64,000 bases of DNA from Alphaproteobacteria bacterium (GCA_965226475.1 CBDDDJ010000004.1:1821963-1885962), one strand, 5' to 3'; shown: positions 1 through 64,000, counted from the first letter of the stretch. Notes: generated from the letters alone by a model not told the origin. Made by a program: numbers and translations.

Positions 1-430
1 GGCGGCAGCCCCCGTCCCCGGTCATAGAGCGTCGCCAGATTGAACTGCGCGTCGCCATGTCCCGAAAGCGCGGCGGCGAGATAGAGCCGCGCCGCGCTTC
101 CGTCGTCCCGCTCGACCCCCTGGCCGAAGAGATACATGGTGCCTAAGTTGCTTTGCGCCGCCGCGTGCCCCCGTTTTGCCGCCCGCCGCCACCACGACAC
201 CGCCTCGACGTCGCTTTGAGCGACACCCTGTCCCTGCGCATGCATCAGCCCGAGGTTGTATTCCGCATCCGCATGCCCGGCCTCGGCGGCCTTCAGGAAC
301 TCGATCCGCGCGTTCTCGAAGTCGCCGCCGCGAAGCGCCTCGACGCCGGCCTCGAAATCGGCCTGGGCGAAGCCAGGGGCAAGGAGTGTCAGAACGAAAG
401 CCAGCACGGCGGCGCGGCGGACGAGACTCA
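1..430 (-). CDS. Sel1-like repeat (TPR-like) protein with N-terminal signal peptide; the 3' part of the gene runs off the window start
   Basis: The reverse-strand translation begins MSLVRRAAVLAFVLTLLAPGFAQA (signal peptide). It then shows repeated AxxGxAxAQxNLGxMYxxGxGV modules typical of Sel1 repeats. The ORF is open to position 1. Confidence 0.7.
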
Positions 431-653
431 TGGATCGGATCGATGACATCTGCATTCCCTCCGGCGAACGGCACCTCCCACATGGGCCATTACGCCGCCG
501 GGGGCAATCGGCCGCGCGCGCCTCGGGCGGAACGCCGTCGATTTCGCGCCGCCGCCGAAGCTTTGAGTACAACCGGCGGCCCGGTGCATCTAGAATGAGA
601 GGCGATTCGTTCGTTGCTCTCCCTGGTGGTGTTCCAGACACAGGTGGCCCAGC

Positions 654-2285
654 ATGCGCCTCGACAATTCCATCCGCCCGATTCGCCTCGTCCTCGCTTT
701 CGCGTTCGCGTTCCAGTTCGCCGCCTTCGGCGCGCTGGCCGGTCCGGTCGCCGAGCAGTTGCAGCTCCGCCTCGATGCCGCCGACGCGGAGGCCTCGGCG
801 GGCGATCCCGACGTCGACTTGGGGGCGGTCCGGGATTTCTATCTCGGGCGGGCGTTCCGCCCGCTCAGGATCGACGAGGACGGCGCCACGCTCGCGGCCC
901 GAATCTTCGCGGCGCGGCTCGCCGCCTCGGAATCGGACGGCCTCTATCCGGTCGACTACGACGCTGGCTTCTTCGCCGAAAACCTGGAAGCGACGGGGCC
1001 CGCGGAGCGCGCCGACCTCGAGTTCAAGTTGAGTCGGGCGCTGCTCGCCTATGGGCGGGATCTCTCGGCCGGGCGAGTCGATCCGGCGCGGGTCGATTCC
1101 GAACTCCACATCCGGCCGAGCGCGGTACCAGCGGAAGAGCTTTTCGCCGCCGCCGAAGGGGTGGACTTCGCCGCCTACCTTTCGGCACTCGCACCCCAGA
1201 GCGTGAACTACGCGCGGTTGAAAGCGGCCTTGGCCGACTATCGCCGACTCGCCGGGCGGGGCGGCTGGGGCCGGGTGCCCGACGGCGAGACACTGAAACC
1301 GGGAATGCGCGACGCGGCGATTCCCGCGCTCCGTCGACGTCTCGCGGCGGGCGGAGACCTGGCGCAAGACGCCATTGCCTCCGAGGCGTACGACGAGACG
1401 CTGGAAGAGGCGGTTCGGCGCTTCCAACGGCGCCATGGCCTCGACGTCGACGGCGCCGTCGGCAAGATGACCCGGAAGGCCTTGAACGTGCCGGTGACGG
1501 CGCGGATCGAGCAGATGCTGCTCAACATGGAACGGCGGCGCTGGATGCCGGACGACCTCGGCCGGAGCTACGTTTTCGTCAACATGGCGGATTTCGTGCT
1601 GAAATACGTCGTCGGGCCGAAGACCTACCTGGATACCCGCGTCGTCATCGGCAAGCCCTATCACCGCACGCCGGTATTCAGCGACCGGATGCGCTACATC
1701 GTCATCAATCCCTACTGGACGGTGCCGCCGTCGATCGCGCGCAAGGAAATCCTGCCGAAACTCAAGAAGAACGCCAATTACCTAGCCGAAAAGAACATAA
1801 AGCTTTTCAGCGGCTGGAACGCCTCGGCCGCCGTGCTCGATGCAACGACGATCGACTGGTCGGCGGTGAGCCCGCGCGGCTTCGGCTACCGCCTGCGCCA
1901 GGAGCCGGGCAAGGGCAACGCGCTCGGCACGCTGAAATTCATGTTCCCGAACCGCTTCAACGTCTATTTGCACGACACGCCGGCCCGCTCGCTGTTCAAG
2001 AAAGCGGTCCGCAGCTTCAGCCACGGCTGCATCCGGGTCGAGAATCCGGACGAATTCGCCGCCATGCTGCTGCGTGACCACGAGGGCTGGTCGCGGGAGG
2101 AAATCCAGGCCGCGATTGCCTCGGGCAAGCGCCAGGTCGTCACCTTGAAGACGTCGATTCCAGTCCACCTAACCTATCTCACCGCCTGGGTGAACAAGGA
2201 CGCCAGCGTGCATTTCCGCGACGACATCTACGACCGCGACAAACGCCTACGCAAGGCGCTCGACCACCTGCAGCGGCCGCTTTAG
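654..2285 (+). CDS. L,D-transpeptidase of the YcbB/LdtD family, with a peptidoglycan-binding domain and a YkuD catalytic domain
   Basis: 543 aa with an N-terminal signal peptide. It has a PG_binding_1-like segment (RFQRRHGLDVDGAVGKMTRKALN). The YkuD domain ends ...NVYLHDTPARSLFKKAVRSFSHGCIRVENP, with the catalytic Cys in the SHGC motif. Confidence 0.85.
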   Translation: MRLDNSIRPIRLVLAFAFAFQFAAFGALAGPVAEQLQLRLDAADAEASAGDPDVDLGAVRDFYLGRAFRPLRIDEDGATLAARIFAARLAASESDGLYPVDYDAGFFAENLEATGPAERADLEFKLSRALLAYGRDLSAGRVDPARVDSELHIRPSAVPAEELFAAAEGVDFAAYLSALAPQSVNYARLKAALADYRRLAGRGGWGRVPDGETLKPGMRDAAIPALRRRLAAGGDLAQDAIASEAYDETLEEAVRRFQRRHGLDVDGAVGKMTRKALNVPVTARIEQMLLNMERRRWMPDDLGRSYVFVNMADFVLKYVVGPKTYLDTRVVIGKPYHRTPVFSDRMRYIVINPYWTVPPSIARKEILPKLKKNANYLAEKNIKLFSGWNASAAVLDATTIDWSAVSPRGFGYRLRQEPGKGNALGTLKFMFPNRFNVYLHDTPARSLFKKAVRSFSHGCIRVENPDEFAAMLLRDHEGWSREEIQAAIASGKRQVVTLKTSIPVHLTYLTAWVNKDASVHFRDDIYDRDKRLRKALDHLQRPL

Positions 2286-2293
2286 GCATCGTT
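2280..2293. repeat. Left copy of a perfect 14-bp direct repeat (ctttaggcatcgtt) flanking the IS cluster
   Basis: The identical 14-mer recurs at 4949-4962. The two copies lie immediately outside the inverted termini of the 2294-4948 element. Confidence 0.7.
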
Positions 2294-2298
2294 GAGTC

Positions 2299-2347
2299 GG
2301 ACCCGATTTCCTTGGACACAGAATTGGCTTAATGGCTTATCCCTTTG
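2299..2347. repeat. Terminal inverted repeat T1 (left end of the IS1595-like element and of the whole cluster)
   Basis: About 38 bp pairs with 3549-3588. The outer roughly 25 bp also pairs with 4921-4945. Confidence 0.7.
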
Positions 2348-2543
2348 CTTCCGGTCACACCAGATGTTGATCGGCCTTCTACGTTCCAGGCACGGTTTTC
2401 GGACCGTGCCGGGGGATGTGCGGGAGCTTTTGGACTTGAGGAAGTTGGTTTCGAGTGCTGTCAGGCAGACTGGAGGGCCGGTATTCGGCTCCGATTGAGG
2501 CGGATCGGAGGGCGGGCGATGGCTGGCGCCCGGCCTGCCGGGA

Positions 2544-3482
2544 TCAGACGTGTTGTCCGACGATGTCGCGGTAGTCGGCGGGTCGCAGGCGCGTGCCGAT
2601 GCCGAGCAGGGTATCGAAAGCCGTTGCGGTGTGGCGGCGGCGGTTCCAGCGGAACACGAACTCGTCGAGGTAGCGGCGCAGATGGGCGCGGCGCAGGCCA
2701 TGGAAGGTTCCGAGCGCCCAGCGCTTCAGGTTCGAGAACACACGATGGATCCACGTCAGCACGAGATGGGCGGGCGTTGCACCGACGACCTTGGGCTGGT
2801 GGTCGTGGTCGGGCAGGCCGCAATAACCGCTCCAGCCATCGGTAATCACCCGCGCGCCCGGCGCCGAGGTTCCGGCAACGAAGGCACGAAGGCTGCGCGC
2901 GGAGAAATCCCCGATCGGCGCCAGCCGGATGCGGCGTGGCTCGCCCTCGGGCGATAGCTCGACCGCGCCGGCAATGCGCATCTTGCCTTGTGGGCTGCGA
3001 CCTTGCCCGCCTGTGGCCGGGTCTTTTGCGGTGCGGAACGGGAGGGTGGCCTCATCGATCTCGATCAGGTCCTCAAGCAGGCTGCGATCCGGATTGACCA
3101 TGGCACGGCGCAGCTTGTGCAGCAGGAGCCAGGCACTCTTGTAACTGCCGAGCCCGAGCTGGGCCTGGAGTTGCAGGGCGGAGATACCATTCGAGTGGCT
3201 GGTCACGATGTGAACGGCCATGAACCAGGTCTTCAGGGGCAAGTGGCTGCGGTGCATGATCGTGCCTGCGGTCACCGAGGTCTCCTTCCCGCAGGCCGCA
3301 CATTCCCAGCTCGCCCGGCGCCGCTTCAGTTCCCAGCCCCTGTCATGGCCGCAGGCGGGGCAGACGAAGCCGTCGGGCCAGCGCCTGGCGGCGAGATGCC
3401 GGGCACAGGAGGCTTCATCGGGAAAGCGCGCCTCGAAGGCGGCGCGGGACATGGGGCGGTCATATTTCCAGCGGCTGGCCAT
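2544..3482 (-). CDS. IS1595-family DDE transposase
   Basis: 312 aa. The N-terminus has a zinc-ribbon (FVCPACGHDRGWELKRRRASWECAACGKE) typical of the IS1595 transposase N-domain. The C-terminal half shows the DDE_Tnp_IS1595-like segment (ITDGWSGY ... HRVFSNLKRWALGTFHG ... RYLDEFVFRWNRR). Confidence 0.85.
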   Translation of the reverse strand: MASRWKYDRPMSRAAFEARFPDEASCARHLAARRWPDGFVCPACGHDRGWELKRRRASWECAACGKETSVTAGTIMHRSHLPLKTWFMAVHIVTSHSNGISALQLQAQLGLGSYKSAWLLLHKLRRAMVNPDRSLLEDLIEIDEATLPFRTAKDPATGGQGRSPQGKMRIAGAVELSPEGEPRRIRLAPIGDFSARSLRAFVAGTSAPGARVITDGWSGYCGLPDHDHQPKVVGATPAHLVLTWIHRVFSNLKRWALGTFHGLRRAHLRRYLDEFVFRWNRRRHTATAFDTLLGIGTRLRPADYRDIVGQHV

Positions 3483-3548
3483 GACGGAACATTACACGAA
3501 CATGCTGCCGACGCCCACCAGAAACTCAACATCTCGTCAAACCGGGCT

Positions 3549-3599
3549 CAAAGGGATAAGCCCTTTGGCTTAATCGAAGTGTCCAAGGAGGACCGGAAC
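3549..3599. repeat. Terminal inverted repeat T2 (right end of the IS1595-like element; it also lies immediately 5' of IS3 orfA)
   Basis: It is the reverse complement of T1 over about 38 bp, apart from a short central mismatch block. Only about 10 nt separate it from the orfA ATG. Confidence 0.7.
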
Positions 3600-4010
3600 A
3601 TGGCCGATAATTTTGAGAAGAAAGTTGCTGTTGATGGGCCTGTGGTAAATGCGGGCGAGCTTGGCTCGTCCACGTTTTCCCCAGGCCAGGCTTTGCCGGC
3701 AGGCCCGCTGGGACTTGGCCAGCGATGGACGGTGGCGCGCAAGCGTGAGGTCGTTCCGCGGCTTTTGCGTGACGAGCCGGTGCAACTTCTGTCGCGCCAG
3801 TTGGGCGTAGAGATCTTCCGGCTCGAGCAGTGGCGTGAGAAAGCGATCGGCGGGATCGACGCCTCGCTCAAGCGACGCAAGGGCGATCCGGTGCAGGCGG
3901 AACTGGATAGCGCCATGAAGCGGATCGGAGAGTTGACCATGCAGGTGGAACTGCTGGAGGCCAAGACGGAGACCTTCGGCCCTTTGGGGCGGCGGAGGTC
4001 GCGGCGATGA
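3600..4010 (+). CDS. IS3-family transposase OrfA (small HTH/leucine-zipper protein)
   Basis: 136 aa, MADNFEKK...RRKGDPVQAELDSAMKRIGELTMQVELLEAKTETF. It overlaps orfB in an ATGA arrangement. The orfB reading frame is open from 3911, which gives a roughly 100-nt -1-frame overlap typical of IS3 programmed frameshifting. Confidence 0.75.
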   Translation: MADNFEKKVAVDGPVVNAGELGSSTFSPGQALPAGPLGLGQRWTVARKREVVPRLLRDEPVQLLSRQLGVEIFRLEQWREKAIGGIDASLKRRKGDPVQAELDSAMKRIGELTMQVELLEAKTETFGPLGRRRSRR

Positions 4011-4912
4011 GTGCCGCCACCTCGCCCGGCACGGGTCTGGCCTACGGCCTGCGGCGGGTCTGCGCCGCCTGGGGCATGGCCCGCTCCTCGTTCTACGCCA
4101 TGACCTCCGGCCAGCACGCCGAGCAGCCGCCGGCAAAGCGTCGGGGACCGAAGCCCGCGATCTCGGACCAGGCGCTGCTGGTGGCGATCGAAGCCGACCT
4201 GGAGGCATCGCCCTGGGAGGGCGAGGGCTACCGCAAGGTCTGGGCTCGGCTTCGGGTCTGTCGCGACATCCGGGTTGCCCGCAAGCGGGTGCTCCGCCTG
4301 ATGCGCGAGAACAATCTGCTCTCGCCCCATCGCTGCCGCCGCCGTGGCGGCAATCCCCATGACGGTGAGATCATCACTCATGCCCCGAACCTCATGTGGG
4401 GCACCGATGGCGTTCGGGTGTTCACGGTGGACGACGGCTGGGGCTGGATCTTCACCGCCGTCGAGCATTGGAACGCCGAGTGTGTCGGCTGGCATGTCTG
4501 CAAGCGCGGCGACCGCTTCGCCGCCCTGCAGCCGATCTCCATGGGGCTTGCCGGGCTGTATGGCTCGACCGCGGCCGGCGCGGCTCGGGGGCTGGCCTTG
4601 CGGATGGATCACGGCTCCCAGTATCTGTCGGACCACTTCACCAACCAGATCAAGTTCTGGGGCATCCAGCCGTCCTACGCCTTCGTCGCCGAGCCCCAGA
4701 CCAACGGCGTCGCCGAGCGGTTCAATCGCACGCTGAAGGAACAGATCATCCATGGTCGCATCTACCGCAACATCGCGGAGCTGCGGGACGCCGTCCGCGA
4801 CTTCGTCGAACTCTACAATGCCCAGTGGATCGTCGAAAAGAACGGCTACCTGAGCCCCGCTCAAGCTCGTCAGGCGTGGCACGCCGCGATCTCAATCAGG
4901 CCCGCCGCGTGA
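4007..4912 (+). CDS. IS3-family transposase OrfB (integrase catalytic core, rve domain)
   Basis: 301 aa. It has an N-terminal HTH (GLRRVCAAWGMARSSFY) and a DDE core (...WGTDGVRVFT..., ...RMDHGSQYLSDHF..., ...QTNGVAERFNRTLKEQ). It lies in the -1 frame relative to orfA. Confidence 0.85.
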   Translation: MSAATSPGTGLAYGLRRVCAAWGMARSSFYAMTSGQHAEQPPAKRRGPKPAISDQALLVAIEADLEASPWEGEGYRKVWARLRVCRDIRVARKRVLRLMRENNLLSPHRCRRRGGNPHDGEIITHAPNLMWGTDGVRVFTVDDGWGWIFTAVEHWNAECVGWHVCKRGDRFAALQPISMGLAGLYGSTAAGAARGLALRMDHGSQYLSDHFTNQIKFWGIQPSYAFVAEPQTNGVAERFNRTLKEQIIHGRIYRNIAELRDAVRDFVELYNAQWIVEKNGYLSPAQARQAWHAAISIRPAA

Positions 4913-4920
4913 GACAAACT

Positions 4921-4948
4921 TGTGTCCAAGGAACCGGGTGCGCTACAG
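4921..4948. repeat. Terminal repeat T3 (solo or short right-end copy of the T-type terminus)
   Basis: tgtgtccaagg is the exact inverted complement of ccttggacaca at 2310-2320. The adjacent aaccgggtgcg pairs imperfectly with ggacccgattt of T1. Confidence 0.6.
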
Positions 4949-4962
4949 CTTTAGGCATCGTT
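4949..4962. repeat. Right copy of the perfect 14-bp direct repeat (ctttaggcatcgtt)
   Basis: It is identical to 2280-2293. Confidence 0.7.
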
Positions 4963-5050
4963 AACGCTTGCACCTTTAAATTTCCAGGCTAGACTGCGCG
5001 CCCAAGGGGTTGATTCCGCGACCTCTTGGCGGTTGTAGGGGAACGTTCGC

Positions 5051-5596
5051 GTGGAGCATGTCGATTCCGGCCGCCGCGCCCTGTTGCGCGTGGCACTGCC
5101 CGCCGTCGCGGCGATGACGCCCCTGGGCGCGCTCGCCCGCGCCGTGCCGGCCAAGCCCCGGCGGCTGAAGCTGCACAACCTCCACACTGGCGAAAATCTG
5201 GTGACGGTCTATCACGCCGACGGCCGCTATCTGGCCGAACCGCTCGGCGAGATCGACTGGATGCTGCGCGACTGGCGCACCGACGAGCGCACGGCCATGG
5301 ACCGCCGCCTGCTGGACCTGCTGCATGCCCTCCACCTGGAGATGGACTCGACCCGGCCCTTCGAGATCATTTCCGGCTATCGCTCGCCCGCGACCAATTC
5401 GATGCTGGTGAAGAGGAACGGCGGCGTCGCCAGGAAAAGCCTCCACATGAAGGCGATGGCGGCGGACGTGCGCCTACCCGACCGCGATCTCGGCACGCTC
5501 TACCGCGCCGCCCGCCGCTTGAAGCTCGGCGGCGTCGGCATTTACCGCAAGGCCGACTTCATCCACGTCGACACCGGCCGCGTCCGCTACTGGTAG
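5051..5596 (+). CDS. DUF882 (YcbK/MepK-like peptidase M15A family) protein, Tat-exported
   Basis: 181 aa. It has a twin-arginine motif (SGRRALLRVAL) and a DUF882 core (FEIISGYRSPATNSMLVKRNGGVARKSLHMKAMAADVRLPDRDLGTLYRAARRLKLGGVGIYRKADFIHVDTG). The E. coli homologues ycbB and ycbK are neighbours. Confidence 0.8.
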   Translation: MEHVDSGRRALLRVALPAVAAMTPLGALARAVPAKPRRLKLHNLHTGENLVTVYHADGRYLAEPLGEIDWMLRDWRTDERTAMDRRLLDLLHALHLEMDSTRPFEIISGYRSPATNSMLVKRNGGVARKSLHMKAMAADVRLPDRDLGTLYRAARRLKLGGVGIYRKADFIHVDTGRVRYW

Positions 5597-7234
5597 GCGG
5601 CTGCCCCTCGCATCAAGGCAATGAGGCCCGCCGGATCGGCCGGCGGCCCATCCCCACGCCACGCGACATGCTGGTCGGGCCGGGCGAGGACCAGGGCCCG
5701 GTCGTAGGGTGCCGTCGGCGCCAGATCGAGCAGGGTCAACGGTACGCCACGCGCTTCGGCCGCGTCCAGCAGCGGCCGGACCTCGATGCCGGGATCGAAG
5801 CGCAGCAGCGTGTAGCCCTCTCCCAGGCGATCGTGGAGGCTTCGGCCATCCGCCAGAAACACATGCGGCAGGCGGCAGCCCGGCACGGTGGAGGGAGTGA
5901 ACGCGGCCATGGTGTAGCCCGGCGCGGCCTCGCCGTCGTGGGCGATGATGGGTGAATTTTCATAGAAACAGCCAAAATTGAGGCCGGCGCAGCAGTATTG
6001 CTGGACGTTCAAGGCATAGGCGCGTTCGCCGAGGGCCCGGCGCGCGGCCTCGCCCGCTTCGTCCTCATCCTCGATATTGGCGGGCACGGCGCCGCGCTGG
6101 CCGGCCATGGCGTGGGCGTGGTCCATCACGAAGCGGGAGACTTGGCGGGTGATCGGCCCGCGCTCGGCCTCGTGCGCGTCGAGGATGGCTTCCCCGGCCC
6201 AACCGGCGAGGTGCGCGGCCAGCAGCCAGGCGAGATTGGCGGCGTCCGCGATGCCGGCGTTCATGCCGTAGCCGGCATAAGGCACCCAGATGTGGGCGGC
6301 ATCGCCGGCGATGAAGACCCGGCGGTCCCGGATCCTGTCGGCGACCAGGCGGCGGCCGATCCAGTCAATCGGCGCCAGCAGCTCACACCCGAAGTCGGCG
6401 CCGACACCCAGGATCTCTCGGATCGCCCAATCGCGGTCCACCGCGTCGAAGCCGGCCTCTTCCGGGCGCAGGCAGTTGTGCACCACCCAGCGCTCGCGCC
6501 CGTCGATGGCGTAGACGTTGCCGCTGCGCCGGGGGTTGAGGGAGAAGGTGGCCCAGGCCGGCGCCTCCCGTTGCCGCTCGATCAGCTTCGGCGCGCGGAT
6601 ATAGCTCGACTGCACCCGCTGGATCACCGCGTCACCCTCGAGGCGCGCGCCCATGGCGCGGCGGATGGAGGAGCGGCCGCCGTCGCAGCCGACCAGATAA
6701 CGACAGCGAATCCGGGTCTCGGTCCCGTCCTCCAGGCTCCGGGCGGTCGCCAGCACGTGGTCGTCCGCCTGCGTGAAATCCTCGACCGTGGCGCGGGTCA
6801 TGATGCGCGCGCCGGCCATGGCTTCGGCGTGGGCGAAGAGGATCGGCTCCAGGAAGATCTGGTTGATGCGGTGCGGCGGTTCCGCCGTCGGCCAATCGGT
6901 GTCCGGGCCGTTCACGGCGGTGAAGCGGTCGCGCCGGCAGGGGATCGGAATCCGCGTGAGTTCGCGCCCGGTGAAGCTGGTGCGGTAGGAGACGTCGTTG
7001 GGATAGTCGGCGGGCAGGCCGGCGTCGCGCAACGCACCCGCCACAGCCGAGGCGGCGGAAGATCTCCATCGAGCGGGCGACGACGTGGTTGCACTTGGGC
7101 GGCGGTGGCTCGCTCCGCGCGCGCTTCTCCACCACCATGACCTCGATGCCGCGCCAGGCCAGATCCGTCGCCAAGGTCAGGCCGACCGGCCCGCCGCCGA
7201 CGATGAGGACGGGGACTTCGATCTCGCGCATCAT
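5587..7234 (-). pseudogene. FAD-dependent aromatic-ring monooxygenase (PheA/TfdB-like), split by a 1-nt frameshift near 7040-7050
   Basis: The N-terminal Rossmann segment MMREIEVPVLIVGGGPVGLTLATDLAWRGIEVMVVEKR...ARSMEIFRRLG is in one frame, starting at 7234. The remaining 485 aa, from ...AGALRDAGLPADYPND to the C-terminus, is in the adjacent frame. The junction lies at ggcTgtggcggg. Confidence 0.6.
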
Positions 7235-7270
7235 GGGGCCTCCGGGCTCGGAGCGATTACGGTTCGCGTC

Positions 7271-7702
7271 TCAATCGGCATTCAGCGCCACCACCACGAT
7301 CAGGGCCTTGCCGGCGACGGTGAGGTGTTGGTGCGCGTTGGCGTTGAGCGTCACCATCACTTCGAGCTTGCCCCCGGGCGGTCCGGCGAGATGGAACCGG
7401 GGACCACGGACTTCCGTGAACATCTCGCCGCCGACGTAGAGATGGGCATGGCCCTCGCCCGCGACGTGGGCGCCGCCCGCGTGTTCGGGCGCGAAGCGGA
7501 AGTTCGTCGTCCTGAGCTCGATATTCCAGCCGCCACCCTTGTCCCCGCGTGCCACGACGGCGAGGGTCGGGGCGCCGGCGCCGGGCGCGAGGTCGAGCGA
7601 GCCGGGCAGCCGGTGGCCCGCGCCGTAGTCGGCGGCGAACGCATTGCTCGCCAGGCTCGGACCCAGGGCAAACGCGACGGCGGTTCCAGAGCCTCTCGTC
7701 AT
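7271..7702 (-). CDS. Hypothetical secreted, His-rich small protein
   Basis: 143 aa. There is a predicted signal peptide (AVAFALGPSLASNAFA|AD). It has several His pairs (EHAGGAHVAGEGHAHLY, NANAHQH). No family was recognised. Confidence 0.4.
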   Translation of the reverse strand: MTRGSGTAVAFALGPSLASNAFAADYGAGHRLPGSLDLAPGAGAPTLAVVARGDKGGGWNIELRTTNFRFAPEHAGGAHVAGEGHAHLYVGGEMFTEVRGPRFHLAGPPGGKLEVMVTLNANAHQHLTVAGKALIVVVALNAD

Positions 7703-8184
7703 TCCTCGCCGCTCTCCGCGCGCCGGGCCGCTTCCGTTTGCCGCCGCAGGCTCTCCTCCGGCCAGAGCGCCGAGGCATCATATATGGTCTCGAACCGCGG
7801 CACGTCCGCCGACAACTCCAACCAGGGAAGCTTGCTCCGGGTCCAGATATGCGCCCGGGGCACGATGCCGGTCGTATCGTCGAGCGTGCCGGGCCGGATG
7901 GCGAGGACGCCCGGCCGCAAGTCGGTGCGGCCGAACAGCCAGCCGCCGCAATGGGGGCAAAAGTAGCTCTGCTTGCCGGCGCCACTACCGCCGGTGAGAG
8001 CGGCCTCCCCGGGTTCGCCCGATACGACGCGGAAGTCGCGCGCCTCGACAAGCATGGTGAGGCCGAAGGTGGTGCCGCTCGCGCGCTGGCAGTCGGTACA
8101 GTGGCAGGCGTGGACGAAGAGCGGCTCGCCCTCGAACACGTAGCGAATCGCGCCGCAGGCGCAGCCGCCGGTCTTGTGCATCAT
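7699..8184 (-). CDS. GFA family protein (glutathione-dependent formaldehyde-activating / CENP-V-like Zn-binding domain)
   Basis: It begins MMHKTGGCACGAIRYVFEGEPLFVHACHCTDCQRASG, with the characteristic Cys clusters, and continues FCPHCGGWLF. The longer upstream ORF extension is Arg-rich frame noise. Confidence 0.8.
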   Translation of the reverse strand: MMHKTGGCACGAIRYVFEGEPLFVHACHCTDCQRASGTTFGLTMLVEARDFRVVSGEPGEAALTGGSGAGKQSYFCPHCGGWLFGRTDLRPGVLAIRPGTLDDTTGIVPRAHIWTRSKLPWLELSADVPRFETIYDASALWPEESLRRQTEAARRAESGEE

Positions 8185-9092
8185 GCGCCCCCTTCCCCGC
8201 GACCCATGCCGAAAGCGTCCGCCCGGACGGCGAGGCGCTTGGCGTTCAGGTAGATCGGCACCTCGACCAGGCTGCCATCGACCTCGACCCTCGCCTCGCC
8301 CCGGGCGCGGGCGGCCTCGAAGGCGGCGACGATCCGACGGGCGGAGGCGGCCGCCTCCACGCTCGGCGTCAATACTCGGTTGATCACGGCGCAGTGCGGC
8401 GGGTGCACGGCCGTCTTGGCGATATAGCCGAGGCGGCGGACGGCCAGCGTGTCGGCCTCGCAACCCGCCAAATCGGTCCAGGTATAGGGTTGATCGACCG
8501 CGATTTTGCCGTGGCCCCGGGCGATCAGGTGGAACTGGGCACGGAGGTGGGCCATCTCGGCCGAATCCCGACTCCGCTCGACGCCGAGGTCGGCGCCCAT
8601 GTCCTCGCCGCCGGCGATGGCGGCCCGGATACGGGGACTCGCGCCCAAGATCTCGCCCAAGCGAAGGAACCCCGCCGCCGTCTCGACGTTGGGCACCAGC
8701 TCGGTGGCGCCCGGCTCGAGGCCCAATTCCCGCTCAAGCCGGCCGACCTGGCGGTCAAGCTCGGTCACATGATCTGGCCGCTCGACCTTGGGCAGGAAGA
8801 CGATGTCGGGCGCGCCGCGCATCGCCGCCTCCAGGTCCAGCAGGCCGTCCTCGTCCAACGGGTTGACCCGGACGGCGGCAATCGCGCCCGCCCGCTTCCA
8901 GGCGGCGAGGATGTCGACCGATATCTCCCGCGCCTCCGGCCGACGGGCCGGCGGGGTGAAATCCTCGAACTCCTGAATCAGCACGTCGCCGCCGCTCGTC
9001 GCGGCATTCAGCAGCACCTCCCGCTCCGCCCCCGGCAGAAACAGCCAGGAGCGGCGAAGCTCCACCGTCCGTTTCCTCGCACCCATCGCCAC
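8181..9092 (-). CDS. HpcH/HpaI aldolase / citrate lyase beta-subunit (CitE)-like CoA-ester lyase
   Basis: 303 aa, ...SWLFLPGAEREVLLNAATSGGDVLIQEFEDF...IVFLPKVE... It is a paralogue of 61146-62054. Confidence 0.8.
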   Translation of the reverse strand: MAMGARKRTVELRRSWLFLPGAEREVLLNAATSGGDVLIQEFEDFTPPARRPEAREISVDILAAWKRAGAIAAVRVNPLDEDGLLDLEAAMRGAPDIVFLPKVERPDHVTELDRQVGRLERELGLEPGATELVPNVETAAGFLRLGEILGASPRIRAAIAGGEDMGADLGVERSRDSAEMAHLRAQFHLIARGHGKIAVDQPYTWTDLAGCEADTLAVRRLGYIAKTAVHPPHCAVINRVLTPSVEAAASARRIVAAFEAARARGEARVEVDGSLVEVPIYLNAKRLAVRADAFGMGRGEGGA

Positions 9093-9205
9093 CGCCCTTC
9101 CTCGCTCCCTCGTCGTGGCGCATTATGCCGGAATCCCGGGCGCGATCGGAGCCCCAAATCGAGCGAGGAAGCGATGCGTCCGACTCCGAAATGCCAGGCG
9201 GCGCC

Positions 9206-10438
9206 ATGAGCGGGCACCGGATTTCGATCGACGCCGACCGGCTGTTCGACCGCATCCATGAATTGGGCGCGATCGGCGCGCTGCCCGACGGCGGCGTCGG
9301 CCGCCTGGCGCTGACCGACGCCGACCGGCAGGCGCGCGACCTGCTGGTCGACTGGATGTGGGCGCTTGGCCTCGAAGTGGAGATCGACGCCATCGGCAAC
9401 ATCCTCGGCTGGCGCGAGGGGTCCGAACTCGAAGCCCCGATCATGACCGGTTCCCACATCGACAGCGTCCGCGCGGGCGGGCGGCTGGACGGCGCCTATG
9501 GCGTGCTGGCGGGCCTCGAGGTGGTGGCCTGCCTGAACGATCACCACCTGACCACCCGCCTTCCCCTGGTGGTCGCCGCCTTCACCAACGAGGAGGGCGC
9601 GCGCTTCCAGCCGGACATGCTGGGCTCGCTGGTGCATGTCGGTGGCATGAGCCTCGCCGACGCGCTCGACACGCGCGATGCGGCCGGCGCGCGCCTCGGC
9701 GCGGAGTTGGCGCGGATCGGCTATGCCGGCGGGGCCAGTCCCGGCGCGATCCGCCCCGCGGCCTTCGTCGAGCTGCACATCGAGCAAGGCCCGATCCTGG
9801 AGGCCGAGGGGATCACCATCGGCGCGGTCGAGGGCGTGCAGGGGATCAGCTGGCGGGAATACCTCTTCGCCGGCCAGGCCAACCACGCCGGCACCACACC
9901 GATGCGGCTGCGCCGTGATGCCGGCCTCGCCGCCGCCCGCCTCGCGGTCGCGGTGCGCGAGATCGTCGGCGAAATCGGCGGCGACCAAGTCGGCACCATC
10001 GGCGAGATCGAACTGACGCCCAACGTCATCAACGTGGTCCCCGGCCGGGCGCGAATGACCGTCGACCTTCGCAACACCGACGAGGACCTACTGCGGAAGG
10101 CCGAGGCCCGCGTGGCGGTCGCGGTAGAGGGAATCGCCCGGGCCGAGGGCGTCGGGCTGGAGACCCGCGAACTCGCCCGCTTCGAACCGGTGGTCTTCGA
10201 CGCCGGTCTGGTGGCCCGTATCGAGGACGCGGCGCAAGCGCGCGGCCATAGCCACCGCCGTATGGCATCCGGCGCCGGTCACGACGCGCAGATGCTGGCC
10301 CGCATCGCGCCGGCGGCAATGATTTTCGTTCCCAGCGTCGGCGGCATCAGCCACAACCCGGCCGAACACACCGACGCACCCGACCTCGAAGCCGGCGCCA
10401 ACTTGCTGCTCGACATGATGCTGGAAATGGCCCTTTGA
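9206..10438 (+). CDS. Zn-dependent M20-family amidohydrolase (N-carbamoyl-L-amino-acid hydrolase / allantoate amidohydrolase type)
   Basis: MSGHRISIDADRLFDRIHELGAIG..., then ...TGSHIDSVRAGGRLDGAYGVLAGLEV..., then ...GAGHDAQMLARIAPAAMIFVPSVGGISHNPAEHT, which are typical AmaB/HyuC/AllC motifs. Confidence 0.8.
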   Translation: MSGHRISIDADRLFDRIHELGAIGALPDGGVGRLALTDADRQARDLLVDWMWALGLEVEIDAIGNILGWREGSELEAPIMTGSHIDSVRAGGRLDGAYGVLAGLEVVACLNDHHLTTRLPLVVAAFTNEEGARFQPDMLGSLVHVGGMSLADALDTRDAAGARLGAELARIGYAGGASPGAIRPAAFVELHIEQGPILEAEGITIGAVEGVQGISWREYLFAGQANHAGTTPMRLRRDAGLAAARLAVAVREIVGEIGGDQVGTIGEIELTPNVINVVPGRARMTVDLRNTDEDLLRKAEARVAVAVEGIARAEGVGLETRELARFEPVVFDAGLVARIEDAAQARGHSHRRMASGAGHDAQMLARIAPAAMIFVPSVGGISHNPAEHTDAPDLEAGANLLLDMMLEMAL

Positions 10439-10490
10439 AGCGCGTTCGCCCCGGAGACAGGCAAAAGCTCGGTCGCGCGGTCGCGCGGTA

Positions 10491-13400
10491 TTATTCCGCC
10501 GCCGCCTCGCTGCCGCCGGCGGTCTGACGGGCGACGAGGCGGGCGTAGAGGCCGCCTCGGGCCAGAAGTTCCTGGTGGCTGCCGACTTCGGCGACGCGGC
10601 CGTCCGCCAGCACGACGATGCGGTCGGCCTCGCGCACGGTCGAAAGGCGGTGGGCGATGACCACGGTGGTGCGGTCATGCATCAGGTCGTCGAGGGCGCC
10701 GTGCACCGCGCGCTCGTTGATGGCGTCCAGATGGCTGGTCGCCTCGTCCAGGATCAAGATCGGCGCGTCCTTCAGGAATGCGCGGGCCACGGCGACACGC
10801 TGGCGCTGACCGCCCGAGAGTTGCATGCCGCGCTCGCCGACGGGGGTATCGAGGCCTTGGGGGAGCGAGGCGGTGAAGTCCGAGAGAGCGGCACGGCGGA
10901 TCGCTTCCTCCAGTTCGGCCTCGCTCGCCCCTGGGCGGGCCATTTTGATGTTGGCGCGAAGCGTGTCGTTGAAGAGATAGGTGTCCTGGGCGACGAGGGC
11001 GATGCGCCGGCGCACCTCGTCGAGGGCGAAGTCGCGCAGGTCGCGGCCGTCCATCAGCACCCGGCCCCGGTCCGGATCCCAAAAGCGCATCAGCATATGG
11101 GCGATCGTGGTCTTGCCGGCGCCGGACGGGCCGACCAGGGCCACGGTCTCGCCCAGCGTCACTTCGAAGCTGACGTCGCTCAAGGCGGCACGATTAGCTC
11201 CGTGGTACTGGAAGCTCGCGCCATCGAGGGCCAATGCTGGCGCGCCCGCCTTGGCCGCGCCGGTGCCGGGGCCGTCCGTCACCGCCACTTCCTCGTCGTG
11301 GATCGCATACACCCGGCGGGTCGAGCCCAAGGTATCGGCGAGCTGGCGGCCGATGTTGGCGATCTCCGAGATGGGCAGGAAGGCGGCCATGGCGAGCAGG
11401 GTCAGGATCGGCAGCAGGCCCGCTTCCAGCGCGCCAGCCCGTACCTGGGCCGCGCCGGCGACGACGACGGCGAGACCGCCGAGACCGGTCATGGTCTCCA
11501 GAACCGTCATCTGCCGGGTGAGGTCGCGGAAGAAAGGCAGGCGCACGGCGTGGAAGCGGGCCATGCGGCGGGCGAAATCCTCGCCCCGGGCCGCCTCGCG
11601 CTGGAAGGCGACGATTTCGGTCAGACCCTGCACCGTGTCGACGGCATGCGCGTTCAGGTCGCCCAGGGATTCCCGCGCGCGGGAGCCGAGCTCGTCGACG
11701 CGCTTGCGCAGCATGAAGGGGCTCGTCGCCACCACCGCCAGGAAGGGCGCCAGCGCCAGTGCCAACGGCCAGCCGAAGACGAAGAGCGTGGCCAGCACCA
11801 CGCCCGGCACCAGCACGGCGACGAAGGCCGGCGCGATGGTGTGGGCGAAGAAGAACTCCACCGTCTCCACGTCCTGCGTGGCCGCCGCGACCAGGTCTCC
11901 GGTCCGCCGGCGCAACAGGTATGCCGGCGCCAGGCGGTCGAGCTGCTCGAACAGCGCCACCCGCATCTCAGCCAACAGACGAAACGCCATGTCGTGGGCG
12001 ATCCAGCTTTCGAACCAGTGCAGGATGCCCGCGGCGGGCGCCATGACGGCGAGCCAGACCAGCGCCGGCACCGGATCGCCACCGACTTTCAGCTGGTAGA
12101 CGGCGAGGCCGCTCAACACGCCGATGGCGATGAAGGCAATGACGCGGGTGACGCCGAAGAGGAAGGTGAGCGCCAGCTTGCCCTTCCACGGGATCACCAG
12201 GCGCATCAGCTCCATGATCGCCCGGCCCCAGCCCATGCCCTCGGCCCGGATGATGGCGTCGGTCGGCTCCAGCAGCCCCGTGGCCGCCCCGCCGACGACC
12301 AGATCCTCGGCCGGCGGCGGCGCGGTTTCGGCGCCGTCGTCGATAGTGACCTGGCCGTCGCGGGCCTGGCGGCCCATCAGCTGGTGGTAGATCCCGCCCT
12401 TGGCCATCAGTTCCGCGTGACAGCCGCTTTCCACCACCCGGCCCGCATCCAGCACCAGGATGCGGTCGGCGTCGATCACGCTGGACAGCCTGTGCGCCAG
12501 GATCAGGGTCGTGCGCCCCCGCATCAGCCGGTCGAGGGCTTGGCTGATGATCGCCTCGTTCTCGGCATCGACGGCGGAAAGCGCTTCGTCCAGCACCAGG
12601 ATCGGTGCGTCGCGCAGCAGCGCCCGGGCGATCGCGACGCGCTGGCGCTGCCCGCCCGAAAGCCTGACGCCGCGCTCGCCGATCACCGTGTCGTAGCCCT
12701 GAGGCAGCATGGCGATGAAGTCGTGCGCGTTGGCGGCCCGCGCCGCCTCGATCAGATCGGCTTCGCTCGCGTCCGGCTTGCCGAAGGCCAGATTCTCGCG
12801 AATCGTGCCGTGGAATAGGTAGGTGTCTTGGTTAACCACCGCGATGGCGCGGCGGATGTCGGCCTGGCGGAGCGCGCGCAAGTCGACGCCACCAATGGTG
12901 ATTCGGCCCTCGTTCGGGTCGTAGAGCCTGAGCAACAGGCGGACGATCGAGGATTTACCGGCCCCGCTGGCGCCGACGATGCCGATCCGCTTGCCCGCCT
13001 CGACGGTGAAGTCGAGGCCGCTGTGCGCCGCCTGGCGGCCGCCCGGGTAGGAGAAGCCGACGGCCTCGAAGCGGATCTCGGGCACGAGGCCACCTTCGAC
13101 CGGCTGGGCGTCCCGCGCATCGGTGATCGCGGGCTCGGCGGCCAGGATCGCCGTCACCCCTTCCGCCGCCGACTGGCCGACCATGCCCTGATGAAGGAGC
13201 GAGCGGAGATCGCGCAAGGGCCGAAACACTTCCGTCCCTAGCATCAAGATCACCAGCAGCACGGTGATCTCCATCTGGCCCTCGGCCACCCGCCAAGCAC
13301 CCAGCGCCACCGTGGCCGCCGCGCCGAGCGCGATGCCGGCATCCGTGATGCCGCGCGCCAGCGAGTTGGTCGCCAGCACCCACATGGTCGAGCGGAAGAG

Positions 13401-14090
13401 GTCCCGCGCCTTGGTCGAGAGCATGGCGACCTTGTCGCGGCTCTGCCCGAAGGCCTTCAGCGTGGCGAGGCCCTGGACGCAATCGAGGAATTCGGCGGCG
13501 AAGGCCGCATAGGCCCGTTGCCGTTTCTTCGAATTGTCGCTGTCCCAGCGATGGAAGAGGGCGGGGGCGACCAGGGTCAGCAGCGCGAAGGCGACCATGA
13601 GGATCGCCGTCGGCGCGTCGAGGAAGAGCATGAAGACCAAGATCACCAGCGGCGTCAGCGCGGCGACGAAAAGCTGCGGCAGATACTGGCCGAAATAGGT
13701 CTCCAGCTGCTCCACCCCGTCGACCAGGGAGAGGATGACGTCGCCGGTCCGCGTCAGGCCGAAATGCGCCGGCCCGAGGGCGACGATTCGGTGGTAGAGC
13801 TTCTCGCGCACGCGGGCCTGCACCAGCGCCGCCGTCTCGTGCGCGGTCATGGTGCGCCAGTGTTCGAGCCAACCGCGCACGATCATCACCGCCGCCACGA
13901 GGGCGAAGGGCAACAGCAGTTGGGAGAGACCGACGCCCTGGAACACCTTGCCGATCAGCCAGCCCAAGAGCGCCAGCCGCGCAACCCCGAAACAGGTGGC
14001 GATCAGCCCGACCAGCACGGTGAGCGCGATCCGCCCCCGCACCCCCTCGGTGAAGCCCCAAAGCCTGGAATCGAAATACACGCTGCCCAC
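10491..14090 (-). CDS. Fused ABC exporter with two tandem TMD-NBD halves
   Basis: 1199 aa. There are two Walker A motifs (GASGAGKSS and GPSGAGKTT) and two signature motifs (LSGGQRQRVAIARALL and LSGGQRQRVAVARAFL). Each NBD is preceded by about six hydrophobic helices. Confidence 0.85.
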   Translation of the reverse strand: MGSVYFDSRLWGFTEGVRGRIALTVLVGLIATCFGVARLALLGWLIGKVFQGVGLSQLLLPFALVAAVMIVRGWLEHWRTMTAHETAALVQARVREKLYHRIVALGPAHFGLTRTGDVILSLVDGVEQLETYFGQYLPQLFVAALTPLVILVFMLFLDAPTAILMVAFALLTLVAPALFHRWDSDNSKKRQRAYAAFAAEFLDCVQGLATLKAFGQSRDKVAMLSTKARDLFRSTMWVLATNSLARGITDAGIALGAAATVALGAWRVAEGQMEITVLLVILMLGTEVFRPLRDLRSLLHQGMVGQSAAEGVTAILAAEPAITDARDAQPVEGGLVPEIRFEAVGFSYPGGRQAAHSGLDFTVEAGKRIGIVGASGAGKSSIVRLLLRLYDPNEGRITIGGVDLRALRQADIRRAIAVVNQDTYLFHGTIRENLAFGKPDASEADLIEAARAANAHDFIAMLPQGYDTVIGERGVRLSGGQRQRVAIARALLRDAPILVLDEALSAVDAENEAIISQALDRLMRGRTTLILAHRLSSVIDADRILVLDAGRVVESGCHAELMAKGGIYHQLMGRQARDGQVTIDDGAETAPPPAEDLVVGGAATGLLEPTDAIIRAEGMGWGRAIMELMRLVIPWKGKLALTFLFGVTRVIAFIAIGVLSGLAVYQLKVGGDPVPALVWLAVMAPAAGILHWFESWIAHDMAFRLLAEMRVALFEQLDRLAPAYLLRRRTGDLVAAATQDVETVEFFFAHTIAPAFVAVLVPGVVLATLFVFGWPLALALAPFLAVVATSPFMLRKRVDELGSRARESLGDLNAHAVDTVQGLTEIVAFQREAARGEDFARRMARFHAVRLPFFRDLTRQMTVLETMTGLGGLAVVVAGAAQVRAGALEAGLLPILTLLAMAAFLPISEIANIGRQLADTLGSTRRVYAIHDEEVAVTDGPGTGAAKAGAPALALDGASFQYHGANRAALSDVSFEVTLGETVALVGPSGAGKTTIAHMLMRFWDPDRGRVLMDGRDLRDFALDEVRRRIALVAQDTYLFNDTLRANIKMARPGASEAELEEAIRRAALSDFTASLPQGLDTPVGERGMQLSGGQRQRVAVARAFLKDAPILILDEATSHLDAINERAVHGALDDLMHDRTTVVIAHRLSTVREADRIVVLADGRVAEVGSHQELLARGGLYARLVARQTAGGSEAAAE

Positions 14091-14149
14091 CTCGAAACGC
14101 TCCGCGCCCGATCGATCGGCGGGCGCGGTTCCCTGTCTTCAAACTAGCA

Positions 14150-14640
14150 TGGATCACCGCGTCGGATTACTTCATTGCTCGACGGGCCAGTTGGGTGGAC
14201 GGCTGTTCTGGATCTCGACTGGAAGCCCAGCAGGTCGGCGACGCGGTCGGGGAAGGCGCCGATGTCGAGGCCCGTGCCCGTGGGGCCGAGGGCGCGGGGG
14301 GGCGGGCGCTCCCCGGCGCCCGGCCGAGGCCGAGATCGATCCGGCCAGGATGGAGCGTCTCCAGCATGCGGAAGCTTTCCGCCACCTCGAGGGCCGAATA
14401 ATGGTTGAGAATCACGCCGCCGGGGCCGATCCGCATGTGGCGCGTCAGCGATGCGACGCGGCCGATCAAGATCTCGGGCGCGGTGCCCGCCAGGCCCACG
14501 GCATTGTGGTGTTCGGCCAGCCAGTAGCGGTGATAGCCGAGGCCGCCGCAGTGGCGGGCGAGTTCCAGGGTCTCCCGATTTGCTCCCGCCGCCGTGCCGC
14601 CTTCGACGATCGGCGACTGGTCGAGGACGGCGAGCTTCAC
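14150..14640 (-). pseudogene. MsnO8-type LLM-class flavin-dependent oxidoreductase, N-terminal remnant, frameshifted at a G7 run and 3'-truncated
   Basis: From a GTG start, the minus-strand translation reads [110 protein letters not shown]. Homology then continues in another frame (...ALGPTGTGLDIGAFPDRVADLLGF) after the G7 tract at 14296-14302. The ORF stops at about 14150, whereas full-length family members are about 330 aa. Confidence 0.6.
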
Positions 14641-15617
14641 GTCGCCCGTTTGGCCATCTCGGCGGCTTCCATGGCCCCGAAATCGAACGGCCCCTCGGCC
14701 GCGACGCGGCGCAGCTGGCCGTTCCGCGCCTTCACCATCCAGGTGAGCGCCTCGTTGTAGGGCGTCGGGATACCGAGCGCCCGGCCCTCCCGCACCACGG
14801 CGCCGTTCAGCGCATCGATCTCGGTCGGCCGGTTCGCTTCCATGTGCTGCAGCATGGAGGGTTTGTTGAACTTGAAGGTATAGGCCTTGATGTGGCCGAG
14901 GGGGTCGGGCGTGGCGAGGCGGATGCCCTTGGCCTCGGCGATGGCCAGCGCCTCCTCGACGCATTTCGTCTGCATCAGATCGGCGCCCTCGTGCAGCGGG
15001 ATTTCGCCGACGCGCAGTTCCAGCAGCGCGCAGAGCGGGTTGAGGGCGCAGTTGTGAATGAACTTGCTCCAGCAGATACCCATGACGTTGTCGGAGATCT
15101 CGGGTCCCAGGCCGCCGCGCTCCAGCGCCGCGACAAGGGCCTGCAGCCGCTGGCTGGTGCGCCCGTCGAGCTCGCCCAGGTAGGTCTTGCCGGCGTGGCT
15201 GTGGCGCGGCCGGCCGGGCCCGAGCATGAGCGCGCTGTGGTAGCTGACGCCGCCCAGCACGCGCTCTTCGCCCAAGGCGGCGACCAGCGTCTCGACGTTG
15301 CCGATGCCGTTCTGCAAGGTAATGGCGATACCATCGGGTTTCAGCGCCGCCTTGGCGGTCTGGGCCGCGGCATCGCGGTTGTTGGTATCGGTCTGCACGA
15401 TGGCGACGTCGTAGTCGCCCGGCCGGTCGAGGCGCTCGTGGATCGGCACTTCCACATGCACCGCCTCGCCGACGTCGTCGAGCACGAGGCCGTTCTCGCG
15501 GATGGCCTGGACATGCTCCGCCCAGGTGTCGATCAGGGTGACATCGACCCCGGCCTTGGCCATCAGGCCACCGTAAGTCCCGCCCATGGCGCCCGCGCCG
15601 ATGATGACGATCCGCAT
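14637..15617 (-). CDS. panE: 2-dehydropantoate 2-reductase (ketopantoate reductase)
   Basis: [30 protein letters not shown]..., then ...[33 protein letters not shown]. Its TGA stop overlaps the GTG start of the downstream LLM remnant (GTGA). Confidence 0.8.
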
Positions 15618-15712
15618 CGCAATATCCTCCCCGCCGTTTGGTCGGACCATGCTCTAGCATGGCGGAGCGCGCCGGGGCTATTGTGCGACGAGATCCGCAC
15701 GGGAGCCCGACC

Positions 15713-16885
15713 ATGTTGCCCAACGCCTATCCGACCCTCGATTTCGGCCTCGGCGAGACCGCCGACATGCTGCGCGACAGCGTCGCCAGCTTCGCCGCCG
15801 ACCATGTCGCCCCGCGCGCCGACGAGGTCGACCGCACCGACACCTTTCCCCGCGACCTCTGGCCCAAGATCGGCGAGCTGGGCCTGCACGGCATTACGGT
15901 GGAAGAGGAATACGGCGGCGCCGGCATGGGCTATCTGGAACATGTCATCGCGGTGGAGGAGATGTCGCGCGCCTCGGGCTCGATCGGACTCAGCTACGGC
16001 GCGCACTCGAACCTTTGCGTCAACCAGATCCGCCGCAACGCCAGCGAAGCGCAGAAGCGGCGTTACCTGCCGAAGCTGATTTCGGGCGAGCATGTAGGCT
16101 CCCTCGCCATGTCGGAGCCCTCGGCCGGCTCCGACGTGGTCTCGATGAAGCTCCGAGCGGAGAAGAAGGGCGACCGCTACGTGCTGAACGGCAACAAGAT
16201 GTGGATTACCAACGGCCCCGATGCCGACGTGCTCTTCGTCTATGCCAAGACCGATCCGGAGGCCGGGCCCAAGGGCATCTCCGCCTTCCTGATCGAGAAG
16301 GGCTTTCCCGGCTTCTCCACCGCGCAGAAGCTCGACAAGCTCGGCATGCGCGGCTCCTCGACCTGCGAGTTGCTGTTCCAGGATTGCGAGGTGCTCGAGG
16401 AGAATCTGGTCGGCGGCGAGAACAACGGCGTGCGGCTGCTGATGAGCGGCCTCGACTACGAGCGCGCGGTGCTGGCCGCCGGGCCCTTGGGGATCATGCA
16501 ATCCTGCATGGACGTGGTGATCCCCTACGTCCACCAGCGCGAGCAGTTCGGCCAGCCGATCGGCGAGTTTCAGCTGATGCAGGGCAAACTCGCCGACATG
16601 TACACTACCATGAATGCGACGCGCGCCTATGTCTATGCCGTGGCCCAGGCCTGCGACCGGGGTCAGACCACCCGCAAGGACGCCGCTGGCGCGATCCTCT
16701 ACGCGGCGGAAAAGGCGACCTGGATGACCTTGGAAGCAATCCAGGCCCTGGGTGGCATGGGCTACATCAACGAGTCGCCCACCGGTCGTTTTCTGCGCGA
16801 CGCCAAGCTCTACGAAATCGGCGCCGGCACTTCGGAAATTCGCCGCATGCTGATCGGGCGCGAACTCTTCATCGAGACGGCCTGA
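15713..16885 (+). CDS. ivd: Isovaleryl-CoA dehydrogenase
   Basis: [24 protein letters not shown]..., then ...[56 protein letters not shown]..., then ...[21 protein letters not shown]. Confidence 0.85.
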
Positions 16886-16887
16886 CC

Positions 16888-18603
16888 ATGTCCGAGACGA
16901 CCAATTCCGAATCGTTCGGCGCGCTCTGGCCGGGCGGGCCTTATGCGGTGGACATCGTCGAGCCGGCGCCTCGGCCTTCGAGCTTGGCGGGCAAGACCAT
17001 CGGCTTTCTCTGGGACGACATGTTCCGGGGGGAGGAGATCTTTCCCGTGATCGAGGACGAGATCCGCGCCCGCCATCCCGACGCGCGCTTCGTCGGTTGG
17101 CGGGCTTTCGGCTCGATCTTCGGCGGCGAGGAACACCGGGTGCTGGAGGAATTGCCCCGCCGCTTGGCGGAGGAGAGGGTCGATGCTGTCGTTTGCGGGG
17201 TCGGCTGTTGAGGCCCGTGCACGCCCGCCGTGATGCGGGCGAGCGCGGTGGTCGAAAAGGCCGGTATCCCGACGGCATTGCTGGTCTGTGACGGCTTCCT
17301 CGGCCAGGGGGCGGTGACGGCGGGCGGGCTGGGTATCCGGGCGCTGCCCATCGCCCGCCTCGTCGGCCATGTCGACGGGCAGGATGCCTCGGAACTTCGC
17401 GACAACGTCCGCCGCGTCACCACCGGCGATGTCGTGCGCCACCTGACCAGGGGCCCCGAGGCGGGCACGAATGGCGACGATTTCGCCTCGGGCGACATCG
17501 TCGCCGAAGGGAGCTTCGACGCGGTCAACGAGATCTTCGAGGCGCGCGGTTGGACCGACGGTCTGCCGATCGTGCCGCCGACGGCCGGCAAGGTCGCCGC
17601 CTTCCTGGCCCGGACCGACGACGACCCCGAACGAGTCATTGGCACGCTGCGGCCCGCCGGGCGGGCGGCCACGGTCGGGAACGTCGCGGTCAACGGCGTC
17701 ATGGCCGGCTGCCGGCCGGACTACATGCCCGTACTGATCGCCGTCGCCGAGGTGCTGGCCGATCCCGGCTACGGGGTCGAACACAGCGGCGATACCACGG
17801 GCGGCGACGCCCTGATCATGCTGTCTGGCCCGATCATCCAAGAACTCGGCTTCTACACCGAGAACGCCTCGATGCGGGAGGGCACCCGCGCCAACACCAG
17901 CGTCGGCCGCTTCCTGCGCCTCTTCCTGCGGAATGTCGCCGGCTGCCTGCCGGGGGCCGGCGACAAGAGCACCTTCGGCAATCCGGCCAAGGTCGTGCTG
18001 GCGGAACACGAGGACGAAGTCCGGAAATTGGGCTGGCCGCTTTTCGCCCAGGACCGGGGCTTCGACGCTGGTACCAACGTCGTCACCATCGCCCGGTTCA
18101 CCAGTGGCGGCGTCATCGGCTCGATCTACGGCAACGACCCAGAGGTGATCAGCGCCTATCTCGCCGACGGCCTAGTACGCCATTCGGGCTGGGAGCTGAT
18201 CTTCACCGTCGGCTTCGCGCCGGGCACCTACCGCCCCTTGCTGGTGATCAGCCCCATGGTGGCCAAGACCTTGGCCCGCGCCGGCTGGTCGAAGGCGGAT
18301 TTCCGCCAGGCACTGTTCCGCCACGCCCGCCTGCCGGCCTCGAAAATGGAGACTTTCCTCGGCCCCTGGACCAACCTGTTGCCGGGCCGCCCGAAGCTCG
18401 GCCAACTGGTGGCGGCGGGAAGCGCCGATCCCCTGTTCGCCGAGGCCGACGATCCCGACCGCCTGGTGCCGATCGTGAAACGCGCGGAGGACATCATGAT
18501 TCTGGTGAGCGGCGATCCGTTGCGCTCCAACGCCTTCGCGCTCGCCAGCAACGGCATGCACGGCTTCCCGACCAGCCGCGAGATCCGCCCGCCGGAGCGT
18601 TGA
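16888..18603 (+). CDS. Candidate selenoprotein of the UGSC-motif type. The two ORFs 16888-17211 and 17230-18603 are in the same frame and are joined by a single in-frame TGA at 17209-17211
   Basis: The read-through translation is ...VDAVVCGVGC-U-GPCTPAVMRASAVVEKAGIPTALLVCDGF... A hairpin lies 10 nt downstream of the TGA. The second ORF has no Shine-Dalgarno sequence. A second selenoprotein-like gene occurs in the same window. The alternative interpretation is two separate genes. Confidence 0.5.
17222..17241 (+). promoter_or_regulatory. Candidate bacterial SECIS stem-loop downstream of the in-frame UGA
   Basis: The stem is cgcccgc/gcgggcg (7 bp) and the loop is cgugau (containing G and U). 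It starts 11 nt 3' of the UGA. Confidence 0.4.
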
Positions 18604-18733
18604 ACCGGGGTCGCGCGACGCATGTTTCGGTAGACTGAAGTCTCCTCCGACGGCGGATGACGAAGACTGACGGGTCGACTGCTGGCGACGCTGACAAACT
18701 CGGCCAGGATCGCGGCGAGGCCACGCCCCAGCC

Positions 18734-19873
18734 TCAGCTCTCGGCGCGCAAGGCCCGGCCAATGACCAGTTTCTGCACGTCGCTGGTGCCTTCGTAGATC
18801 TGGGTCACGCGGACGTCGCGGTAGATCCGCTCGACGCCATAATCCGATAGATAGCCATAGCCGCCCAGGGTCTGGATCGCGGCGGAGCAGACCCGTTCCG
18901 CCATCTCGGAGGCGAAGAGCTTGGCCATCGAGGCTTCCTTCAGGGAGGGCAGACCCGCGTCCAGCAGGCGGGCGGCGTGGTGGGTTAGCTGTCGGGCCGC
19001 CTCGATCTCCGTCGCCATTTCGGCCAGGCGGAAATCCACCGCCTGATGTTCGATGATCGGTTTGCCGAAGGCCTCGCGCTCCTGGGCGTATCCGAGCGCT
19101 TGCGACCAGGCGGCACGCGCCATGCCCGCCGCCTGCGCGGCGATGCCGATGCGCCCCGTCGAGAGGTTGGCCAGAGCGATCTTGTAGCCTTCGCCGGGCG
19201 CGCCCAGCATGTCGTCGGACGAGACGCGAAGGCCGTCGAGCACGATGTGGCAGGTGTCGGAACTGCGTTGGCCGAGTTTTTCCTCGATTCGGGCGACGGT
19301 GTAGCCTTCCGCCGGGATTGCGGCGAGGAAGCAGGAGATGCCGCGTTTGCCGGCCGCCGGATCAGTCACGGCGAAGATCATCGCGACCTTCGATATGCTG
19401 CCGGAGGTGATGAACTGCTTGTCGCCGGTGATGACCCAATGGTTGCCGTCGTCGACGGCGCGGGTGCGGAGGTTCGAGGCATCGGAGCCCGCTTGCGGCT
19501 CGCTCAGCAGGAAGCAACCGATGATCTCGCCCCGGGCGAGGGGTGTCAGCCAGCGGGCCTTTTGTTCCTCCGAGCCATACTTCTGAATCGCGGCGCAGAC
19601 TGGCGAATTGTTGACGCTCATCACCGTCGAGCAACCGCCCTCGCCAGCCGCGATTTCCTCCAGCGCCAAGATATAGGACATGAAGTCGGCGCCGGCCCCG
19701 CCCCAGGCCTCGTCGACGCAGACCCCCATCAGGCCGAGCTTGCCCATCCGCCGCAACACCTCGGGCGGAATGCATCCCGCCCGCTCCCATTCGGCGGCGT
19801 TGGGGTGGAGTTCGTTCAGGGCGAACGCCCGCGCCATCTGCTGGATGATCCGTTGTTCCTCGTCGAGCATCAT
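18734..19873 (-). CDS. Acyl-CoA dehydrogenase (short/branched-chain type)
   Basis: 379 aa, ...GSEEQKARWLTPLARGEIIGCFLLSEPQAGSDASNLRTRA..., ...YEGTSDVQKLVIGRALR. Confidence 0.85.
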   Translation of the reverse strand: MMLDEEQRIIQQMARAFALNELHPNAAEWERAGCIPPEVLRRMGKLGLMGVCVDEAWGGAGADFMSYILALEEIAAGEGGCSTVMSVNNSPVCAAIQKYGSEEQKARWLTPLARGEIIGCFLLSEPQAGSDASNLRTRAVDDGNHWVITGDKQFITSGSISKVAMIFAVTDPAAGKRGISCFLAAIPAEGYTVARIEEKLGQRSSDTCHIVLDGLRVSSDDMLGAPGEGYKIALANLSTGRIGIAAQAAGMARAAWSQALGYAQEREAFGKPIIEHQAVDFRLAEMATEIEAARQLTHHAARLLDAGLPSLKEASMAKLFASEMAERVCSAAIQTLGGYGYLSDYGVERIYRDVRVTQIYEGTSDVQKLVIGRALRAES

Positions 19874-19909
19874 CGCAAAGCCTCGCCCTCTCGGGGGATA
19901 GTGCCGGCC

Positions 19910-20317
19910 TCAGGGCCGGAAGAGCGGGATCAACGCGTCGTAGACCGCGCCCACCGTGGCGGGCTTGGGGACGAAGCCGTCGGTCCGCGCCAGCCCCGCG
20001 ATCTGCTTCGCGGGCGGTTCGGCGTTGGAGGCGGTGATCACCAGGATCGGCAGTTCGCTGATTCGCGTATCGTCGCTGTCGCGGACCGATTGGGCGAGCT
20101 CGTGGCCGCTCATCTCCGGCATCACCAGGTCGGTCACCAGAACGTCGAAGCGCCCGGGCGCCTCGCGCAGCAGAGCCAGTGCCTCGGCGCCGTTCCGCGC
20201 AACAGTGACTTGGCGGAAACCGACGACGCTCAGGATCCGCTCCACCATCTTGGCGGAGAAATCAGAATCCTCGACCACGAGTGCTTCCTTCGCGCTGAAG
20301 GCGGACACGTCCCGCAT
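19910..20317 (-). CDS. Single-domain response regulator (CheY-like receiver)
   Basis: 135 aa, EALVVEDSDFSAKMVERIL...FDVLVTDLVMPEMSGHELA...LPILVITAS...KPATV. Confidence 0.75.
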   Translation of the reverse strand: MRDVSAFSAKEALVVEDSDFSAKMVERILSVVGFRQVTVARNGAEALALLREAPGRFDVLVTDLVMPEMSGHELAQSVRDSDDTRISELPILVITASNAEPPAKQIAGLARTDGFVPKPATVGAVYDALIPLFRP

Positions 20318-20661
20318 GGCCTCTGAAGCCTTTCGGGTTTGGTCCGGGCGGACGCGTGATCCTAGAACATTTTTCGCCTACGCGGATATCGTCGCGCCAT
20401 CGGTCCCGCCGAACCAACCGTCCCGAGGAAGCGGGAGGCCAAAGCCGCGCGAACATGGTCCGGCATGGGACGCGGCGGGAATGCCGAACGTTCCATGTCG
20501 CGGATTGGATCGGCTGCGGATCGGTCGCGGCGCCACGGATATTCACCGAAGGGTGAAAGTGACTCTGGACATGACGGTAACCCGTATTTGGAATGGGGAG
20601 CAAAAGAAATATCAGATACTACTTCTGATCAAATTCAATTTCGATTATTTTCGGTTAATTC

Positions 20662-20689
20662 TTGACAAAGGTCGAGATCAAGCTATTTC
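20662..20689 (+). promoter_or_regulatory. Candidate sigma-70-type promoter in an AT-rich island upstream of small-protein paralogue A
   Basis: TTGACA at 20662-20667, a 16-nt spacer, then TATTTC at 20684-20689. Local GC is about 40% in a roughly 67% GC genome. Confidence 0.3.
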
Positions 20690-20744
20690 CCCATGCGGCA
20701 TCGAATGGTGATGTTGTTTGACACTGGGACTGTTGGTGACCGAC

Positions 20745-21026
20745 ATGGCTGCAAGTAAGGCGATCGACGAAAACACACTTACGCGCATGGAGATAAGAAA
20801 ACTCAATGCGTTGAAAAGATCGGTTGGTGATGAAATTGCGAATCGCATGTTCGCCGAATGGTTGGCGAATAAGCCGGGTCCTTCGTCGATCCAGGTCGAC
20901 CGAAACGCCGAAATGATCGGGCAAGCGTTACAGGGCTTGATCGACGCCGGAAAACTATCGATTCCCCGGGGCGGCTATCTGTTGCGCCGCGGTCGCGGAC
21001 GAGTGATCATCGAACGGCCGGCGTAG
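20745..21026 (+). CDS. Small conserved protein of unknown function (about 93 aa), paralogue A
   Basis: MAASKAIDENTLTRMEIRKLNALKRSVGDEIANRMFAEWLANKPGP...LIDAGKLSIPRGGYLLRRGRGRVIIE. It shares the motifs MEIRKLNAL, EW, LID.G and PRGGY..RRGRGRV with 38951-39238. Confidence 0.55.
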   Translation: MAASKAIDENTLTRMEIRKLNALKRSVGDEIANRMFAEWLANKPGPSSIQVDRNAEMIGQALQGLIDAGKLSIPRGGYLLRRGRGRVIIERPA

Positions 21027-21167
21027 GCCCGACGGGACACGGCGTCCCAGAAGGTTACGGCGAGCCGCGATGGGTTCCGCTTATTGCGGTTTTGCATATT
21101 AGGTCGAGCCAGGAATAACGAAGGGTTGGCGCTGCGCCCACGCGGGGCCGCGACAGCTTTGGCGTGC

Positions 21168-21902
21168 TCAGTGTTCCGCTTTCATGCTGGCCTTGCGTTC
21201 GTACATTTCCCGGTCCGCCGCCGCCAGCGTGTCCGTCACGGATTCGCCGCCCTGGAAGGTGGTGATGCCGTAGGCCAGCCGAAGGGGCAGCTGCGTCCCC
21301 TCCCAGGAAACAGGTTCGTTCTCGATCGCCTCGCCCAATTGGACCGCCTTTTCGCGCGCGCCCTGCCTATCCGTTTGCGAGAGAATGACGCCAAATTCGT
21401 CCCCGCCGAGACGCCCCACGACATCCGATTCCCGAACCCGTTCCAGCAGTATGCTCGCGACATGCAACAACGCCTTGTCGCCCGCGGCATGCCCGTAATT
21501 ATCGTTGATCGACTTGAAACCGTTGACGTCGAAATAGATCAGGCTCGAGGGAGTCTGATACCTTTCGGCAAAAGAAATGGCGCGGGTCAGTTCGCGAACG
21601 AAGGCGCGCCGGTTGGCGATCGGCGCCAACGTGTCGAGATCGGCGAGTTTCTCCATCTGGTTCAGGCGTTCGTGCGTGCGGTCCAGTTCACGCCGCAGCG
21701 TTTTCACCTCCTGCATCAAGACCATGATCGCCTCGCGCACCTTGGGCGTTAGTTCCGCCTCCGGAACGCCCAGGATGGTCGCGCTGTCCGCTGGCGCGCG
21801 CGTGGTCGACGCCTCGGTGGATTGATAGGCCCGCGCGGCGTCCCGGCTGCCGACGCGGGTCTGCGCGGGCCTACCGACAGGTTTGTTGTCGCCGATTTTC
21901 AT
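21168..21902 (-). CDS. GGDEF-domain diguanylate cyclase with an N-terminal coiled-coil
   Basis: MKIGDNKPVG... ...YFDVNGFKSINDNYGHAAGDKALLHV...RLGGDEFGVIL... The longer 335-aa ORF has an implausible N-terminal extension. Confidence 0.8.
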   Translation of the reverse strand: MKIGDNKPVGRPAQTRVGSRDAARAYQSTEASTTRAPADSATILGVPEAELTPKVREAIMVLMQEVKTLRRELDRTHERLNQMEKLADLDTLAPIANRRAFVRELTRAISFAERYQTPSSLIYFDVNGFKSINDNYGHAAGDKALLHVASILLERVRESDVVGRLGGDEFGVILSQTDRQGAREKAVQLGEAIENEPVSWEGTQLPLRLAYGITTFQGGESVTDTLAAADREMYERKASMKAEH

Positions 21903-22041
21903 TGCGTGCCTACCCAAACGACCCCAAACCAACAAGGCGCAAAAGGCCTCTCGCGGGTGACCGAACTTCGGGATTCGTGCCGCGGCACCGGCACCCGGAC
22001 CAGTGACGCAGGAAAAGATTACCAAAACTTCTAGAATCGTT

Positions 22042-22056
22042 GAACGAGAATCGCGG
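22042..22056. repeat. Left copy of a perfect 15-bp direct repeat (gaacgagaatcgcgg) flanking the IS element. It is a probable target-site duplication
   Basis: It is identical to 23463-23477 and is flush with both inverted-repeat ends. Confidence 0.7.
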
Positions 22057-22071
22057 TGTCGAGAACATTTC

Positions 22072-22110
22072 GAATTGACCGCTTTATGTACCATATGAAT
22101 TGACCGCTTT
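22072..22110. repeat. Two subterminal direct repeats GAATTGACCGCTTT inside the left IR region
   Basis: The copies are at 22072-22085 and 22097-22110. Confidence 0.6.
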
Positions 22111-22126
22111 TGTTGTGGTTGTTGGG

Positions 22127-22178
22127 CCTGTGGATAAGTGGGGAACCCGCCGTGGCGGGTTGTCCACTTATCCACAGG
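22127..22178. repeat. 52-bp near-perfect palindrome inside the IS, downstream of the transposase stop
   Basis: The arms are cctgtggataagtggggaacccgcc and its reverse complement, matching at 23 of 25 positions. The centre is aacccgcc-gt-ggcgggtt. Confidence 0.7.
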
Positions 22179-22199
22179 CCGGGCGCGCGTCGAAGCGGT

Positions 22200-23381
22200 T
22201 CACTTGGCCGCTCTGCTGTTCTTGGTTTCGTCGAGGACGGTGCCGTCGGCCTGATATCGGGCCAGCCGGCGCGGGCCGTGGAAGACCGCCAGGGTGCCGC
22301 CGGAGTATTCGTGGACCCGCACCGATGCCTTGACGTAATGGCGGCGGTGGCGATCCTCCGGGATCTGCAGCACCAGCCGCTTGTAGCGCACCGTGTTGTC
22401 GTTGCCGACGATCCGGTCCTCCTGGATGCACAGGATGTCGTCGAGCGATCCGGTGAAGGGGACAAAGGCCGAGCCCTCGGCTTCGGCCGGCACCGCGAAA
22501 CGGGCGTTGTGGCGGGGCAGATAAATCTCGCGCAGGAACGCGTTGGCCTCGGCCATCGTGGTGATGGCGGCCAAGCGCAGTTCCTGCGGCAGGCGATTCT
22601 GCAATGTCGCGAACATGCGCTCCGAGCGCCCCCGGGCCTCGGGGGAGTAGGCCGGGATCAGTTCGATGCCCAGCTGGCCCAGGGCTCGGCCCACCTGGGT
22701 CGGGTTGTTCTTGTCCACCTTGCCGCCGGCCTCGGGCGTGTGCCAGTAGTGCGAGGCCCGGTCGGCGTAGAGCGAGCAGAACAGCCCCCGGACCTCGATC
22801 ACCTCGCCCAGGGCCCGGAAGCTGCTCATGGTCCCCTCTTCGTCGACGAAGAAGGCCGAGTAGATCTCGCTGGTTGCGTCATCCATGGTGACGATCAGGT
22901 CCCACCACTGCCCGGGAACCCATTGGTGGGTCGAGCCGTCCTGGTGCAGCATCATGGCGGGCAGGGCGCGGCGCGGCCGCTTGCGCCGGTGCGCGCCTCG
23001 CCGCGGTGCCGGACGTTTGCGCCCGTGGGCCTGGAGCGTCAGGCGGACCCAGTTGTAGCTCCGCGTGAAGCCGTGCTCATCGAGCAGCTTCTCGTGGAAG
23101 TGCTTGGCCGTGAAGTCCCAGTAGCGCGTGTCGAACAACTCCAGAACCTCCATCACCGTGTCCACCGGCACCCGGTGCCCCGAGACCTTGCCCAGCCGGC
23201 GGTCATACAGACCCTCCGCGCCTTCCGCCTCAAAGCGACCCCGCCAGCGCCGGAACGTTCGCTCGCTCATCCCCAGGATCGACGCCGCCTCCGACTGGCT
23301 CAGTCGCCGCCGCTTCGCGCGCTCCAGAATCTCCTCGAACTTCATCTGCCGTAGTCCTTGCAACACCTCGGCCCGCTTCAT
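22200..23381 (-). CDS. DDE transposase of the ISNCY-family-like / IS481-like type
   Basis: 393 aa. It has an N-terminal HTH (SQSEAASILGMSERTFRRWRGRF) and a catalytic region (MLHQDGSTHQWVPGQWWDLIVTMDDATSEIYSAFFVDEEGTMSSFRALGEVIEVRGLFCSLYADRASHYW). Confidence 0.8.
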   Translation of the reverse strand: MKRAEVLQGLRQMKFEEILERAKRRRLSQSEAASILGMSERTFRRWRGRFEAEGAEGLYDRRLGKVSGHRVPVDTVMEVLELFDTRYWDFTAKHFHEKLLDEHGFTRSYNWVRLTLQAHGRKRPAPRRGAHRRKRPRRALPAMMLHQDGSTHQWVPGQWWDLIVTMDDATSEIYSAFFVDEEGTMSSFRALGEVIEVRGLFCSLYADRASHYWHTPEAGGKVDKNNPTQVGRALGQLGIELIPAYSPEARGRSERMFATLQNRLPQELRLAAITTMAEANAFLREIYLPRHNARFAVPAEAEGSAFVPFTGSLDDILCIQEDRIVGNDNTVRYKRLVLQIPEDRHRRHYVKASVRVHEYSGGTLAVFHGPRRLARYQADGTVLDETKNSRAAK

Positions 23382-23462
23382 CGCCGCCCTCCTCGAAGGC
23401 GACGTTCTAAACCGGACAGATCACATGGTACCTACGGCGGTCATATCGTGTGTTAGCGACAC

Positions 23463-23477
23463 GAACGAGAATCGCGG
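23463..23477. repeat. Right copy of the 15-bp direct repeat
   Basis: It is identical to 22042-22056. Confidence 0.7.
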
Positions 23478-23532
23478 GTGCCGGCTCGTCGATGTTCCTC
23501 TATAGTCGCCGGCCAGATTTCGGGAGGAGGGC

Positions 23533-24030
23533 ATGGAGAGTTCGACACCCCTGGTCGGCGTCATCATGGGCAGCCGCTCGGACTGGGAGTGCATGCGGCG
23601 CGCCTCCGAGGTGCTGGAGGAGCTTGGCGTGGCGCACGAATGCCGCGTGGTTTCGGCCCACCGGACGCCCGACCGTCTTTTCGACTACGCCAAGACGGCC
23701 GCCGGGCGGGGGCTTCGCGCTATTATCGCCGGCGCCGGCGGTGCCGCGCATCTTCCCGGCATGACCGCCTCGATGACGTCGCTCCCGGTGCTGGGCGTCC
23801 CGGTCGAAAGCCAGGCGCTCTCGGGCCTCGACAGTTTGCTGTCGATCGTGCAGATGCCGGCCGGCATTCCCGTCGCCACGCTCGCCATCGGGCCGGCGGG
23901 CGCCACCAACGCGGGCCTGCTCGCGGCCCAGATCGTCGCCCTGGAGGATTCGGCGGTGGCCTTCGCGCTCGCCGCCTGGCGCCAGCGGCTGACCGATCGG
24001 GTCCCGTTCTCCCCCGTCGACGCGGATTGA
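23533..24030 (+). CDS. purE: N5-carboxyaminoimidazole ribonucleotide mutase
   Basis: [47 protein letters not shown]...[14 protein letters not shown]. Confidence 0.9.
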
Positions 24031-24037
24031 GCCTTCG

Positions 24038-25102
24038 ATGACGTCGTTTGACACCACTCTCGGTATTCTGGGCGGCGGGCAGCTCGGCCGCATGCTGGCG
24101 CTCGCCGCCGCAAATCTGGGCGTGCGAACCCATGTTTTCGATCCCGCGGCGGGGGGACCGGCGGCACAGGTCGCGGCCGGCGAGACCGTCGCGGACTACG
24201 GAGACGCGTCCGCTCTCGATGCCTTTGCCGCCGCTGTCGACGTGGCCACCTACGAGTTCGAGAACGTGCCGGTGGCGACGGTCCGCCGGCTGGCCGAACG
24301 GGTGCCGGTCCGCCCGGGCGCGGATGCCCTGGCGACGGCGCAGGACCGACTGGTCGAGAAGCGCTTCATCACCGCTTCGGGGATCGGGACGGCGCCCTTC
24401 GAAGCCGTGGATGATCCAGCCGGCCTCGCCCGCGCTCTCGACCGGCTGGGGGTCCCGGCGATCCTCAAGACCCGCCGCTTCGGCTACGACGGCAAGGGTC
24501 AGGCGCGGATCGACGATCCCGCCGGGGCCGAGGCGGCCTGGCGGGCGCTCGGCGAAGCGCCGGCGATCCTCGAGGGCCTCGTTTCCTTCGTACGGGAGAT
24601 CTCGATGATCGCGGCGCGCGATCGCGCCGGCGCCGTCGCCTGTTGGGATCCGATCGAGAACGTGCATCGCGATCACATCCTCCACAGCTCCACGGCGCCG
24701 GCCGAAATACCGCCCAAGCTGGCGGCGCGAGCAGGCGAGATCGCCTCCGGCCTGCTGGCGGGGCTCGACTATGTCGGCGTGATGGGGATCGAGCTTTTCC
24801 TTCTGGCGGACGGCACCCTGCTGGCGAACGAAATCGCCCCCCGGGTGCACAACTCCGGCCACTGGACGATCGAGGGCGCGGAGACCTCCCAGTTCGAGCA
24901 GCACGTCCGCGCCGTGCTCGGCCTGCCGCTGGGCCCCACGACCAGCCTCGGCGTCGCGGTGATGACCAACCTGATCGGCGACGACGTCAACGCCTGGCGC
25001 GGTCTGCTGGCCGAGCCCGGCGCGCATCTCCACCTCTACGGCAAGGCGGAGGTCCGCCCCGGCCGCAAGATGGGCCACGTCACCCGGATTCGGCGCCGCT
25101 GA
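24038..25102 (+). CDS. purK: N5-carboxyaminoimidazole ribonucleotide synthase
   Basis: LGILGGGQLGRML..., then ...PAILKTRRFGYDGKGQ..., then ...HNSGHWTIEGAETSQFEQHVRAVLGLPLG. It is adjacent to and co-oriented with purE. Confidence 0.9.
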   Translation: MTSFDTTLGILGGGQLGRMLALAAANLGVRTHVFDPAAGGPAAQVAAGETVADYGDASALDAFAAAVDVATYEFENVPVATVRRLAERVPVRPGADALATAQDRLVEKRFITASGIGTAPFEAVDDPAGLARALDRLGVPAILKTRRFGYDGKGQARIDDPAGAEAAWRALGEAPAILEGLVSFVREISMIAARDRAGAVACWDPIENVHRDHILHSSTAPAEIPPKLAARAGEIASGLLAGLDYVGVMGIELFLLADGTLLANEIAPRVHNSGHWTIEGAETSQFEQHVRAVLGLPLGPTTSLGVAVMTNLIGDDVNAWRGLLAEPGAHLHLYGKAEVRPGRKMGHVTRIRRR

Positions 25103-25108
25103 CGCGCG

Positions 25109-25903
25109 TCATCTCGCCGTCCAGCCGCCGTCGATCAGCAGGCTGGTGCCGGTGATCATGGCGGCGGCGGGCGAGGCGAGGAAGACGATCGCGCCCATCA
25201 GATCCTCGGTCTTGCCGAGGCGGCCGAGCGCGATGCGGTCCAACACGTCGCGGCGGAACTCCGGTTGGGCCAGCATCGGCCGCGCCAAGGGCGTTTCGAA
25301 GAAGGTCGGACCGACCGAATTGACCCGAATGCCGGTTTCCGCCAGCTCCAGCGCCAGGGCCTTGGTCATGCCCTCGAGGCCGTGCTTGGTGGTGCAGTAG
25401 ACAACCCGGATGGGCGCGCCGACATGGCCCATTTGCGAGCTCATGTTGATGATGGCACCGCCGCGCTTCCGCCGGTCGGGGCTTTGCAACATGCGTTCGA
25501 CCGAGAAGCGGGCCACCATCAGGCAGGCGCGGATATTGAGGTCGAGCATCTGGTCCAAGCGCTCCACCGGCAGCTCCAAGAACGGCATGGGGAAATTGAC
25601 GCCGGCGTTGTTGACCACGATGTCGAGGGCGTCGAGCCCCCGGATCGCCGCCTCCAGCCGGGCCGTATCGGTGACGTCGCAGACCACGACCGTGGCCTCG
25701 CGGCCCTCGCGCCGTACCCGCTCGGCGACGATCTCCAGCTCGCTCTCCGTCCGGCTCATCAGCACGACGTCGGCACCCGCCTCGGCCAGCGCGATCGCCG
25801 CGCCGGCGCCGAGGCCCCGGCCCGCGCCGGTCACCAAGGCACTCCGCCCGTCGAGCCCGAAGCTCGGCGTCCGGACCGTCTCGATCTCGTGTTTGTCGCT
25901 CAT
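25109..25903 (-). CDS. SDR-family oxidoreductase
   Basis: MSDKHEIE...LDGRSALVTGAGRGLGAGAAIALAEAGADVV...NNAGV...YCTTKHGLEG... Confidence 0.8.
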   Translation of the reverse strand: MSDKHEIETVRTPSFGLDGRSALVTGAGRGLGAGAAIALAEAGADVVLMSRTESELEIVAERVRREGREATVVVCDVTDTARLEAAIRGLDALDIVVNNAGVNFPMPFLELPVERLDQMLDLNIRACLMVARFSVERMLQSPDRRKRGGAIINMSSQMGHVGAPIRVVYCTTKHGLEGMTKALALELAETGIRVNSVGPTFFETPLARPMLAQPEFRRDVLDRIALGRLGKTEDLMGAIVFLASPAAAMITGTSLLIDGGWTAR

Positions 25904-26290
25904 CGACTTGCTTCCCTTCCCCGATTTGTCGGTCGGAACGTCGTCCTCGGCGGCGCCGACCCGAGCGAGCGCGAACGAATTCCCGCCACCGTTCCAACGT
26001 GGGCTCGCCCCACCGGGTGGCGACCCTGGCCGCCTCTCCGGGAAGCCCGTCGATTTGGAAACCACCGGCCGATTCGGAACGCCCGCCGCTTCCACCCATT
26101 CGGCGCAACCCGATCGATGCGCCACGCGAACCACGCGCCATATTGGAAACCAACGGCGGCGTTTCCCAGCATGTCGTTCCTGAATATCAAGCCCGACATT
26201 GCCAGATAGCGCCACCACTTACCAGTCGGGCCGCGACGTGTTATCAGCGCCCGGCCCGCCCATGCATCCCCCATCCCGGAGGTCACGCCG

Positions 26291-27385
26291 GTGCTGATTC
26301 AAGCCAATCCGCTCACCCGTCTGGTCGATGCCGTTTTCCAACGCCGGGGTTGCCCGGAAGACGAGGCCGGCCGCATTGCCACCTTCCTGGTTGGCGCCAA
26401 CCTCGCCGGACACGACAGCCATGGGGTGATCCGGGTGCCGCGCTATGTGCAGTACATCGACGACGGCAAGATCACGCCGAGTGGCGACATCAAAGTGGTC
26501 ACGCGCTCGGAGTCCTTCGTCCTGGTTGACGGTTGCTTCGGTTTCGGCCAGACGGTCGGGCCCAAGGCGGCCCGCCTCGGCATGGAAATGGCGTTAGAGA
26601 AGGGCGTCGGCGTGGTGGCGCTGCGCAACGCCGGCCACCTCGGCCGGATCGGCGACTATCCGCTGCACGCGGCCGTCGAGGGCCTGGTCTCGGTGCATTT
26701 CGTCAACGTCGCCGGCAGCTGCCTGGTGGCCCCCTTCGGCGGCATCGAGAGGCGGTTTTCCACCGCCCCCTTCGCGGTCGGCGTGCCCTCCGCCGACGGG
26801 CCGCCGATCATCCTCGATTTCGCCACCTCCGTCGTCGCCGAGGGCAAGGCGCTGGTGGCCTACAACGGCGGCAAGGCGTTGCCCGGGAACAGCCTGGTCG
26901 GACCCGAGGGTGAGATCTCGGGCGATCCGCTGCTGCTCTATGGCGCCGACGCCAGCGGCGGGGCACCGAGCTCCCGCAACGGTCCGGGCGCGCTTCGCGC
27001 CATGGGCGATCACAAGGGCTCGGGCCTGGCCCTCATGTGCGAGCTGCTGGCCGGCGCCTTCACCGGCTCGGGCTGCTCCGGGCCGGAGCCGCGCCAGGTT
27101 GCCAATGGCATGCTGTCCTTCTATCTCTCGGTCCAGGCCTTCGACGACGGCCACGGCGTCGGCGCCATGGTCCGCGACTATGTCGCGTTCGTGAAGAGCA
27201 GCCGGCCGGTGGATGCGGGCGGCGAAGTCCTGGTCCCGGGTGAGCCGGAGCGGCGGCGCGAAGCGGAACGCCGGCGCGACGGCATCCCGCTCACCGATGC
27301 CGCCTGGGCGGCAATCCTGGAGACGGCGCGTGGTGTTGGCATCGAGCAACCCGAGATCGACAGCATCCTCGGCGCGAACGCATAG
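26291..27385 (+). CDS. Ldh_2-family (malate/L-lactate dehydrogenase-like) NAD(P)H-dependent oxidoreductase
   Basis: 364 aa, ...GANLAGHDSHGVIRVPRYVQYI..., ...GHLGRIGDYPLHAA..., ...MGDHKGSGLALMCELLAG. Confidence 0.8.
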   Translation: MLIQANPLTRLVDAVFQRRGCPEDEAGRIATFLVGANLAGHDSHGVIRVPRYVQYIDDGKITPSGDIKVVTRSESFVLVDGCFGFGQTVGPKAARLGMEMALEKGVGVVALRNAGHLGRIGDYPLHAAVEGLVSVHFVNVAGSCLVAPFGGIERRFSTAPFAVGVPSADGPPIILDFATSVVAEGKALVAYNGGKALPGNSLVGPEGEISGDPLLLYGADASGGAPSSRNGPGALRAMGDHKGSGLALMCELLAGAFTGSGCSGPEPRQVANGMLSFYLSVQAFDDGHGVGAMVRDYVAFVKSSRPVDAGGEVLVPGEPERRREAERRRDGIPLTDAAWAAILETARGVGIEQPEIDSILGANA

Positions 27386-27448
27386 ATCAAACTGGCGATG
27401 AGATCGACTCATCGACCTTTATTGGCGCTTCTCGGACCGGCCCCGATG

Positions 27449-28207
27449 CTATGCGGCCAGCCGCTGGCCCAGCGCTTTCAACAGAGCCGCGCCATCTCCC
27501 CGCCACGCCGCCCCTTGCATGCAGGCCATGGTATTCGGCTCGAGAGCGGCGAGTTTATCGATCAGCGCCGCACAGTTTCTGGTGTGGGAATAGTAATCAA
27601 ATGCCGAGCGTGCCTGTTCGCTGGGCTCCAGAATATCAGCTTCGGTGACAGGTTGATGCTTGGCACCGAATTGCGTGAAAAGATCACCACAGAACAGCGT
27701 CCGGGTATCCCGTTCAAAAAGGTGCCCACATTCCCAACCGTGCGGCAGATGAGGTGTCGCAATCCAGGTGACGCCATGACGGCCGAGTTCGACGGTCTCG
27801 CCGTCGGCCATCGCGCGTGGCGGCCGGTCTGCCATATCGCCGACGGAGACCATGGCGGCGATTTCACCACAAAGCGGCTCGGCATTGGGCGCCCTTTCCA
27901 AAAATTCGTTGAGGGCGCCGCATTCATCGGCTTCGACGTGGGAAAAAGCGATATAGCGAAGACTGTCGACCGGGATCACCGATGCGATCGCCTGACAGGT
28001 GAGCGGAAACATCTGCCGCAGGCCCGTGTGATAGAGAAGCGGGCTGTCGTCGACAATGAGATATTGGTTGAACGTAAAACCCAGTGGCATCTGATCGCTC
28101 GGCGGCACCGGCGTGCTGATTCGATGAATGCCATCGGCGATTTCGTCGATGGTCGTACCGGTTTCCTGGTTTACGACCACCATGGTTTGCCTCCCAATAC
28201 GATCCAT
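27449..28207 (-). CDS. MBL-fold metallo-hydrolase
   Basis: 252 aa, ...YIAFSHVEADECGALNEF..., ...HLPHGWECGHLFERDTRTLFCGDLF. Confidence 0.75.
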   Translation of the reverse strand: MDRIGRQTMVVVNQETGTTIDEIADGIHRISTPVPPSDQMPLGFTFNQYLIVDDSPLLYHTGLRQMFPLTCQAIASVIPVDSLRYIAFSHVEADECGALNEFLERAPNAEPLCGEIAAMVSVGDMADRPPRAMADGETVELGRHGVTWIATPHLPHGWECGHLFERDTRTLFCGDLFTQFGAKHQPVTEADILEPSEQARSAFDYYSHTRNCAALIDKLAALEPNTMACMQGAAWRGDGAALLKALGQRLAA

Positions 28208-28361
28208 TCGCGATCAGAGCATAGATCATGCGCCGCGACCATTTGAGCATGATCGCGCGTGATTATCGAGTGTGGGTCGTGGCGATAAGCGACCGGACCA
28301 TCGGCTGGTCGATTGCGCGCGTCTCTCGGTGCGCCCCGCGTGCCGTCGCAAGAGTTACCGC

Positions 28362-29687
28362 TTAGTCGAACCCCAGCACTTTCGACGGCAGCCACAGCGC
28401 CAGACCCGGGAAAGCCATCACCAGGCCGATGGCGACGATCTCAAGGCCGATGAAGGGAATGACACCCCGGTACATGTCCTTGAGCCTGATCTCCGGCGGG
28501 CTGATGCCGCGCAGATAGAAGATCGCCGGCGCCATCGGCGGCGTCAGGTAGCTGGTCTGGATAACGATCAAAAACAGGATCGAGAACCAGACCGGATCGA
28601 AGCCGAACTTGTGCATCAGCGCGATCGAGATCGGCACGAAGATCAGGATGATGGAGATCATGTCCAGCACGAAGCCGGCGATGAAGGCGAGGAAGAGGAT
28701 AACGAAGAGCGTGCTCCAGGCGGTGAGCCCGGCCGCGTTCATCAGGTTGGTCACCAGGTTCATGCCGCCCGAGGCAACGAAGATTCCCGAGAACATCACA
28801 CCGCCCATGTAGATCGTCATGATCATCGAGGCGACCAGCAGCGTTCGGATCACCGCCTCCTTGAGCACGGCGAAGCTGAAATTGCGGTAGGCCATGGTCA
28901 GCAGAATCGTCCCCGCCGCCCCCGTGGCCGCCGCCTCCGTCGGCGTCGCCGCGCCGATCATGATCGAGCCCAGCACCATCATCACCAGCAGCACCGGCGG
29001 GACCAGCGCGGTCAGCGAGATCACGATCTTGGCGAGGAAGGGCGGCTCCTCCACGCTCGGCGGCAGGCGGGGGCCGAGCCTGGGGCGGAGCGAACAGAGC
29101 ACCAGGATATAGACGATGTAGAGCCCGGCGATCATCAGCCCCGGGATCATCATGCCGATGAAGAGGTCGCCGATCGAGACGCTGGCGACCGGGCCCAGCA
29201 GGACTACCAGGATCGAAGGCGGGATGATGGTGCCGAGCGAGCCGCCGGCGCAGATCGTGCCGCTGATCAGGCCCTTGTCGTAGGCGTATTTCAGCATCGG
29301 CGGGATCGCCAGAATGCCGACCACGGATTCCGTGGCACCCAGCACGCCGCTGGCCGCGGCGAAGACCACGCACATCAGAATCGTACCGACCGCGAGCCCG
29401 CCCGGCAGCCGCCGGGTCCAGAGGTGGATGGCGTCGAACAGCTTGGCCGCGATACCCGAGCGCTCCAGCATCGAGCCCATGAAAATGAAGAGCGGGATCG
29501 CCGCCAGCACATGCGCGCCGGTGATGTCGTACACCTTGGATACCAAGATCGCCGCCAGCGCGTCCGGCGGCCAGCGCAGCAGGCCGAACAGGAAGGCCGT
29601 GCCGATGAGGCAGAAGGCGACCGGGAAGCCCAGGAAAATCATCGCCATCAGGGCCGGAAACATCCAGATGGCGATGTCGAGGCCCAT
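28362..29687 (-). CDS. TRAP transporter large permease subunit (DctM family), apparently orphan
   Basis: 441 aa and highly hydrophobic throughout. Typical DctM segments include ...IFMGSMLERSGIAAKLFDA... and ...GTIIPPSILVVLLG. No DctQ or DctP lies adjacent. Confidence 0.8.
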   Translation of the reverse strand: MGLDIAIWMFPALMAMIFLGFPVAFCLIGTAFLFGLLRWPPDALAAILVSKVYDITGAHVLAAIPLFIFMGSMLERSGIAAKLFDAIHLWTRRLPGGLAVGTILMCVVFAAASGVLGATESVVGILAIPPMLKYAYDKGLISGTICAGGSLGTIIPPSILVVLLGPVASVSIGDLFIGMMIPGLMIAGLYIVYILVLCSLRPRLGPRLPPSVEEPPFLAKIVISLTALVPPVLLVMMVLGSIMIGAATPTEAAATGAAGTILLTMAYRNFSFAVLKEAVIRTLLVASMIMTIYMGGVMFSGIFVASGGMNLVTNLMNAAGLTAWSTLFVILFLAFIAGFVLDMISIILIFVPISIALMHKFGFDPVWFSILFLIVIQTSYLTPPMAPAIFYLRGISPPEIRLKDMYRGVIPFIGLEIVAIGLVMAFPGLALWLPSKVLGFD

Positions 29688-29848
29688 GGGGTCGGCTCCG
29701 GCTCCCGCCCCTCGCGAGAGGGGAGAATGGCAGTGGGGACGCGCGCGGGACGCGCGGCGTCGGCGAGGTGGGGGCCTGTTGTAGGCCCGCGCGGCCCCGT
29801 GCCGTCAAGCAAAGATTGCGTGTGCTCGGGGCCCGAGGCCCCGGGAGG

Positions 29849-30118
29849 TCAGCTGGTGACGGCCTGGATCGCCTTTTTCGGGTCGTCGGCGTTCATCACC
29901 GGGAGGAACTCGACGGCGGCGTCGAGGTTCATGTATAGCGGCTCGGCGATGATCGGAATCTGGCTCGGATCGTCCATGTCGAAGACCATCATGCCGGCGC
30001 GCTCGCCGGCCTCGGGCCAGAAATAGGCCGCTTCCGGATGCAGTTTCGCCGCCATTTCCTCCAACACCCGGGCGAGGGTCCCGTCCTTGATCGTCTCGTT
30101 GCCGCGCTCCACCGGCAC
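29849..30118 (-). CDS. Small hypothetical protein (possibly DUF3303-like)
   Basis: 89 aa with a GTG start, ...YFWPEAGERAGMMVFDMDDPSQIPIIAEPLYMNLDAAVEFLPV... The family assignment is uncertain. Confidence 0.35.
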   Translation of the reverse strand: MPVERGNETIKDGTLARVLEEMAAKLHPEAAYFWPEAGERAGMMVFDMDDPSQIPIIAEPLYMNLDAAVEFLPVMNADDPKKAIQAVTS

Positions 30119-30248
30119 CGTCTACCGCACCATCATCCGCATCGCCGTTTCCTCCCAGGTTCCCTCGATCGTTGAGAATATACAGCATGGTCGCTGGCCA
30201 GAGGCGTGGAGGGGGCGTATTCTTTCTTCTTCGAGAGAGGCTGGCCGA

Positions 30249-30686
30249 ATGACAGATGCCGTCATCCCCGACGTGGTCCGGGACCAGACGATCCGGGCCC
30301 TCGGCCCGGACGCCAGCGCGCGCGAGGCGGCGGCCCTGATGGTCACGTGTGATATCTCGGCGATCCTGATCAACGACGAAGCGGGCCTGTTGGTCGGCAT
30401 CATCACGGAGCGCGATCTGGCGCGACGTATCGTCGCCGCCGGGCGCGATTCGGAGACGACGAAACTCGCCGAGATTATGACGGCGGAGCCCGAATGCATC
30501 CAGCCCGACGAGACGCCGGAGCGCGCGCTGCGCCTGATGCAGGTACGCCGCTACCGCCACCTGCCCATTGCCGCCGACGGTCGCGCCGTCGGCATCGTCT
30601 CGATCCGCGATCTCCGCGCCGCCGCCAAGCGTCGGCGCGGCGTCGGCGTGATCTCCTGGTTCACCGGACAGCGCCGCGCCGGCTGA
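30249..30686 (+). CDS. CBS-domain pair protein
   Basis: MTDAVIPDVVRDQTIRALGPDASAREAAALMVTCDISAILINDEAGLLVGIITERDLARR... It contains two CBS motifs. Confidence 0.75.
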   Translation: MTDAVIPDVVRDQTIRALGPDASAREAAALMVTCDISAILINDEAGLLVGIITERDLARRIVAAGRDSETTKLAEIMTAEPECIQPDETPERALRLMQVRRYRHLPIAADGRAVGIVSIRDLRAAAKRRRGVGVISWFTGQRRAG

Positions 30687-30693
30687 GCGGACG

Positions 30694-31725
30694 TCACTCG
30701 GAATCGCCGCCCATCATCAAGGCGAAGCCGCCGACCCCCGCGTCGGAACCACCTTGCAGCTCGAAGCGCCGGCCCTCCTCGATGCCGCGCTCGGTCAGCT
30801 CGAGCAGCCGCTTGGGCCTGAGGACGGCGAGATCGATGCCGCGGTCGGGGGCGAGATCCGCGATGGCCGGCTGGCCGGCTAGCCGTTCGTCCGCCATAAG
30901 CGGGCGTTGGAAGAGGCCGAGCGCCGCGGCGTGCTCGCCGATCAGGCCCAGATCGACCACGCGGGGGCCGTCGTGGCCGCCGAACCATTCGGGATCGGCG
31001 GCGACCGACCGGGCGAATTCGAGGCCGCGCGGCGTCAGGTCGTGCACCAGGAAGACTTGTAGCGCCGCGCGGCCTCGGACCGCGGCCAACATCGGTTGCC
31101 ACAATTCGGGCGGATCCTCGGGGCTGACGACATGGCAAGCGTTACGCAGGTCGAAGCCGTTGGCCCGATAGAAAATTGCATGGTCACGCCGCTCGCAGAT
31201 CAACAGCCGGTCGTGAACCACCTCGCCGAGGGCCGCAGAGGTCTCCGCTTCGTCGGCGGCCTCCGGCGAGATCACATGGGTCGGCGGATTGAGCTGGGCA
31301 TAGCGTTGCAGGATGCGCGGGACGTTGACTTTGGTCAGGTCGGTCCGAAGCTGCTTCTTGGCTGGAATCTTGTCGATGAATTTCGCGACCAGGACAAAAC
31401 CGATGATGGCCGAAACGATCGCCGCCGCGATGTTCCAGATGAAGAACAGCAGAATCGCCACGACCGCCACGATGCCCAAGGCGATGATCCATCGAATTCG
31501 GCCAGGCCGGGCCAGCCGGCGTTCCATCTCGTAGTTCAGCTGGGCCGGCAGATAACAGTGCTCGCCGTTCGCCGTCACGGAGTCGATCGCCAGCTTGACC
31601 GCCATGTCGGCCATGCCGTCAACCTTGGGATTGAGAGCGAAGAGGTGGCCGCATTGACCGCACTTGGCCGCCGGGCGGCCCTTGCCCAGGGGCTTGGTGT
31701 CGCCTTCGCACGCGACGCAGCGCAT
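30694..31725 (-). CDS. Hypothetical membrane-anchored protein with an N-terminal zinc-ribbon
   Basis: 343 aa. It starts MRCVACEGDTKPLGKGRPAAKCGQCGH (CxxC...CxxC). It has a single TM helix (IIALGIVAVVAILLFFIWNIAAAIVSAIIGFVLV). This is followed by a soluble domain of about 230 aa with no recognisable family. Confidence 0.5.
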   Translation of the reverse strand: MRCVACEGDTKPLGKGRPAAKCGQCGHLFALNPKVDGMADMAVKLAIDSVTANGEHCYLPAQLNYEMERRLARPGRIRWIIALGIVAVVAILLFFIWNIAAAIVSAIIGFVLVAKFIDKIPAKKQLRTDLTKVNVPRILQRYAQLNPPTHVISPEAADEAETSAALGEVVHDRLLICERRDHAIFYRANGFDLRNACHVVSPEDPPELWQPMLAAVRGRAALQVFLVHDLTPRGLEFARSVAADPEWFGGHDGPRVVDLGLIGEHAAALGLFQRPLMADERLAGQPAIADLAPDRGIDLAVLRPKRLLELTERGIEEGRRFELQGGSDAGVGGFALMMGGDSE

Positions 31726-31798
31726 GTCCCCGCCTCCTCCTCGTCTCCGGACGCGGCTGATATGATCGCACAAGACGAGGGATTCGGGGACCTGGGCG

Positions 31799-33604
31799 AT
31801 GTCGGACCTGCTGGGCGCATGGTCGCTGAGCGACATACCGGCGCGACGCCAGATCTCCGTGGTGGCGGAAGCGCGGATGTTGGCGCGGCTTCCGGGCCAT
31901 CCCCAGGGCTTGCGCGAAATCGCCGAGGGTCCGCTATGGCTGGTCGGCGGCCGCGCGAAGCTGGCCCGCGATGGCGCCAGGTGCCTGGGCTGGGAAGGCG
32001 TGCTGGTGGGCGAGGGCGTCCCGGGCGCGCTCGCCGCCGACAGGCCGCCAGAGGGCCATTTCGCCCTCGCCCAGGCCGATCTCGACGCCCCCCGTCTCAC
32101 CCTGCTGCGCGGCCTTTCGGGCGGTGAACGGCTCTACTACACCCGACTGCCGGGCTTGATGCTCTTCGCCGCCTCGCTTCGCCCGCTGCTCGCCCACCCG
32201 GACGTCGGCCGGGCCTTGAACGGGCGCGCCGTCGACGAGGTGATCCTCGCTGGCCTCACCATGGCCGGCACCGGCACGTTGATCGAGGGCATCGAAGAGG
32301 TGTTGCCCGGTCATGCCCTGGTTCTCTGCCGGGAGGTCGGTGAACAGCGCTGGCACTGGCCGGGCCTGCTGGAGCCGCTGGAGGGCGACATCGCCACCCT
32401 GGCGCGAGACTATTCCGACAAACTCGGCCGCGCTGTCGAGAGCGCCATCGGCGGCGCTGCACGCGTCGCCGTCACGCTGTCCGGCGGGATCGATTCATCG
32501 GCCATCGCCGCCCACGCGGTCGACTGCGTGGGCGGCGGAGGCGTCGAGGCCTTCACCTATGAATTCGACGATCCGACCCACCCGCCGGAGACCTCCCACG
32601 CGGTGGCGGTGGCGAAGCGTCTCGGCATCCGCCACCACGTCTTCAAGATAAGCTTCGCGGACTATCTGGCGGCCCTGCCGGAAACCGTCTGGCGCGCCGA
32701 GAGCCCGACCCATTGGCCCAAGGCCTTCATGCTGCCGGTGGCCCGGCGGATCATGGCGCACGGCTTCACGCGCTTTCTCTCCGGCTTCGGCATCGGCAGC
32801 CATATGGCGCATCTGGACGACCTCGCCCGGCTGCTGGCGCTGCCCGGCGCGCCGGCGCCCGCCGCGCGGGCCTGGTGGCTCGCCCGCTCGCGGCGGTGGC
32901 GCCATCTCCACCGGCTCCGCTACCTCCACCCGAGCCTGGAGCCGCTCTATCCCCGTTTGCAGCTGATGGTGCTGGCCGTGCTTCGCGAGCGCGGCCTGAT
33001 CGGCGACATCCGTGGCCACTATCCAAAATCGCTGGCGTCGTTGCTGGGCACGACGGGCGATATCGCCGCGGCCCCCTCCGGCTTCGCCGACCTCGATCTC
33101 GCCGCGCACTTGCGCCATCAGAGTTTCGCCCGCCTGGCCTCTTGCATCGATGTCACCAGGTGGGAGAAGGTGCTGCGCGAGATCGGCGCCGAGCGCCTGT
33201 CGCCGGCCCATTTCGCCGTCGCGCTGCCCCACTCCTACCTGCCGATCCGGCCCCGCCCCAGCCCCTGGACGGAGGCGGGGCGGCTCCGCCCCGGCAAGCT
33301 GCTACTGCGTGAATCGATGAAGGGCGTGCTACCCGATTCCGTCCTCTATCGCCGCAAATCCTGGGCCGACGCGGTGGTCTCGCCGACCTGGTACGCCGCC
33401 GGCCTCGCCTGGATGCGGAGCGTGCTGCCAACCGACGGCGATATCCTGGACTCCGACCGGCCCGGCTATGCCGAGGCCCTGGCCTGCTGGGAACCGCGCG
33501 CGCCGCAGGCGACGCCGACGGCGCTCCGCTTCTGGCACCGGGTGGTGGTGGAGCGCGGTGGCGGGCGCGAGCCACCCACTTGGCGCGACCTGGCGCGCGA
33601 TTAG
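31799..33604 (+). CDS. Asparagine-synthetase-B-family protein lacking the N-terminal catalytic Cys (predicted glutaminase-inactive)
   Basis: 601 aa. It has the PP-loop ATP pyrophosphatase motif VTLSGGIDSSAIAA. The N-terminus is MSDLLGAW rather than MCG. Confidence 0.75.
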   Translation: MSDLLGAWSLSDIPARRQISVVAEARMLARLPGHPQGLREIAEGPLWLVGGRAKLARDGARCLGWEGVLVGEGVPGALAADRPPEGHFALAQADLDAPRLTLLRGLSGGERLYYTRLPGLMLFAASLRPLLAHPDVGRALNGRAVDEVILAGLTMAGTGTLIEGIEEVLPGHALVLCREVGEQRWHWPGLLEPLEGDIATLARDYSDKLGRAVESAIGGAARVAVTLSGGIDSSAIAAHAVDCVGGGGVEAFTYEFDDPTHPPETSHAVAVAKRLGIRHHVFKISFADYLAALPETVWRAESPTHWPKAFMLPVARRIMAHGFTRFLSGFGIGSHMAHLDDLARLLALPGAPAPAARAWWLARSRRWRHLHRLRYLHPSLEPLYPRLQLMVLAVLRERGLIGDIRGHYPKSLASLLGTTGDIAAAPSGFADLDLAAHLRHQSFARLASCIDVTRWEKVLREIGAERLSPAHFAVALPHSYLPIRPRPSPWTEAGRLRPGKLLLRESMKGVLPDSVLYRRKSWADAVVSPTWYAAGLAWMRSVLPTDGDILDSDRPGYAEALACWEPRAPQATPTALRFWHRVVVERGGGREPPTWRDLARD

Positions 33605-34068
33605 CCCAGCCCCAGCTTCATCCCCTCGTGCGTCGCCTCGAAGCCGAGGGATTCGTAGAAGCGGTGGGCCTCCGGGCGGGTCTTGTCGGTGGTGAGCTGC
33701 ACCAGGCCGCAGCCGCGCTCGCCACAGCGCTCGATCGCCCATTCAAACAAGATACGACCAAGACCCCGGCCGCGCGCGTTTTCGTCGATGCGCACGCCCT
33801 CGATCTGGCCGCGCCACATACCGAGGCGGGCGAGGCCGGGAATGAAGCTCAGCTGCAGGCAGCCGACGATGCCGCCCGCCCCCTCGGCGACGGCGAGCAG
33901 CTGGTTCGGATCCGCCTCGATCGCCCGGAAGGCCTGGACATAGGTTTCGGCGAGCGGGCGCGAATTATCCTCCCGCCCTTGGCCGAGTGGGTCGTTGGCC
34001 AGCAGGTCGACGATCGCTTCCAAGTCCGCCGCCCGGGCGGGGCGGACGGTGATGTTGCCGTCGCTCAC
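33601..34068 (-). CDS. GNAT-family N-acetyltransferase
   Basis: 155 aa, ...VAEGAGGIVGCLQLSF..., ...RGRGLGRILFEWAIERC... Confidence 0.75.
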   Translation of the reverse strand: MSDGNITVRPARAADLEAIVDLLANDPLGQGREDNSRPLAETYVQAFRAIEADPNQLLAVAEGAGGIVGCLQLSFIPGLARLGMWRGQIEGVRIDENARGRGLGRILFEWAIERCGERGCGLVQLTTDKTRPEAHRFYESLGFEATHEGMKLGLG

Positions 34069-34976
34069 CCGGCGTGACGCCGTTTGATGTCGGGGATGAC
34101 CTCGGCGACGATTCGCTCGAAGGCGTCATTCTGCGCGTCGAGTGTCGGGTAATAGATCCCGAGCTCGCTCATCCCGGTCTCGATCAGGCTTTCCACCATG
34201 TCGACGAAGAGGTTGGTGGATTCATAATAGGTCACCGCCCCGCCGCTGGCCCGCGAGGCGGGATCGAACATCTGGTAGGAGCGGCGGAGTTCGGACGAAT
34301 CGCGGCCGATGGCGGCCAGGTTGTCGTCCATCCGGCCCATCCGCTCGCGGGTCTCCGCCAACTGTTCGGGGAACGTTTCGGCGAAGCTGAGGCTATTCCA
34401 GTTGTCGGCGTATTTCGCCGCGTGGCGCATCATCACCGGGCGTAGCGCGGCGATGACGATCGGCGGACGAGGGCTCTGCACTGGCCTCGGGCTCATCACC
34501 GCGCCCTCGACGTGATAATACTCGCCCGCATAGCTTGTCACCTCGTTGGAGAGTAGCCGGTCGACGATTTCGACATATTCCGGGAAACGGGCGACGCGCT
34601 CCTTCTCGCTCCAATTCTCGATGCCGATCATGTCGTAGGCCGGATCGACCCTGAGACCGATACCGAGACCGAGATCCAGCCGGCCGCCCGAGATGTGATC
34701 GACGGTCAGGGCCTGGCGCGCCAGCATCGCCGGATTGCGCAGCGGAATCTGCGTCACGTAAGTGGCGAGACGGATGCGCGAGGTCGCCTGGGCCAGGCCG
34801 GCGAGGGTGGTCCAGGCCTCCAGCCAATGGCGCTCCGGATTGGTCCAGTCGCAGAAATGGTCGCCAGTCGTCGCCATGTCGGCGCCCAGGTCCTCGACGT
34901 GGCGGAAACGTCGGAGCACGCCAGCGAAATCGTCGCTCGGCATGATGGCGACTTGAAAGCGCAGGTCGTGGGTCAT
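34065..34976 (-). CDS. LLM-class (luciferase-like) flavin-dependent oxidoreductase, intact copy
   Basis: 303 aa, ...VEDLGADMATTGDHF..., ...LTVDHISGGRLDLGLGIG... Confidence 0.8.
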   Translation of the reverse strand: MTHDLRFQVAIMPSDDFAGVLRRFRHVEDLGADMATTGDHFCDWTNPERHWLEAWTTLAGLAQATSRIRLATYVTQIPLRNPAMLARQALTVDHISGGRLDLGLGIGLRVDPAYDMIGIENWSEKERVARFPEYVEIVDRLLSNEVTSYAGEYYHVEGAVMSPRPVQSPRPPIVIAALRPVMMRHAAKYADNWNSLSFAETFPEQLAETRERMGRMDDNLAAIGRDSSELRRSYQMFDPASRASGGAVTYYESTNLFVDMVESLIETGMSELGIYYPTLDAQNDAFERIVAEVIPDIKRRHAG

Positions 34977-35028
34977 GATCGTCTCCTCTCTCGCCCGAAG
35001 GGGTCATCGTCGGTCGTGGAATGCCCTC

Positions 35029-35703
35029 TCAGCCGGCGAGCGAGAGGCGGTTCAAGGCGTCAACGTGGACCTGGGCGCTGTCGAGCACCGGGAAGCCGCA
35101 GTCCCGGCCGTTGAAGGCGAGGCAGAGGTCGGTGCCGCCGAGGACGACGATCTCGGCGCCCTGGTTCTCGACCAGTTCCTTCCCCTGGCGGAAAAAGAAC
35201 GCGCGTTGCGCCTCGTTGACCCGGCCGGCGGACGCCATGGCGACGTAGTTGTCGTGCGTTGCCTGCAACTCGGCCCCTTCGGGCAGCGCCACCTCGATTT
35301 CGGGGATGGCGCCATAAATGTGGCTTTCCATGACCGCGCGCGTCCCCATTAGGCCGATGCGGCCGTGGCCGTCGGAGGTCAGCCGGGTGGCCATCTCCGC
35401 CACCAGGTTCAGCAGCGGCAAGCAGGAGCGCGCCTCCAGATCGGCGAAGCAGAAATGACCGCCCATGGAGGTGACGGCGGCGATTTCGGCGCCGGCTGCC
35501 GCCAGCCGCTCGACCACGCCGGCGAAGATCGCGCCCTGGGCATCCGCCCGGCCGGCCATCAGGTTGGCGATCATATCGGCCGAGTGGGCCTGCTGAATGG
35601 AGAGTTCCAGCCGCCGTCCGGCTTTGGCGTGGGCGTCGACCAAGCCCTGGTAATAGAACACCGTCGCGGCGGGACCGATGCCGCCGATCAAGCCGATATG
35701 CAT
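35029..35703 (-). CDS. Asp/Glu/hydantoin racemase family protein
   Basis: MHIGLIGGIGPAATVFYYQGLVDAH..., then ...EIVVLGGTDL. Confidence 0.75.
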   Translation of the reverse strand: MHIGLIGGIGPAATVFYYQGLVDAHAKAGRRLELSIQQAHSADMIANLMAGRADAQGAIFAGVVERLAAAGAEIAAVTSMGGHFCFADLEARSCLPLLNLVAEMATRLTSDGHGRIGLMGTRAVMESHIYGAIPEIEVALPEGAELQATHDNYVAMASAGRVNEAQRAFFFRQGKELVENQGAEIVVLGGTDLCLAFNGRDCGFPVLDSAQVHVDALNRLSLAG

Positions 35704-35806
35704 GGCATTGCCCTTTCCGGCCCTCTTGACTTCCGGCCCACATAGGGCGTGACATCGCGCCGGCCGGCGACCCATACTATCGTGGCTGGTTCGACGTGAC
35801 GAACCC

Positions 35807-36928
35807 ATGGACACGGGCGAGATGGCGGAAGAGTACGACGGAGCCGGTGACGGCGAAACTAATTTCGTGGCGATCAGCGGGGTTCTCGACCCCCTGCTGC
35901 ATCTCTTCGATTTGTTTGATTTCGTGGTCCTGCATCTTTATCCGCCGTACCTGCCACAACTCGTGGCTCAGGTGACGCCCATGGAGCAGCCGCTGCAAGA
36001 CGGCCTTGCCGCCTTCAACGCCATTTCCTGGTCCGAGCGTTATGGCGATTTTGCCGGTCGGGTGAGTGGCTCGGCCGAGATTGCCCTCGAGGCGATCACC
36101 GGCCTCCGCGAGGCGCGTGACGCGCCCGAGGGCGCCATCCAGGCGACCCGCGCGCTGCGCGGTGCCTCGGCCGCCTTGGAGATGCTCTATCCGCTGGCCC
36201 TGGGCATGGCGCCGGTCAGCCGTTTCTTCCTGCCGGAAGAGGCGCGCGAGGACCTCGAGCTCGAGGAGCGCCTTCGCAACGCGGACTACGACCGCGATAC
36301 CGTTGGCGTCATGCATGTCGAGAACGAGATTTCCGATCGCGGCGGCTTCTCCCTCTACGTGCCGGAATATTACGAAGACGACTTGGCTTGGCCGGTGGTC
36401 TTCGCGCTGCATGGTGGCTCGGGCCACGGCCGCAGCTTTTTCTGGAACTGGATGCGCGAGGCGCGATCCGGCGGGGTGATCCTGGTAAGCCCGACCTCGA
36501 TGGAGCGCACCTGGTCGCTGATGGGCGCGGACGTCGATAGCGAAAACCTGGAAGCGATGCTGGACTTCATCGGCACTCATTGGAACATCAACCGTGAACG
36601 GGTGCTGATGACGGGGCTGAGCGACGGCGGCACCTTCTGCTACGTGAGCGGGCTCCGCGCCGCCTCGCCCTTCACTCACTTGGCGCCGATCGCCGCGAGT
36701 TTTCACCCGGGCCTTCTCGACGTGATCGACGAAGCTCGCGTCGTGGGCCGCAAGATCAACATCATTCACGGCGTGCTCGACTGGATGTTCCCGATTGAGG
36801 TCGCCCGCCAAGCTCGCGACGCCCTCGCGGCGGCGCGCGCGTCGCTCGAATATCGCGAGATCGAAGATCTTTCACACAGCTTCCCCCGGGACGAAAACAT
36901 TCCGACACTGGAATGGTTTTCGCGCTGA
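35807..36928 (+). CDS. Alpha/beta-hydrolase esterase (phospholipase/carboxylesterase or PHB-depolymerase-like fold) with an N-terminal domain of about 150 aa of unknown function
   Basis: ...VVFALHGGSGHGRSFFWNW..., then ...VLMTGLSDGGTF..., then ...INIIHGVLDWMFP. Confidence 0.65.
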   Translation: MDTGEMAEEYDGAGDGETNFVAISGVLDPLLHLFDLFDFVVLHLYPPYLPQLVAQVTPMEQPLQDGLAAFNAISWSERYGDFAGRVSGSAEIALEAITGLREARDAPEGAIQATRALRGASAALEMLYPLALGMAPVSRFFLPEEAREDLELEERLRNADYDRDTVGVMHVENEISDRGGFSLYVPEYYEDDLAWPVVFALHGGSGHGRSFFWNWMREARSGGVILVSPTSMERTWSLMGADVDSENLEAMLDFIGTHWNINRERVLMTGLSDGGTFCYVSGLRAASPFTHLAPIAASFHPGLLDVIDEARVVGRKINIIHGVLDWMFPIEVARQARDALAAARASLEYREIEDLSHSFPRDENIPTLEWFSR

Positions 36929-36955
36929 GTTTCCGCCGCTTATTTCGATAACGAT

Positions 36956-38404
36956 ATGGTTTCGTCGGCGCTGGGGAAATTGGCCGAACAGGCCCGGCGG
37001 GAGGTCGAGATGACCGCCCATCCCCGCCTCGACTGGATGGCGGAACGCCGGACGGCGGCGGGCGAACGGCTGCTGGACGTGCTGATCGTGGGTGCCGGCC
37101 AGGGCGGCCTCGCGACCGCGTTCGAGCTTCGCCGCCAGCGGATCCGGAACGTGGCCGTGATCGACCGCGCGGTCCGGGGCCGCGAAGGCGTTTGGCGAAC
37201 CTATGCCCGCATGCCGGAGTTGCGCTCGCCCAAGGATTACAGCGGCCCCGACCTGGGTCTGCCGAGCCTGACCTACGAGGCTTGGCACCTGGCCCGCCAT
37301 GGCCGGACGGACTGGGATGCGGTCCCCCTCATCCGCGCCGCCGACTGGGCCGACTACCTGGACTGGTACCGCGAGACGCTCGACCTGCCCGTCAGGAACG
37401 AGGTGGCGTTGATCCGGATCGAGCCGGCAAGGGACCACCTCCGCGCCCACCTCGAGACGCCCGCCGGGACCGAGACCGTGCCCTGCCGCAAGATCGTGCT
37501 GGCAACCGGACAGGATGGTCTCGGGCGCTGGTGGATGCCGCCCGAGATCGAGGCGCTGCCGAGGAGACTTCGCGCCCATGCGGCGGACGAGATCGATTTC
37601 GATGCGTTGCGGGACCGCAGAGTCCTGGTAGTCGGCGCCGGCGCCAGCGCGGCCGACAATGCGGCGATGGCGCTCGAGGCGGGTGCGGTGGAGGTCCGAA
37701 TGCTCTGCCGGCGGCCCGAATTGCAGCGGATTCAGCCACTCAGATGGCTGACCTTCGCCGGCTTCCTCCGCCACCTCGGCGAACTGGACGACCAATGGCG
37801 CTGGCGCTTCATGAGCCGGATCATCGGCATGCGGGAGGGAATTCCGAAGCGGAGCTTCCAGCGAATGGCGTGCCACGCCGGATTTCGCCTCACCCTGGGC
37901 GCCCCGGTGCTCTCGGCGGGGGTCGAGGACGGCCGGGCGCTACTCGGGACGCCCAAGGGGAACTTCGCCGCCGACTTCGTGATCGCCGCCACCGGCATCG
38001 ACGTCGACCCGGCGTCGCGTCCGGAGCTGGCCGAGTTCGCGGACGAGATCGCCCGCTGGTCGGACCGCTACCAGCCGCCGGCCGACGAGCGGGACGAGCG
38101 CTTGGCGCGCTATCCCTATCTCGGGTCCGACCAGCAGTTTCTGGAGCACTGCCCGGGGGCCGCGCGCCACCTCGCCGATATCCACGACTTTACCATCGCC
38201 ACGGTAATGAGCCTGGGCCCGGCCGGCGCCTCGATCAACGCCATGACGACGTCGGTACCACGACTGGTCCGGGCGTTGACGCGCGGCCTCTTCCGAGCCG
38301 ACGTCGCGCGGCATTACGAATCGTTCTTGAACTACGACGTCGCCATGTTCGAATTCGATGAGATCGAATGGGCTGGCGGTGGCCCGGAGGCTCACATCGA
38401 ATAA
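36956..38404 (+). CDS. FAD/NAD(P)-binding oxidoreductase (flavin monooxygenase-like, two dinucleotide-binding motifs)
   Basis: LLDVLIVGAGQGGLATAF..., then ...RVLVVGAGASAADNAA... The true start may be the ATG at 37010. Confidence 0.65.
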   Translation: MVSSALGKLAEQARREVEMTAHPRLDWMAERRTAAGERLLDVLIVGAGQGGLATAFELRRQRIRNVAVIDRAVRGREGVWRTYARMPELRSPKDYSGPDLGLPSLTYEAWHLARHGRTDWDAVPLIRAADWADYLDWYRETLDLPVRNEVALIRIEPARDHLRAHLETPAGTETVPCRKIVLATGQDGLGRWWMPPEIEALPRRLRAHAADEIDFDALRDRRVLVVGAGASAADNAAMALEAGAVEVRMLCRRPELQRIQPLRWLTFAGFLRHLGELDDQWRWRFMSRIIGMREGIPKRSFQRMACHAGFRLTLGAPVLSAGVEDGRALLGTPKGNFAADFVIAATGIDVDPASRPELAEFADEIARWSDRYQPPADERDERLARYPYLGSDQQFLEHCPGAARHLADIHDFTIATVMSLGPAGASINAMTTSVPRLVRALTRGLFRADVARHYESFLNYDVAMFEFDEIEWAGGGPEAHIE

Positions 38405-38950
38405 CGCCGCCGGAGGTCGAGAATTGCTGACCCCGCTCGCCGAAATTCTTTTCGTCGTCGTCTTCGCGGGTGGCTTTTCGCCATGCGTGCGGGCCAATAT
38501 CGGCGGCGCCTATCTGCCCCGGGAACTCAAAGATGGCGACTTCCATGAAGTCAACCAGCCGCGTTTGCCGATACATATGGAAATACGACCGAGGGAACGC
38601 GTGCTTCCCGGATCGGCGGATCGGTCGTTTCAAAAGCCGCTAACATCCCGCGAGTCGGACAGCACGCGCCGGGGTGACCGGAAGCTTCCGTCGGGCGAAA
38701 TCATGGCACGCCTCGGGCTGTTCGCGAATGGTGTTCGAACCGCGCCCCGGGCACGATTCGGCACGATGGAAGCCCGTCGTCCCGGGTGTTGCCTCGACCG
38801 GCTTCCGAGGCGAGAAACCGGCACCTTCGAGTTCGCGTCGAAGACGCTGAAAAATTACGCCCGGAAGAGAATCGGAATGCAGAAGATGGTTCTGCTCCCG
38901 CGCCACCCCGTCGGACGGGGTCGGCGCGGGACCAAAACGGAGCCGATGAT

Positions 38951-39238
38951 TTAGCCGGCGGCCTGGACCACGACGCGGCCACGGCCACGGCGAACCGTGT
39001 AGCCACCACGCGGCAGGCCCTTGATCGCGCCACTATCGATCAGGGCCATGACGGCACTAGCAATGGCTTCGGCCGTCTTGTCGACCGGCGCCGCGTCTGG
39101 CGCGGCCGGGCGGGACTTCTGCCACTCGACGAACGCCTTGGTGCCGAGATCGTCGCCGATTGACTTCCGCAAGGCGTTGAGTTTGCGGATTTCCATTTTG
39201 GCCAAGGAAGATTCGTCGAGACTTGGTTTGCGAGCCAT
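38951..39238 (-). CDS. Small conserved protein of unknown function (95 aa), paralogue B
   Basis: MARKPSLDESSLAKMEIRKLNALRKSIGDDLGTKAFVEWQKSRPAAP...LIDSGAIKGLPRGGYTVRRGRGRVVVQ. It is a paralogue of 20745-21026. Confidence 0.55.
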   Translation of the reverse strand: MARKPSLDESSLAKMEIRKLNALRKSIGDDLGTKAFVEWQKSRPAAPDAAPVDKTAEAIASAVMALIDSGAIKGLPRGGYTVRRGRGRVVVQAAG

Positions 39239-39276
39239 CGTGTAACTTTCCGTAAAAGGTTGACGGGAAGTTGTTG

Positions 39277-39303
39277 AATATACGTTTCCAACAAACTCGG
39301 CAA
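39277..39303 (-). promoter_or_regulatory. Candidate sigma-70-type promoter for paralogue B in an AT-rich divergent region shared with clpS
   Basis: On the minus strand the region reads TTGCCG, then 15 nt, then TATATT. Local GC is about 40%. Confidence 0.3.
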
Positions 39304-39420
39304 GCCTTCAATTCGCCTAACATGGAATTTATTTGCCAGCAGATGCAAGATGGCGACATTGTCGAGATTATGGTAGAGTCTGATCCACCCGGCTAGCTTC
39401 GGTTTCCGAATGATTCGCCG

Positions 39421-39735
39421 ATGACTGCAATGAGCAACACAACGACACGACCGCGCGCAAAGACACGGGCGAAGACGGAACAACCCCGTCTATATAAAGT
39501 CTTGCTTTTGAATGATGATTACACGCCTCGCGAATTCGTCGTCGCGGTCTTGCGGGCCGTCTTCCAGATGAACGACGATCAGGCTTACCGGGTGATGATG
39601 ACGGCGCACCGCCTCGGCTCCGCCGTCGTCGCGGTCTATGCACGCGATATCGCCGAGACCAAGGCGACGGAAGGCACCGAGGCGGGCCGCCGCGCCGGAT
39701 ATCCGCTCATGTTGTCGACCGAGCCGGAGGAATAG
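39421..39735 (+). CDS. clpS: ATP-dependent Clp protease adaptor ClpS, with no adjacent clpA
   Basis: ...PRLYKVLLLNDDYTPREFVVAVLRAVFQMNDDQAYRVMMTAHRLGSAVVAVYARDIAETKA... Confidence 0.85.
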   Translation: MTAMSNTTTRPRAKTRAKTEQPRLYKVLLLNDDYTPREFVVAVLRAVFQMNDDQAYRVMMTAHRLGSAVVAVYARDIAETKATEGTEAGRRAGYPLMLSTEPEE

Positions 39736-40020
39736 GGCACCAATTCGGTATAGGTTCCGGTCTCGCTATCGCCACGCTCTTCATCGATCCTTTGGCCCCC
39801 GGCGCAAATCGGTAGCCTGATCGTTCCCGGGGAAACTCGAGCGCGAAGGATCGGAAACGCGCCATCATCGAGTTGTGCCGCGTCATGGGCGACAAACCGT
39901 CCGACCAAGTCCCCACCAAGCGAGCCCGAACCCACGAGGGCGAATGGACGCGCCACCGTCGGGGCGGGATGTCGGTCTGTCGGGTAGCGCGGGCGACGTG
40001 GCGGACGCGGCGGCTTGGTC

Positions 40021-40515
40021 CTATCCGTCTTCCGCCAATCTGCCGATCGCTGCCTCGTCCATGCGGTAGGGAAGCCAGGTTTCCAGCCGCTCGATGCCGA
40101 GGCGGTGGTAGAACTCGCGCGTCGGGTTCCACTCCAGGACGCTCAAGTCGAAGCGCCCGCAATTCCCGTCCCTGGCGATCCGCGCCAGCGCCACCATCAT
40201 CGCCCGGCCGAGGCCGTGGCCGCGCGCTTGTTCCTCCAGGAACAGGTCTTCCAGGAACAGGCTCGGCCGTCCTTCCCAGGTCGAATAGCTGAAGAAATAG
40301 AGCGCGAGGCCGACTACCCGGCCGTCGAGTTCGGCCAGCAGCGCCTCGAAGCGCGGGTTGGCGCCGAAACCGTCTCGGCGGACGACGGCCTCGGTGAGCT
40401 TTACGCTCTCGGCCGCTTCGCCGGCATAGACCGCGAGCGCGCGGACCAGACGGACGATCTCGCCCGCGTCCTCCGGCCCGGCCGGACGTACCCCCGTCGC
40501 CGCCACCGGCCTCAC
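40021..40515 (-). CDS. GNAT-family N-acetyltransferase
   Basis: 164 aa, ...GRVVGLALYFFSYSTWEGRPSLFLEDLFLEEQARGHGLGRAMM... Confidence 0.75.
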   Translation of the reverse strand: MRPVAATGVRPAGPEDAGEIVRLVRALAVYAGEAAESVKLTEAVVRRDGFGANPRFEALLAELDGRVVGLALYFFSYSTWEGRPSLFLEDLFLEEQARGHGLGRAMMVALARIARDGNCGRFDLSVLEWNPTREFYHRLGIERLETWLPYRMDEAAIGRLAEDG

Positions 40516-41150
40516 GCCTTGATCGGGAAGGCGCCGCGGACCGCGTCGGCCTGTTCGGCCGTCAGCGAACGGGTACGGTGGCCTTGCAGCAGCAGGTGCA
40601 GGCGGGCGGTCTCCTCCAGCTCCTCCACCGCGTCGACCGCAGCGGAGAGCCCGCTGCCCGCCACCACGGGCCCATGGTTGGCCAGCAGCACCGCATGGTG
40701 GCGCGTTGCGAAAGCGGCGACCGCGTCGGCCAAGGCCGGGTCGCCCGGCGGGAAGAAGGGCACCAGCGGCAGGCGGCCGATCCGCATCACGTAATAGGCG
40801 GTGAGCGGCGGCAGCACGTCTTGCGGATCGACGTCGGCGAGGCAGCCGACCGCGACGGAGTGGGTCGAATGCAGATGCACCACCGCGCCCGCGCCCGCGC
40901 GCTCCCGGTACATGGCGATGTGCAGAAAGGCCTCCTTAGTCGGCGGATCGCCCGAAAGATGCCGGCCCTCGGCGTCGAGTTTGGAGATCGCCGCCGGGTC
41001 CAGCGTGCCGAGGCTGGAGCCCGTGGGCGTCATCAGGAAGCCGTCCTCGACGCGAACCGAGATGTTGCCGGTGGAACCGCCGGTGAGCCCCCGCTCGAAG
41101 ATCGAGCGGCCGTATTCCGCGATTCTCTCGCGTGACCGGGTCTCGCTCAC
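40512..41150 (-). CDS. Class II aldolase/adducin-family protein (OtnC/YgbL-like 3-oxo-tetronate-4-phosphate decarboxylase type)
   Basis: It begins with GTG (VSETRSRERIAEYGRSIFERGLTGGSTGNISVRVEDGFLMTPTGSSLG) and continues HLHSTHSVAV... Confidence 0.75.
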   Translation of the reverse strand: MSETRSRERIAEYGRSIFERGLTGGSTGNISVRVEDGFLMTPTGSSLGTLDPAAISKLDAEGRHLSGDPPTKEAFLHIAMYRERAGAGAVVHLHSTHSVAVGCLADVDPQDVLPPLTAYYVMRIGRLPLVPFFPPGDPALADAVAAFATRHHAVLLANHGPVVAGSGLSAAVDAVEELEETARLHLLLQGHRTRSLTAEQADAVRGAFPIKA

Positions 41151-42417
41151 GACAGCACCTCGAAGGCCTTGATGAAGAAGTCCGGGGCGCCGAAGTTGCC
41201 TGATTTGAGCGCCAAGGCCAGGGGATCGGCGCCGAGACTCGCGGTCCAGGGCACGCCGGGATCGATTTGCGGGCCGATCTGGATACCTGTGACGCCGAGG
41301 GCCCGGACCACCGCGCCGGAGGTTTCGCCGCCCGCCACCACCAGACGGCGGACGCCATCCGCGACCAGTCCCTGGGCGATCCTGGCCATCGCCGCCTCGA
41401 TCATCTCGCCCGCGGTCTCGCGTCCGAGCGCGTCCTGGACGCGGGCGAGGTTCTCGGGCGGCACGCTCGAATAGATCAGCACCGGGCCCGACGCCAGTTT
41501 GTCGCCCGCCCAGGCGAGGCTCTCGGCGACCACGTCCTCGCCGGCAGCGAGCCGGAGGGTATCGAGCGCGAGGTGCGGCCGCTTGGCCTTTATCGCCTCG
41601 ATCTGGCCGAGGGTCGCGCGACTGCAGGAGCCGGCCAGCACCGCCTCCCCCCCCCCGCGATCGCGGGCAACGCGTCGGACACCCGCCCCGCCGGCAGCAT
41701 CCCCCGGCGGCGGAAATTTTCCGCCAGCCCGAGGGCAACGCCGGAGCCACCGGTGAGAAGCGCCAAATCGGCCGAGGCCTCGCCGATCGCCATCAGGTCC
41801 GCGTCGCTCAGCGCATCGACGATGGCGTGACGCCGGCCCTCGGCCCTGAGCGCGCCATAGGCCGCGCGAATCACCTCGGCGCCGGCGGCAACGGTGTCGT
41901 AGCGGACCAAGCCGACGGGGTGCGGGGTCTGCGCCGCCAGCACGCGGACCAGGCTCGGGTCGGTCATCGGCGTCAGGGGGTGGTCCTTCATGCCGCTTTC
42001 CGACAGCAGCTCCTCGCCGACGAAGAGATAGCCGTGGCAGATCGTCCGACCGGTCTCGGGGAAGCCCGGGCAGGCGATGGTGAAGTCGGCGCCGAGCGCC
42101 TCCAGGAGCGCATCGGCCACCGGGCCGATGTTGCCGGCCGGGGTCGAATCGAAGGTGGAGCAGTATTTGAAGAAGATCTGTCGCGCTCCCGCGGCCCGCA
42201 GCCAGCGGAGGGCCTGCAAGGACTGATCGATCGCGTCCGGGGCGGGGATGGTGCGGGACTTGAGCGCCACGACCACCGCATCGACGTCCGGCGGCGGTAA
42301 ATCGTCGGCCGGCGCATCGAATAGCTGCACCGTCGACATCCCCTGGCGCACCAGGGTGTTCGCCAGGTCGGTGGCGCCGGTGAAATCGTCCGCGATCGCC
42401 CCTAGCAGCACCGCCAT
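41147..42417 (-). pseudogene. Four-carbon acid sugar kinase (OtnK/YgbK family, DUF1537 plus C-terminal nucleotide-binding domain), split by a frameshift inside a C10/G10 homopolymer at 41647-41656
   Basis: The N-terminal frame reads MAVLLGAIADDFTGATDLANTLVRQG...AIAGGG. The C-terminal frame continues (G)MLAGSCSRATLGQIEAIKA... The junction falls exactly in the poly-Gly codons of the G10 run. Confidence 0.65.
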
Positions 42418-42463
42418 TCGCTCCCTCCCTCGGAGAAATTGCTCACTTCCGAATTCTAGCCCC

Positions 42464-42928
42464 TCACGGCTTGAAGATCATCAGCGCGAAGATCGCCACC
42501 ACCGAGATGAAGGCCGGCCAGCCGAGGGCGAACCAGATTCGCATCGCCCGATGATAGTCCCAGGGGAGCGCGCCGCCCTTCGCCAGCGCGTCGGCCGCCA
42601 GGTCGCGGGCGCGGATCTGCAGGAAGACGACGGGGATCCAGCAGGCCCCGATCAAAACGTAGAGCACCAGCGTCCAGACCAGCCAAGCCTCGTCCCAGCC
42701 ATGGCCGCCCAAGTGCACCAGGGCCGCGCCGGTCACCGGCTGGACGATGACGGCCGGCAGAGTGAAGAGGAAATCGGCGATCACCACCAGCCGGGCGGTG
42801 GCATGGATCACCTTCACGTCGCCACCCCGATGGGCCATCCACATGAAGAAGGCGATGCTGGCGCCGGTGCCGAACAGCACCGCCGCGCCCAGCACGTGCA
42901 CGACCTTGAGGGCGAGGTAGAGGTCCAT
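42464..42928 (-). CDS. DUF2269-family small membrane protein
   Basis: MDLYLALKVVHVLGAAVLFGTGASIAFFMWMAH... It has four predicted TM helices. Its ATG overlaps the upstream TGA stop. Confidence 0.6.
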   Translation of the reverse strand: MDLYLALKVVHVLGAAVLFGTGASIAFFMWMAHRGGDVKVIHATARLVVIADFLFTLPAVIVQPVTGAALVHLGGHGWDEAWLVWTLVLYVLIGACWIPVVFLQIRARDLAADALAKGGALPWDYHRAMRIWFALGWPAFISVVAIFALMIFKP

Positions 42929-44226
42929 CAGCGGTCGTCCTCGATCGCCATCATCACCGCCGTCGCGACCAGCAGGGGCACCAGCTTGCTCATCGGACCC
43001 AGTGGATCGAACCAGAGTTCGGGCAGTCCCAGCGTCAGCATGGCCATGTAGGGGATGGTAATCGCGATCTGCAATCCACCGACCAACCGCACCCTGTATC
43101 GCACGAGAAGGGTCAGGCCCAGCACCACATCCAAGAGGCAGCCGAGCCAATAGGCGGGCCCGAAGAAGGTGGCCGGCACGCCGACCGCGGCGAGCAACGC
43201 CTCGCCCTCGGCGCGGGGGAAGAAGAGAGCGGTGGCGATCCCGGTCCAGAGCCAGAAAAGGCCGAGGCTGACGCGGAGCGCCGGGCGCAGGAAATAGAGC
43301 CGGGCATGCCAGCGGTCGGCGACACCGGCCGGCTGGCGGGCGAGCGCCGTCTCCAGCGCCAGCGGCCGCATGCCGAGGGCCTCGACGAAGGGCTCCGGCG
43401 GGGCCGTGTTGCCGAACTCCAGCTGGCGGATCGAAGTGGTGGAGAGCGCGCCGCGTCCGCCGAACCAACGCATCGCGTCGCCGAAGCGGGCGGCGAGGCG
43501 GATCGGCGCCATCGGAACCCGCAGAACGACGGGCGGCGGCAGCCCCAGCCACCGCCGGAGCGCGAGGAGAATCTCCTCGAGCGTCATCTCCCGGGGTCCG
43601 GTGAGATCGAGGATCCGGCCCGCCGGCGCATCCGCCGCCAGCAGGCGAACCACCGCTTCCGCCACGTCCTCCATCGCGATGGGTTGAAACTTCTGCTCGC
43701 CCCGCCCGGGAATCGGCAGGACCCACGGCAGGGCCGCCAGCGCGCGGAAGAAGGCGGTGCCGCCATAGGCGTCGCGCCCGACGACGAGGGAGGGGCGAAT
43801 GACCACCCATTCGAGACCGCTCCGCGCCAGCCAGCGGTCGGCCGCGTCCTTGCTGGCGGCGTATTCCGTGCCGGCGCCCGCGCCGAGGGCGGAGACCTGG
43901 ATCACGCGGCGGACGCCCGCCGCCTCGGCGGCGCCGAAGAGGGCGATCGGCGCCTTTTCGTGCACCGCCCGCACGTCGTTGCCGGCGGAGGACTGCAGGA
44001 TGCCGGCACAGTTGATCACGACCTCGACGCCGCCCAGGCGCGGCGCCCAGGCCTCGGGCGCCACGTCCCGGTTGAGGTCGGCGTGGATCCATTCGATGTC
44101 GGGGATCAGGCGCCTGGCCGTTTCCAGGTCCCGCGCCGCGCCGACGACCTCATGTCCCTCGGCGCACAAGCGGGCGACCAGATGCCGGCCGATGAAACCC
44201 GAGGCGCCGGTGGCAAAAATGCGCAT
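42928..44226 (-). CDS. NAD(P)-binding epimerase/dehydratase-family (extended SDR) domain fused to a C-terminal polytopic membrane domain
   Basis: MRIFATGASGFIGRHLVARLCAEGHEVV... The C-terminal third is hydrophobic (LGLFWLWTGIATALFF...LVGGLQIAITIPYMAMLTLGL). Confidence 0.7.
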   Translation of the reverse strand: MRIFATGASGFIGRHLVARLCAEGHEVVGAARDLETARRLIPDIEWIHADLNRDVAPEAWAPRLGGVEVVINCAGILQSSAGNDVRAVHEKAPIALFGAAEAAGVRRVIQVSALGAGAGTEYAASKDAADRWLARSGLEWVVIRPSLVVGRDAYGGTAFFRALAALPWVLPIPGRGEQKFQPIAMEDVAEAVVRLLAADAPAGRILDLTGPREMTLEEILLALRRWLGLPPPVVLRVPMAPIRLAARFGDAMRWFGGRGALSTTSIRQLEFGNTAPPEPFVEALGMRPLALETALARQPAGVADRWHARLYFLRPALRVSLGLFWLWTGIATALFFPRAEGEALLAAVGVPATFFGPAYWLGCLLDVVLGLTLLVRYRVRLVGGLQIAITIPYMAMLTLGLPELWFDPLGPMSKLVPLLVATAVMMAIEDDR

Positions 44227-44236
44227 GGATCCGAGG

Positions 44237-44980
44237 CTACATGTCCATGCGCCCGCCGTCGACGGCCAGCACCTCGCCGGTGATCCAGCCCGCCTCTTCC
44301 GAGGCCAGGAAGGCGACGGCGGCGGCGATATCCTCGGGCGCGCCGAGCCGTCCCATGGGCGTGCCGGCGATCGCCCGCTCCCGCATGGCCCCCACCATGT
44401 AAGGCCGGGTCATGTCGGTATCGGTGGAGCCGGGCGAGACCGCGTTGACGGTGATGCCGCGCGGGCCCAGCTCGGCGGCCAGGCCGACCGTCAGCGCCTC
44501 CAGCGCCGCCTTGCTCGCCGCATAAATCGTGCGGCCCGGCTGCGGCGTGCGGGCGATGATCGAGGAAATGTTGATGATCCGCCCGCCGGGTCCTTCCATC
44601 AACCCCGCCGCGCGCTGACAGGCGAAGAGCGCCGCCTTGAGGTTGAGGTCCATGTGTTGGTCGACGTGCTCTTCGTCGATCTCCTCCAGCCGGCCGAAGA
44701 TATGGCGGCCGGCGTTGTTGACCAGGATGTCGAGCCGGCCGGCCCAGGCGATCGTCCGCTCGAACAGATGGGCGAGTTCAGCCGGATCGGCGACATCGGC
44801 GGCAATGGCCGTCGCCGTCCCGCCGGCGGCCGCGATGTCGGCCACGACGGCTTCGGCGGCGGCGGCCTGTTCGCGGTAATTGACGGCGACGTGAATGCCG
44901 GCGGCCGCCAGCCGCCGGGAGCTCGCCGCGCCGATGCCACGGCTGGCGCCGGTAACCAGGGCGACCCGATCAGAGGGCAA
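44237..44980 (-). CDS. SDR-family oxidoreductase
   Basis: VALVTGASRGIGAASSRRLAAAGIHVAVNY...NNAG...YAASKAALEALT... Confidence 0.8.
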   Translation of the reverse strand: MPSDRVALVTGASRGIGAASSRRLAAAGIHVAVNYREQAAAAEAVVADIAAAGGTATAIAADVADPAELAHLFERTIAWAGRLDILVNNAGRHIFGRLEEIDEEHVDQHMDLNLKAALFACQRAAGLMEGPGGRIINISSIIARTPQPGRTIYAASKAALEALTVGLAAELGPRGITVNAVSPGSTDTDMTRPYMVGAMRERAIAGTPMGRLGAPEDIAAAVAFLASEEAGWITGEVLAVDGGRMDM

Positions 44981-45683
44981 TGTCGAGCGCCCGGGCGAGG
45001 CCGGGGAAGTCGTCGACGATGATGTCGTGTGCCGGGTTGGGCTCGGCGTCGGGCGGCCCGCCCGGACCCCATTCGTCCGGTCGGCGGACGAAGGCCGTCT
45101 TGAAGCCCTGGGACTTTGCCGCGTCCAAATCGACGTTGTGGCAGGCGACCATCAGGCATTCGCCGGGATCGAGCTGCAACCAGCGCGCCGCCGTCTGGTA
45201 GGCGATGGGCAGCAGCTTGTAGGCGCCGATCATCTCGCAAGAGATCACCGCGTCCCAGGAAAGCCCGTTGGCCCGCGCGGTGTCGACGATCAGGCGAGTG
45301 CTGAGAATGGTGAAGGAGGCGACGATGTGCCGCTCACGGAGCTTCGCCAACACGGCCGGAAAGTCCGGCCAGGTCTTCAGCGCATGCCAGGCCCGGACGA
45401 TGGCGCCCCGGTCCTGGGCGGTGAAGGCGCCGAGGTCGCGCGTCTCGACGATCTCGTCCAGCGCCAGCGCATGGGCGCCGTCGATGTTGTAGGTGGCCGG
45501 CGCGTCGGCCCCCTGGTTCACCATCAATTTCAGCGCCAGGCGGCGATCGTCGTTGGCGATCGCCGCCCGGTCCCTTTCCAGGCCCCGGGCACCGCCAACC
45601 TCGGCCAGCGCATCGCGGATGCCGGATTGCCAGTCCAGGACGGTGCCACCCGTATCGAAGGTCAGCGCCTTGATTTCCGCCAT
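44970..45683 (-). CDS. HAD-superfamily hydrolase (haloacid dehalogenase type II-like)
   Basis: MAEIKALTFDTGGTVLDWQSGIRDAL...MVACHNVDLDAAKSQGFKTAFVRRPDEWGP. Confidence 0.75.
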   Translation of the reverse strand: MAEIKALTFDTGGTVLDWQSGIRDALAEVGGARGLERDRAAIANDDRRLALKLMVNQGADAPATYNIDGAHALALDEIVETRDLGAFTAQDRGAIVRAWHALKTWPDFPAVLAKLRERHIVASFTILSTRLIVDTARANGLSWDAVISCEMIGAYKLLPIAYQTAARWLQLDPGECLMVACHNVDLDAAKSQGFKTAFVRRPDEWGPGGPPDAEPNPAHDIIVDDFPGLARALDIAL

Positions 45684-45753
45684 GACGGCCCCTCTTGATC
45701 GCCGAGTGATTCTCGTTTTCGGCCCGGGCGGCCGGGACCTGCCTCGAAAGAGG

Positions 45754-46401
45754 CTAAACCAGGGCCCGGACGTCGGCGAGCGTCTTCTCGGGCTCCGGCC
45801 GGTGGGTGTAGTCGACATCGATATCGGCCGCGCGGACGATACCGTTCGTATCGACCACCAGGCGGGCGGGCATCGGCAGGGTCCAGCCGTCGTCGCCGTT
45901 GTAGCGCGGCAGGTCGATGTCGCGGGAGGCATAGATCTCGCGCAACGCGCCCGTCACCTCGAAGCGGAGACCCAGTTGGGCCGCATAGGCGTTCCCAGGG
46001 TCCGTCGCCATGTGAAAATTGATCTCGTGGCGCTCGCGCATCGCCCGATTATGCTCGACGAGCTGCGGCGTGATCGCCACCAGGCTCGCGCCCATCGTCT
46101 CCAGTTCGCCCAAAACCGCCTGCAAAGCATACAGCTCCGCATTGCAGTAGGGTCACCAGACGCCGCGAAATACCGTCGGGACGGCGGGACCCCGGGCCAG
46201 CAGCTCGGTCGAGACCACCGGCTGGCCGTGCACGTCGTCGAGGGCGAAGGCCGGCAGTGCCTCGCCCACCTTGATCGTCGAATCGAGAATGCCGGTGGCG
46301 CGCAAATCGCGGGTCGCCCCGCCCATGACCGCGCGTTGCTCCTCCGGCACGCGGGTTGCCGCCATCTGGCGGATCTTCTCCAACTGGTCGTCGAGTGACA
46401 T
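45754..46401 (-). CDS. Peroxiredoxin-like (AhpC/TSA-fold redoxin) candidate selenoprotein. A single in-frame TGA at 46153-46155 replaces the peroxidatic Cys
   Basis: Reading through gives ...PAVPTVFRGVW-U-PYCNAELYALQAVLGELETMGASLVAITPQ... The expected motif at this position is F/Y-R-G-x-W-C-P-x-C. ORF callers split the gene into 46153-46401 and 45754-46125. A stem-loop lies just 3' of the UGA. Confidence 0.6.
46120..46147 (-). promoter_or_regulatory. Candidate SECIS-like stem-loop 3' of the UGA in the Prx-like gene
   Basis: The minus-strand RNA is CUGCAAUGCGGAGCUGUAUGCUUUGCAG. It has a 6-bp outer stem, a 3-bp inner stem and a G/U-containing apical loop. It begins 5 nt after the UGA. Confidence 0.35.
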
Positions 46402-46488
46402 GTCTTCCTCCTTTAGCGAACGTACCTTTACAGGAATTCACTCGGGCTTCGCCACTCCCGCCCGGTAAATTGGTCGCGAGCCGGTCGC

Positions 46489-47034
46489 CTACGCGGTAAT
46501 TGGCGCGGTACCCGAGCGCGTGTGCGGGCGGCCGCCGTCGGCGACGCCCATCAGCAGCACGATCTCCTCCGGCCGGGGGGCGTCATAAACCATGACCGTA
46601 ATGGTATCGAAATGGGCGAAGGACCAGGTCTCGTCCTTGTGGCCGAGCGGCAGGTCAATCGCCGCGCCGAGTGCGGCCACCTTGGCAATCGAGGGGATGA
46701 GCGCCAGCCCGCCGCCGACAGCCGCGCGCATCGGCTTGCCGAGTTTGGGGTGGATCATGGCGCCGCCATGCTCCATGTCGCCGGCGGCCCCGACGATAGC
46801 CGCCTTGCCGTAGCTGATTGGTGGTCCACTCAACATGCCCACCGCCTCCTCCATCAGCCGGGCGCCGAGTTCGGCGCCCAAATCGAAGAGCGCCGTCAGA
46901 TCCGCTTCGAAACGCCCGGCGAAGGGGTTCGCCAGCACCGCGCCGGCGACGATCCGGGTAATGGGATCGCAGGGCCGGCCGTGGCCGTCGGCCTCGATGA
47001 TCTCGCGCAGCAGCACCGTCTTGCGAATAGTCAT
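46489..47034 (-). CDS. Amino-acid-synthesis-family protein (DUF1185)
   Basis: MTIRKTVLLREIIEADGHGRPCDPITRIVAGAVLANPFAGRF... Confidence 0.7.
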   Translation of the reverse strand: MTIRKTVLLREIIEADGHGRPCDPITRIVAGAVLANPFAGRFEADLTALFDLGAELGARLMEEAVGMLSGPPISYGKAAIVGAAGDMEHGGAMIHPKLGKPMRAAVGGGLALIPSIAKVAALGAAIDLPLGHKDETWSFAHFDTITVMVYDAPRPEEIVLLMGVADGGRPHTRSGTAPITA

Positions 47035-47236
47035 GGGCGTTCTCACTTGCCTCGGCTTCGCCGCCGCCGATGGCAGTTGCCAAGAACGGCGACTCCCCGG
47101 GCCGGAATGATAGCAGCCCCTGGCCACCCGCGCTTGAAGGCCGAGTGGCCGTCGGTTATGCAAGGGCCTGCACATCACGATGGCGGCGTTCGCCGGCATC
47201 CCTCAAACAGACGAAGCAGAGAACGGGGAGGCCCGA

Positions 47237-48115
47237 ATGAGCGCGGGAGAACGGCTGCCCGGCACGCCGGTGCCAATTCATACTTGGCCGGGCGCCGGCG
47301 GCGTCGAGATCGCGGGCGATGCCTGGGGACCGAGCGACGGCCGTCTGGCCCTGTTGCTGCACGGCGGCGGCCAGACCCGCCATGCCTGGAAGGGCGCGGG
47401 CGAAACGCTGGGCAACGCCGGCTACCGGGCGATCGCCTTCGATGCCCGCGGCCACGGCGACAGCGGCTGGGCCTCCGACGGCGACTATGAGGCCGACCGC
47501 CTGGTCGACGACCTCGCGGCGGTGATCGAGGCGGTCGGCGGCGAGAAGCCGATCCTGGTCGGCGCCTCCATGGGCGGTGGCACCAGCCTGCTGGCGATCG
47601 GCGAGGACCGGGTCGACGCCTCGGCCCTGGTGCTGGTCGACGTCGCGCCGAGAATCGAACCCGAGGGCAGCGCCAAGATCCAGGAGTTCATGAACCAGAA
47701 GCCGGATGGCTTCGATACCCTGGAGGAGGTCGCCGAGGCGATCGCCAACTACCAGCCCCACCGCCACCGGCCCCGTACCTTGGACGGCCTGGCCAAGAAC
47801 GTGCGGCTGGGCGCCAACGGCAAATACGTCTGGCACTGGGATCCGGCCCGCCGGCGCAGCCGCGTCGGCATGGTCGCCTACCGGGAGCGTTTGTCGAAAG
47901 CCGCCGACAAGCTGACCCTGCCGACCCTGCTGGTGCGCGGCGGACTCTCCGACGTGTTGAGCGAGGAAGGCGCGCAAAGCTTTCTCGCGCAATGCCCACA
48001 CGCCGAATATGTCAACGTCTCCAACGCCGCGCATATGGTCGCCGGCGACCGCAACGACATCTTCGCCGACTCGGTCATCGATTTCCTCGCCCGCGCCGCC
48101 CCGCCGACGGGGTAG
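47237..48115 (+). CDS. Alpha/beta hydrolase
   Basis: ...LLLHGGGQTRHAWKGAGETL...AFDARGHGDSGW...ILVGASMGGGTSLL... Confidence 0.7.
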   Translation: MSAGERLPGTPVPIHTWPGAGGVEIAGDAWGPSDGRLALLLHGGGQTRHAWKGAGETLGNAGYRAIAFDARGHGDSGWASDGDYEADRLVDDLAAVIEAVGGEKPILVGASMGGGTSLLAIGEDRVDASALVLVDVAPRIEPEGSAKIQEFMNQKPDGFDTLEEVAEAIANYQPHRHRPRTLDGLAKNVRLGANGKYVWHWDPARRRSRVGMVAYRERLSKAADKLTLPTLLVRGGLSDVLSEEGAQSFLAQCPHAEYVNVSNAAHMVAGDRNDIFADSVIDFLARAAPPTG

Positions 48116-48127
48116 GGACACACGAGG

Positions 48128-48172
48128 CCTCGGGCGATGCGACCCGAGGTCGGACGCATCGGCCTCTTTTGC
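48128..48172 (+). terminator. Candidate rho-independent terminator in the convergent gap
   Basis: There are overlapping GC-rich hairpins. One has stems cctcggg/cccgagg. The other has stems cgatgcg/cgcatcg. They are followed by gccTCTTTTgcc. Confidence 0.4.
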
Positions 48173-48263
48173 CATTTGCTCCTCGAGGCAGGGAACGGGA
48201 GGGCGGAGACCGATGCCCGCGCCGTCGGATGATCCCGCCGGCGAAAACCGAATAGGACCGCCG

Positions 48264-48737
48264 TCAGCCGCCGTGCTGGCGCTGGATGCTTTCGATCACC
48301 CGGCGACGGCGTTCCGCCTCGGCGAGGATGCGGCGGGCCTCGGCGGCGACGCGCCGGTCCTGGGCCGAAGGCTCCTTGGGCGCCAGCGCGGCGATCAGCG
48401 CGATGCGGGCGGGCGTGCCCGGCTTCAGTTTCACGCAGCCGCCAACCCGATAGACCAATCCATAGAGTTCGATCGTGTCGTAGCTCGGCTTCGAGCCCCA
48501 GCCCTTGGTGGCGTAGAAATGGGTCAGTTCATGCTCCGTCACCTCGCGGTGAATACGGCGCATAACGTAAATCACCTGGGCGAGTTGCTTCTGGTTCGAA
48601 ACGCTGTAAAGCGCCTCGTTCAGCGACTCGCGGAAGGCCGCCGTGAATTCGGGATGGGTCTCGCAACCGGCGGCCCGGGCGCCGCCCGAAGCCAGGGCCA
48701 ACCAGATCAGCGGGAGGACGGGCAGGATCGAGCGCAT
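48264..48737 (-). CDS. Hypothetical secreted protein
   Basis: 157 aa with a signal peptide MRSILPVLPLIWLALASGGARA. No family was recognised. Confidence 0.5.
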   Translation of the reverse strand: MRSILPVLPLIWLALASGGARAAGCETHPEFTAAFRESLNEALYSVSNQKQLAQVIYVMRRIHREVTEHELTHFYATKGWGSKPSYDTIELYGLVYRVGGCVKLKPGTPARIALIAALAPKEPSAQDRRVAAEARRILAEAERRRRVIESIQRQHGG

Positions 48738-48800
48738 CGGTTCACCACTCTCGGCGACGAGGTGCGGGCGAGAATAACGGAATTCGTTGCCTCGTCGAAT

Positions 48801-49554
48801 TCAGGCCGATTTCACGCCCGCGTTTCCCTCGCCGCGCGGGCGGGCCACCTGCTCGATGCTGGTGAGGTAGTTGCCGAGCTTGGCCGGGTTGTCCGGTGTC
48901 AGGTTCTGGGTCTTGACCAGCTTACGGCGGATCGCGCCATCGATCACGTCGACGTCGAGGATATTGAGGCAGCCGGCATCCTGCTCGAAGGCGCCGAGCG
49001 CGGAGAGTCCACCGCCCGTCGCCCAGCCGAGGATCATCCGGTTGACCGCGTCGTGCGCGACCAGCAGCAGGCGGTGCCAGCCGGGCGCCAGCAGGACCGC
49101 CTCTATGCCCCCAACGACGCGGGCCTCGAAGTCGGCGAAGCGCTCGCCGCCAGCGAAACGCGCCTCGGGCAGCGCCGCGCGCTCGAGGCCGTAGACGAAC
49201 TCCGCCTCGACCGTAGACGAACTCCGCCTCGACCCGGTGGCGGGGCATGGCGGCGACCGTGCCGAGATGGATTTCCTCCAGATCGACCAGCACCTCCGCC
49301 CGGGCATGATCACCCGGCGCCACCAGGGAGAGCGTCTCGGCCGTCCGGGGCATCCCGGTATGGGCCCAGCGGTCGAAGGCGATGGCGGCCAGCAGCGCGC
49401 CCATCGCCCGGGCCTGGTCCCGTCCCGTACCGGTCAGGCCGACGGCGCGGGGGTCCGGCGCGAGCCGCCCATCCGCGTCGAAATAGGCCGCCTGGCCGTG
49501 GCGCATGAGATAGAGCCTGCGCCGGCCGTCGGTGCCGGGTAGCGCGTCGCTCAT
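48801..49554 (-). pseudogene. Histidine phosphatase (phosphoglycerate-mutase-like) gene interrupted by a 22-bp tandem duplication
   Basis: The N-terminus has the RHG motif (LYLMRHGQAAYF). The duplicated peptide RHRVEAEFVYG appears in both flanking ORFs. Removing one 22-mer restores a single frame reading ...RHRVEAEFVYGLERAALPEAR... Confidence 0.6.
49189..49232. repeat. Perfect tandem duplication of the 22-mer ccgtagacgaactccgcctcga
   Basis: The two copies are identical and sit in tandem. Confidence 0.85.
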
Positions 49555-49573
49555 CGTCGGCGCGGCGTCCGCG

Positions 49574-51004
49574 TCACGACGCGGCGCGGGACGCGGTGTC
49601 GACCATCTTCAGGAGGGCCGCGGGCGGCTTCACGATCTCCGCTTCCGCTTCCGTTTCCTGTTCCGCCGTGGCCGCTTCGGCCGGCGGGGGCGGGGGTGGC
49701 GCCAGCAATTTCGGCGCGCCCGGCGGGCGGCCCCACTCGATCCGGTCGAAGGCGCCGCAGTGCGGGCAGCTCGCCCGCCAACCCTCGCCCCGCCAGCCGC
49801 AGGCGGCACAGCGCCAGGCGTGCGCGTCGCTGGCCATCGCCGCCCGCTCCAGCCATTGGCGCGCGGCCGTCTCGCCGCCGCCGTCGGCGAGCGCCAGCGC
49901 CGCCCTCAGCCGGTAGACCCGTCCGTCCGGCCCGTCGGCGAGCGCGGCCTCGAGCGCTTGGCGGGCCTCGTCCCAGGCCTCGGCGGCGAGCGCATGCTCG
50001 GCCAGCAGCAGCCGGCTTTCGAGATGATCGGGCCGTCCGGCGATCGTCTGGCGCGCCTCCTTCAGGCGGCTCTGGGTATCGAGACCGGCCCAAAGCTGGC
50101 CCGCCGCCTCGGCGAGGCGGGGGTTGGGTGTCGCGGGCCATGCATCGCCGAGCACGCGCCGGCCGCGTTTCAGGTCGCCGGCGGCAGCGTGGAGGCGCAC
50201 CAGCAGGGCCGAGGCTTCGACCAGGTCCGGCACGAGCTGGCGGGCTTGGCGAGCATCGTCCATCGCGAGACGGGTCTCCCCTGCCTCCAGGCGCTGGCGG
50301 GCGCGGCCGATCAGCGCCACGCCGCGGCGCCGCTCGAGCGTCGGCCGGTCGATCGCCTTGTGCCGCTTGGCCTGTTCCAGGGTCGCCAGCGCGCCGGCCC
50401 AGTCGTCTTCCGCCGATTGCAGCTGGAAGAGTTCCAGTACCGCCCAGGCGGCATCCGGGCGCAAGGCGACGGCCTGGGCCGCCAGCGCGCGGGCGCCTTC
50501 CACATCGCCGTCTCGCTGGGCCAGAACCAGCAGGCCGCGGGCGCCTAGGAAGGAGCTTTCCGGCGCCTGACGCAGTTGCTCGAATTGCCGGCGGGCCTCG
50601 TCCTCGTTGCCGTCGAGCTGGGCCGCCTGCGCCGCCAGCAGATGGGTGAGCGGCTCGCCCTCCAGCAGCTGGCGGGCGCGGCGCGCCAGCTTCTCGCCCT
50701 GGCGCGTGTCGCCGGCCGCGACCGCCACCAGACCCTGGGACAACACCTGATAGCCCCTGGCGCGCCGCCGCCGGGTCCGGTTCTCCCGCCAGGCGCCGGG
50801 CCTGAGGCCGATCCATTGCGTGATGCGAAAGAGGAAGACCGCCAGGGCGACCAGCGACAGCAATGCCGCGAAGGCCACGCCCTCGTAAGTCTCGATGCGC
50901 CAGCCGCCGAGGTCCAGGGTCACCCGTCCCGGATAGTCGGCGAAATAGGCGGCGATCCAGGCGACCGCGCCGAGGCAGAGGAAGAGGACGATGGCCCTGA
51001 ACAT
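49574..51004 (-). CDS. hemY: HemY-like protein (heme-biosynthesis-associated TPR membrane protein) with a C-terminal Cys4 zinc-ribbon
   Basis: It has a HemY_N-type start MFRAIVLFLCLGAVAWIAAYFADYPGRVTLDLGGWRIETY, then TPR-like repeats, then CAACGWRGEGWRASCPHCG. Confidence 0.75.
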   Translation of the reverse strand: MFRAIVLFLCLGAVAWIAAYFADYPGRVTLDLGGWRIETYEGVAFAALLSLVALAVFLFRITQWIGLRPGAWRENRTRRRRARGYQVLSQGLVAVAAGDTRQGEKLARRARQLLEGEPLTHLLAAQAAQLDGNEDEARRQFEQLRQAPESSFLGARGLLVLAQRDGDVEGARALAAQAVALRPDAAWAVLELFQLQSAEDDWAGALATLEQAKRHKAIDRPTLERRRGVALIGRARQRLEAGETRLAMDDARQARQLVPDLVEASALLVRLHAAAGDLKRGRRVLGDAWPATPNPRLAEAAGQLWAGLDTQSRLKEARQTIAGRPDHLESRLLLAEHALAAEAWDEARQALEAALADGPDGRVYRLRAALALADGGGETAARQWLERAAMASDAHAWRCAACGWRGEGWRASCPHCGAFDRIEWGRPPGAPKLLAPPPPPPAEAATAEQETEAEAEIVKPPAALLKMVDTASRAAS

Positions 51005-51011
51005 CACCGCC

Positions 51012-53024
51012 TCACCCGGCGCCGAGCAGCTGGATCGCCCGCGCCCGCAGGCCGTCGAGCGCGGTGGTGGCGGCAACCCAAGCCTCCGCCTCGCCGCGCC
51101 AGGCGGTGAGCGTGTCCGCCGCGCCGCCCTTCACGGGCTTCACGGCCTCGAGCGCGCCGGCGACATCGCCCCGCTCCAGCCGTGCCTCGGCCCGGGCGAG
51201 GGCGGCCTCGGTGCCCTCGCCCTCGATGTCGCCGTGGCGGCGGACGGTGACGAGACCGAAGATCTGGTGCCACATGTAGTCCCACCACTTCTCGCCGCTC
51301 GGCCGGCCGTCGGCGGCGAGGCTCGGCGCGATTAGCGGCTGGAAGCGGACGCGTAGCGCGGCCGGGGTGGCCAGGCCCCGCGCCGCCGCCACCTTCAGGG
51401 TGGCGAGCGCGGCCTCGATCCGACCGTCGCCCTCGGCCAGCGGGCCGACGGTGGCGAGGGCCTCGGCGTAAGCGCGACCGGAGCGGACGGCATTGTCGAG
51501 ATGGCCGACGGCGAGCACCAAAGCCTGGCGGCGCGTGTCGTCGCCGGGCGTGCCGCTGGCCGCGGCCAGGGCTTCGAGTTTCCGGTCCAGCGCGATTATC
51601 CGCCCGGCGAGCCCACCCGCCTCGCCCGCCACTTCGTCGAGCCGCCCGCCGAGAGCCTTCGCCTCGCCCGCGACCGCGTCGATCCGGCCGGTGAGGGCGC
51701 GCGCCGCCTCCGCCGCCTCGTCGAGGGCCGTCAGCCGCCGGGCGACATCATCGCCATCGCCCGCGGGGGACGCCGGCCTAGCCTCGACCTCGCCGATGCG
51801 CTTTGCCAACATGTCCAGCTTGGCCGCAAGCGCCGGATCCGCCGCGGTTCCGGCCGACTTCAGCCGCTTTTCCAGAGCATCGATGCGCTTGACCAGCAAA
51901 CGCGCCGGCGCCGGATCGCTCGGCGTCGGCGTGGCGACCCGGACGCCGAGGCTTTCGAGCCGCGCCTCCAGCGCCGCCAGGCGCAGCACCTTCGGGTCCT
52001 GCAGGAAATCTGGCAGATAGGGCAGCAGGTAAGGCGAGGTCGCCGGCCAGACCAGCATGCCGACCACGAAGGCGACGACCAGGGAGGCGACCCAGGCGAT
52101 CCGCCATGCCCGGTGGCGCGGGCGGGTGGGCGGGATCGGGCCCGGCCCGCTGGCCACCGGATCATCGATCCCGTTGAGCCCAGGCGAGGCGTCGGTGGCG
52201 GTGAAGGGCGTGTCGGACAGACCCGCCGTCGCCGCCGCGTCGTCGGGCGCCGGATCGGCGGTTTCGTTCTCCGCGTCGTCCCCCGTCCCGGTTTTCGGCG
52301 GTTTTGCCACGACCATTTCCTCCAAGCTCGCGAGCAGCGCCGCTTCGCTCGGCGCCGACGCCACCACCACGTCCCGCCAGGGGAGCGCCGCCGCCTCCCG
52401 CGCCACGGCGGGCGAGAGACAACAGGCGATCACCTCTCGGCAGGCGGCGTCCACATCCGCCTCCGAGGCGAGCCTAGCAAAGGCGGTGGCCGCGCGCGGG
52501 GAAAAGAACAGCGCCGCGTCGATTTGGCCCCCGGCCAGCGCCCGGACCGCTTCGTCGGACAGCGTCTCGGCCGGCAGCGCCTGGTAGAGTACCTCGCGGC
52601 GGACCTCGAAGCCGGTGGCGCCGAGCCGAGCGGCGAGGTCGCCCGCGACCTCGGCGGCGGCGACATGCAGCAGCGCGCCGTCGGCCGGCGTCAGGCGCGC
52701 CTCGACGAGGGCGGCAAGCGCCTCGACGTCGCCACCGGCGCTCTCCACCCGGTCGAAACCGATCTCCCGCGCCGTCCGCGCGGTGGCGTCGCCCACCGCG
52801 AAGAGCGGCAGGTCCGGCGGGCCGTCGGGCATGCGTCGTGATAGTGCCCGGGGGCCGTTGGCGCTGGTCGCCAGGATCGCCTGGACGCCGTCGAACGCGG
52901 GCGGGCGGCACTCGAGGAAGCGGATCTCCAACAGGGGCGCCTGGATGACGTCGTGACCCCGGCCCCGCAGGTCGTCGACCAGTCGGCGGGCGTCTCCCTC
53001 GGACCGGGTCACCAGCACGCGCAT
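51012..53024 (-). CDS. hemD: Uroporphyrinogen-III synthase (HemD) fused in frame to a HemX-like membrane coiled-coil protein
   Basis: It is a single 670-aa ORF. Residues 1 to about 235 are HemD-like (MRVLVTRSEGDARRLVDDLRGRGHDVIQAPLLEIRF...). A low-complexity linker follows, then a TM helix (WRIAWVASLVVAFVVGMLVW), then a long Ala/Leu/Glu-rich coiled-coil. Confidence 0.65.
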   Translation of the reverse strand: MRVLVTRSEGDARRLVDDLRGRGHDVIQAPLLEIRFLECRPPAFDGVQAILATSANGPRALSRRMPDGPPDLPLFAVGDATARTAREIGFDRVESAGGDVEALAALVEARLTPADGALLHVAAAEVAGDLAARLGATGFEVRREVLYQALPAETLSDEAVRALAGGQIDAALFFSPRAATAFARLASEADVDAACREVIACCLSPAVAREAAALPWRDVVVASAPSEAALLASLEEMVVAKPPKTGTGDDAENETADPAPDDAAATAGLSDTPFTATDASPGLNGIDDPVASGPGPIPPTRPRHRAWRIAWVASLVVAFVVGMLVWPATSPYLLPYLPDFLQDPKVLRLAALEARLESLGVRVATPTPSDPAPARLLVKRIDALEKRLKSAGTAADPALAAKLDMLAKRIGEVEARPASPAGDGDDVARRLTALDEAAEAARALTGRIDAVAGEAKALGGRLDEVAGEAGGLAGRIIALDRKLEALAAASGTPGDDTRRQALVLAVGHLDNAVRSGRAYAEALATVGPLAEGDGRIEAALATLKVAAARGLATPAALRVRFQPLIAPSLAADGRPSGEKWWDYMWHQIFGLVTVRRHGDIEGEGTEAALARAEARLERGDVAGALEAVKPVKGGAADTLTAWRGEAEAWVAATTALDGLRARAIQLLGAG

Positions 53025-53032
53025 GGGCGGCC

Positions 53033-53968
53033 TCAGGCCTCGTCGGAGAAGAAATCAGGGCCGGCGCGTTCCAGCAGCTCCACGCCCGCCTCCCGGCCGA
53101 GCGCGGGCCCCCGGGCCGCCGGCCCCCGGCCGGAGGTGGCATGCCGGATGCGGCCGTCGGGGGTCAGGATTTCGCCCCGGAAGTAGACCTGGCCGCCGGC
53201 CTCGAGGATCGCGAGACCGGCGATGGGGGTGCGGCAGGAGCCGTCGAGGGCGGCGAGGAAGGCGCGCTCGGTGGCGATGCGGAGCGCCGAGTCCGCGTCG
53301 TCGAGCGGCACCAGCAGCGCCGCCGTCGCCGTGTCGCCATCCCGTATCTCGATGCCGATGGCGCCTTGCGCCACGGCCGGCAGGATCTCCTCTGGCGCCA
53401 CCGGCGCGCCGGTCTCCGCCGGCAGACCCAGGCGACGCAATCCCGCCTCCGCCAGCAGCATCGCGGACACCTCGCCGGATGCCAGTCGCGCTATTCGGGT
53501 CTGCACATTGCCGCGATTCTCGACGATCCGAAGGTCCGGGCGCAGACGAAGCGCCTGGGCCCGGCGGCGGAGCGATGACGTCGCCATCACCGCGCCCTCG
53601 GGCAGGGAGGCGAGGGTGGCGTGGCCCGATGCCAGCAGGGCGTCGCGCGCGTCCTCGCGGGGCAGGATGCAGTCGATCACCAAGCCGTCGGGCAACACTG
53701 TCGGCACGTCCTTCATCGAATGCACCGCGAGGTCGACTTCGCCGCCCGCGAGCGCCGCCTCGATCTCCTTGGTGAAGAGGCCCTTACCGCCGAAGGCGCG
53801 CAGCGGCTTGACGCGGATCCGGTCGCCGGCGGTGCTGATCACGACGATCTCGACCGCTTGCGGGCCGAGGCCGTGGGCGGCGGCGAGACGGTCACGCACC
53901 TCTTCCGCCTGGGCCAGCGCCAGCGGGCTTCCCCGGGTGCCGATGCGAAGGGTCGGTTGCGGGCTCAT
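53033..53968 (-). CDS. hemC: Hydroxymethylbilane synthase (porphobilinogen deaminase)
   Basis: [33 protein letters not shown]...[12 protein letters not shown]...TSSLRRRAQ... Confidence 0.85.
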
Positions 53969-54047
53969 GCCCCCGGTGCTAAGCGCTAACGACGCGCGGT
54001 GCAAGGGGGAAACGGCCCCCGCCCGGGCCGCGTCAGGGAGAGCGGAC

Positions 54048-55106
54048 GTGAACTCGGATCCCCGCCGCGTCCTCGGCATCGAGACGAGCTGCGACGAAAC
54101 GGCGGCGGCACTGGTCGACGGGACCGGCCGGGTGCTGGCCGAACGGGTCGCCAGCCAGACGGCGGAGCACGCGCCCTATGGCGGCGTGGTGCCGGAGATC
54201 GCCGCCCGCGCCCATGTCTCCCGCCTCGACCACATGATCGCCAGGGTGATGGCCGAGGCGGATCTGCCCTTGGCCGAGATCGATGCCGTCGCCGCCACCG
54301 CCGGCCCGGGCCTGATCGGCGGCCTGCTGGTCGGCCTCTCGACCGCGAAGGCGATCGCCTCCGCGCTGGAGAAGCCGCTCGTCGCCGTCAATCACCTGGA
54401 GGGCCATGCCCTCAGCGCCCGCCTGGTCGCGGAGGCACCCTTCCCCTATCTGCTGCTACTGATCTCGGGCGGGCATTGCCAGCTGCAGCTGGTCCTGGGC
54501 GTCGGCCGCTACCGGCGCCTCGGCACCACGATCGACGACGCCGTGGGCGAGTCCTTCGACAAGACGGCGATCCTGCTGGGCCTCGGCTATCCGGGAGGCC
54601 CGGCGATCGAGCGCGCGGCCCGGACGGGCCGGGCCGACGCCCATGAGCTGCCCCGGCCGATGCGGGGCCGCGAGGACGCGAACTTCTCCTTCTCCGGCCT
54701 GAAGACGGCGGTCCGCCACCTGACCGAGCGCGAACCCGAGGCCCGGAGGGAAGACGTGGCGGCGAGCTTCCAGGCCGCCGTGGTCGACGTGCTGCTCGAC
54801 CGCGCCCGGCGGGCCATCGTCATGGCGCGCGCGGCCGAACCCGATATCGGGCACTTCGTCGTCGCCGGCGGGGTCGCCGCCAACCGGGCGATCGGCGCGG
54901 CGCTGGCGAAGCTCGCGGCCGCCGAGGGCCTAGCCCTGGTGGTGCCGCCGCCGCGCCTGTGCACCGACAACGGCGCCATGATCGCCTGGGCCGGGATCGA
55001 GCGGCTGCGCCTCGGCCTGGTCGACGGCCTGGACGCACCCGCCCGTGCCCGTTGGCCCCTGGACCCCGACGCCAAACCGGCGCCCTTCGCCGGCGTCAAG
55101 GCCTAG
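54048..55106 (+). CDS. tsaD: tRNA N6-adenosine threonylcarbamoyltransferase (Kae1/Gcp family)
   Basis: It has a GTG start, [18 protein letters not shown]..., then ...[10 protein letters not shown]..., then ...[14 protein letters not shown]. It is divergent from hemC, as in many alphaproteobacteria. Confidence 0.85.
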
Positions 55107-55172
55107 TGTGGTGGATTTGAAATTCCTCCAATTATTGGGGCAGGCTCCGTGAGGAACTTCAAGTCCACCACA
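55107..55172 (+). repeat. Long imperfect hairpin or MITE-like inverted-repeat element immediately after the tsaD stop
   Basis: Arms of 15 bp (tgtggtggatttgaa and ttcaagtccaccaca, 14 of 15 complementary) flank a 36-nt AT-rich spacer. An AT-rich stretch follows. Confidence 0.4.
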
Positions 55173-55355
55173 ATTACATAGCGTGAAAAAGAGATTCATA
55201 AAAAACTTCATTCACCATGCTCACGAAGTCGCGATAAGCTGGTGGCCACCGGTGCCACTTTTCGGCGGCCAGGCCGCGCGCCATTTCCACGATCTCGCGC
55301 CGCTGGTTGTTCGGAGTTGAAATGTAGGGGGAGAAAAACCAGTCACTGCGACACA

Positions 55356-55977
55356 ATGGAGGTTTCGAGGCCCGCATTTTGCCAATTGCAACTGTGATTA
55401 CGGCTGCCCTTGTCAGTTCAATGCACTACAGAGCGATGGAACCTGTCGGGCCGTCGTCGCGTGGCGCATCCACGAGGGACACTATGGCGATGTCCGGTTG
55501 GACGGCCTGCTGGTGGCCAACACCTACGGGTGGCCAGGGGCCGTGCATGAAGGCAAGGGCGAGATGCAGGCGATCATAGACGAACGCGCCAACGACGCGC
55601 AGCGCGCCGCGCTCGGCGAAATAATGCAGGGCGGCGGCGCGGAGCCCGGCATGATCATGCTGCAGATCTATCGCTCCATGTGCGACACCGTGCACGAGCC
55701 GATCGTCGCGCCCATCGAGTTCGAGGTCGATATGGATGCGCGAACCGGGCGGCTGAAGGGGTCTGGCGTCGTCGATACGACGGTGGAACCGATCAAGAAT
55801 CCAGTTACCGGCGCGGACCATCGCGCGCGCATCGACCTACCCATGGGCAAGGAATTCCACCTCGCCGAGACGGCGAGTGGGAGAACGAAGGGGACGGGCG
55901 CCGTGGCACTCGATTTCGAGAATAGTCACGCCCATATCGTCGTCAACGAGATGAGTTCCGAGGGGCAGCGCGCCTGA
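55356..55977 (+). CDS. DUF1326-domain protein (Cys-rich N-terminus FANCNCDYGCPCQF). The start region is uncertain and may be frameshifted
   Basis: Homology (…FANCNCDYGCPCQFNALQSDGTCRAVVAWRIHEGHYGDVRLDGLLVAN...) is open in frame from 55321, but that stretch has no in-frame start codon. The ATG at 55356 is out of frame by one nucleotide. A T4 run at 55377-55380 could restore MEVSRPAFANCNCD... if read as T3. Confidence 0.55.
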
Positions 55978-55988
55978 TCCACGACATC

Positions 55989-56837
55989 GTGCCGTTACCC
56001 CAGGGCGACAAAGCCAAGTCGATGGCCGGTATGATCGCCGCCAAGCGTACGCTGGAATTGGTATTGCGGCATGATCGTGCCGTCACGTTTGTCGGTCTTG
56101 CCCTGATGATCGTCTTGTCATGGGCCTATCTCCTCGGTGGCGCGGGCATGGATATGGCCGCGTCGCCTTCGGCGGCGGACGCCTCGGATGAGGTGATGTC
56201 GGCCATGGCGACGCTCCGGCCTGCCTGGGGCCTCGGGTATGCCGTCCTCATGTTGGCGATGTGGTGGGTGATGATGCTGGCCATGATGTTGCCCAGCGCC
56301 GCGCCGATGATCCTGCTGTTCACCGCGATCAATCGAAAGAACGGTGATGGTTCGACGGCATCCGTGGCCGCGTTCGTCTTTGCCTATGTCTTTGTCTGGG
56401 GCGGCTTCAGCGTCATTGCCACGGCATCGCAGTGGGGTCTGGAGGAAGTGGCTCTCCTTTCCCCGATGATGATGTCAACCAGCGCGTTCCTCGGCGGCGC
56501 CCTACTCGTCGCCGCCGGAATCTGGCAACTCACGCCGATGAAGCACGCCTGTCTGCGTCATTGTCGTTCGCCCATTCATATTCTTGCGCATGGTTGGCAT
56601 CCGGGCGCGCGAGGCGCTTTCCGCATGGGCCTCGAGCATGGTGCCTTTTGCCTCGGATGCTGCTGGCTGCTCATGGTGCTCCTTTTCTATGGTGGCGTCA
56701 TGAACTTGTGGTGGATCGTCGGTCTCGCCGTTTATGTGTCGATCGAGAAAATCGTTCCCGCCGGTCACTGGATCGGTCGCGGGGCCGGCGGGCTGCTAAT
56801 TCTTTGGGGCGTGTCGGTAATAGCGATCGCCTCGTAG
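55989..56837 (+). CDS. DUF2182-family polytopic membrane protein (predicted metal-binding). This family is commonly paired with DUF1326
   Basis: 282 aa and highly hydrophobic, ...MLAMWWVMMLAMMLPSAAPMILLF... Confidence 0.7.
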   Translation: MPLPQGDKAKSMAGMIAAKRTLELVLRHDRAVTFVGLALMIVLSWAYLLGGAGMDMAASPSAADASDEVMSAMATLRPAWGLGYAVLMLAMWWVMMLAMMLPSAAPMILLFTAINRKNGDGSTASVAAFVFAYVFVWGGFSVIATASQWGLEEVALLSPMMMSTSAFLGGALLVAAGIWQLTPMKHACLRHCRSPIHILAHGWHPGARGAFRMGLEHGAFCLGCCWLLMVLLFYGGVMNLWWIVGLAVYVSIEKIVPAGHWIGRGAGGLLILWGVSVIAIAS

Positions 56838-56864
56838 ATTTATGGGCCGCCCCGTGGCGCGTGC

Positions 56865-57456
56865 GTGCCGTCCGGTTTAGAGCCGAATTGCCATGGCCGA
56901 AGGACCGTGGCCGGCTTCGCCGACCGGGCCGAGGAATTGGCTTTCGATTCGGTCTGGGTCTGTGATTCCACCCACGCGCGGCCCCGACGAGAGCCGCTGA
57001 CCCTGCTCTCGGCGGTAGCGGGCCGGACCGAACGGGTGAAGCTCGGCGCCGGCGAGCCTGGACCGCGTCGGCGAATATTTCGACGGCTGGATGCCCACGG
57101 GACCGGACGACCCCGCCGTCTGGGCCGAACAGTGGGAAACGGTCAAGAGCAGCGCGGCGGCGGCGGGCCGCGATCCGGGCGCGCTCGTCGGTGCCCTCTA
57201 CGCGACGGTCACGGTGGCGGAAAACGCCGAGATCGGCGAGGAACGGATCATGGACTTTCCGCGCGCCTACCACGGCCCGGTGGCCGAGGAAATTCGCCGT
57301 GGAGAGGCCTGCTGCGGCGGCTCGGTCGAAGGGCTCGGCCCGTGGCTGCAAGGATTTGTCGACGTCGGCGTCCGCCAGATTGTCCCGCGCTTCGCCGGTG
57401 ATCACGAGGCCCAGATGGACGCGGTCGCCCGCTTCCGGCGGGCCCGGGGCTGGTAG
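56865..57456 (+). pseudogene. Degraded remnant of an LLM-class F420/flavin-dependent oxidoreductase gene (N-terminal truncation and internal deletion with frameshift)
   Basis: One frame gives ...GFADRAEELAFDSVWVCDSTHARPRREPLTLLSAVAGRTERVKLGAG. Another gives ...LDRVGEYFDGWMPTGPDDPAVWAEQWETVKSSAAAAGRDPGALVGALYATVTVAENAEIGEERIMDFPRAYHGPVAEEIRRGE... About 150 central residues expected for the family are missing. Confidence 0.5.
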
Positions 57457-57457
57457 C

Positions 57458-58276
57458 TCAGCCCCCGTGGACCCACCAGAGCAGGCCGCCACCCAGCATC
57501 AGCCGGTAGACGACGAAGACCGTGTAGTTGGCGCGGCGGACCCAGAACATCAGAAAGGCGATGCCGAGAAGCGCCGCGACGAAGGCGAGCGCGCCGGCCG
57601 CGAGCGCGGCGATGCCGAAGTCCAGATCGCCGCTCGCCACCACTTTGACGGTGGCATAGCCGCCCGCCGCCAGGATCGCCGGGATCGACAGCAGCATGGA
57701 GAAGCGCGCCGCCTCCCCCCGCTCCATGCCCAGGAGCCGACCGCCGATGACGCAGGCGCCGGCCCGGCTGGTGCCGGGGATGAGCGCGAAGCACTGGAGG
57801 AGGCCGATCAAGAACGCCCGCCGCCAGTCCAGCCTGTCGACGGTGCCCGCGACGAGCGGCGAACGGTCGACCGCATAGAGGATGACGGCGAAGACGATGG
57901 TCGCCCAGGCGATCACCTCGACGGAACGGAGCATCTGGTCGATGTCGAGGCGGGTGACCAGGATGCCGGCGACGATCAGCGGGATCGTTCCGACGATGAG
58001 CAGCATCAACAAGGGCGTGCCGGCCGTCCCGCGACGGCGCGGCAAGGCCATGAGCGCCGACCAGAGACGCCGCACCTCGTCGCGAAAATAGATCAACACC
58101 GCGACCAGGGTGCCGACGTGCACCGCGATGTCGATCTCCAGCCCCTGGTCCGGCCAGTCGGCGACCAGCGGCACCAGGATCAGATGCGCGGAGGAGCTGA
58201 TCGGCAGAAATTCGGTCACGCCCTGGATCAAGGCCAGGACGACGATCTGCACCATGCCGAGGGGGGCGTCCGCCAT
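57458..58276 (-). CDS. uppP: Undecaprenyl-diphosphate phosphatase
   Basis: MVQIVVLALIQGVTEFLPISSSAHLILVP..., then ...LIPGTSRAGACVIGGRLLGMERGEAARFSMLLSIP. Confidence 0.85.
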   Translation of the reverse strand: MADAPLGMVQIVVLALIQGVTEFLPISSSAHLILVPLVADWPDQGLEIDIAVHVGTLVAVLIYFRDEVRRLWSALMALPRRRGTAGTPLLMLLIVGTIPLIVAGILVTRLDIDQMLRSVEVIAWATIVFAVILYAVDRSPLVAGTVDRLDWRRAFLIGLLQCFALIPGTSRAGACVIGGRLLGMERGEAARFSMLLSIPAILAAGGYATVKVVASGDLDFGIAALAAGALAFVAALLGIAFLMFWVRRANYTVFVVYRLMLGGGLLWWVHGG

Positions 58277-58604
58277 GATTTGCCCACTTTCACGTCAGTG
58301 GTCCTGCTCGCCCACGCCGAGACAGCCGTCGGCGCGGTGACCGCCAAGCGGTTATAGCACGACCTGTCGGCACCATCCCCGACGACTTAATAATAACGAA
58401 ACAGGACTAAATTCAGAATTGGCATCGCGTGGACTTGACCGAAATCTCATGAATTCCCCCACTGCTGTCCCAACGTTTCTCTTCGGGTTTTGGTTAGCTG
58501 ATTGATTTCACAATCAGATTACAGATCTTTGCCTGTCACCGATTTGGACATCGTTTGATCTGTCCACCATGCTCGCCGCTTGAGCCTTCAGGGGAGAATG
58601 GCGC

Positions 58605-58740
58605 ATGCATTCGGGGAAGGTCGTGTTCGCGCAGGTCATGGAACACCTGCCCCTCCACGGCTTCCGTCGTTGCGTTCGTCGCTATCGTGGTCACTACAAG
58701 GTCAAGAGCTTCACCTGCCTCGACCAATTCCTCTCCTGGA
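58605..58740 (+). mobile_element. IS4-family transposase N-terminal fragment (DUF4372-type), a remnant
   Basis: MHSGKVVFAQVMEHLPLHGFRRCVRRYRGHYKVKSFTCLDQFL matches the conserved IS4-family N-terminal domain. Homology is lost after about 45 aa. An AT-rich leader precedes it at 58340-58600. Confidence 0.55.
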
Positions 58741-58810
58741 GTTCCCCCGGTTTCGTGGACTGTCAAAGATTAGCGCGACGGGGGGGGTATGCTCCTCTCG
58801 TAGTTGATCG

Positions 58811-59060
58811 GTGATTTATATCCGATGGCGGAGTGGCGCCCCCGGCTGGCTGGAGATCCGGGTCGACTTCCTCTCGGCCAACGCGGTCCGCATGAAGCCG
58901 GGCCAGCGGGCGTGGCGGGCGACGTCGTCGCCCGCCGGCCCCGTCCCGAACGTCGAGGCGCGCCGCATGCGTGATCAAGAAGGTCGTCCCGTCAGCGAGA
59001 TCGCGCGACACTTCGGCGTCGGCCATCAGACGGTGCGACGCGCGACGTGGAGGGATTTTC
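58811..59060 (+). other. Possible transposase-like HTH fragment (a second IS remnant)
   Basis: ...RRMRDQEGRPVSEIARHFGVGHQTVRRA... resembles an IS630- or resolvase-type HTH. The remainder is Arg/Pro-rich noise. Confidence 0.25.
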
Positions 59061-59066
59061 GGCTTC

Positions 59067-61076
59067 TCAAAGCAACGGCACGACCTTGCGCACTTCCAGC
59101 CGGCCGTCGGCGCGGGCCTGGATCATGCCGAGGCCCGAGGGACCGAGGTGAACGGCGTCCGCCTCCTGGCCCTCCGCGATCTCCACCCAGCCGCGCAGCA
59201 CCGCGCCGCGCCCGCCGGTGAGTTCGACCAGGCCGCCGGCTTCGACGCCGAGCTCCCCCGCCAGGCTCGGGGCCAGGCGGAAGATCCGCCGGGCGCCCTC
59301 GAAGATCTCCTCGTTGGCGGGTGCCAGGCGGACGATCCGGCGCGCCTCGCGGAGCGCCTGGCGCTTGGCCTCGCTCGGCGCGGGATCGATGGCGCCGTCT
59401 TCGTCCAGGACCAGGCCGTAACGGATCTCCGCCTGATCCGCCGTCAGATAGCCCTCGGCTATATCCTCGGCCACGCGCGCCAGCGCGCGTTCGAGAGGAT
59501 CGCCGGCGCCGCCACCGCCCGAGGATTCGATTCGCACGATGTCGCCCGGGCCGAGCGGGAAGCCCGAGACCTTGCCCGGCACCGGCGAGGGTTCGATCAC
59601 CGCGTCCTCGCGCACGACGGTGAAGCGGTTGCCGGCGCCGGGCCCGCCGCCGTCGACGCCCGCCGGCGGCAGCATGTTCTTCTCCGACAGCACCGACAGC
59701 ACCGCGCGCCCGTGCAGCACCCGGATGTCGCGCCGCAGGCCGAAGCCGCCCCGCTCGCGCCCGTCGCCGCCCTGGCCCTCGCGCAACTCGCAACGTTCGA
59801 CGCGGAGGGGGAAGAGTGATTCCACCACTTCGGAAGAGTTGATCGAGTTGAAATCGCCCTCGGAGAAATAGCGCACCGCGTTGTTGCCGTCCCCGAAGGT
59901 GGAAGCGCCGGTGCCGCCGGCCGGCCATTCATAGAGCATGTAAATGCCGTCCCCGTCCGGATTGGGGCCGGAGACGTAGACGTGATTGCCGCCCCCCTTA
60001 TTGTCGCCGGTCGCCTTCTCGGGCACCGCTTGGCTCATCGCCGCCGTCACCACCGTGTCCATCAGGGCCTTGCACTCGACCATGCCGCCACAGGGCGCGG
60101 GATAGCGGGCGTTGATGAAGCTCCGCTCCGGCGCGATCACGGTGATCGGCGCGAAGGCGCCGTGGTTGATCGGCGTCGACGGATCGAGGAAGGATTTGAC
60201 GATGGTACCGACGGCGTTCAGCGCCATGGCCGGTCCGACGTTGGTCGGCCCGTTGGTCTGGGGCGAGGTGCCGGTGAAGTCGGCGGTGATTTCGTCGCCT
60301 CGAATTGTGAGAGTCAGGCGGGTCACCAGCGGGTCGGGGTTGTGGCCGTCGCTTTCGATATAGCCCTCGGCCCGGTAGACGCCGTCCGGGCAGTCGCGGA
60401 TCCGCGCCCGCATCAACGCCTCCGATTTCCCGAAGATGGTCTCCACGTCGTCCATCAGGCCGCCGCCGAAGCGGGTGAACAGCCGTTCGACGTGCTCGGC
60501 GGCCTTACGGCAGGTGCCGAGCATGGTGTTGAAGTCGCCGCGCCGTTCGCGCTGGTTGCGCATGTTGTTGAACATCAGCTCCAGGAAGGCGGTATTCATC
60601 TCTCCCTTGTCGCAGATCCGGGTCGGCTCCACCCGGATGCCTTCCTGGATGATTTCGTTCACCCGGCCGGAGAGGCTGCCGGGCGTCATGCCCCCGACGT
60701 CGCCCCAGTGGCAGCGCGCGGCGGCGAACATCACCAGCTCGCCATCATGGAAGATCGGATAGAGCATCAGCACGTCGTTCAGGTGCGTGCCGCCGGTGTA
60801 GGGATCGTTGTGGAAGAAGATGTCGCCCTCGTGGATGTCGCCGGCGAAGCTGCGGGCGACCTCCCGCGTCGAATAGGGCACGGGGAAGATGTGCAGGGGA
60901 TGGTCGTCGAGCGACTGCGCCACCTGGCGGCCATCGGCGCTCATCAGGCCGCAGGAAAAGTCGTGGCCTTCGTATATGATCGAGGAGTAGGACGCGTGGA
61001 TGATGTTGGCCCGCATCTCGTTGACGACGGCGACGAGGGATTCGCGGATCAGTTCCAGGCGGACGGGGTCTTCCAT
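59067..61076 (-). CDS. Hydantoinase B / 5-oxoprolinase (HyuB) family protein with a C-terminal extension of about 90 aa. No HyuA partner is adjacent
   Basis: MEDPVRLELIRESLVAVVNEMRANIIHASYSSIIYEGHDFSCGLMSADG..., then ...HNDPYTGGTHLND... The C-terminal part ...RLAPSLAGELGVEAGGLVELTGGRGAVLRGWVEIAEGQEADAVHLGPSGLGMIQ is not typical of HyuB. Confidence 0.75.
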   Translation of the reverse strand: MEDPVRLELIRESLVAVVNEMRANIIHASYSSIIYEGHDFSCGLMSADGRQVAQSLDDHPLHIFPVPYSTREVARSFAGDIHEGDIFFHNDPYTGGTHLNDVLMLYPIFHDGELVMFAAARCHWGDVGGMTPGSLSGRVNEIIQEGIRVEPTRICDKGEMNTAFLELMFNNMRNQRERRGDFNTMLGTCRKAAEHVERLFTRFGGGLMDDVETIFGKSEALMRARIRDCPDGVYRAEGYIESDGHNPDPLVTRLTLTIRGDEITADFTGTSPQTNGPTNVGPAMALNAVGTIVKSFLDPSTPINHGAFAPITVIAPERSFINARYPAPCGGMVECKALMDTVVTAAMSQAVPEKATGDNKGGGNHVYVSGPNPDGDGIYMLYEWPAGGTGASTFGDGNNAVRYFSEGDFNSINSSEVVESLFPLRVERCELREGQGGDGRERGGFGLRRDIRVLHGRAVLSVLSEKNMLPPAGVDGGGPGAGNRFTVVREDAVIEPSPVPGKVSGFPLGPGDIVRIESSGGGGAGDPLERALARVAEDIAEGYLTADQAEIRYGLVLDEDGAIDPAPSEAKRQALREARRIVRLAPANEEIFEGARRIFRLAPSLAGELGVEAGGLVELTGGRGAVLRGWVEIAEGQEADAVHLGPSGLGMIQARADGRLEVRKVVPLL

Positions 61077-61145
61077 GGGGCGGGCCTCGGGTGAACGGTG
61101 TTGCGCGCATCCTAGCGGTTGCGCGCGGCCAAGGGGAGGGAGTGA

Positions 61146-62054
61146 GTGGCGATGGCCAAGGAGTTTCCGGTCTGGCGGTCGATGATGTTCGTGCCGGCGA
61201 ATGTGCTGCGGTTCGTCGAGAAGGCGCACACGCGCGGTGCCGACGCCTATATCGTCGACCTGGAGGACAGCGTGGTGGAGGCCGAGAAGGCCGCCGCGCG
61301 GGGAATCGTGCAGGAGGTCGCGGCGACGGTGAGCCAGGCCGGCGCCGACGTCATCGTCCGTATCAACCGGCCCTGGCGCCACGCCGTGCGCGACCTGGAG
61401 GCGGCGATCTCGCCCACGGTCCACACGCTCGCCCTGCCGAAGGTGGCGGACGCCGGCCACGTCCGCGCCATCGCCGAGGTCTGCGACGAGATCGAGGCGG
61501 AGCGCGGCATGACCCCCGGCCACACCAGACTCTGGGCCCTGGTGGAGACGGCCGAGGGCCTGTTCAACGCGCGCGAGATCGCGGCCGCGCACGAGCGCTT
61601 GATCGCCCTCTCGCTCGGCAGCGAGGATTTCGCACTCGACATCGGCATGGCGCCGGACGTCGACGGGCTCTACCCGCCGACCATGGAATGCGTCTTCGCC
61701 GCCCGGGCGGCGGGGATCATGCCCTTCGGCTTCTTGGGCTCGATCGCCGGCTTCGGCGATCTCGACGCCTTCCGCGCGCTGATCCAGCGTTCCCGCTCGC
61801 TGGGCTTCGTCTCCTCCTCCTGCATCCACCCGGCCCAGGTGCCGATCCTGAACGAGCTTTATGGGCCGACCCCGAAGGAACTCGATTACGCGCGCCGCGT
61901 GATCGAGGGAATGCGGGAAGCCGAGGCCGAGGGGCGCGGTTCCTTCCAGCTCGACGGCAAGATGATCGACATCCCGATCGTGGTCCGCGCCGAACGCCTG
62001 ATGGCCCGCCACGCGGCGCTCGAAGCCCGCGCCGCCACGAACCAGGAGGCTTGA
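61146..62054 (+). CDS. HpcH/HpaI aldolase / citrate lyase beta (CitE)-like CoA-ester lyase, second copy
   Basis: ...WRSMMFVPANVLRFVEKAHTRGADAYIVDLEDSV..., ...ALPKVADAGHV... Confidence 0.8.
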   Translation: MAMAKEFPVWRSMMFVPANVLRFVEKAHTRGADAYIVDLEDSVVEAEKAAARGIVQEVAATVSQAGADVIVRINRPWRHAVRDLEAAISPTVHTLALPKVADAGHVRAIAEVCDEIEAERGMTPGHTRLWALVETAEGLFNAREIAAAHERLIALSLGSEDFALDIGMAPDVDGLYPPTMECVFAARAAGIMPFGFLGSIAGFGDLDAFRALIQRSRSLGFVSSSCIHPAQVPILNELYGPTPKELDYARRVIEGMREAEAEGRGSFQLDGKMIDIPIVVRAERLMARHAALEARAATNQEA

Positions 62055-62057
62055 CCC

Positions 62058-62852
62058 ATGAGCCAGGCGAGACAATCCGGCTATGCCGACAACCCCGACT
62101 ACGACGTCCATTTCGAGCCCTGCCCGAAGCGAATCCGCGCCTTCCTCGGCGGGGAGGCGGTGGCCGACTCGACCCGGGCGATGCGGCTGCACGAGACCCG
62201 CCACCTGCCGGTCTACTACTTCCCGCGCGAGGACGTGCGCCTCGACCTGCTGAGCCGCGCCGAGCATTCGACCTATTGCCCCTACAAGGGCGAGGCGAGC
62301 TACTGGACGGTCGAGGCCGGCGAGACCCAGGCCGAAAACGCGGTCTGGAGCTACGAGACACCTTATCCCGAGACGGCCGAAATCCGCGACTACATGGCCT
62401 TCTACTGGAACCGGATGGAGCACTGGATGGAGGAGGACGAGGAGGTCTGCGTCCATGCCCGCGATCCCTACGTCCGGATCGACGTGGTGAAGAGTTTCCG
62501 CCCGGTCGAGGTGCGCCACTTCGGCCGCGCGGTCGCCCGCAGCGATGCCGCCCTATTCCTCTTCGAGACCGGTCTGCCGACCCGCTACTACCTGCCGGCC
62601 GACGATGTCGACATGGCGGCACTGGCGGCGACGGCGACGCGCACCATGTGCCCCTACAAGGGCGAGGCTAATTATTGGAGCCTGGTCGACGGCGCGGAAC
62701 GCGAAGAGGACGCGGTCTGGAGCTATGCCTCGCCGCTGCCGGAATGCGCCGCCATTGCCGGCCATCTTTGCTTCTATCAAGAACGGGTTGAGGCGATCCT
62801 GGTCGGCGGCAAGGCGGTCGAACGCCCGGAAACCAAATGGTCGCGCCGATGA
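62058..62852 (+). CDS. DUF427-domain protein with two tandem DUF427 repeats
   Basis: The module ...YCPYKGEASYWTVEAGE...AVWSYETP... recurs as ...MCPYKGEANYWSLVDGAE...AVWSYASP... Confidence 0.75.
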   Translation: MSQARQSGYADNPDYDVHFEPCPKRIRAFLGGEAVADSTRAMRLHETRHLPVYYFPREDVRLDLLSRAEHSTYCPYKGEASYWTVEAGETQAENAVWSYETPYPETAEIRDYMAFYWNRMEHWMEEDEEVCVHARDPYVRIDVVKSFRPVEVRHFGRAVARSDAALFLFETGLPTRYYLPADDVDMAALAATATRTMCPYKGEANYWSLVDGAEREEDAVWSYASPLPECAAIAGHLCFYQERVEAILVGGKAVERPETKWSRR

Positions 62853-64000
62853 CGGCGGTGGACCGCGCGTTTCTCGTCTCCCTCTTCGAAGCGGCGGTGG
62901 CGGCCGCCGACCCGGCCCTGGCGATTCCCGGCACCTTGCCGCCGCCGCCCCGTGGCCGCACCGTCGTCGTCGGCGCCGGCAAGGCGGCGGCCAGCATGGC
63001 GGCGGTGGTGGAGCGGGCCTGGGACGGCCCCTTGTCCGGCCTGGTGGTGACCCGCGACGGCCACGGGACGCCGACGGAGCGAATCGAAGTGGTCGAGGCC
63101 GCCCATCCCGTGCCCGATGGGCGGGGACGGGAGGCGGCCGGCCGAATCCTGGAACTGGCAAGGGACCTCGGCGCGGACGACCTGTTGCTGGTGGTGATGT
63201 CCGGCGGCGCCTCGGCGCTGTTGATCCAGCCGGCGCCAGGCCTGAGCCTGGAGGACAAGCAGGCGGTGAACCGGGCATTGCTGACCTCCGGCGCGCCCAT
63301 CGACGAGATGAACTGCGTGCGCAAGCACCTCTCCGCCATCAAGGGTGGGCGGCTCGCGGCGGCGGCGGCTCCGGCCCGCGTCGTCGCCCTGGCGATTTCC
63401 GACGTGCCGGGCGACGACCCGGCGGTGATCGGCTCCGGCCCCACGGTCGGCGACCCGACCACCGTCGCGGATGCCCTGGCGATCCTGGTGAAATACGGCC
63501 TGACGCCACCGCCGGCGGTGGCCGCCTGGCTCGCCGGCGGGACGGCCGAGACCCCGAAGCCGGGCGATGCCAGCCTCGCCTCGGCCGAAACCCACGTGAT
63601 CGCGACGCCGATGATGGCGCTGGAGGCGGCTGCGGCGCGGGCCTGGGCGGCCGGCTACGAGGTCGAAATCCTGGGCGACGCGCTGGAAGGCGAGGCGCGC
63701 GAACTGGCGGCCGAACACGCGGCGCTCGCCCTCCGGCGTCGGGCCGAGGGCCGGCGCCTGGCGCTGCTTTCCGGCGGCGAGACCACGGTGACGGTGCGGG
63801 GCGAGGGGCGCGGCGGACGGAACGCCGAATACATGCTGGGTCTTGCCCTGGCGCTCGACGGCGCCGAGGGCATCCGGGCCATTGCCTGCGACACCGACGG
63901 CATCGACGGCACCGAGGACAACGCCGGGGCGATCGCCGATCCTGATTCCCTTGCCCGGGCACGCGATCTGGGCCTGGATCCGGTGGCGGCGCTAGGGCGC
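62849..64000 (+). CDS. Glycerate kinase (glycerate 2-kinase, GckA/TtuD family; MOFRL domain). The 3' part runs off the window end
   Basis: It has an ATGA overlap with the upstream stop. It reads MTAVDRAFLVSLFEAAVAAADPALAIPGTLPPPPRGRTVVVGAGKAAASMAAVVERAW...VVMSGGASALL...HLSAIKGGRLAAAA... It is open to position 64000. It is not in the supplied ORF track because it has no stop within the window. Confidence 0.75.
   Translation, partial: MTAVDRAFLVSLFEAAVAAADPALAIPGTLPPPPRGRTVVVGAGKAAASMAAVVERAWDGPLSGLVVTRDGHGTPTERIEVVEAAHPVPDGRGREAAGRILELARDLGADDLLLVVMSGGASALLIQPAPGLSLEDKQAVNRALLTSGAPIDEMNCVRKHLSAIKGGRLAAAAAPARVVALAISDVPGDDPAVIGSGPTVGDPTTVADALAILVKYGLTPPPAVAAWLAGGTAETPKPGDASLASAETHVIATPMMALEAAAARAWAAGYEVEILGDALEGEARELAAEHAALALRRRAEGRRLALLSGGETTVTVRGEGRGGRNAEYMLGLALALDGAEGIRAIACDTDGIDGTEDNAGAIADPDSLARARDLGLDPVAALGR

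Follow-up and report, generated by a model that had tools for sequence, protein, structure and literature searches.

A predicted Prx-like UxxC selenoprotein gene and its SECIS hairpin in an alphaproteobacterial genome

In a 64,000-nucleotide stretch of alphaproteobacterial DNA (hereafter the window), a gene of the minus strand at 46401..45754 is interrupted by an in-frame TGA codon. Judged by the standard of comparative genomics, on sequence data, it is almost certainly a genuine selenoprotein gene, and we hold it very probable that the locus encodes, as a single gene, a cytoplasmic redox protein with a thioredoxin fold that belongs to the family of Prx-like UxxC selenoproteins. The observations that bear directly on this are the conservation of the TGA, purifying selection on both of its sides, the existence of homologues with cysteine (Cys), and a covarying hairpin specific to the selenocysteine (Sec) forms.

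Gene layout and conservation of the in-frame TGA

The gene has 215 codons followed by a TAG stop (45756..45754). An AAGGAGG Shine-Dalgarno sequence, read from the sequence at 46408..46414, lies 6 nt 5' of the ATG at 46401..46399, where translation would begin. The minus-strand translation contains a single internal stop, the TGA of codon 83 (46155..46153; the plus strand reads tca at 46153-46155), in the context PTVFRGVW-TGA-PYCNAELYALQ. A preliminary description of this DNA, made from the sequence alone, had reported a redoxin-fold gene split by one TGA at this place, and the split was plainly seen. The TGA, predicted to encode Sec (U83), opens a UxxC motif whose second residue is Cys86 (codon 46144..46146). 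With the TGA read through, the product matched Pfam AhpC-TSA (PF00578; E 1.4e-19, 70.7 bits against a cut-off of 26) over residues 45-191, spanning the TGA, and Redoxin (E 2.5e-14). Since the two matches together cover residues 44/45-191/200, the redoxin domain is uninterrupted across the TGA.

The list of open reading frames (ORFs) gives two pieces instead, 46153..46401 (82 aa, from an ATG) and 45754..46125 (123 aa, from a TTG at 46125), in agreement with the earlier remark that the downstream ORF needs a TTG start to exist. The UGA might accordingly be decoded with no selenium, by near-cognate Trp or Cys read-through or under a reassigned code, or the locus might make two small proteins of 82 and 123 aa. 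Gene callers do output two ORFs, and no Sec machinery was seen in the 64-kb window. Against this, 25 of the 41 predicted window genes have TGA as their normal stop, and the genetic code is therefore standard; the TTG of the 123-aa ORF falls within the hairpin described below and has no Shine-Dalgarno sequence or other ribosome-binding site; and two proteins would sever the redoxin domain through its active site. Moreover, the hairpin fits the SelB-type model of a Sec insertion element (SECIS), and one orthologue adjoins selD. We therefore consider decoding of this kind very unlikely.

A homology search returned two kinds of protein. The first were full-length "peroxiredoxin-like family proteins" of 215-227 aa, mostly from Alphaproteobacteria and 43-58% identical; they align end to end, and the comparison with Cys-containing orthologues that had been advised placed the Cys of their WCPYC motif at the TGA column. 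The second were about 16 fragments of 119-132 aa, 67-98% identical, which matched only the C-terminal 55-57% of the query. In the DNA behind these fragments (L001-L004, L044-L049), an 82-codon ORF is followed by the TGA, after which the frame continues, both halves being conserved. The TGA stands at the same codon in L001-L004 (approximately 98-99% identical and of the same species as the window; L002 has about 99.5% DNA identity), in L044 (85%) and L045/L046 (80%), and also in the more distant orthologues L047-L049 (65-70%) and L005 (60%). At one further locus (L050:1-784), the C-terminal 123-aa part is conserved from AELYALQ on, and in place of the N-terminal half, the UGA, and PYCN stands unrelated sequence; either the 1.1-kb contig is chimeric or the copy is truncated.

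The preliminary description had named, as the result that would speak against it, orthologues truncated at the same place with no conservation after the stop. What we found is the reverse: against five orthologues, dN/dS lay between 0.14 and 0.48 in codons 1-82 and between 0.14 and 0.27 in codons 97-215. Synonymous divergence was low in the stretch between (codons 84-96), with a dS of 0 against L044, compared with 0.35-0.42 elsewhere in the gene, and of 0.12 against L045, compared with 0.51-0.58 elsewhere.

Metagenomes were scanned with a degenerate DNA pattern for F-R-G-x-W-TGA-P-Y-C-N, which matched at least 120 contigs, and the frame was open for approximately 131-137 codons past the TGA in almost all of the matches listed. 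At least 123 independent Sec-form loci, falling into at least 96 clusters at 90% identity, are all homologous to the window protein (E <= 3e-8; 25-67% identical), and at least 84 of them align over 195 aa or more at 38-67% identity. Their G+C content, among the matches listed, extends from 0.38 to 0.71, so that many lineages carry the Sec form; that of the 64-kb window is 68%, and the window's homologues and gene content indicate an alphaproteobacterium. When species-representative genomes were scanned, L005 was the only Sec-form locus, and all others were Cys forms, which served as the negative control for the hairpin described below.

The gene at 41147-42417 (minus strand), of the SBD_N/NBD_C (four-carbon acid sugar kinase) type, is present as two overlapping ORFs in different frames, because of a 2-nt length difference from its counterpart in L001 (99.4% identical), where the gene is intact and encodes 422 aa (13716-14984). 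The cause is a frameshift or else an error of assembly, so errors or decay do exist in the window assembly. Near the start of the window there is also a patch of mobile elements, with an IS1595-type transposase (2544-3482, minus strand) and an rve-type integrase (4007-4912, plus strand).

The likely frameshift in that gene, relative to its close relative, lends some colour to the view that the TGA is itself a nonsense mutation in an ordinary Cys-type Prx-like gene, or a sequencing error. We regard this as extremely improbable, given that more than 120 independent assemblies, at 25-99% identity, share this TGA, that selection is purifying on both sides, and that the hairpin downstream of it is conserved in the TGA forms and peculiar to them. 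The pseudogene, sequencing-error, reassigned-code, and two-gene readings were all rejected on conservation, dN/dS, and stop usage, since the TGA is conserved, both halves are under purifying selection, and TGA is an ordinary stop in this DNA.

The hairpin downstream of the UGA

A core hairpin is found on the minus strand at 46121..46141, with an 8-bp stem (UGCGGAGC/GCUUUGCA) and the apical loop UGUAU, as expected from the stem-loop with a G/U-containing loop noticed earlier. It begins 11 nt past the UGA, and its loop 19 nt past it; counting the U of the UGA as +1, UGCGGAGC at +15..+22 pairs with GCUUUGCA at +28..+35. An extended form (46115..46148) adds the lower stem ACUGC/GCGGU, in which +8..+12 pair with +37..+41. 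This lower stem occurs only in the window's own clade, and the extended fold was also obtained for L044-L047, L099, L120, and L153. The predicted energy of the core is -10.1 kcal/mol (z -3.8; none of 200 shuffles was equally good), that of the extended hairpin is -17.3 kcal/mol (z -3.8), and that of a 48-nt form is -22.5 kcal/mol (z approximately -3.8). The consensus bacterial SECIS model calls for a loop of 3-9 nt, a stem of 4-16 bp, a distance of 16-37 nt from the UGA to the loop, and a minimum free energy of -7.5 kcal/mol or lower, with a G in the first two loop positions, then G or U (PMC13188914). The window hairpin agrees with the model in every respect, having a 5-nt loop, an 8-bp stem, a 19-nt spacing, and -10.1 to -22.5 kcal/mol.

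To follow the hairpin through the relatives, the 119 distinct Sec-form sequences among the matches listed were aligned without gaps (alignment A2), the 6-bp core being defined as +17..+22 paired with +28..+33. All six core pairs are kept in 105 of the 119 sequences and at least five in 116, and a few outlier sequences have an equivalent hairpin in a shifted register; the conservation in related genomes that the preliminary description had wished to see checked is thus present. At the alignment pair 23-39, 56 sequences have C-G and 53 have U-A, in which a rare Leu codon (CUA) faces a Met AUG, and other pairs alternate between G-U and A-U and between G-C and G-U. Pairing fell from 85.6% to 27-52% when the 3' partner was slid by 1-3 columns. 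The covariation is concentrated in essentially two large clades and thus reflects few independent events, and the shuffle control ignores relatedness. In the loop, position 2 is a G in 118 of the 119 sequences, and the next base is G or U in all but two of these.

The Cys-form homologues that have the same peptide (CPYCNAEL.AL) form only two to five of the six core pairs, and the complete core was found in none of the 18 Cys-form homologues in which it was sought. Because the same peptide occurs there without full core pairing, the hairpin is not a by-product of the amino-acid sequence.

Like the fdhF-type SECIS of Escherichia coli, the window hairpin lies directly 3' of the UGA inside the ORF and has a small apical loop with a G and then a U. 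The stem of the minimal fdhF element also starts 11 nt after the UGA. The window hairpin differs from it in that its sequence is unrelated, it has no bulged U, and it matches no Rfam model: no relevant Rfam family came up when the whole window was scanned at the gathering threshold, nor when 45950-46300 was scanned permissively.

Taken with the established bacterial mode of Sec decoding, this anatomy suggests how the message would be read. The mRNA just past the UGA would fold into the SECIS hairpin (8-bp stem, loop U-G-U-A-U), the hairpin would recruit SelB-GTP-Sec-tRNA(Sec), and the UGA at codon 83 would be read as Sec and not as a stop.

A different state of the same site was observed in one of the two closest full-length homologues (protein P0002, L171:79-726; 58% identity), which has Ser, encoded by TCG, at the Sec position (HW-S-PFC); P0003 also has Ser there. 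L171 nevertheless keeps, in the register of the SECIS, a hairpin with seven perfect base pairs (GCAGAGC-UGAUC-GCUCUGC). Together, the hairpin and the Ser codon suggest a recent replacement of Sec by Ser, giving a peroxiredoxin-like SxxC motif.

Active site, fold, and family

The preliminary description took the Sec to stand in place of the peroxidatic Cys, and this part of it has to be revised. When the protein was aligned by phmmer with solved peroxiredoxins, their S/T-x-x-Cp motif fell on U83-P-Y-C86 ("fSpvC" in the BCP structure 2cx3 and "mTpgC" in BcpB, 5epf), which puts Sec at the Thr/Ser position and Cys86, whose column is invariant in 74 homologues, at the peroxidatic position of BCP/PrxQ. 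The WCPHC of ResA aligns with W-U-P-Y-C. By these alignments, Sec83 stands for the N-terminal Cys in a CxxC of the thioredoxin type, at the place of the peroxiredoxin Thr/Ser, and Cys86 is the homologue of the peroxidatic Cys. The P-x-x-x-T/S-x-x-Cp(U) motif itself is absent: the protein has R79-G-V-W-U83-P-Y-C86, Arg79 replacing the Pro and Sec83 the Thr/Ser. Further along, Arg180 (codon 45862..45864) lies in a strand motif, LPMPAR-LVVD, that resembles the R-x-x-F-x-I-D of peroxiredoxins, and its column is at least 90% conserved in the 74 homologues. By motif and strand position it is probably the counterpart of the peroxiredoxin catalytic Arg, and, being nearly invariant, it leaves a peroxidase-like activity open.

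The fold was taken from the AlphaFold model of P0007, a Cys homologue with 51% identity (pLDDT 96.5). It is a thioredoxin/peroxiredoxin fold with three N-terminal helices (residues 3-41), in which Cys83 lies just before the helix 84-95 and Cys86 in its first turn. The nearest solved folds are the BCP/PrxQ and AhpE peroxiredoxins (3hjp, 5epf, 4gqf/2cx3, and 1xxu; Foldseek E 8e-14 to 1e-10, target-normalised TM-score 0.80-0.91), followed by thiol-disulfide oxidoreductases of the ResA type. With the BCP/PrxQ and AhpE proteins the window family shares a Cys at the Cp position and the probable catalytic Arg; it differs from them in its low identity (14-23%), in lacking the PxxxT/S motif, and in having an extra N-terminal extension of three helices (residues 1-41) and a C-terminal helix. 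The scores against specific NCBIfam models were all below their cut-offs: 26.2 bits against 140 for BCP thiol peroxidase (NF006960), 28.7 against 170 for ResA (NF002854), and 22.8 against 120 for the SelL-related redox protein (NF040769).

The same selenoprotein might be a true peroxidase, as in the functional reading of the preliminary description, with Sec83 as the peroxidatic residue; Cys86 would then be the resolving one. The P0007 model matches BCP/PrxQ/AhpE best, ahead of the ResA type, Arg180 would sit at the place of the catalytic Arg, and in seven contigs of one soil clade a gene for an AhpD-like protein lies shortly upstream. However, the alignment gives C86 and not U83 as the peroxidatic position, the Pro and the Thr/Ser of PxxxT/SxxC are missing, the literature classes the motif as thioredoxin-like, and the scores with the NCBIfam peroxidase and ResA models are far below their cut-offs. 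A peroxidase of this kind is thus possible, but we lean against it.

In the reading that we prefer, that of a thioredoxin-fold redox protein, the product would be a chain of 215 residues in which W-U83-P-Y-C86, the active site, lies where the first helix of the thioredoxin fold has its N-terminus. Sec83 would be the exposed nucleophile that attacks an oxidised substrate, whether a disulfide or a peroxide or sulfenic acid, and would then form a selenenylsulfide with Cys86, to be reduced again by a thiol reductase, for which thioredoxin and an AhpD-like partner are examples.

That Prx-like proteins are a known family of bacterial selenoproteins, as had been stated from the sequence, is well supported by the literature. 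Prx-like UxxC selenoproteins were reported in the Sargasso Sea's selenoproteome, where the motif was classed as thioredoxin-like (PMC1088965). The Global Ocean Sampling (GOS) survey lists "Prx-like 1" (pfam00578, UxxC) with 225 selenoproteins and 2,740 Cys homologs (PMC2398784), and a 2026 review has a Prx-like thiol:disulfide oxidoreductase (PF00578, UxxC/UxxU) under "predicted with high confidence" and not among the verified families (PMC13188914). The window gene has in common with Prx-like (1) the PF00578 domain, a Sec that comes first in a thioredoxin-like UxxC, Cys homologues far outnumbering the Sec homologues, a bacterial SECIS right after the UGA, an occasional clustering with AhpD-like genes, and an occurrence in both marine and non-marine metagenomes. 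No defining difference emerged from this comparison with the published description of the family, whose reference sequence is WP_010940744.1. The window form has about 215 aa, with a 40-residue helical extension at its N-terminus.

Two other groups of selenoproteins are close to this family. Sec-Prx (TxxU) is of the same Pfam family and fold and is likewise a Sec-dependent redox protein; in it, however, Sec replaces the peroxidatic Cys, whereas the window protein is UxxC, with Sec at the Thr position and the Cys kept. SelL/Prx-like2 (UxxU) has a distantly related Prx-like thioredoxin fold and Sec in an xCxxC-type motif, with two Sec residues where the window protein has one.

A bolder proposal is that the subfamily of about 215 residues, with its helical extension, its U/C-P-Y-C motif, and its Prx-type Arg, is a mechanistically distinct hybrid of peroxiredoxin and thioredoxin oxidoreductase, in which the "Thr" position supplies a selenol and the "peroxidatic" position a thiol, the two acting in concert, and that it is far more widely spread in soil and marine bacteria than has been recognised. 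We think this improbable as it stands. If it were true, the Ser variant of L171, with its SECIS hairpin still in place, would show an evolutionary route, one still in use, by which UxxC can become a Prx-like SxxC site.

Selenium use, gene neighbourhood, and annotation

Scans of the approximately 50 predicted proteins of the 64-kb window with Pfam and NCBIfam did not find selA, selB, or selD. The window has no tRNA gene at all, hence no tRNA-Sec, and none was found in 120 related loci either; in close relatives, no selA, selB, selD, or tRNA-Sec lies within 10 kb of the gene. Other loci do point to selenium. As the preliminary description indicated, the window holds a second Sec candidate, a 571-codon ORF of the UGSC family on the plus strand at 16888..18603, with an in-frame TGA at 17209-17211 (VVCGVGC-U-GPCT). 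It matches Pfam PF24696 across the TGA, scores 40 bits with NCBIfam NF041046 (below the cut-off of 125), and has a strong hairpin with a CGUGAU loop after its UGA. Beyond its UGSC domain of about 180 aa, the ORF continues into a fused C-terminal domain (about 390 aa) that matched no family; a "UGSC/Unknown_1 fusion" is named in the GOS paper (PMC2398784).

In L048, a PrdB/GrdB-like ORF (1184-2395; PF07355) has a TGA at 1646-1648 (LLCPV-U-PNC) and lies approximately 330 nt upstream of the Sec-form Prx-like orthologue, from which a GST_N_2 gene separates it, so that two selenoprotein candidates stand within about 2 kb. In L063, a 2.1-kb metagenome contig, an Ndh-SelD fusion gene (126-1469, plus strand; AIRS/AIRS_C, C-G-G-C motif) adjoins the Sec-form orthologue in convergent orientation. 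The UGSC candidate, the L048 gene, and the selD of L063 give indirect support to Sec use in the organism of the window. Its description as "selenoproteome-rich" has just the two candidate sequences of the window as its basis.

Within the window, the gene is flanked upstream by an AA_synth gene (PF06684) and downstream by a type II HAD hydrolase and SDRs, an order that is kept in same-species contigs and partly in L047. A partner gene conserved throughout was sought across 124 loci and not found, the recurrent neighbours (AhpD-like, MerR, SDR) being clade-specific. In the soil clade mentioned above (L074, L102, L125, L129, L140, L149, and L155), the AhpD-like CMD protein, which has a GCGYC motif, is encoded on the same strand 28-80 nt upstream, and such a gene is found farther upstream in L057 and L058. 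In L057, L058, L069, L125, L138, and L156, the opposite strand carries a gene for a MerR-family regulator 16-64 nt downstream, and in L057 and L125 this gene is followed by one for a MerA-like flavoprotein disulfide reductase. Clustering of Prx-like with AhpD-like genes has been noted before (PMC2398784; PMC13188914), and the AhpD-like neighbour fits both this and a role in thiol/peroxide redox chemistry.

The finding is nothing new in kind, as descriptions of the family and of its UxxC motif date from 2004-2008 and the family has been known for some twenty years; the window gene is a further, mis-annotated member. The systematic under-annotation that the preliminary description suspected was encountered throughout, every public assembly examined giving either the two ORFs of 82 and 123 aa or the C-terminal fragment alone. 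With such calls the active-site half of the protein is lost and the selenium use of the organism goes unrecorded. The SECIS, with its fixed register (core +17..+22/+28..+33, loop UGK..), could seed a covariance model by which these annotations might be repaired automatically. As one pattern scan yielded at least 120 contigs, with G+C contents of 38-71%, the Sec form is common in environmental bacteria.
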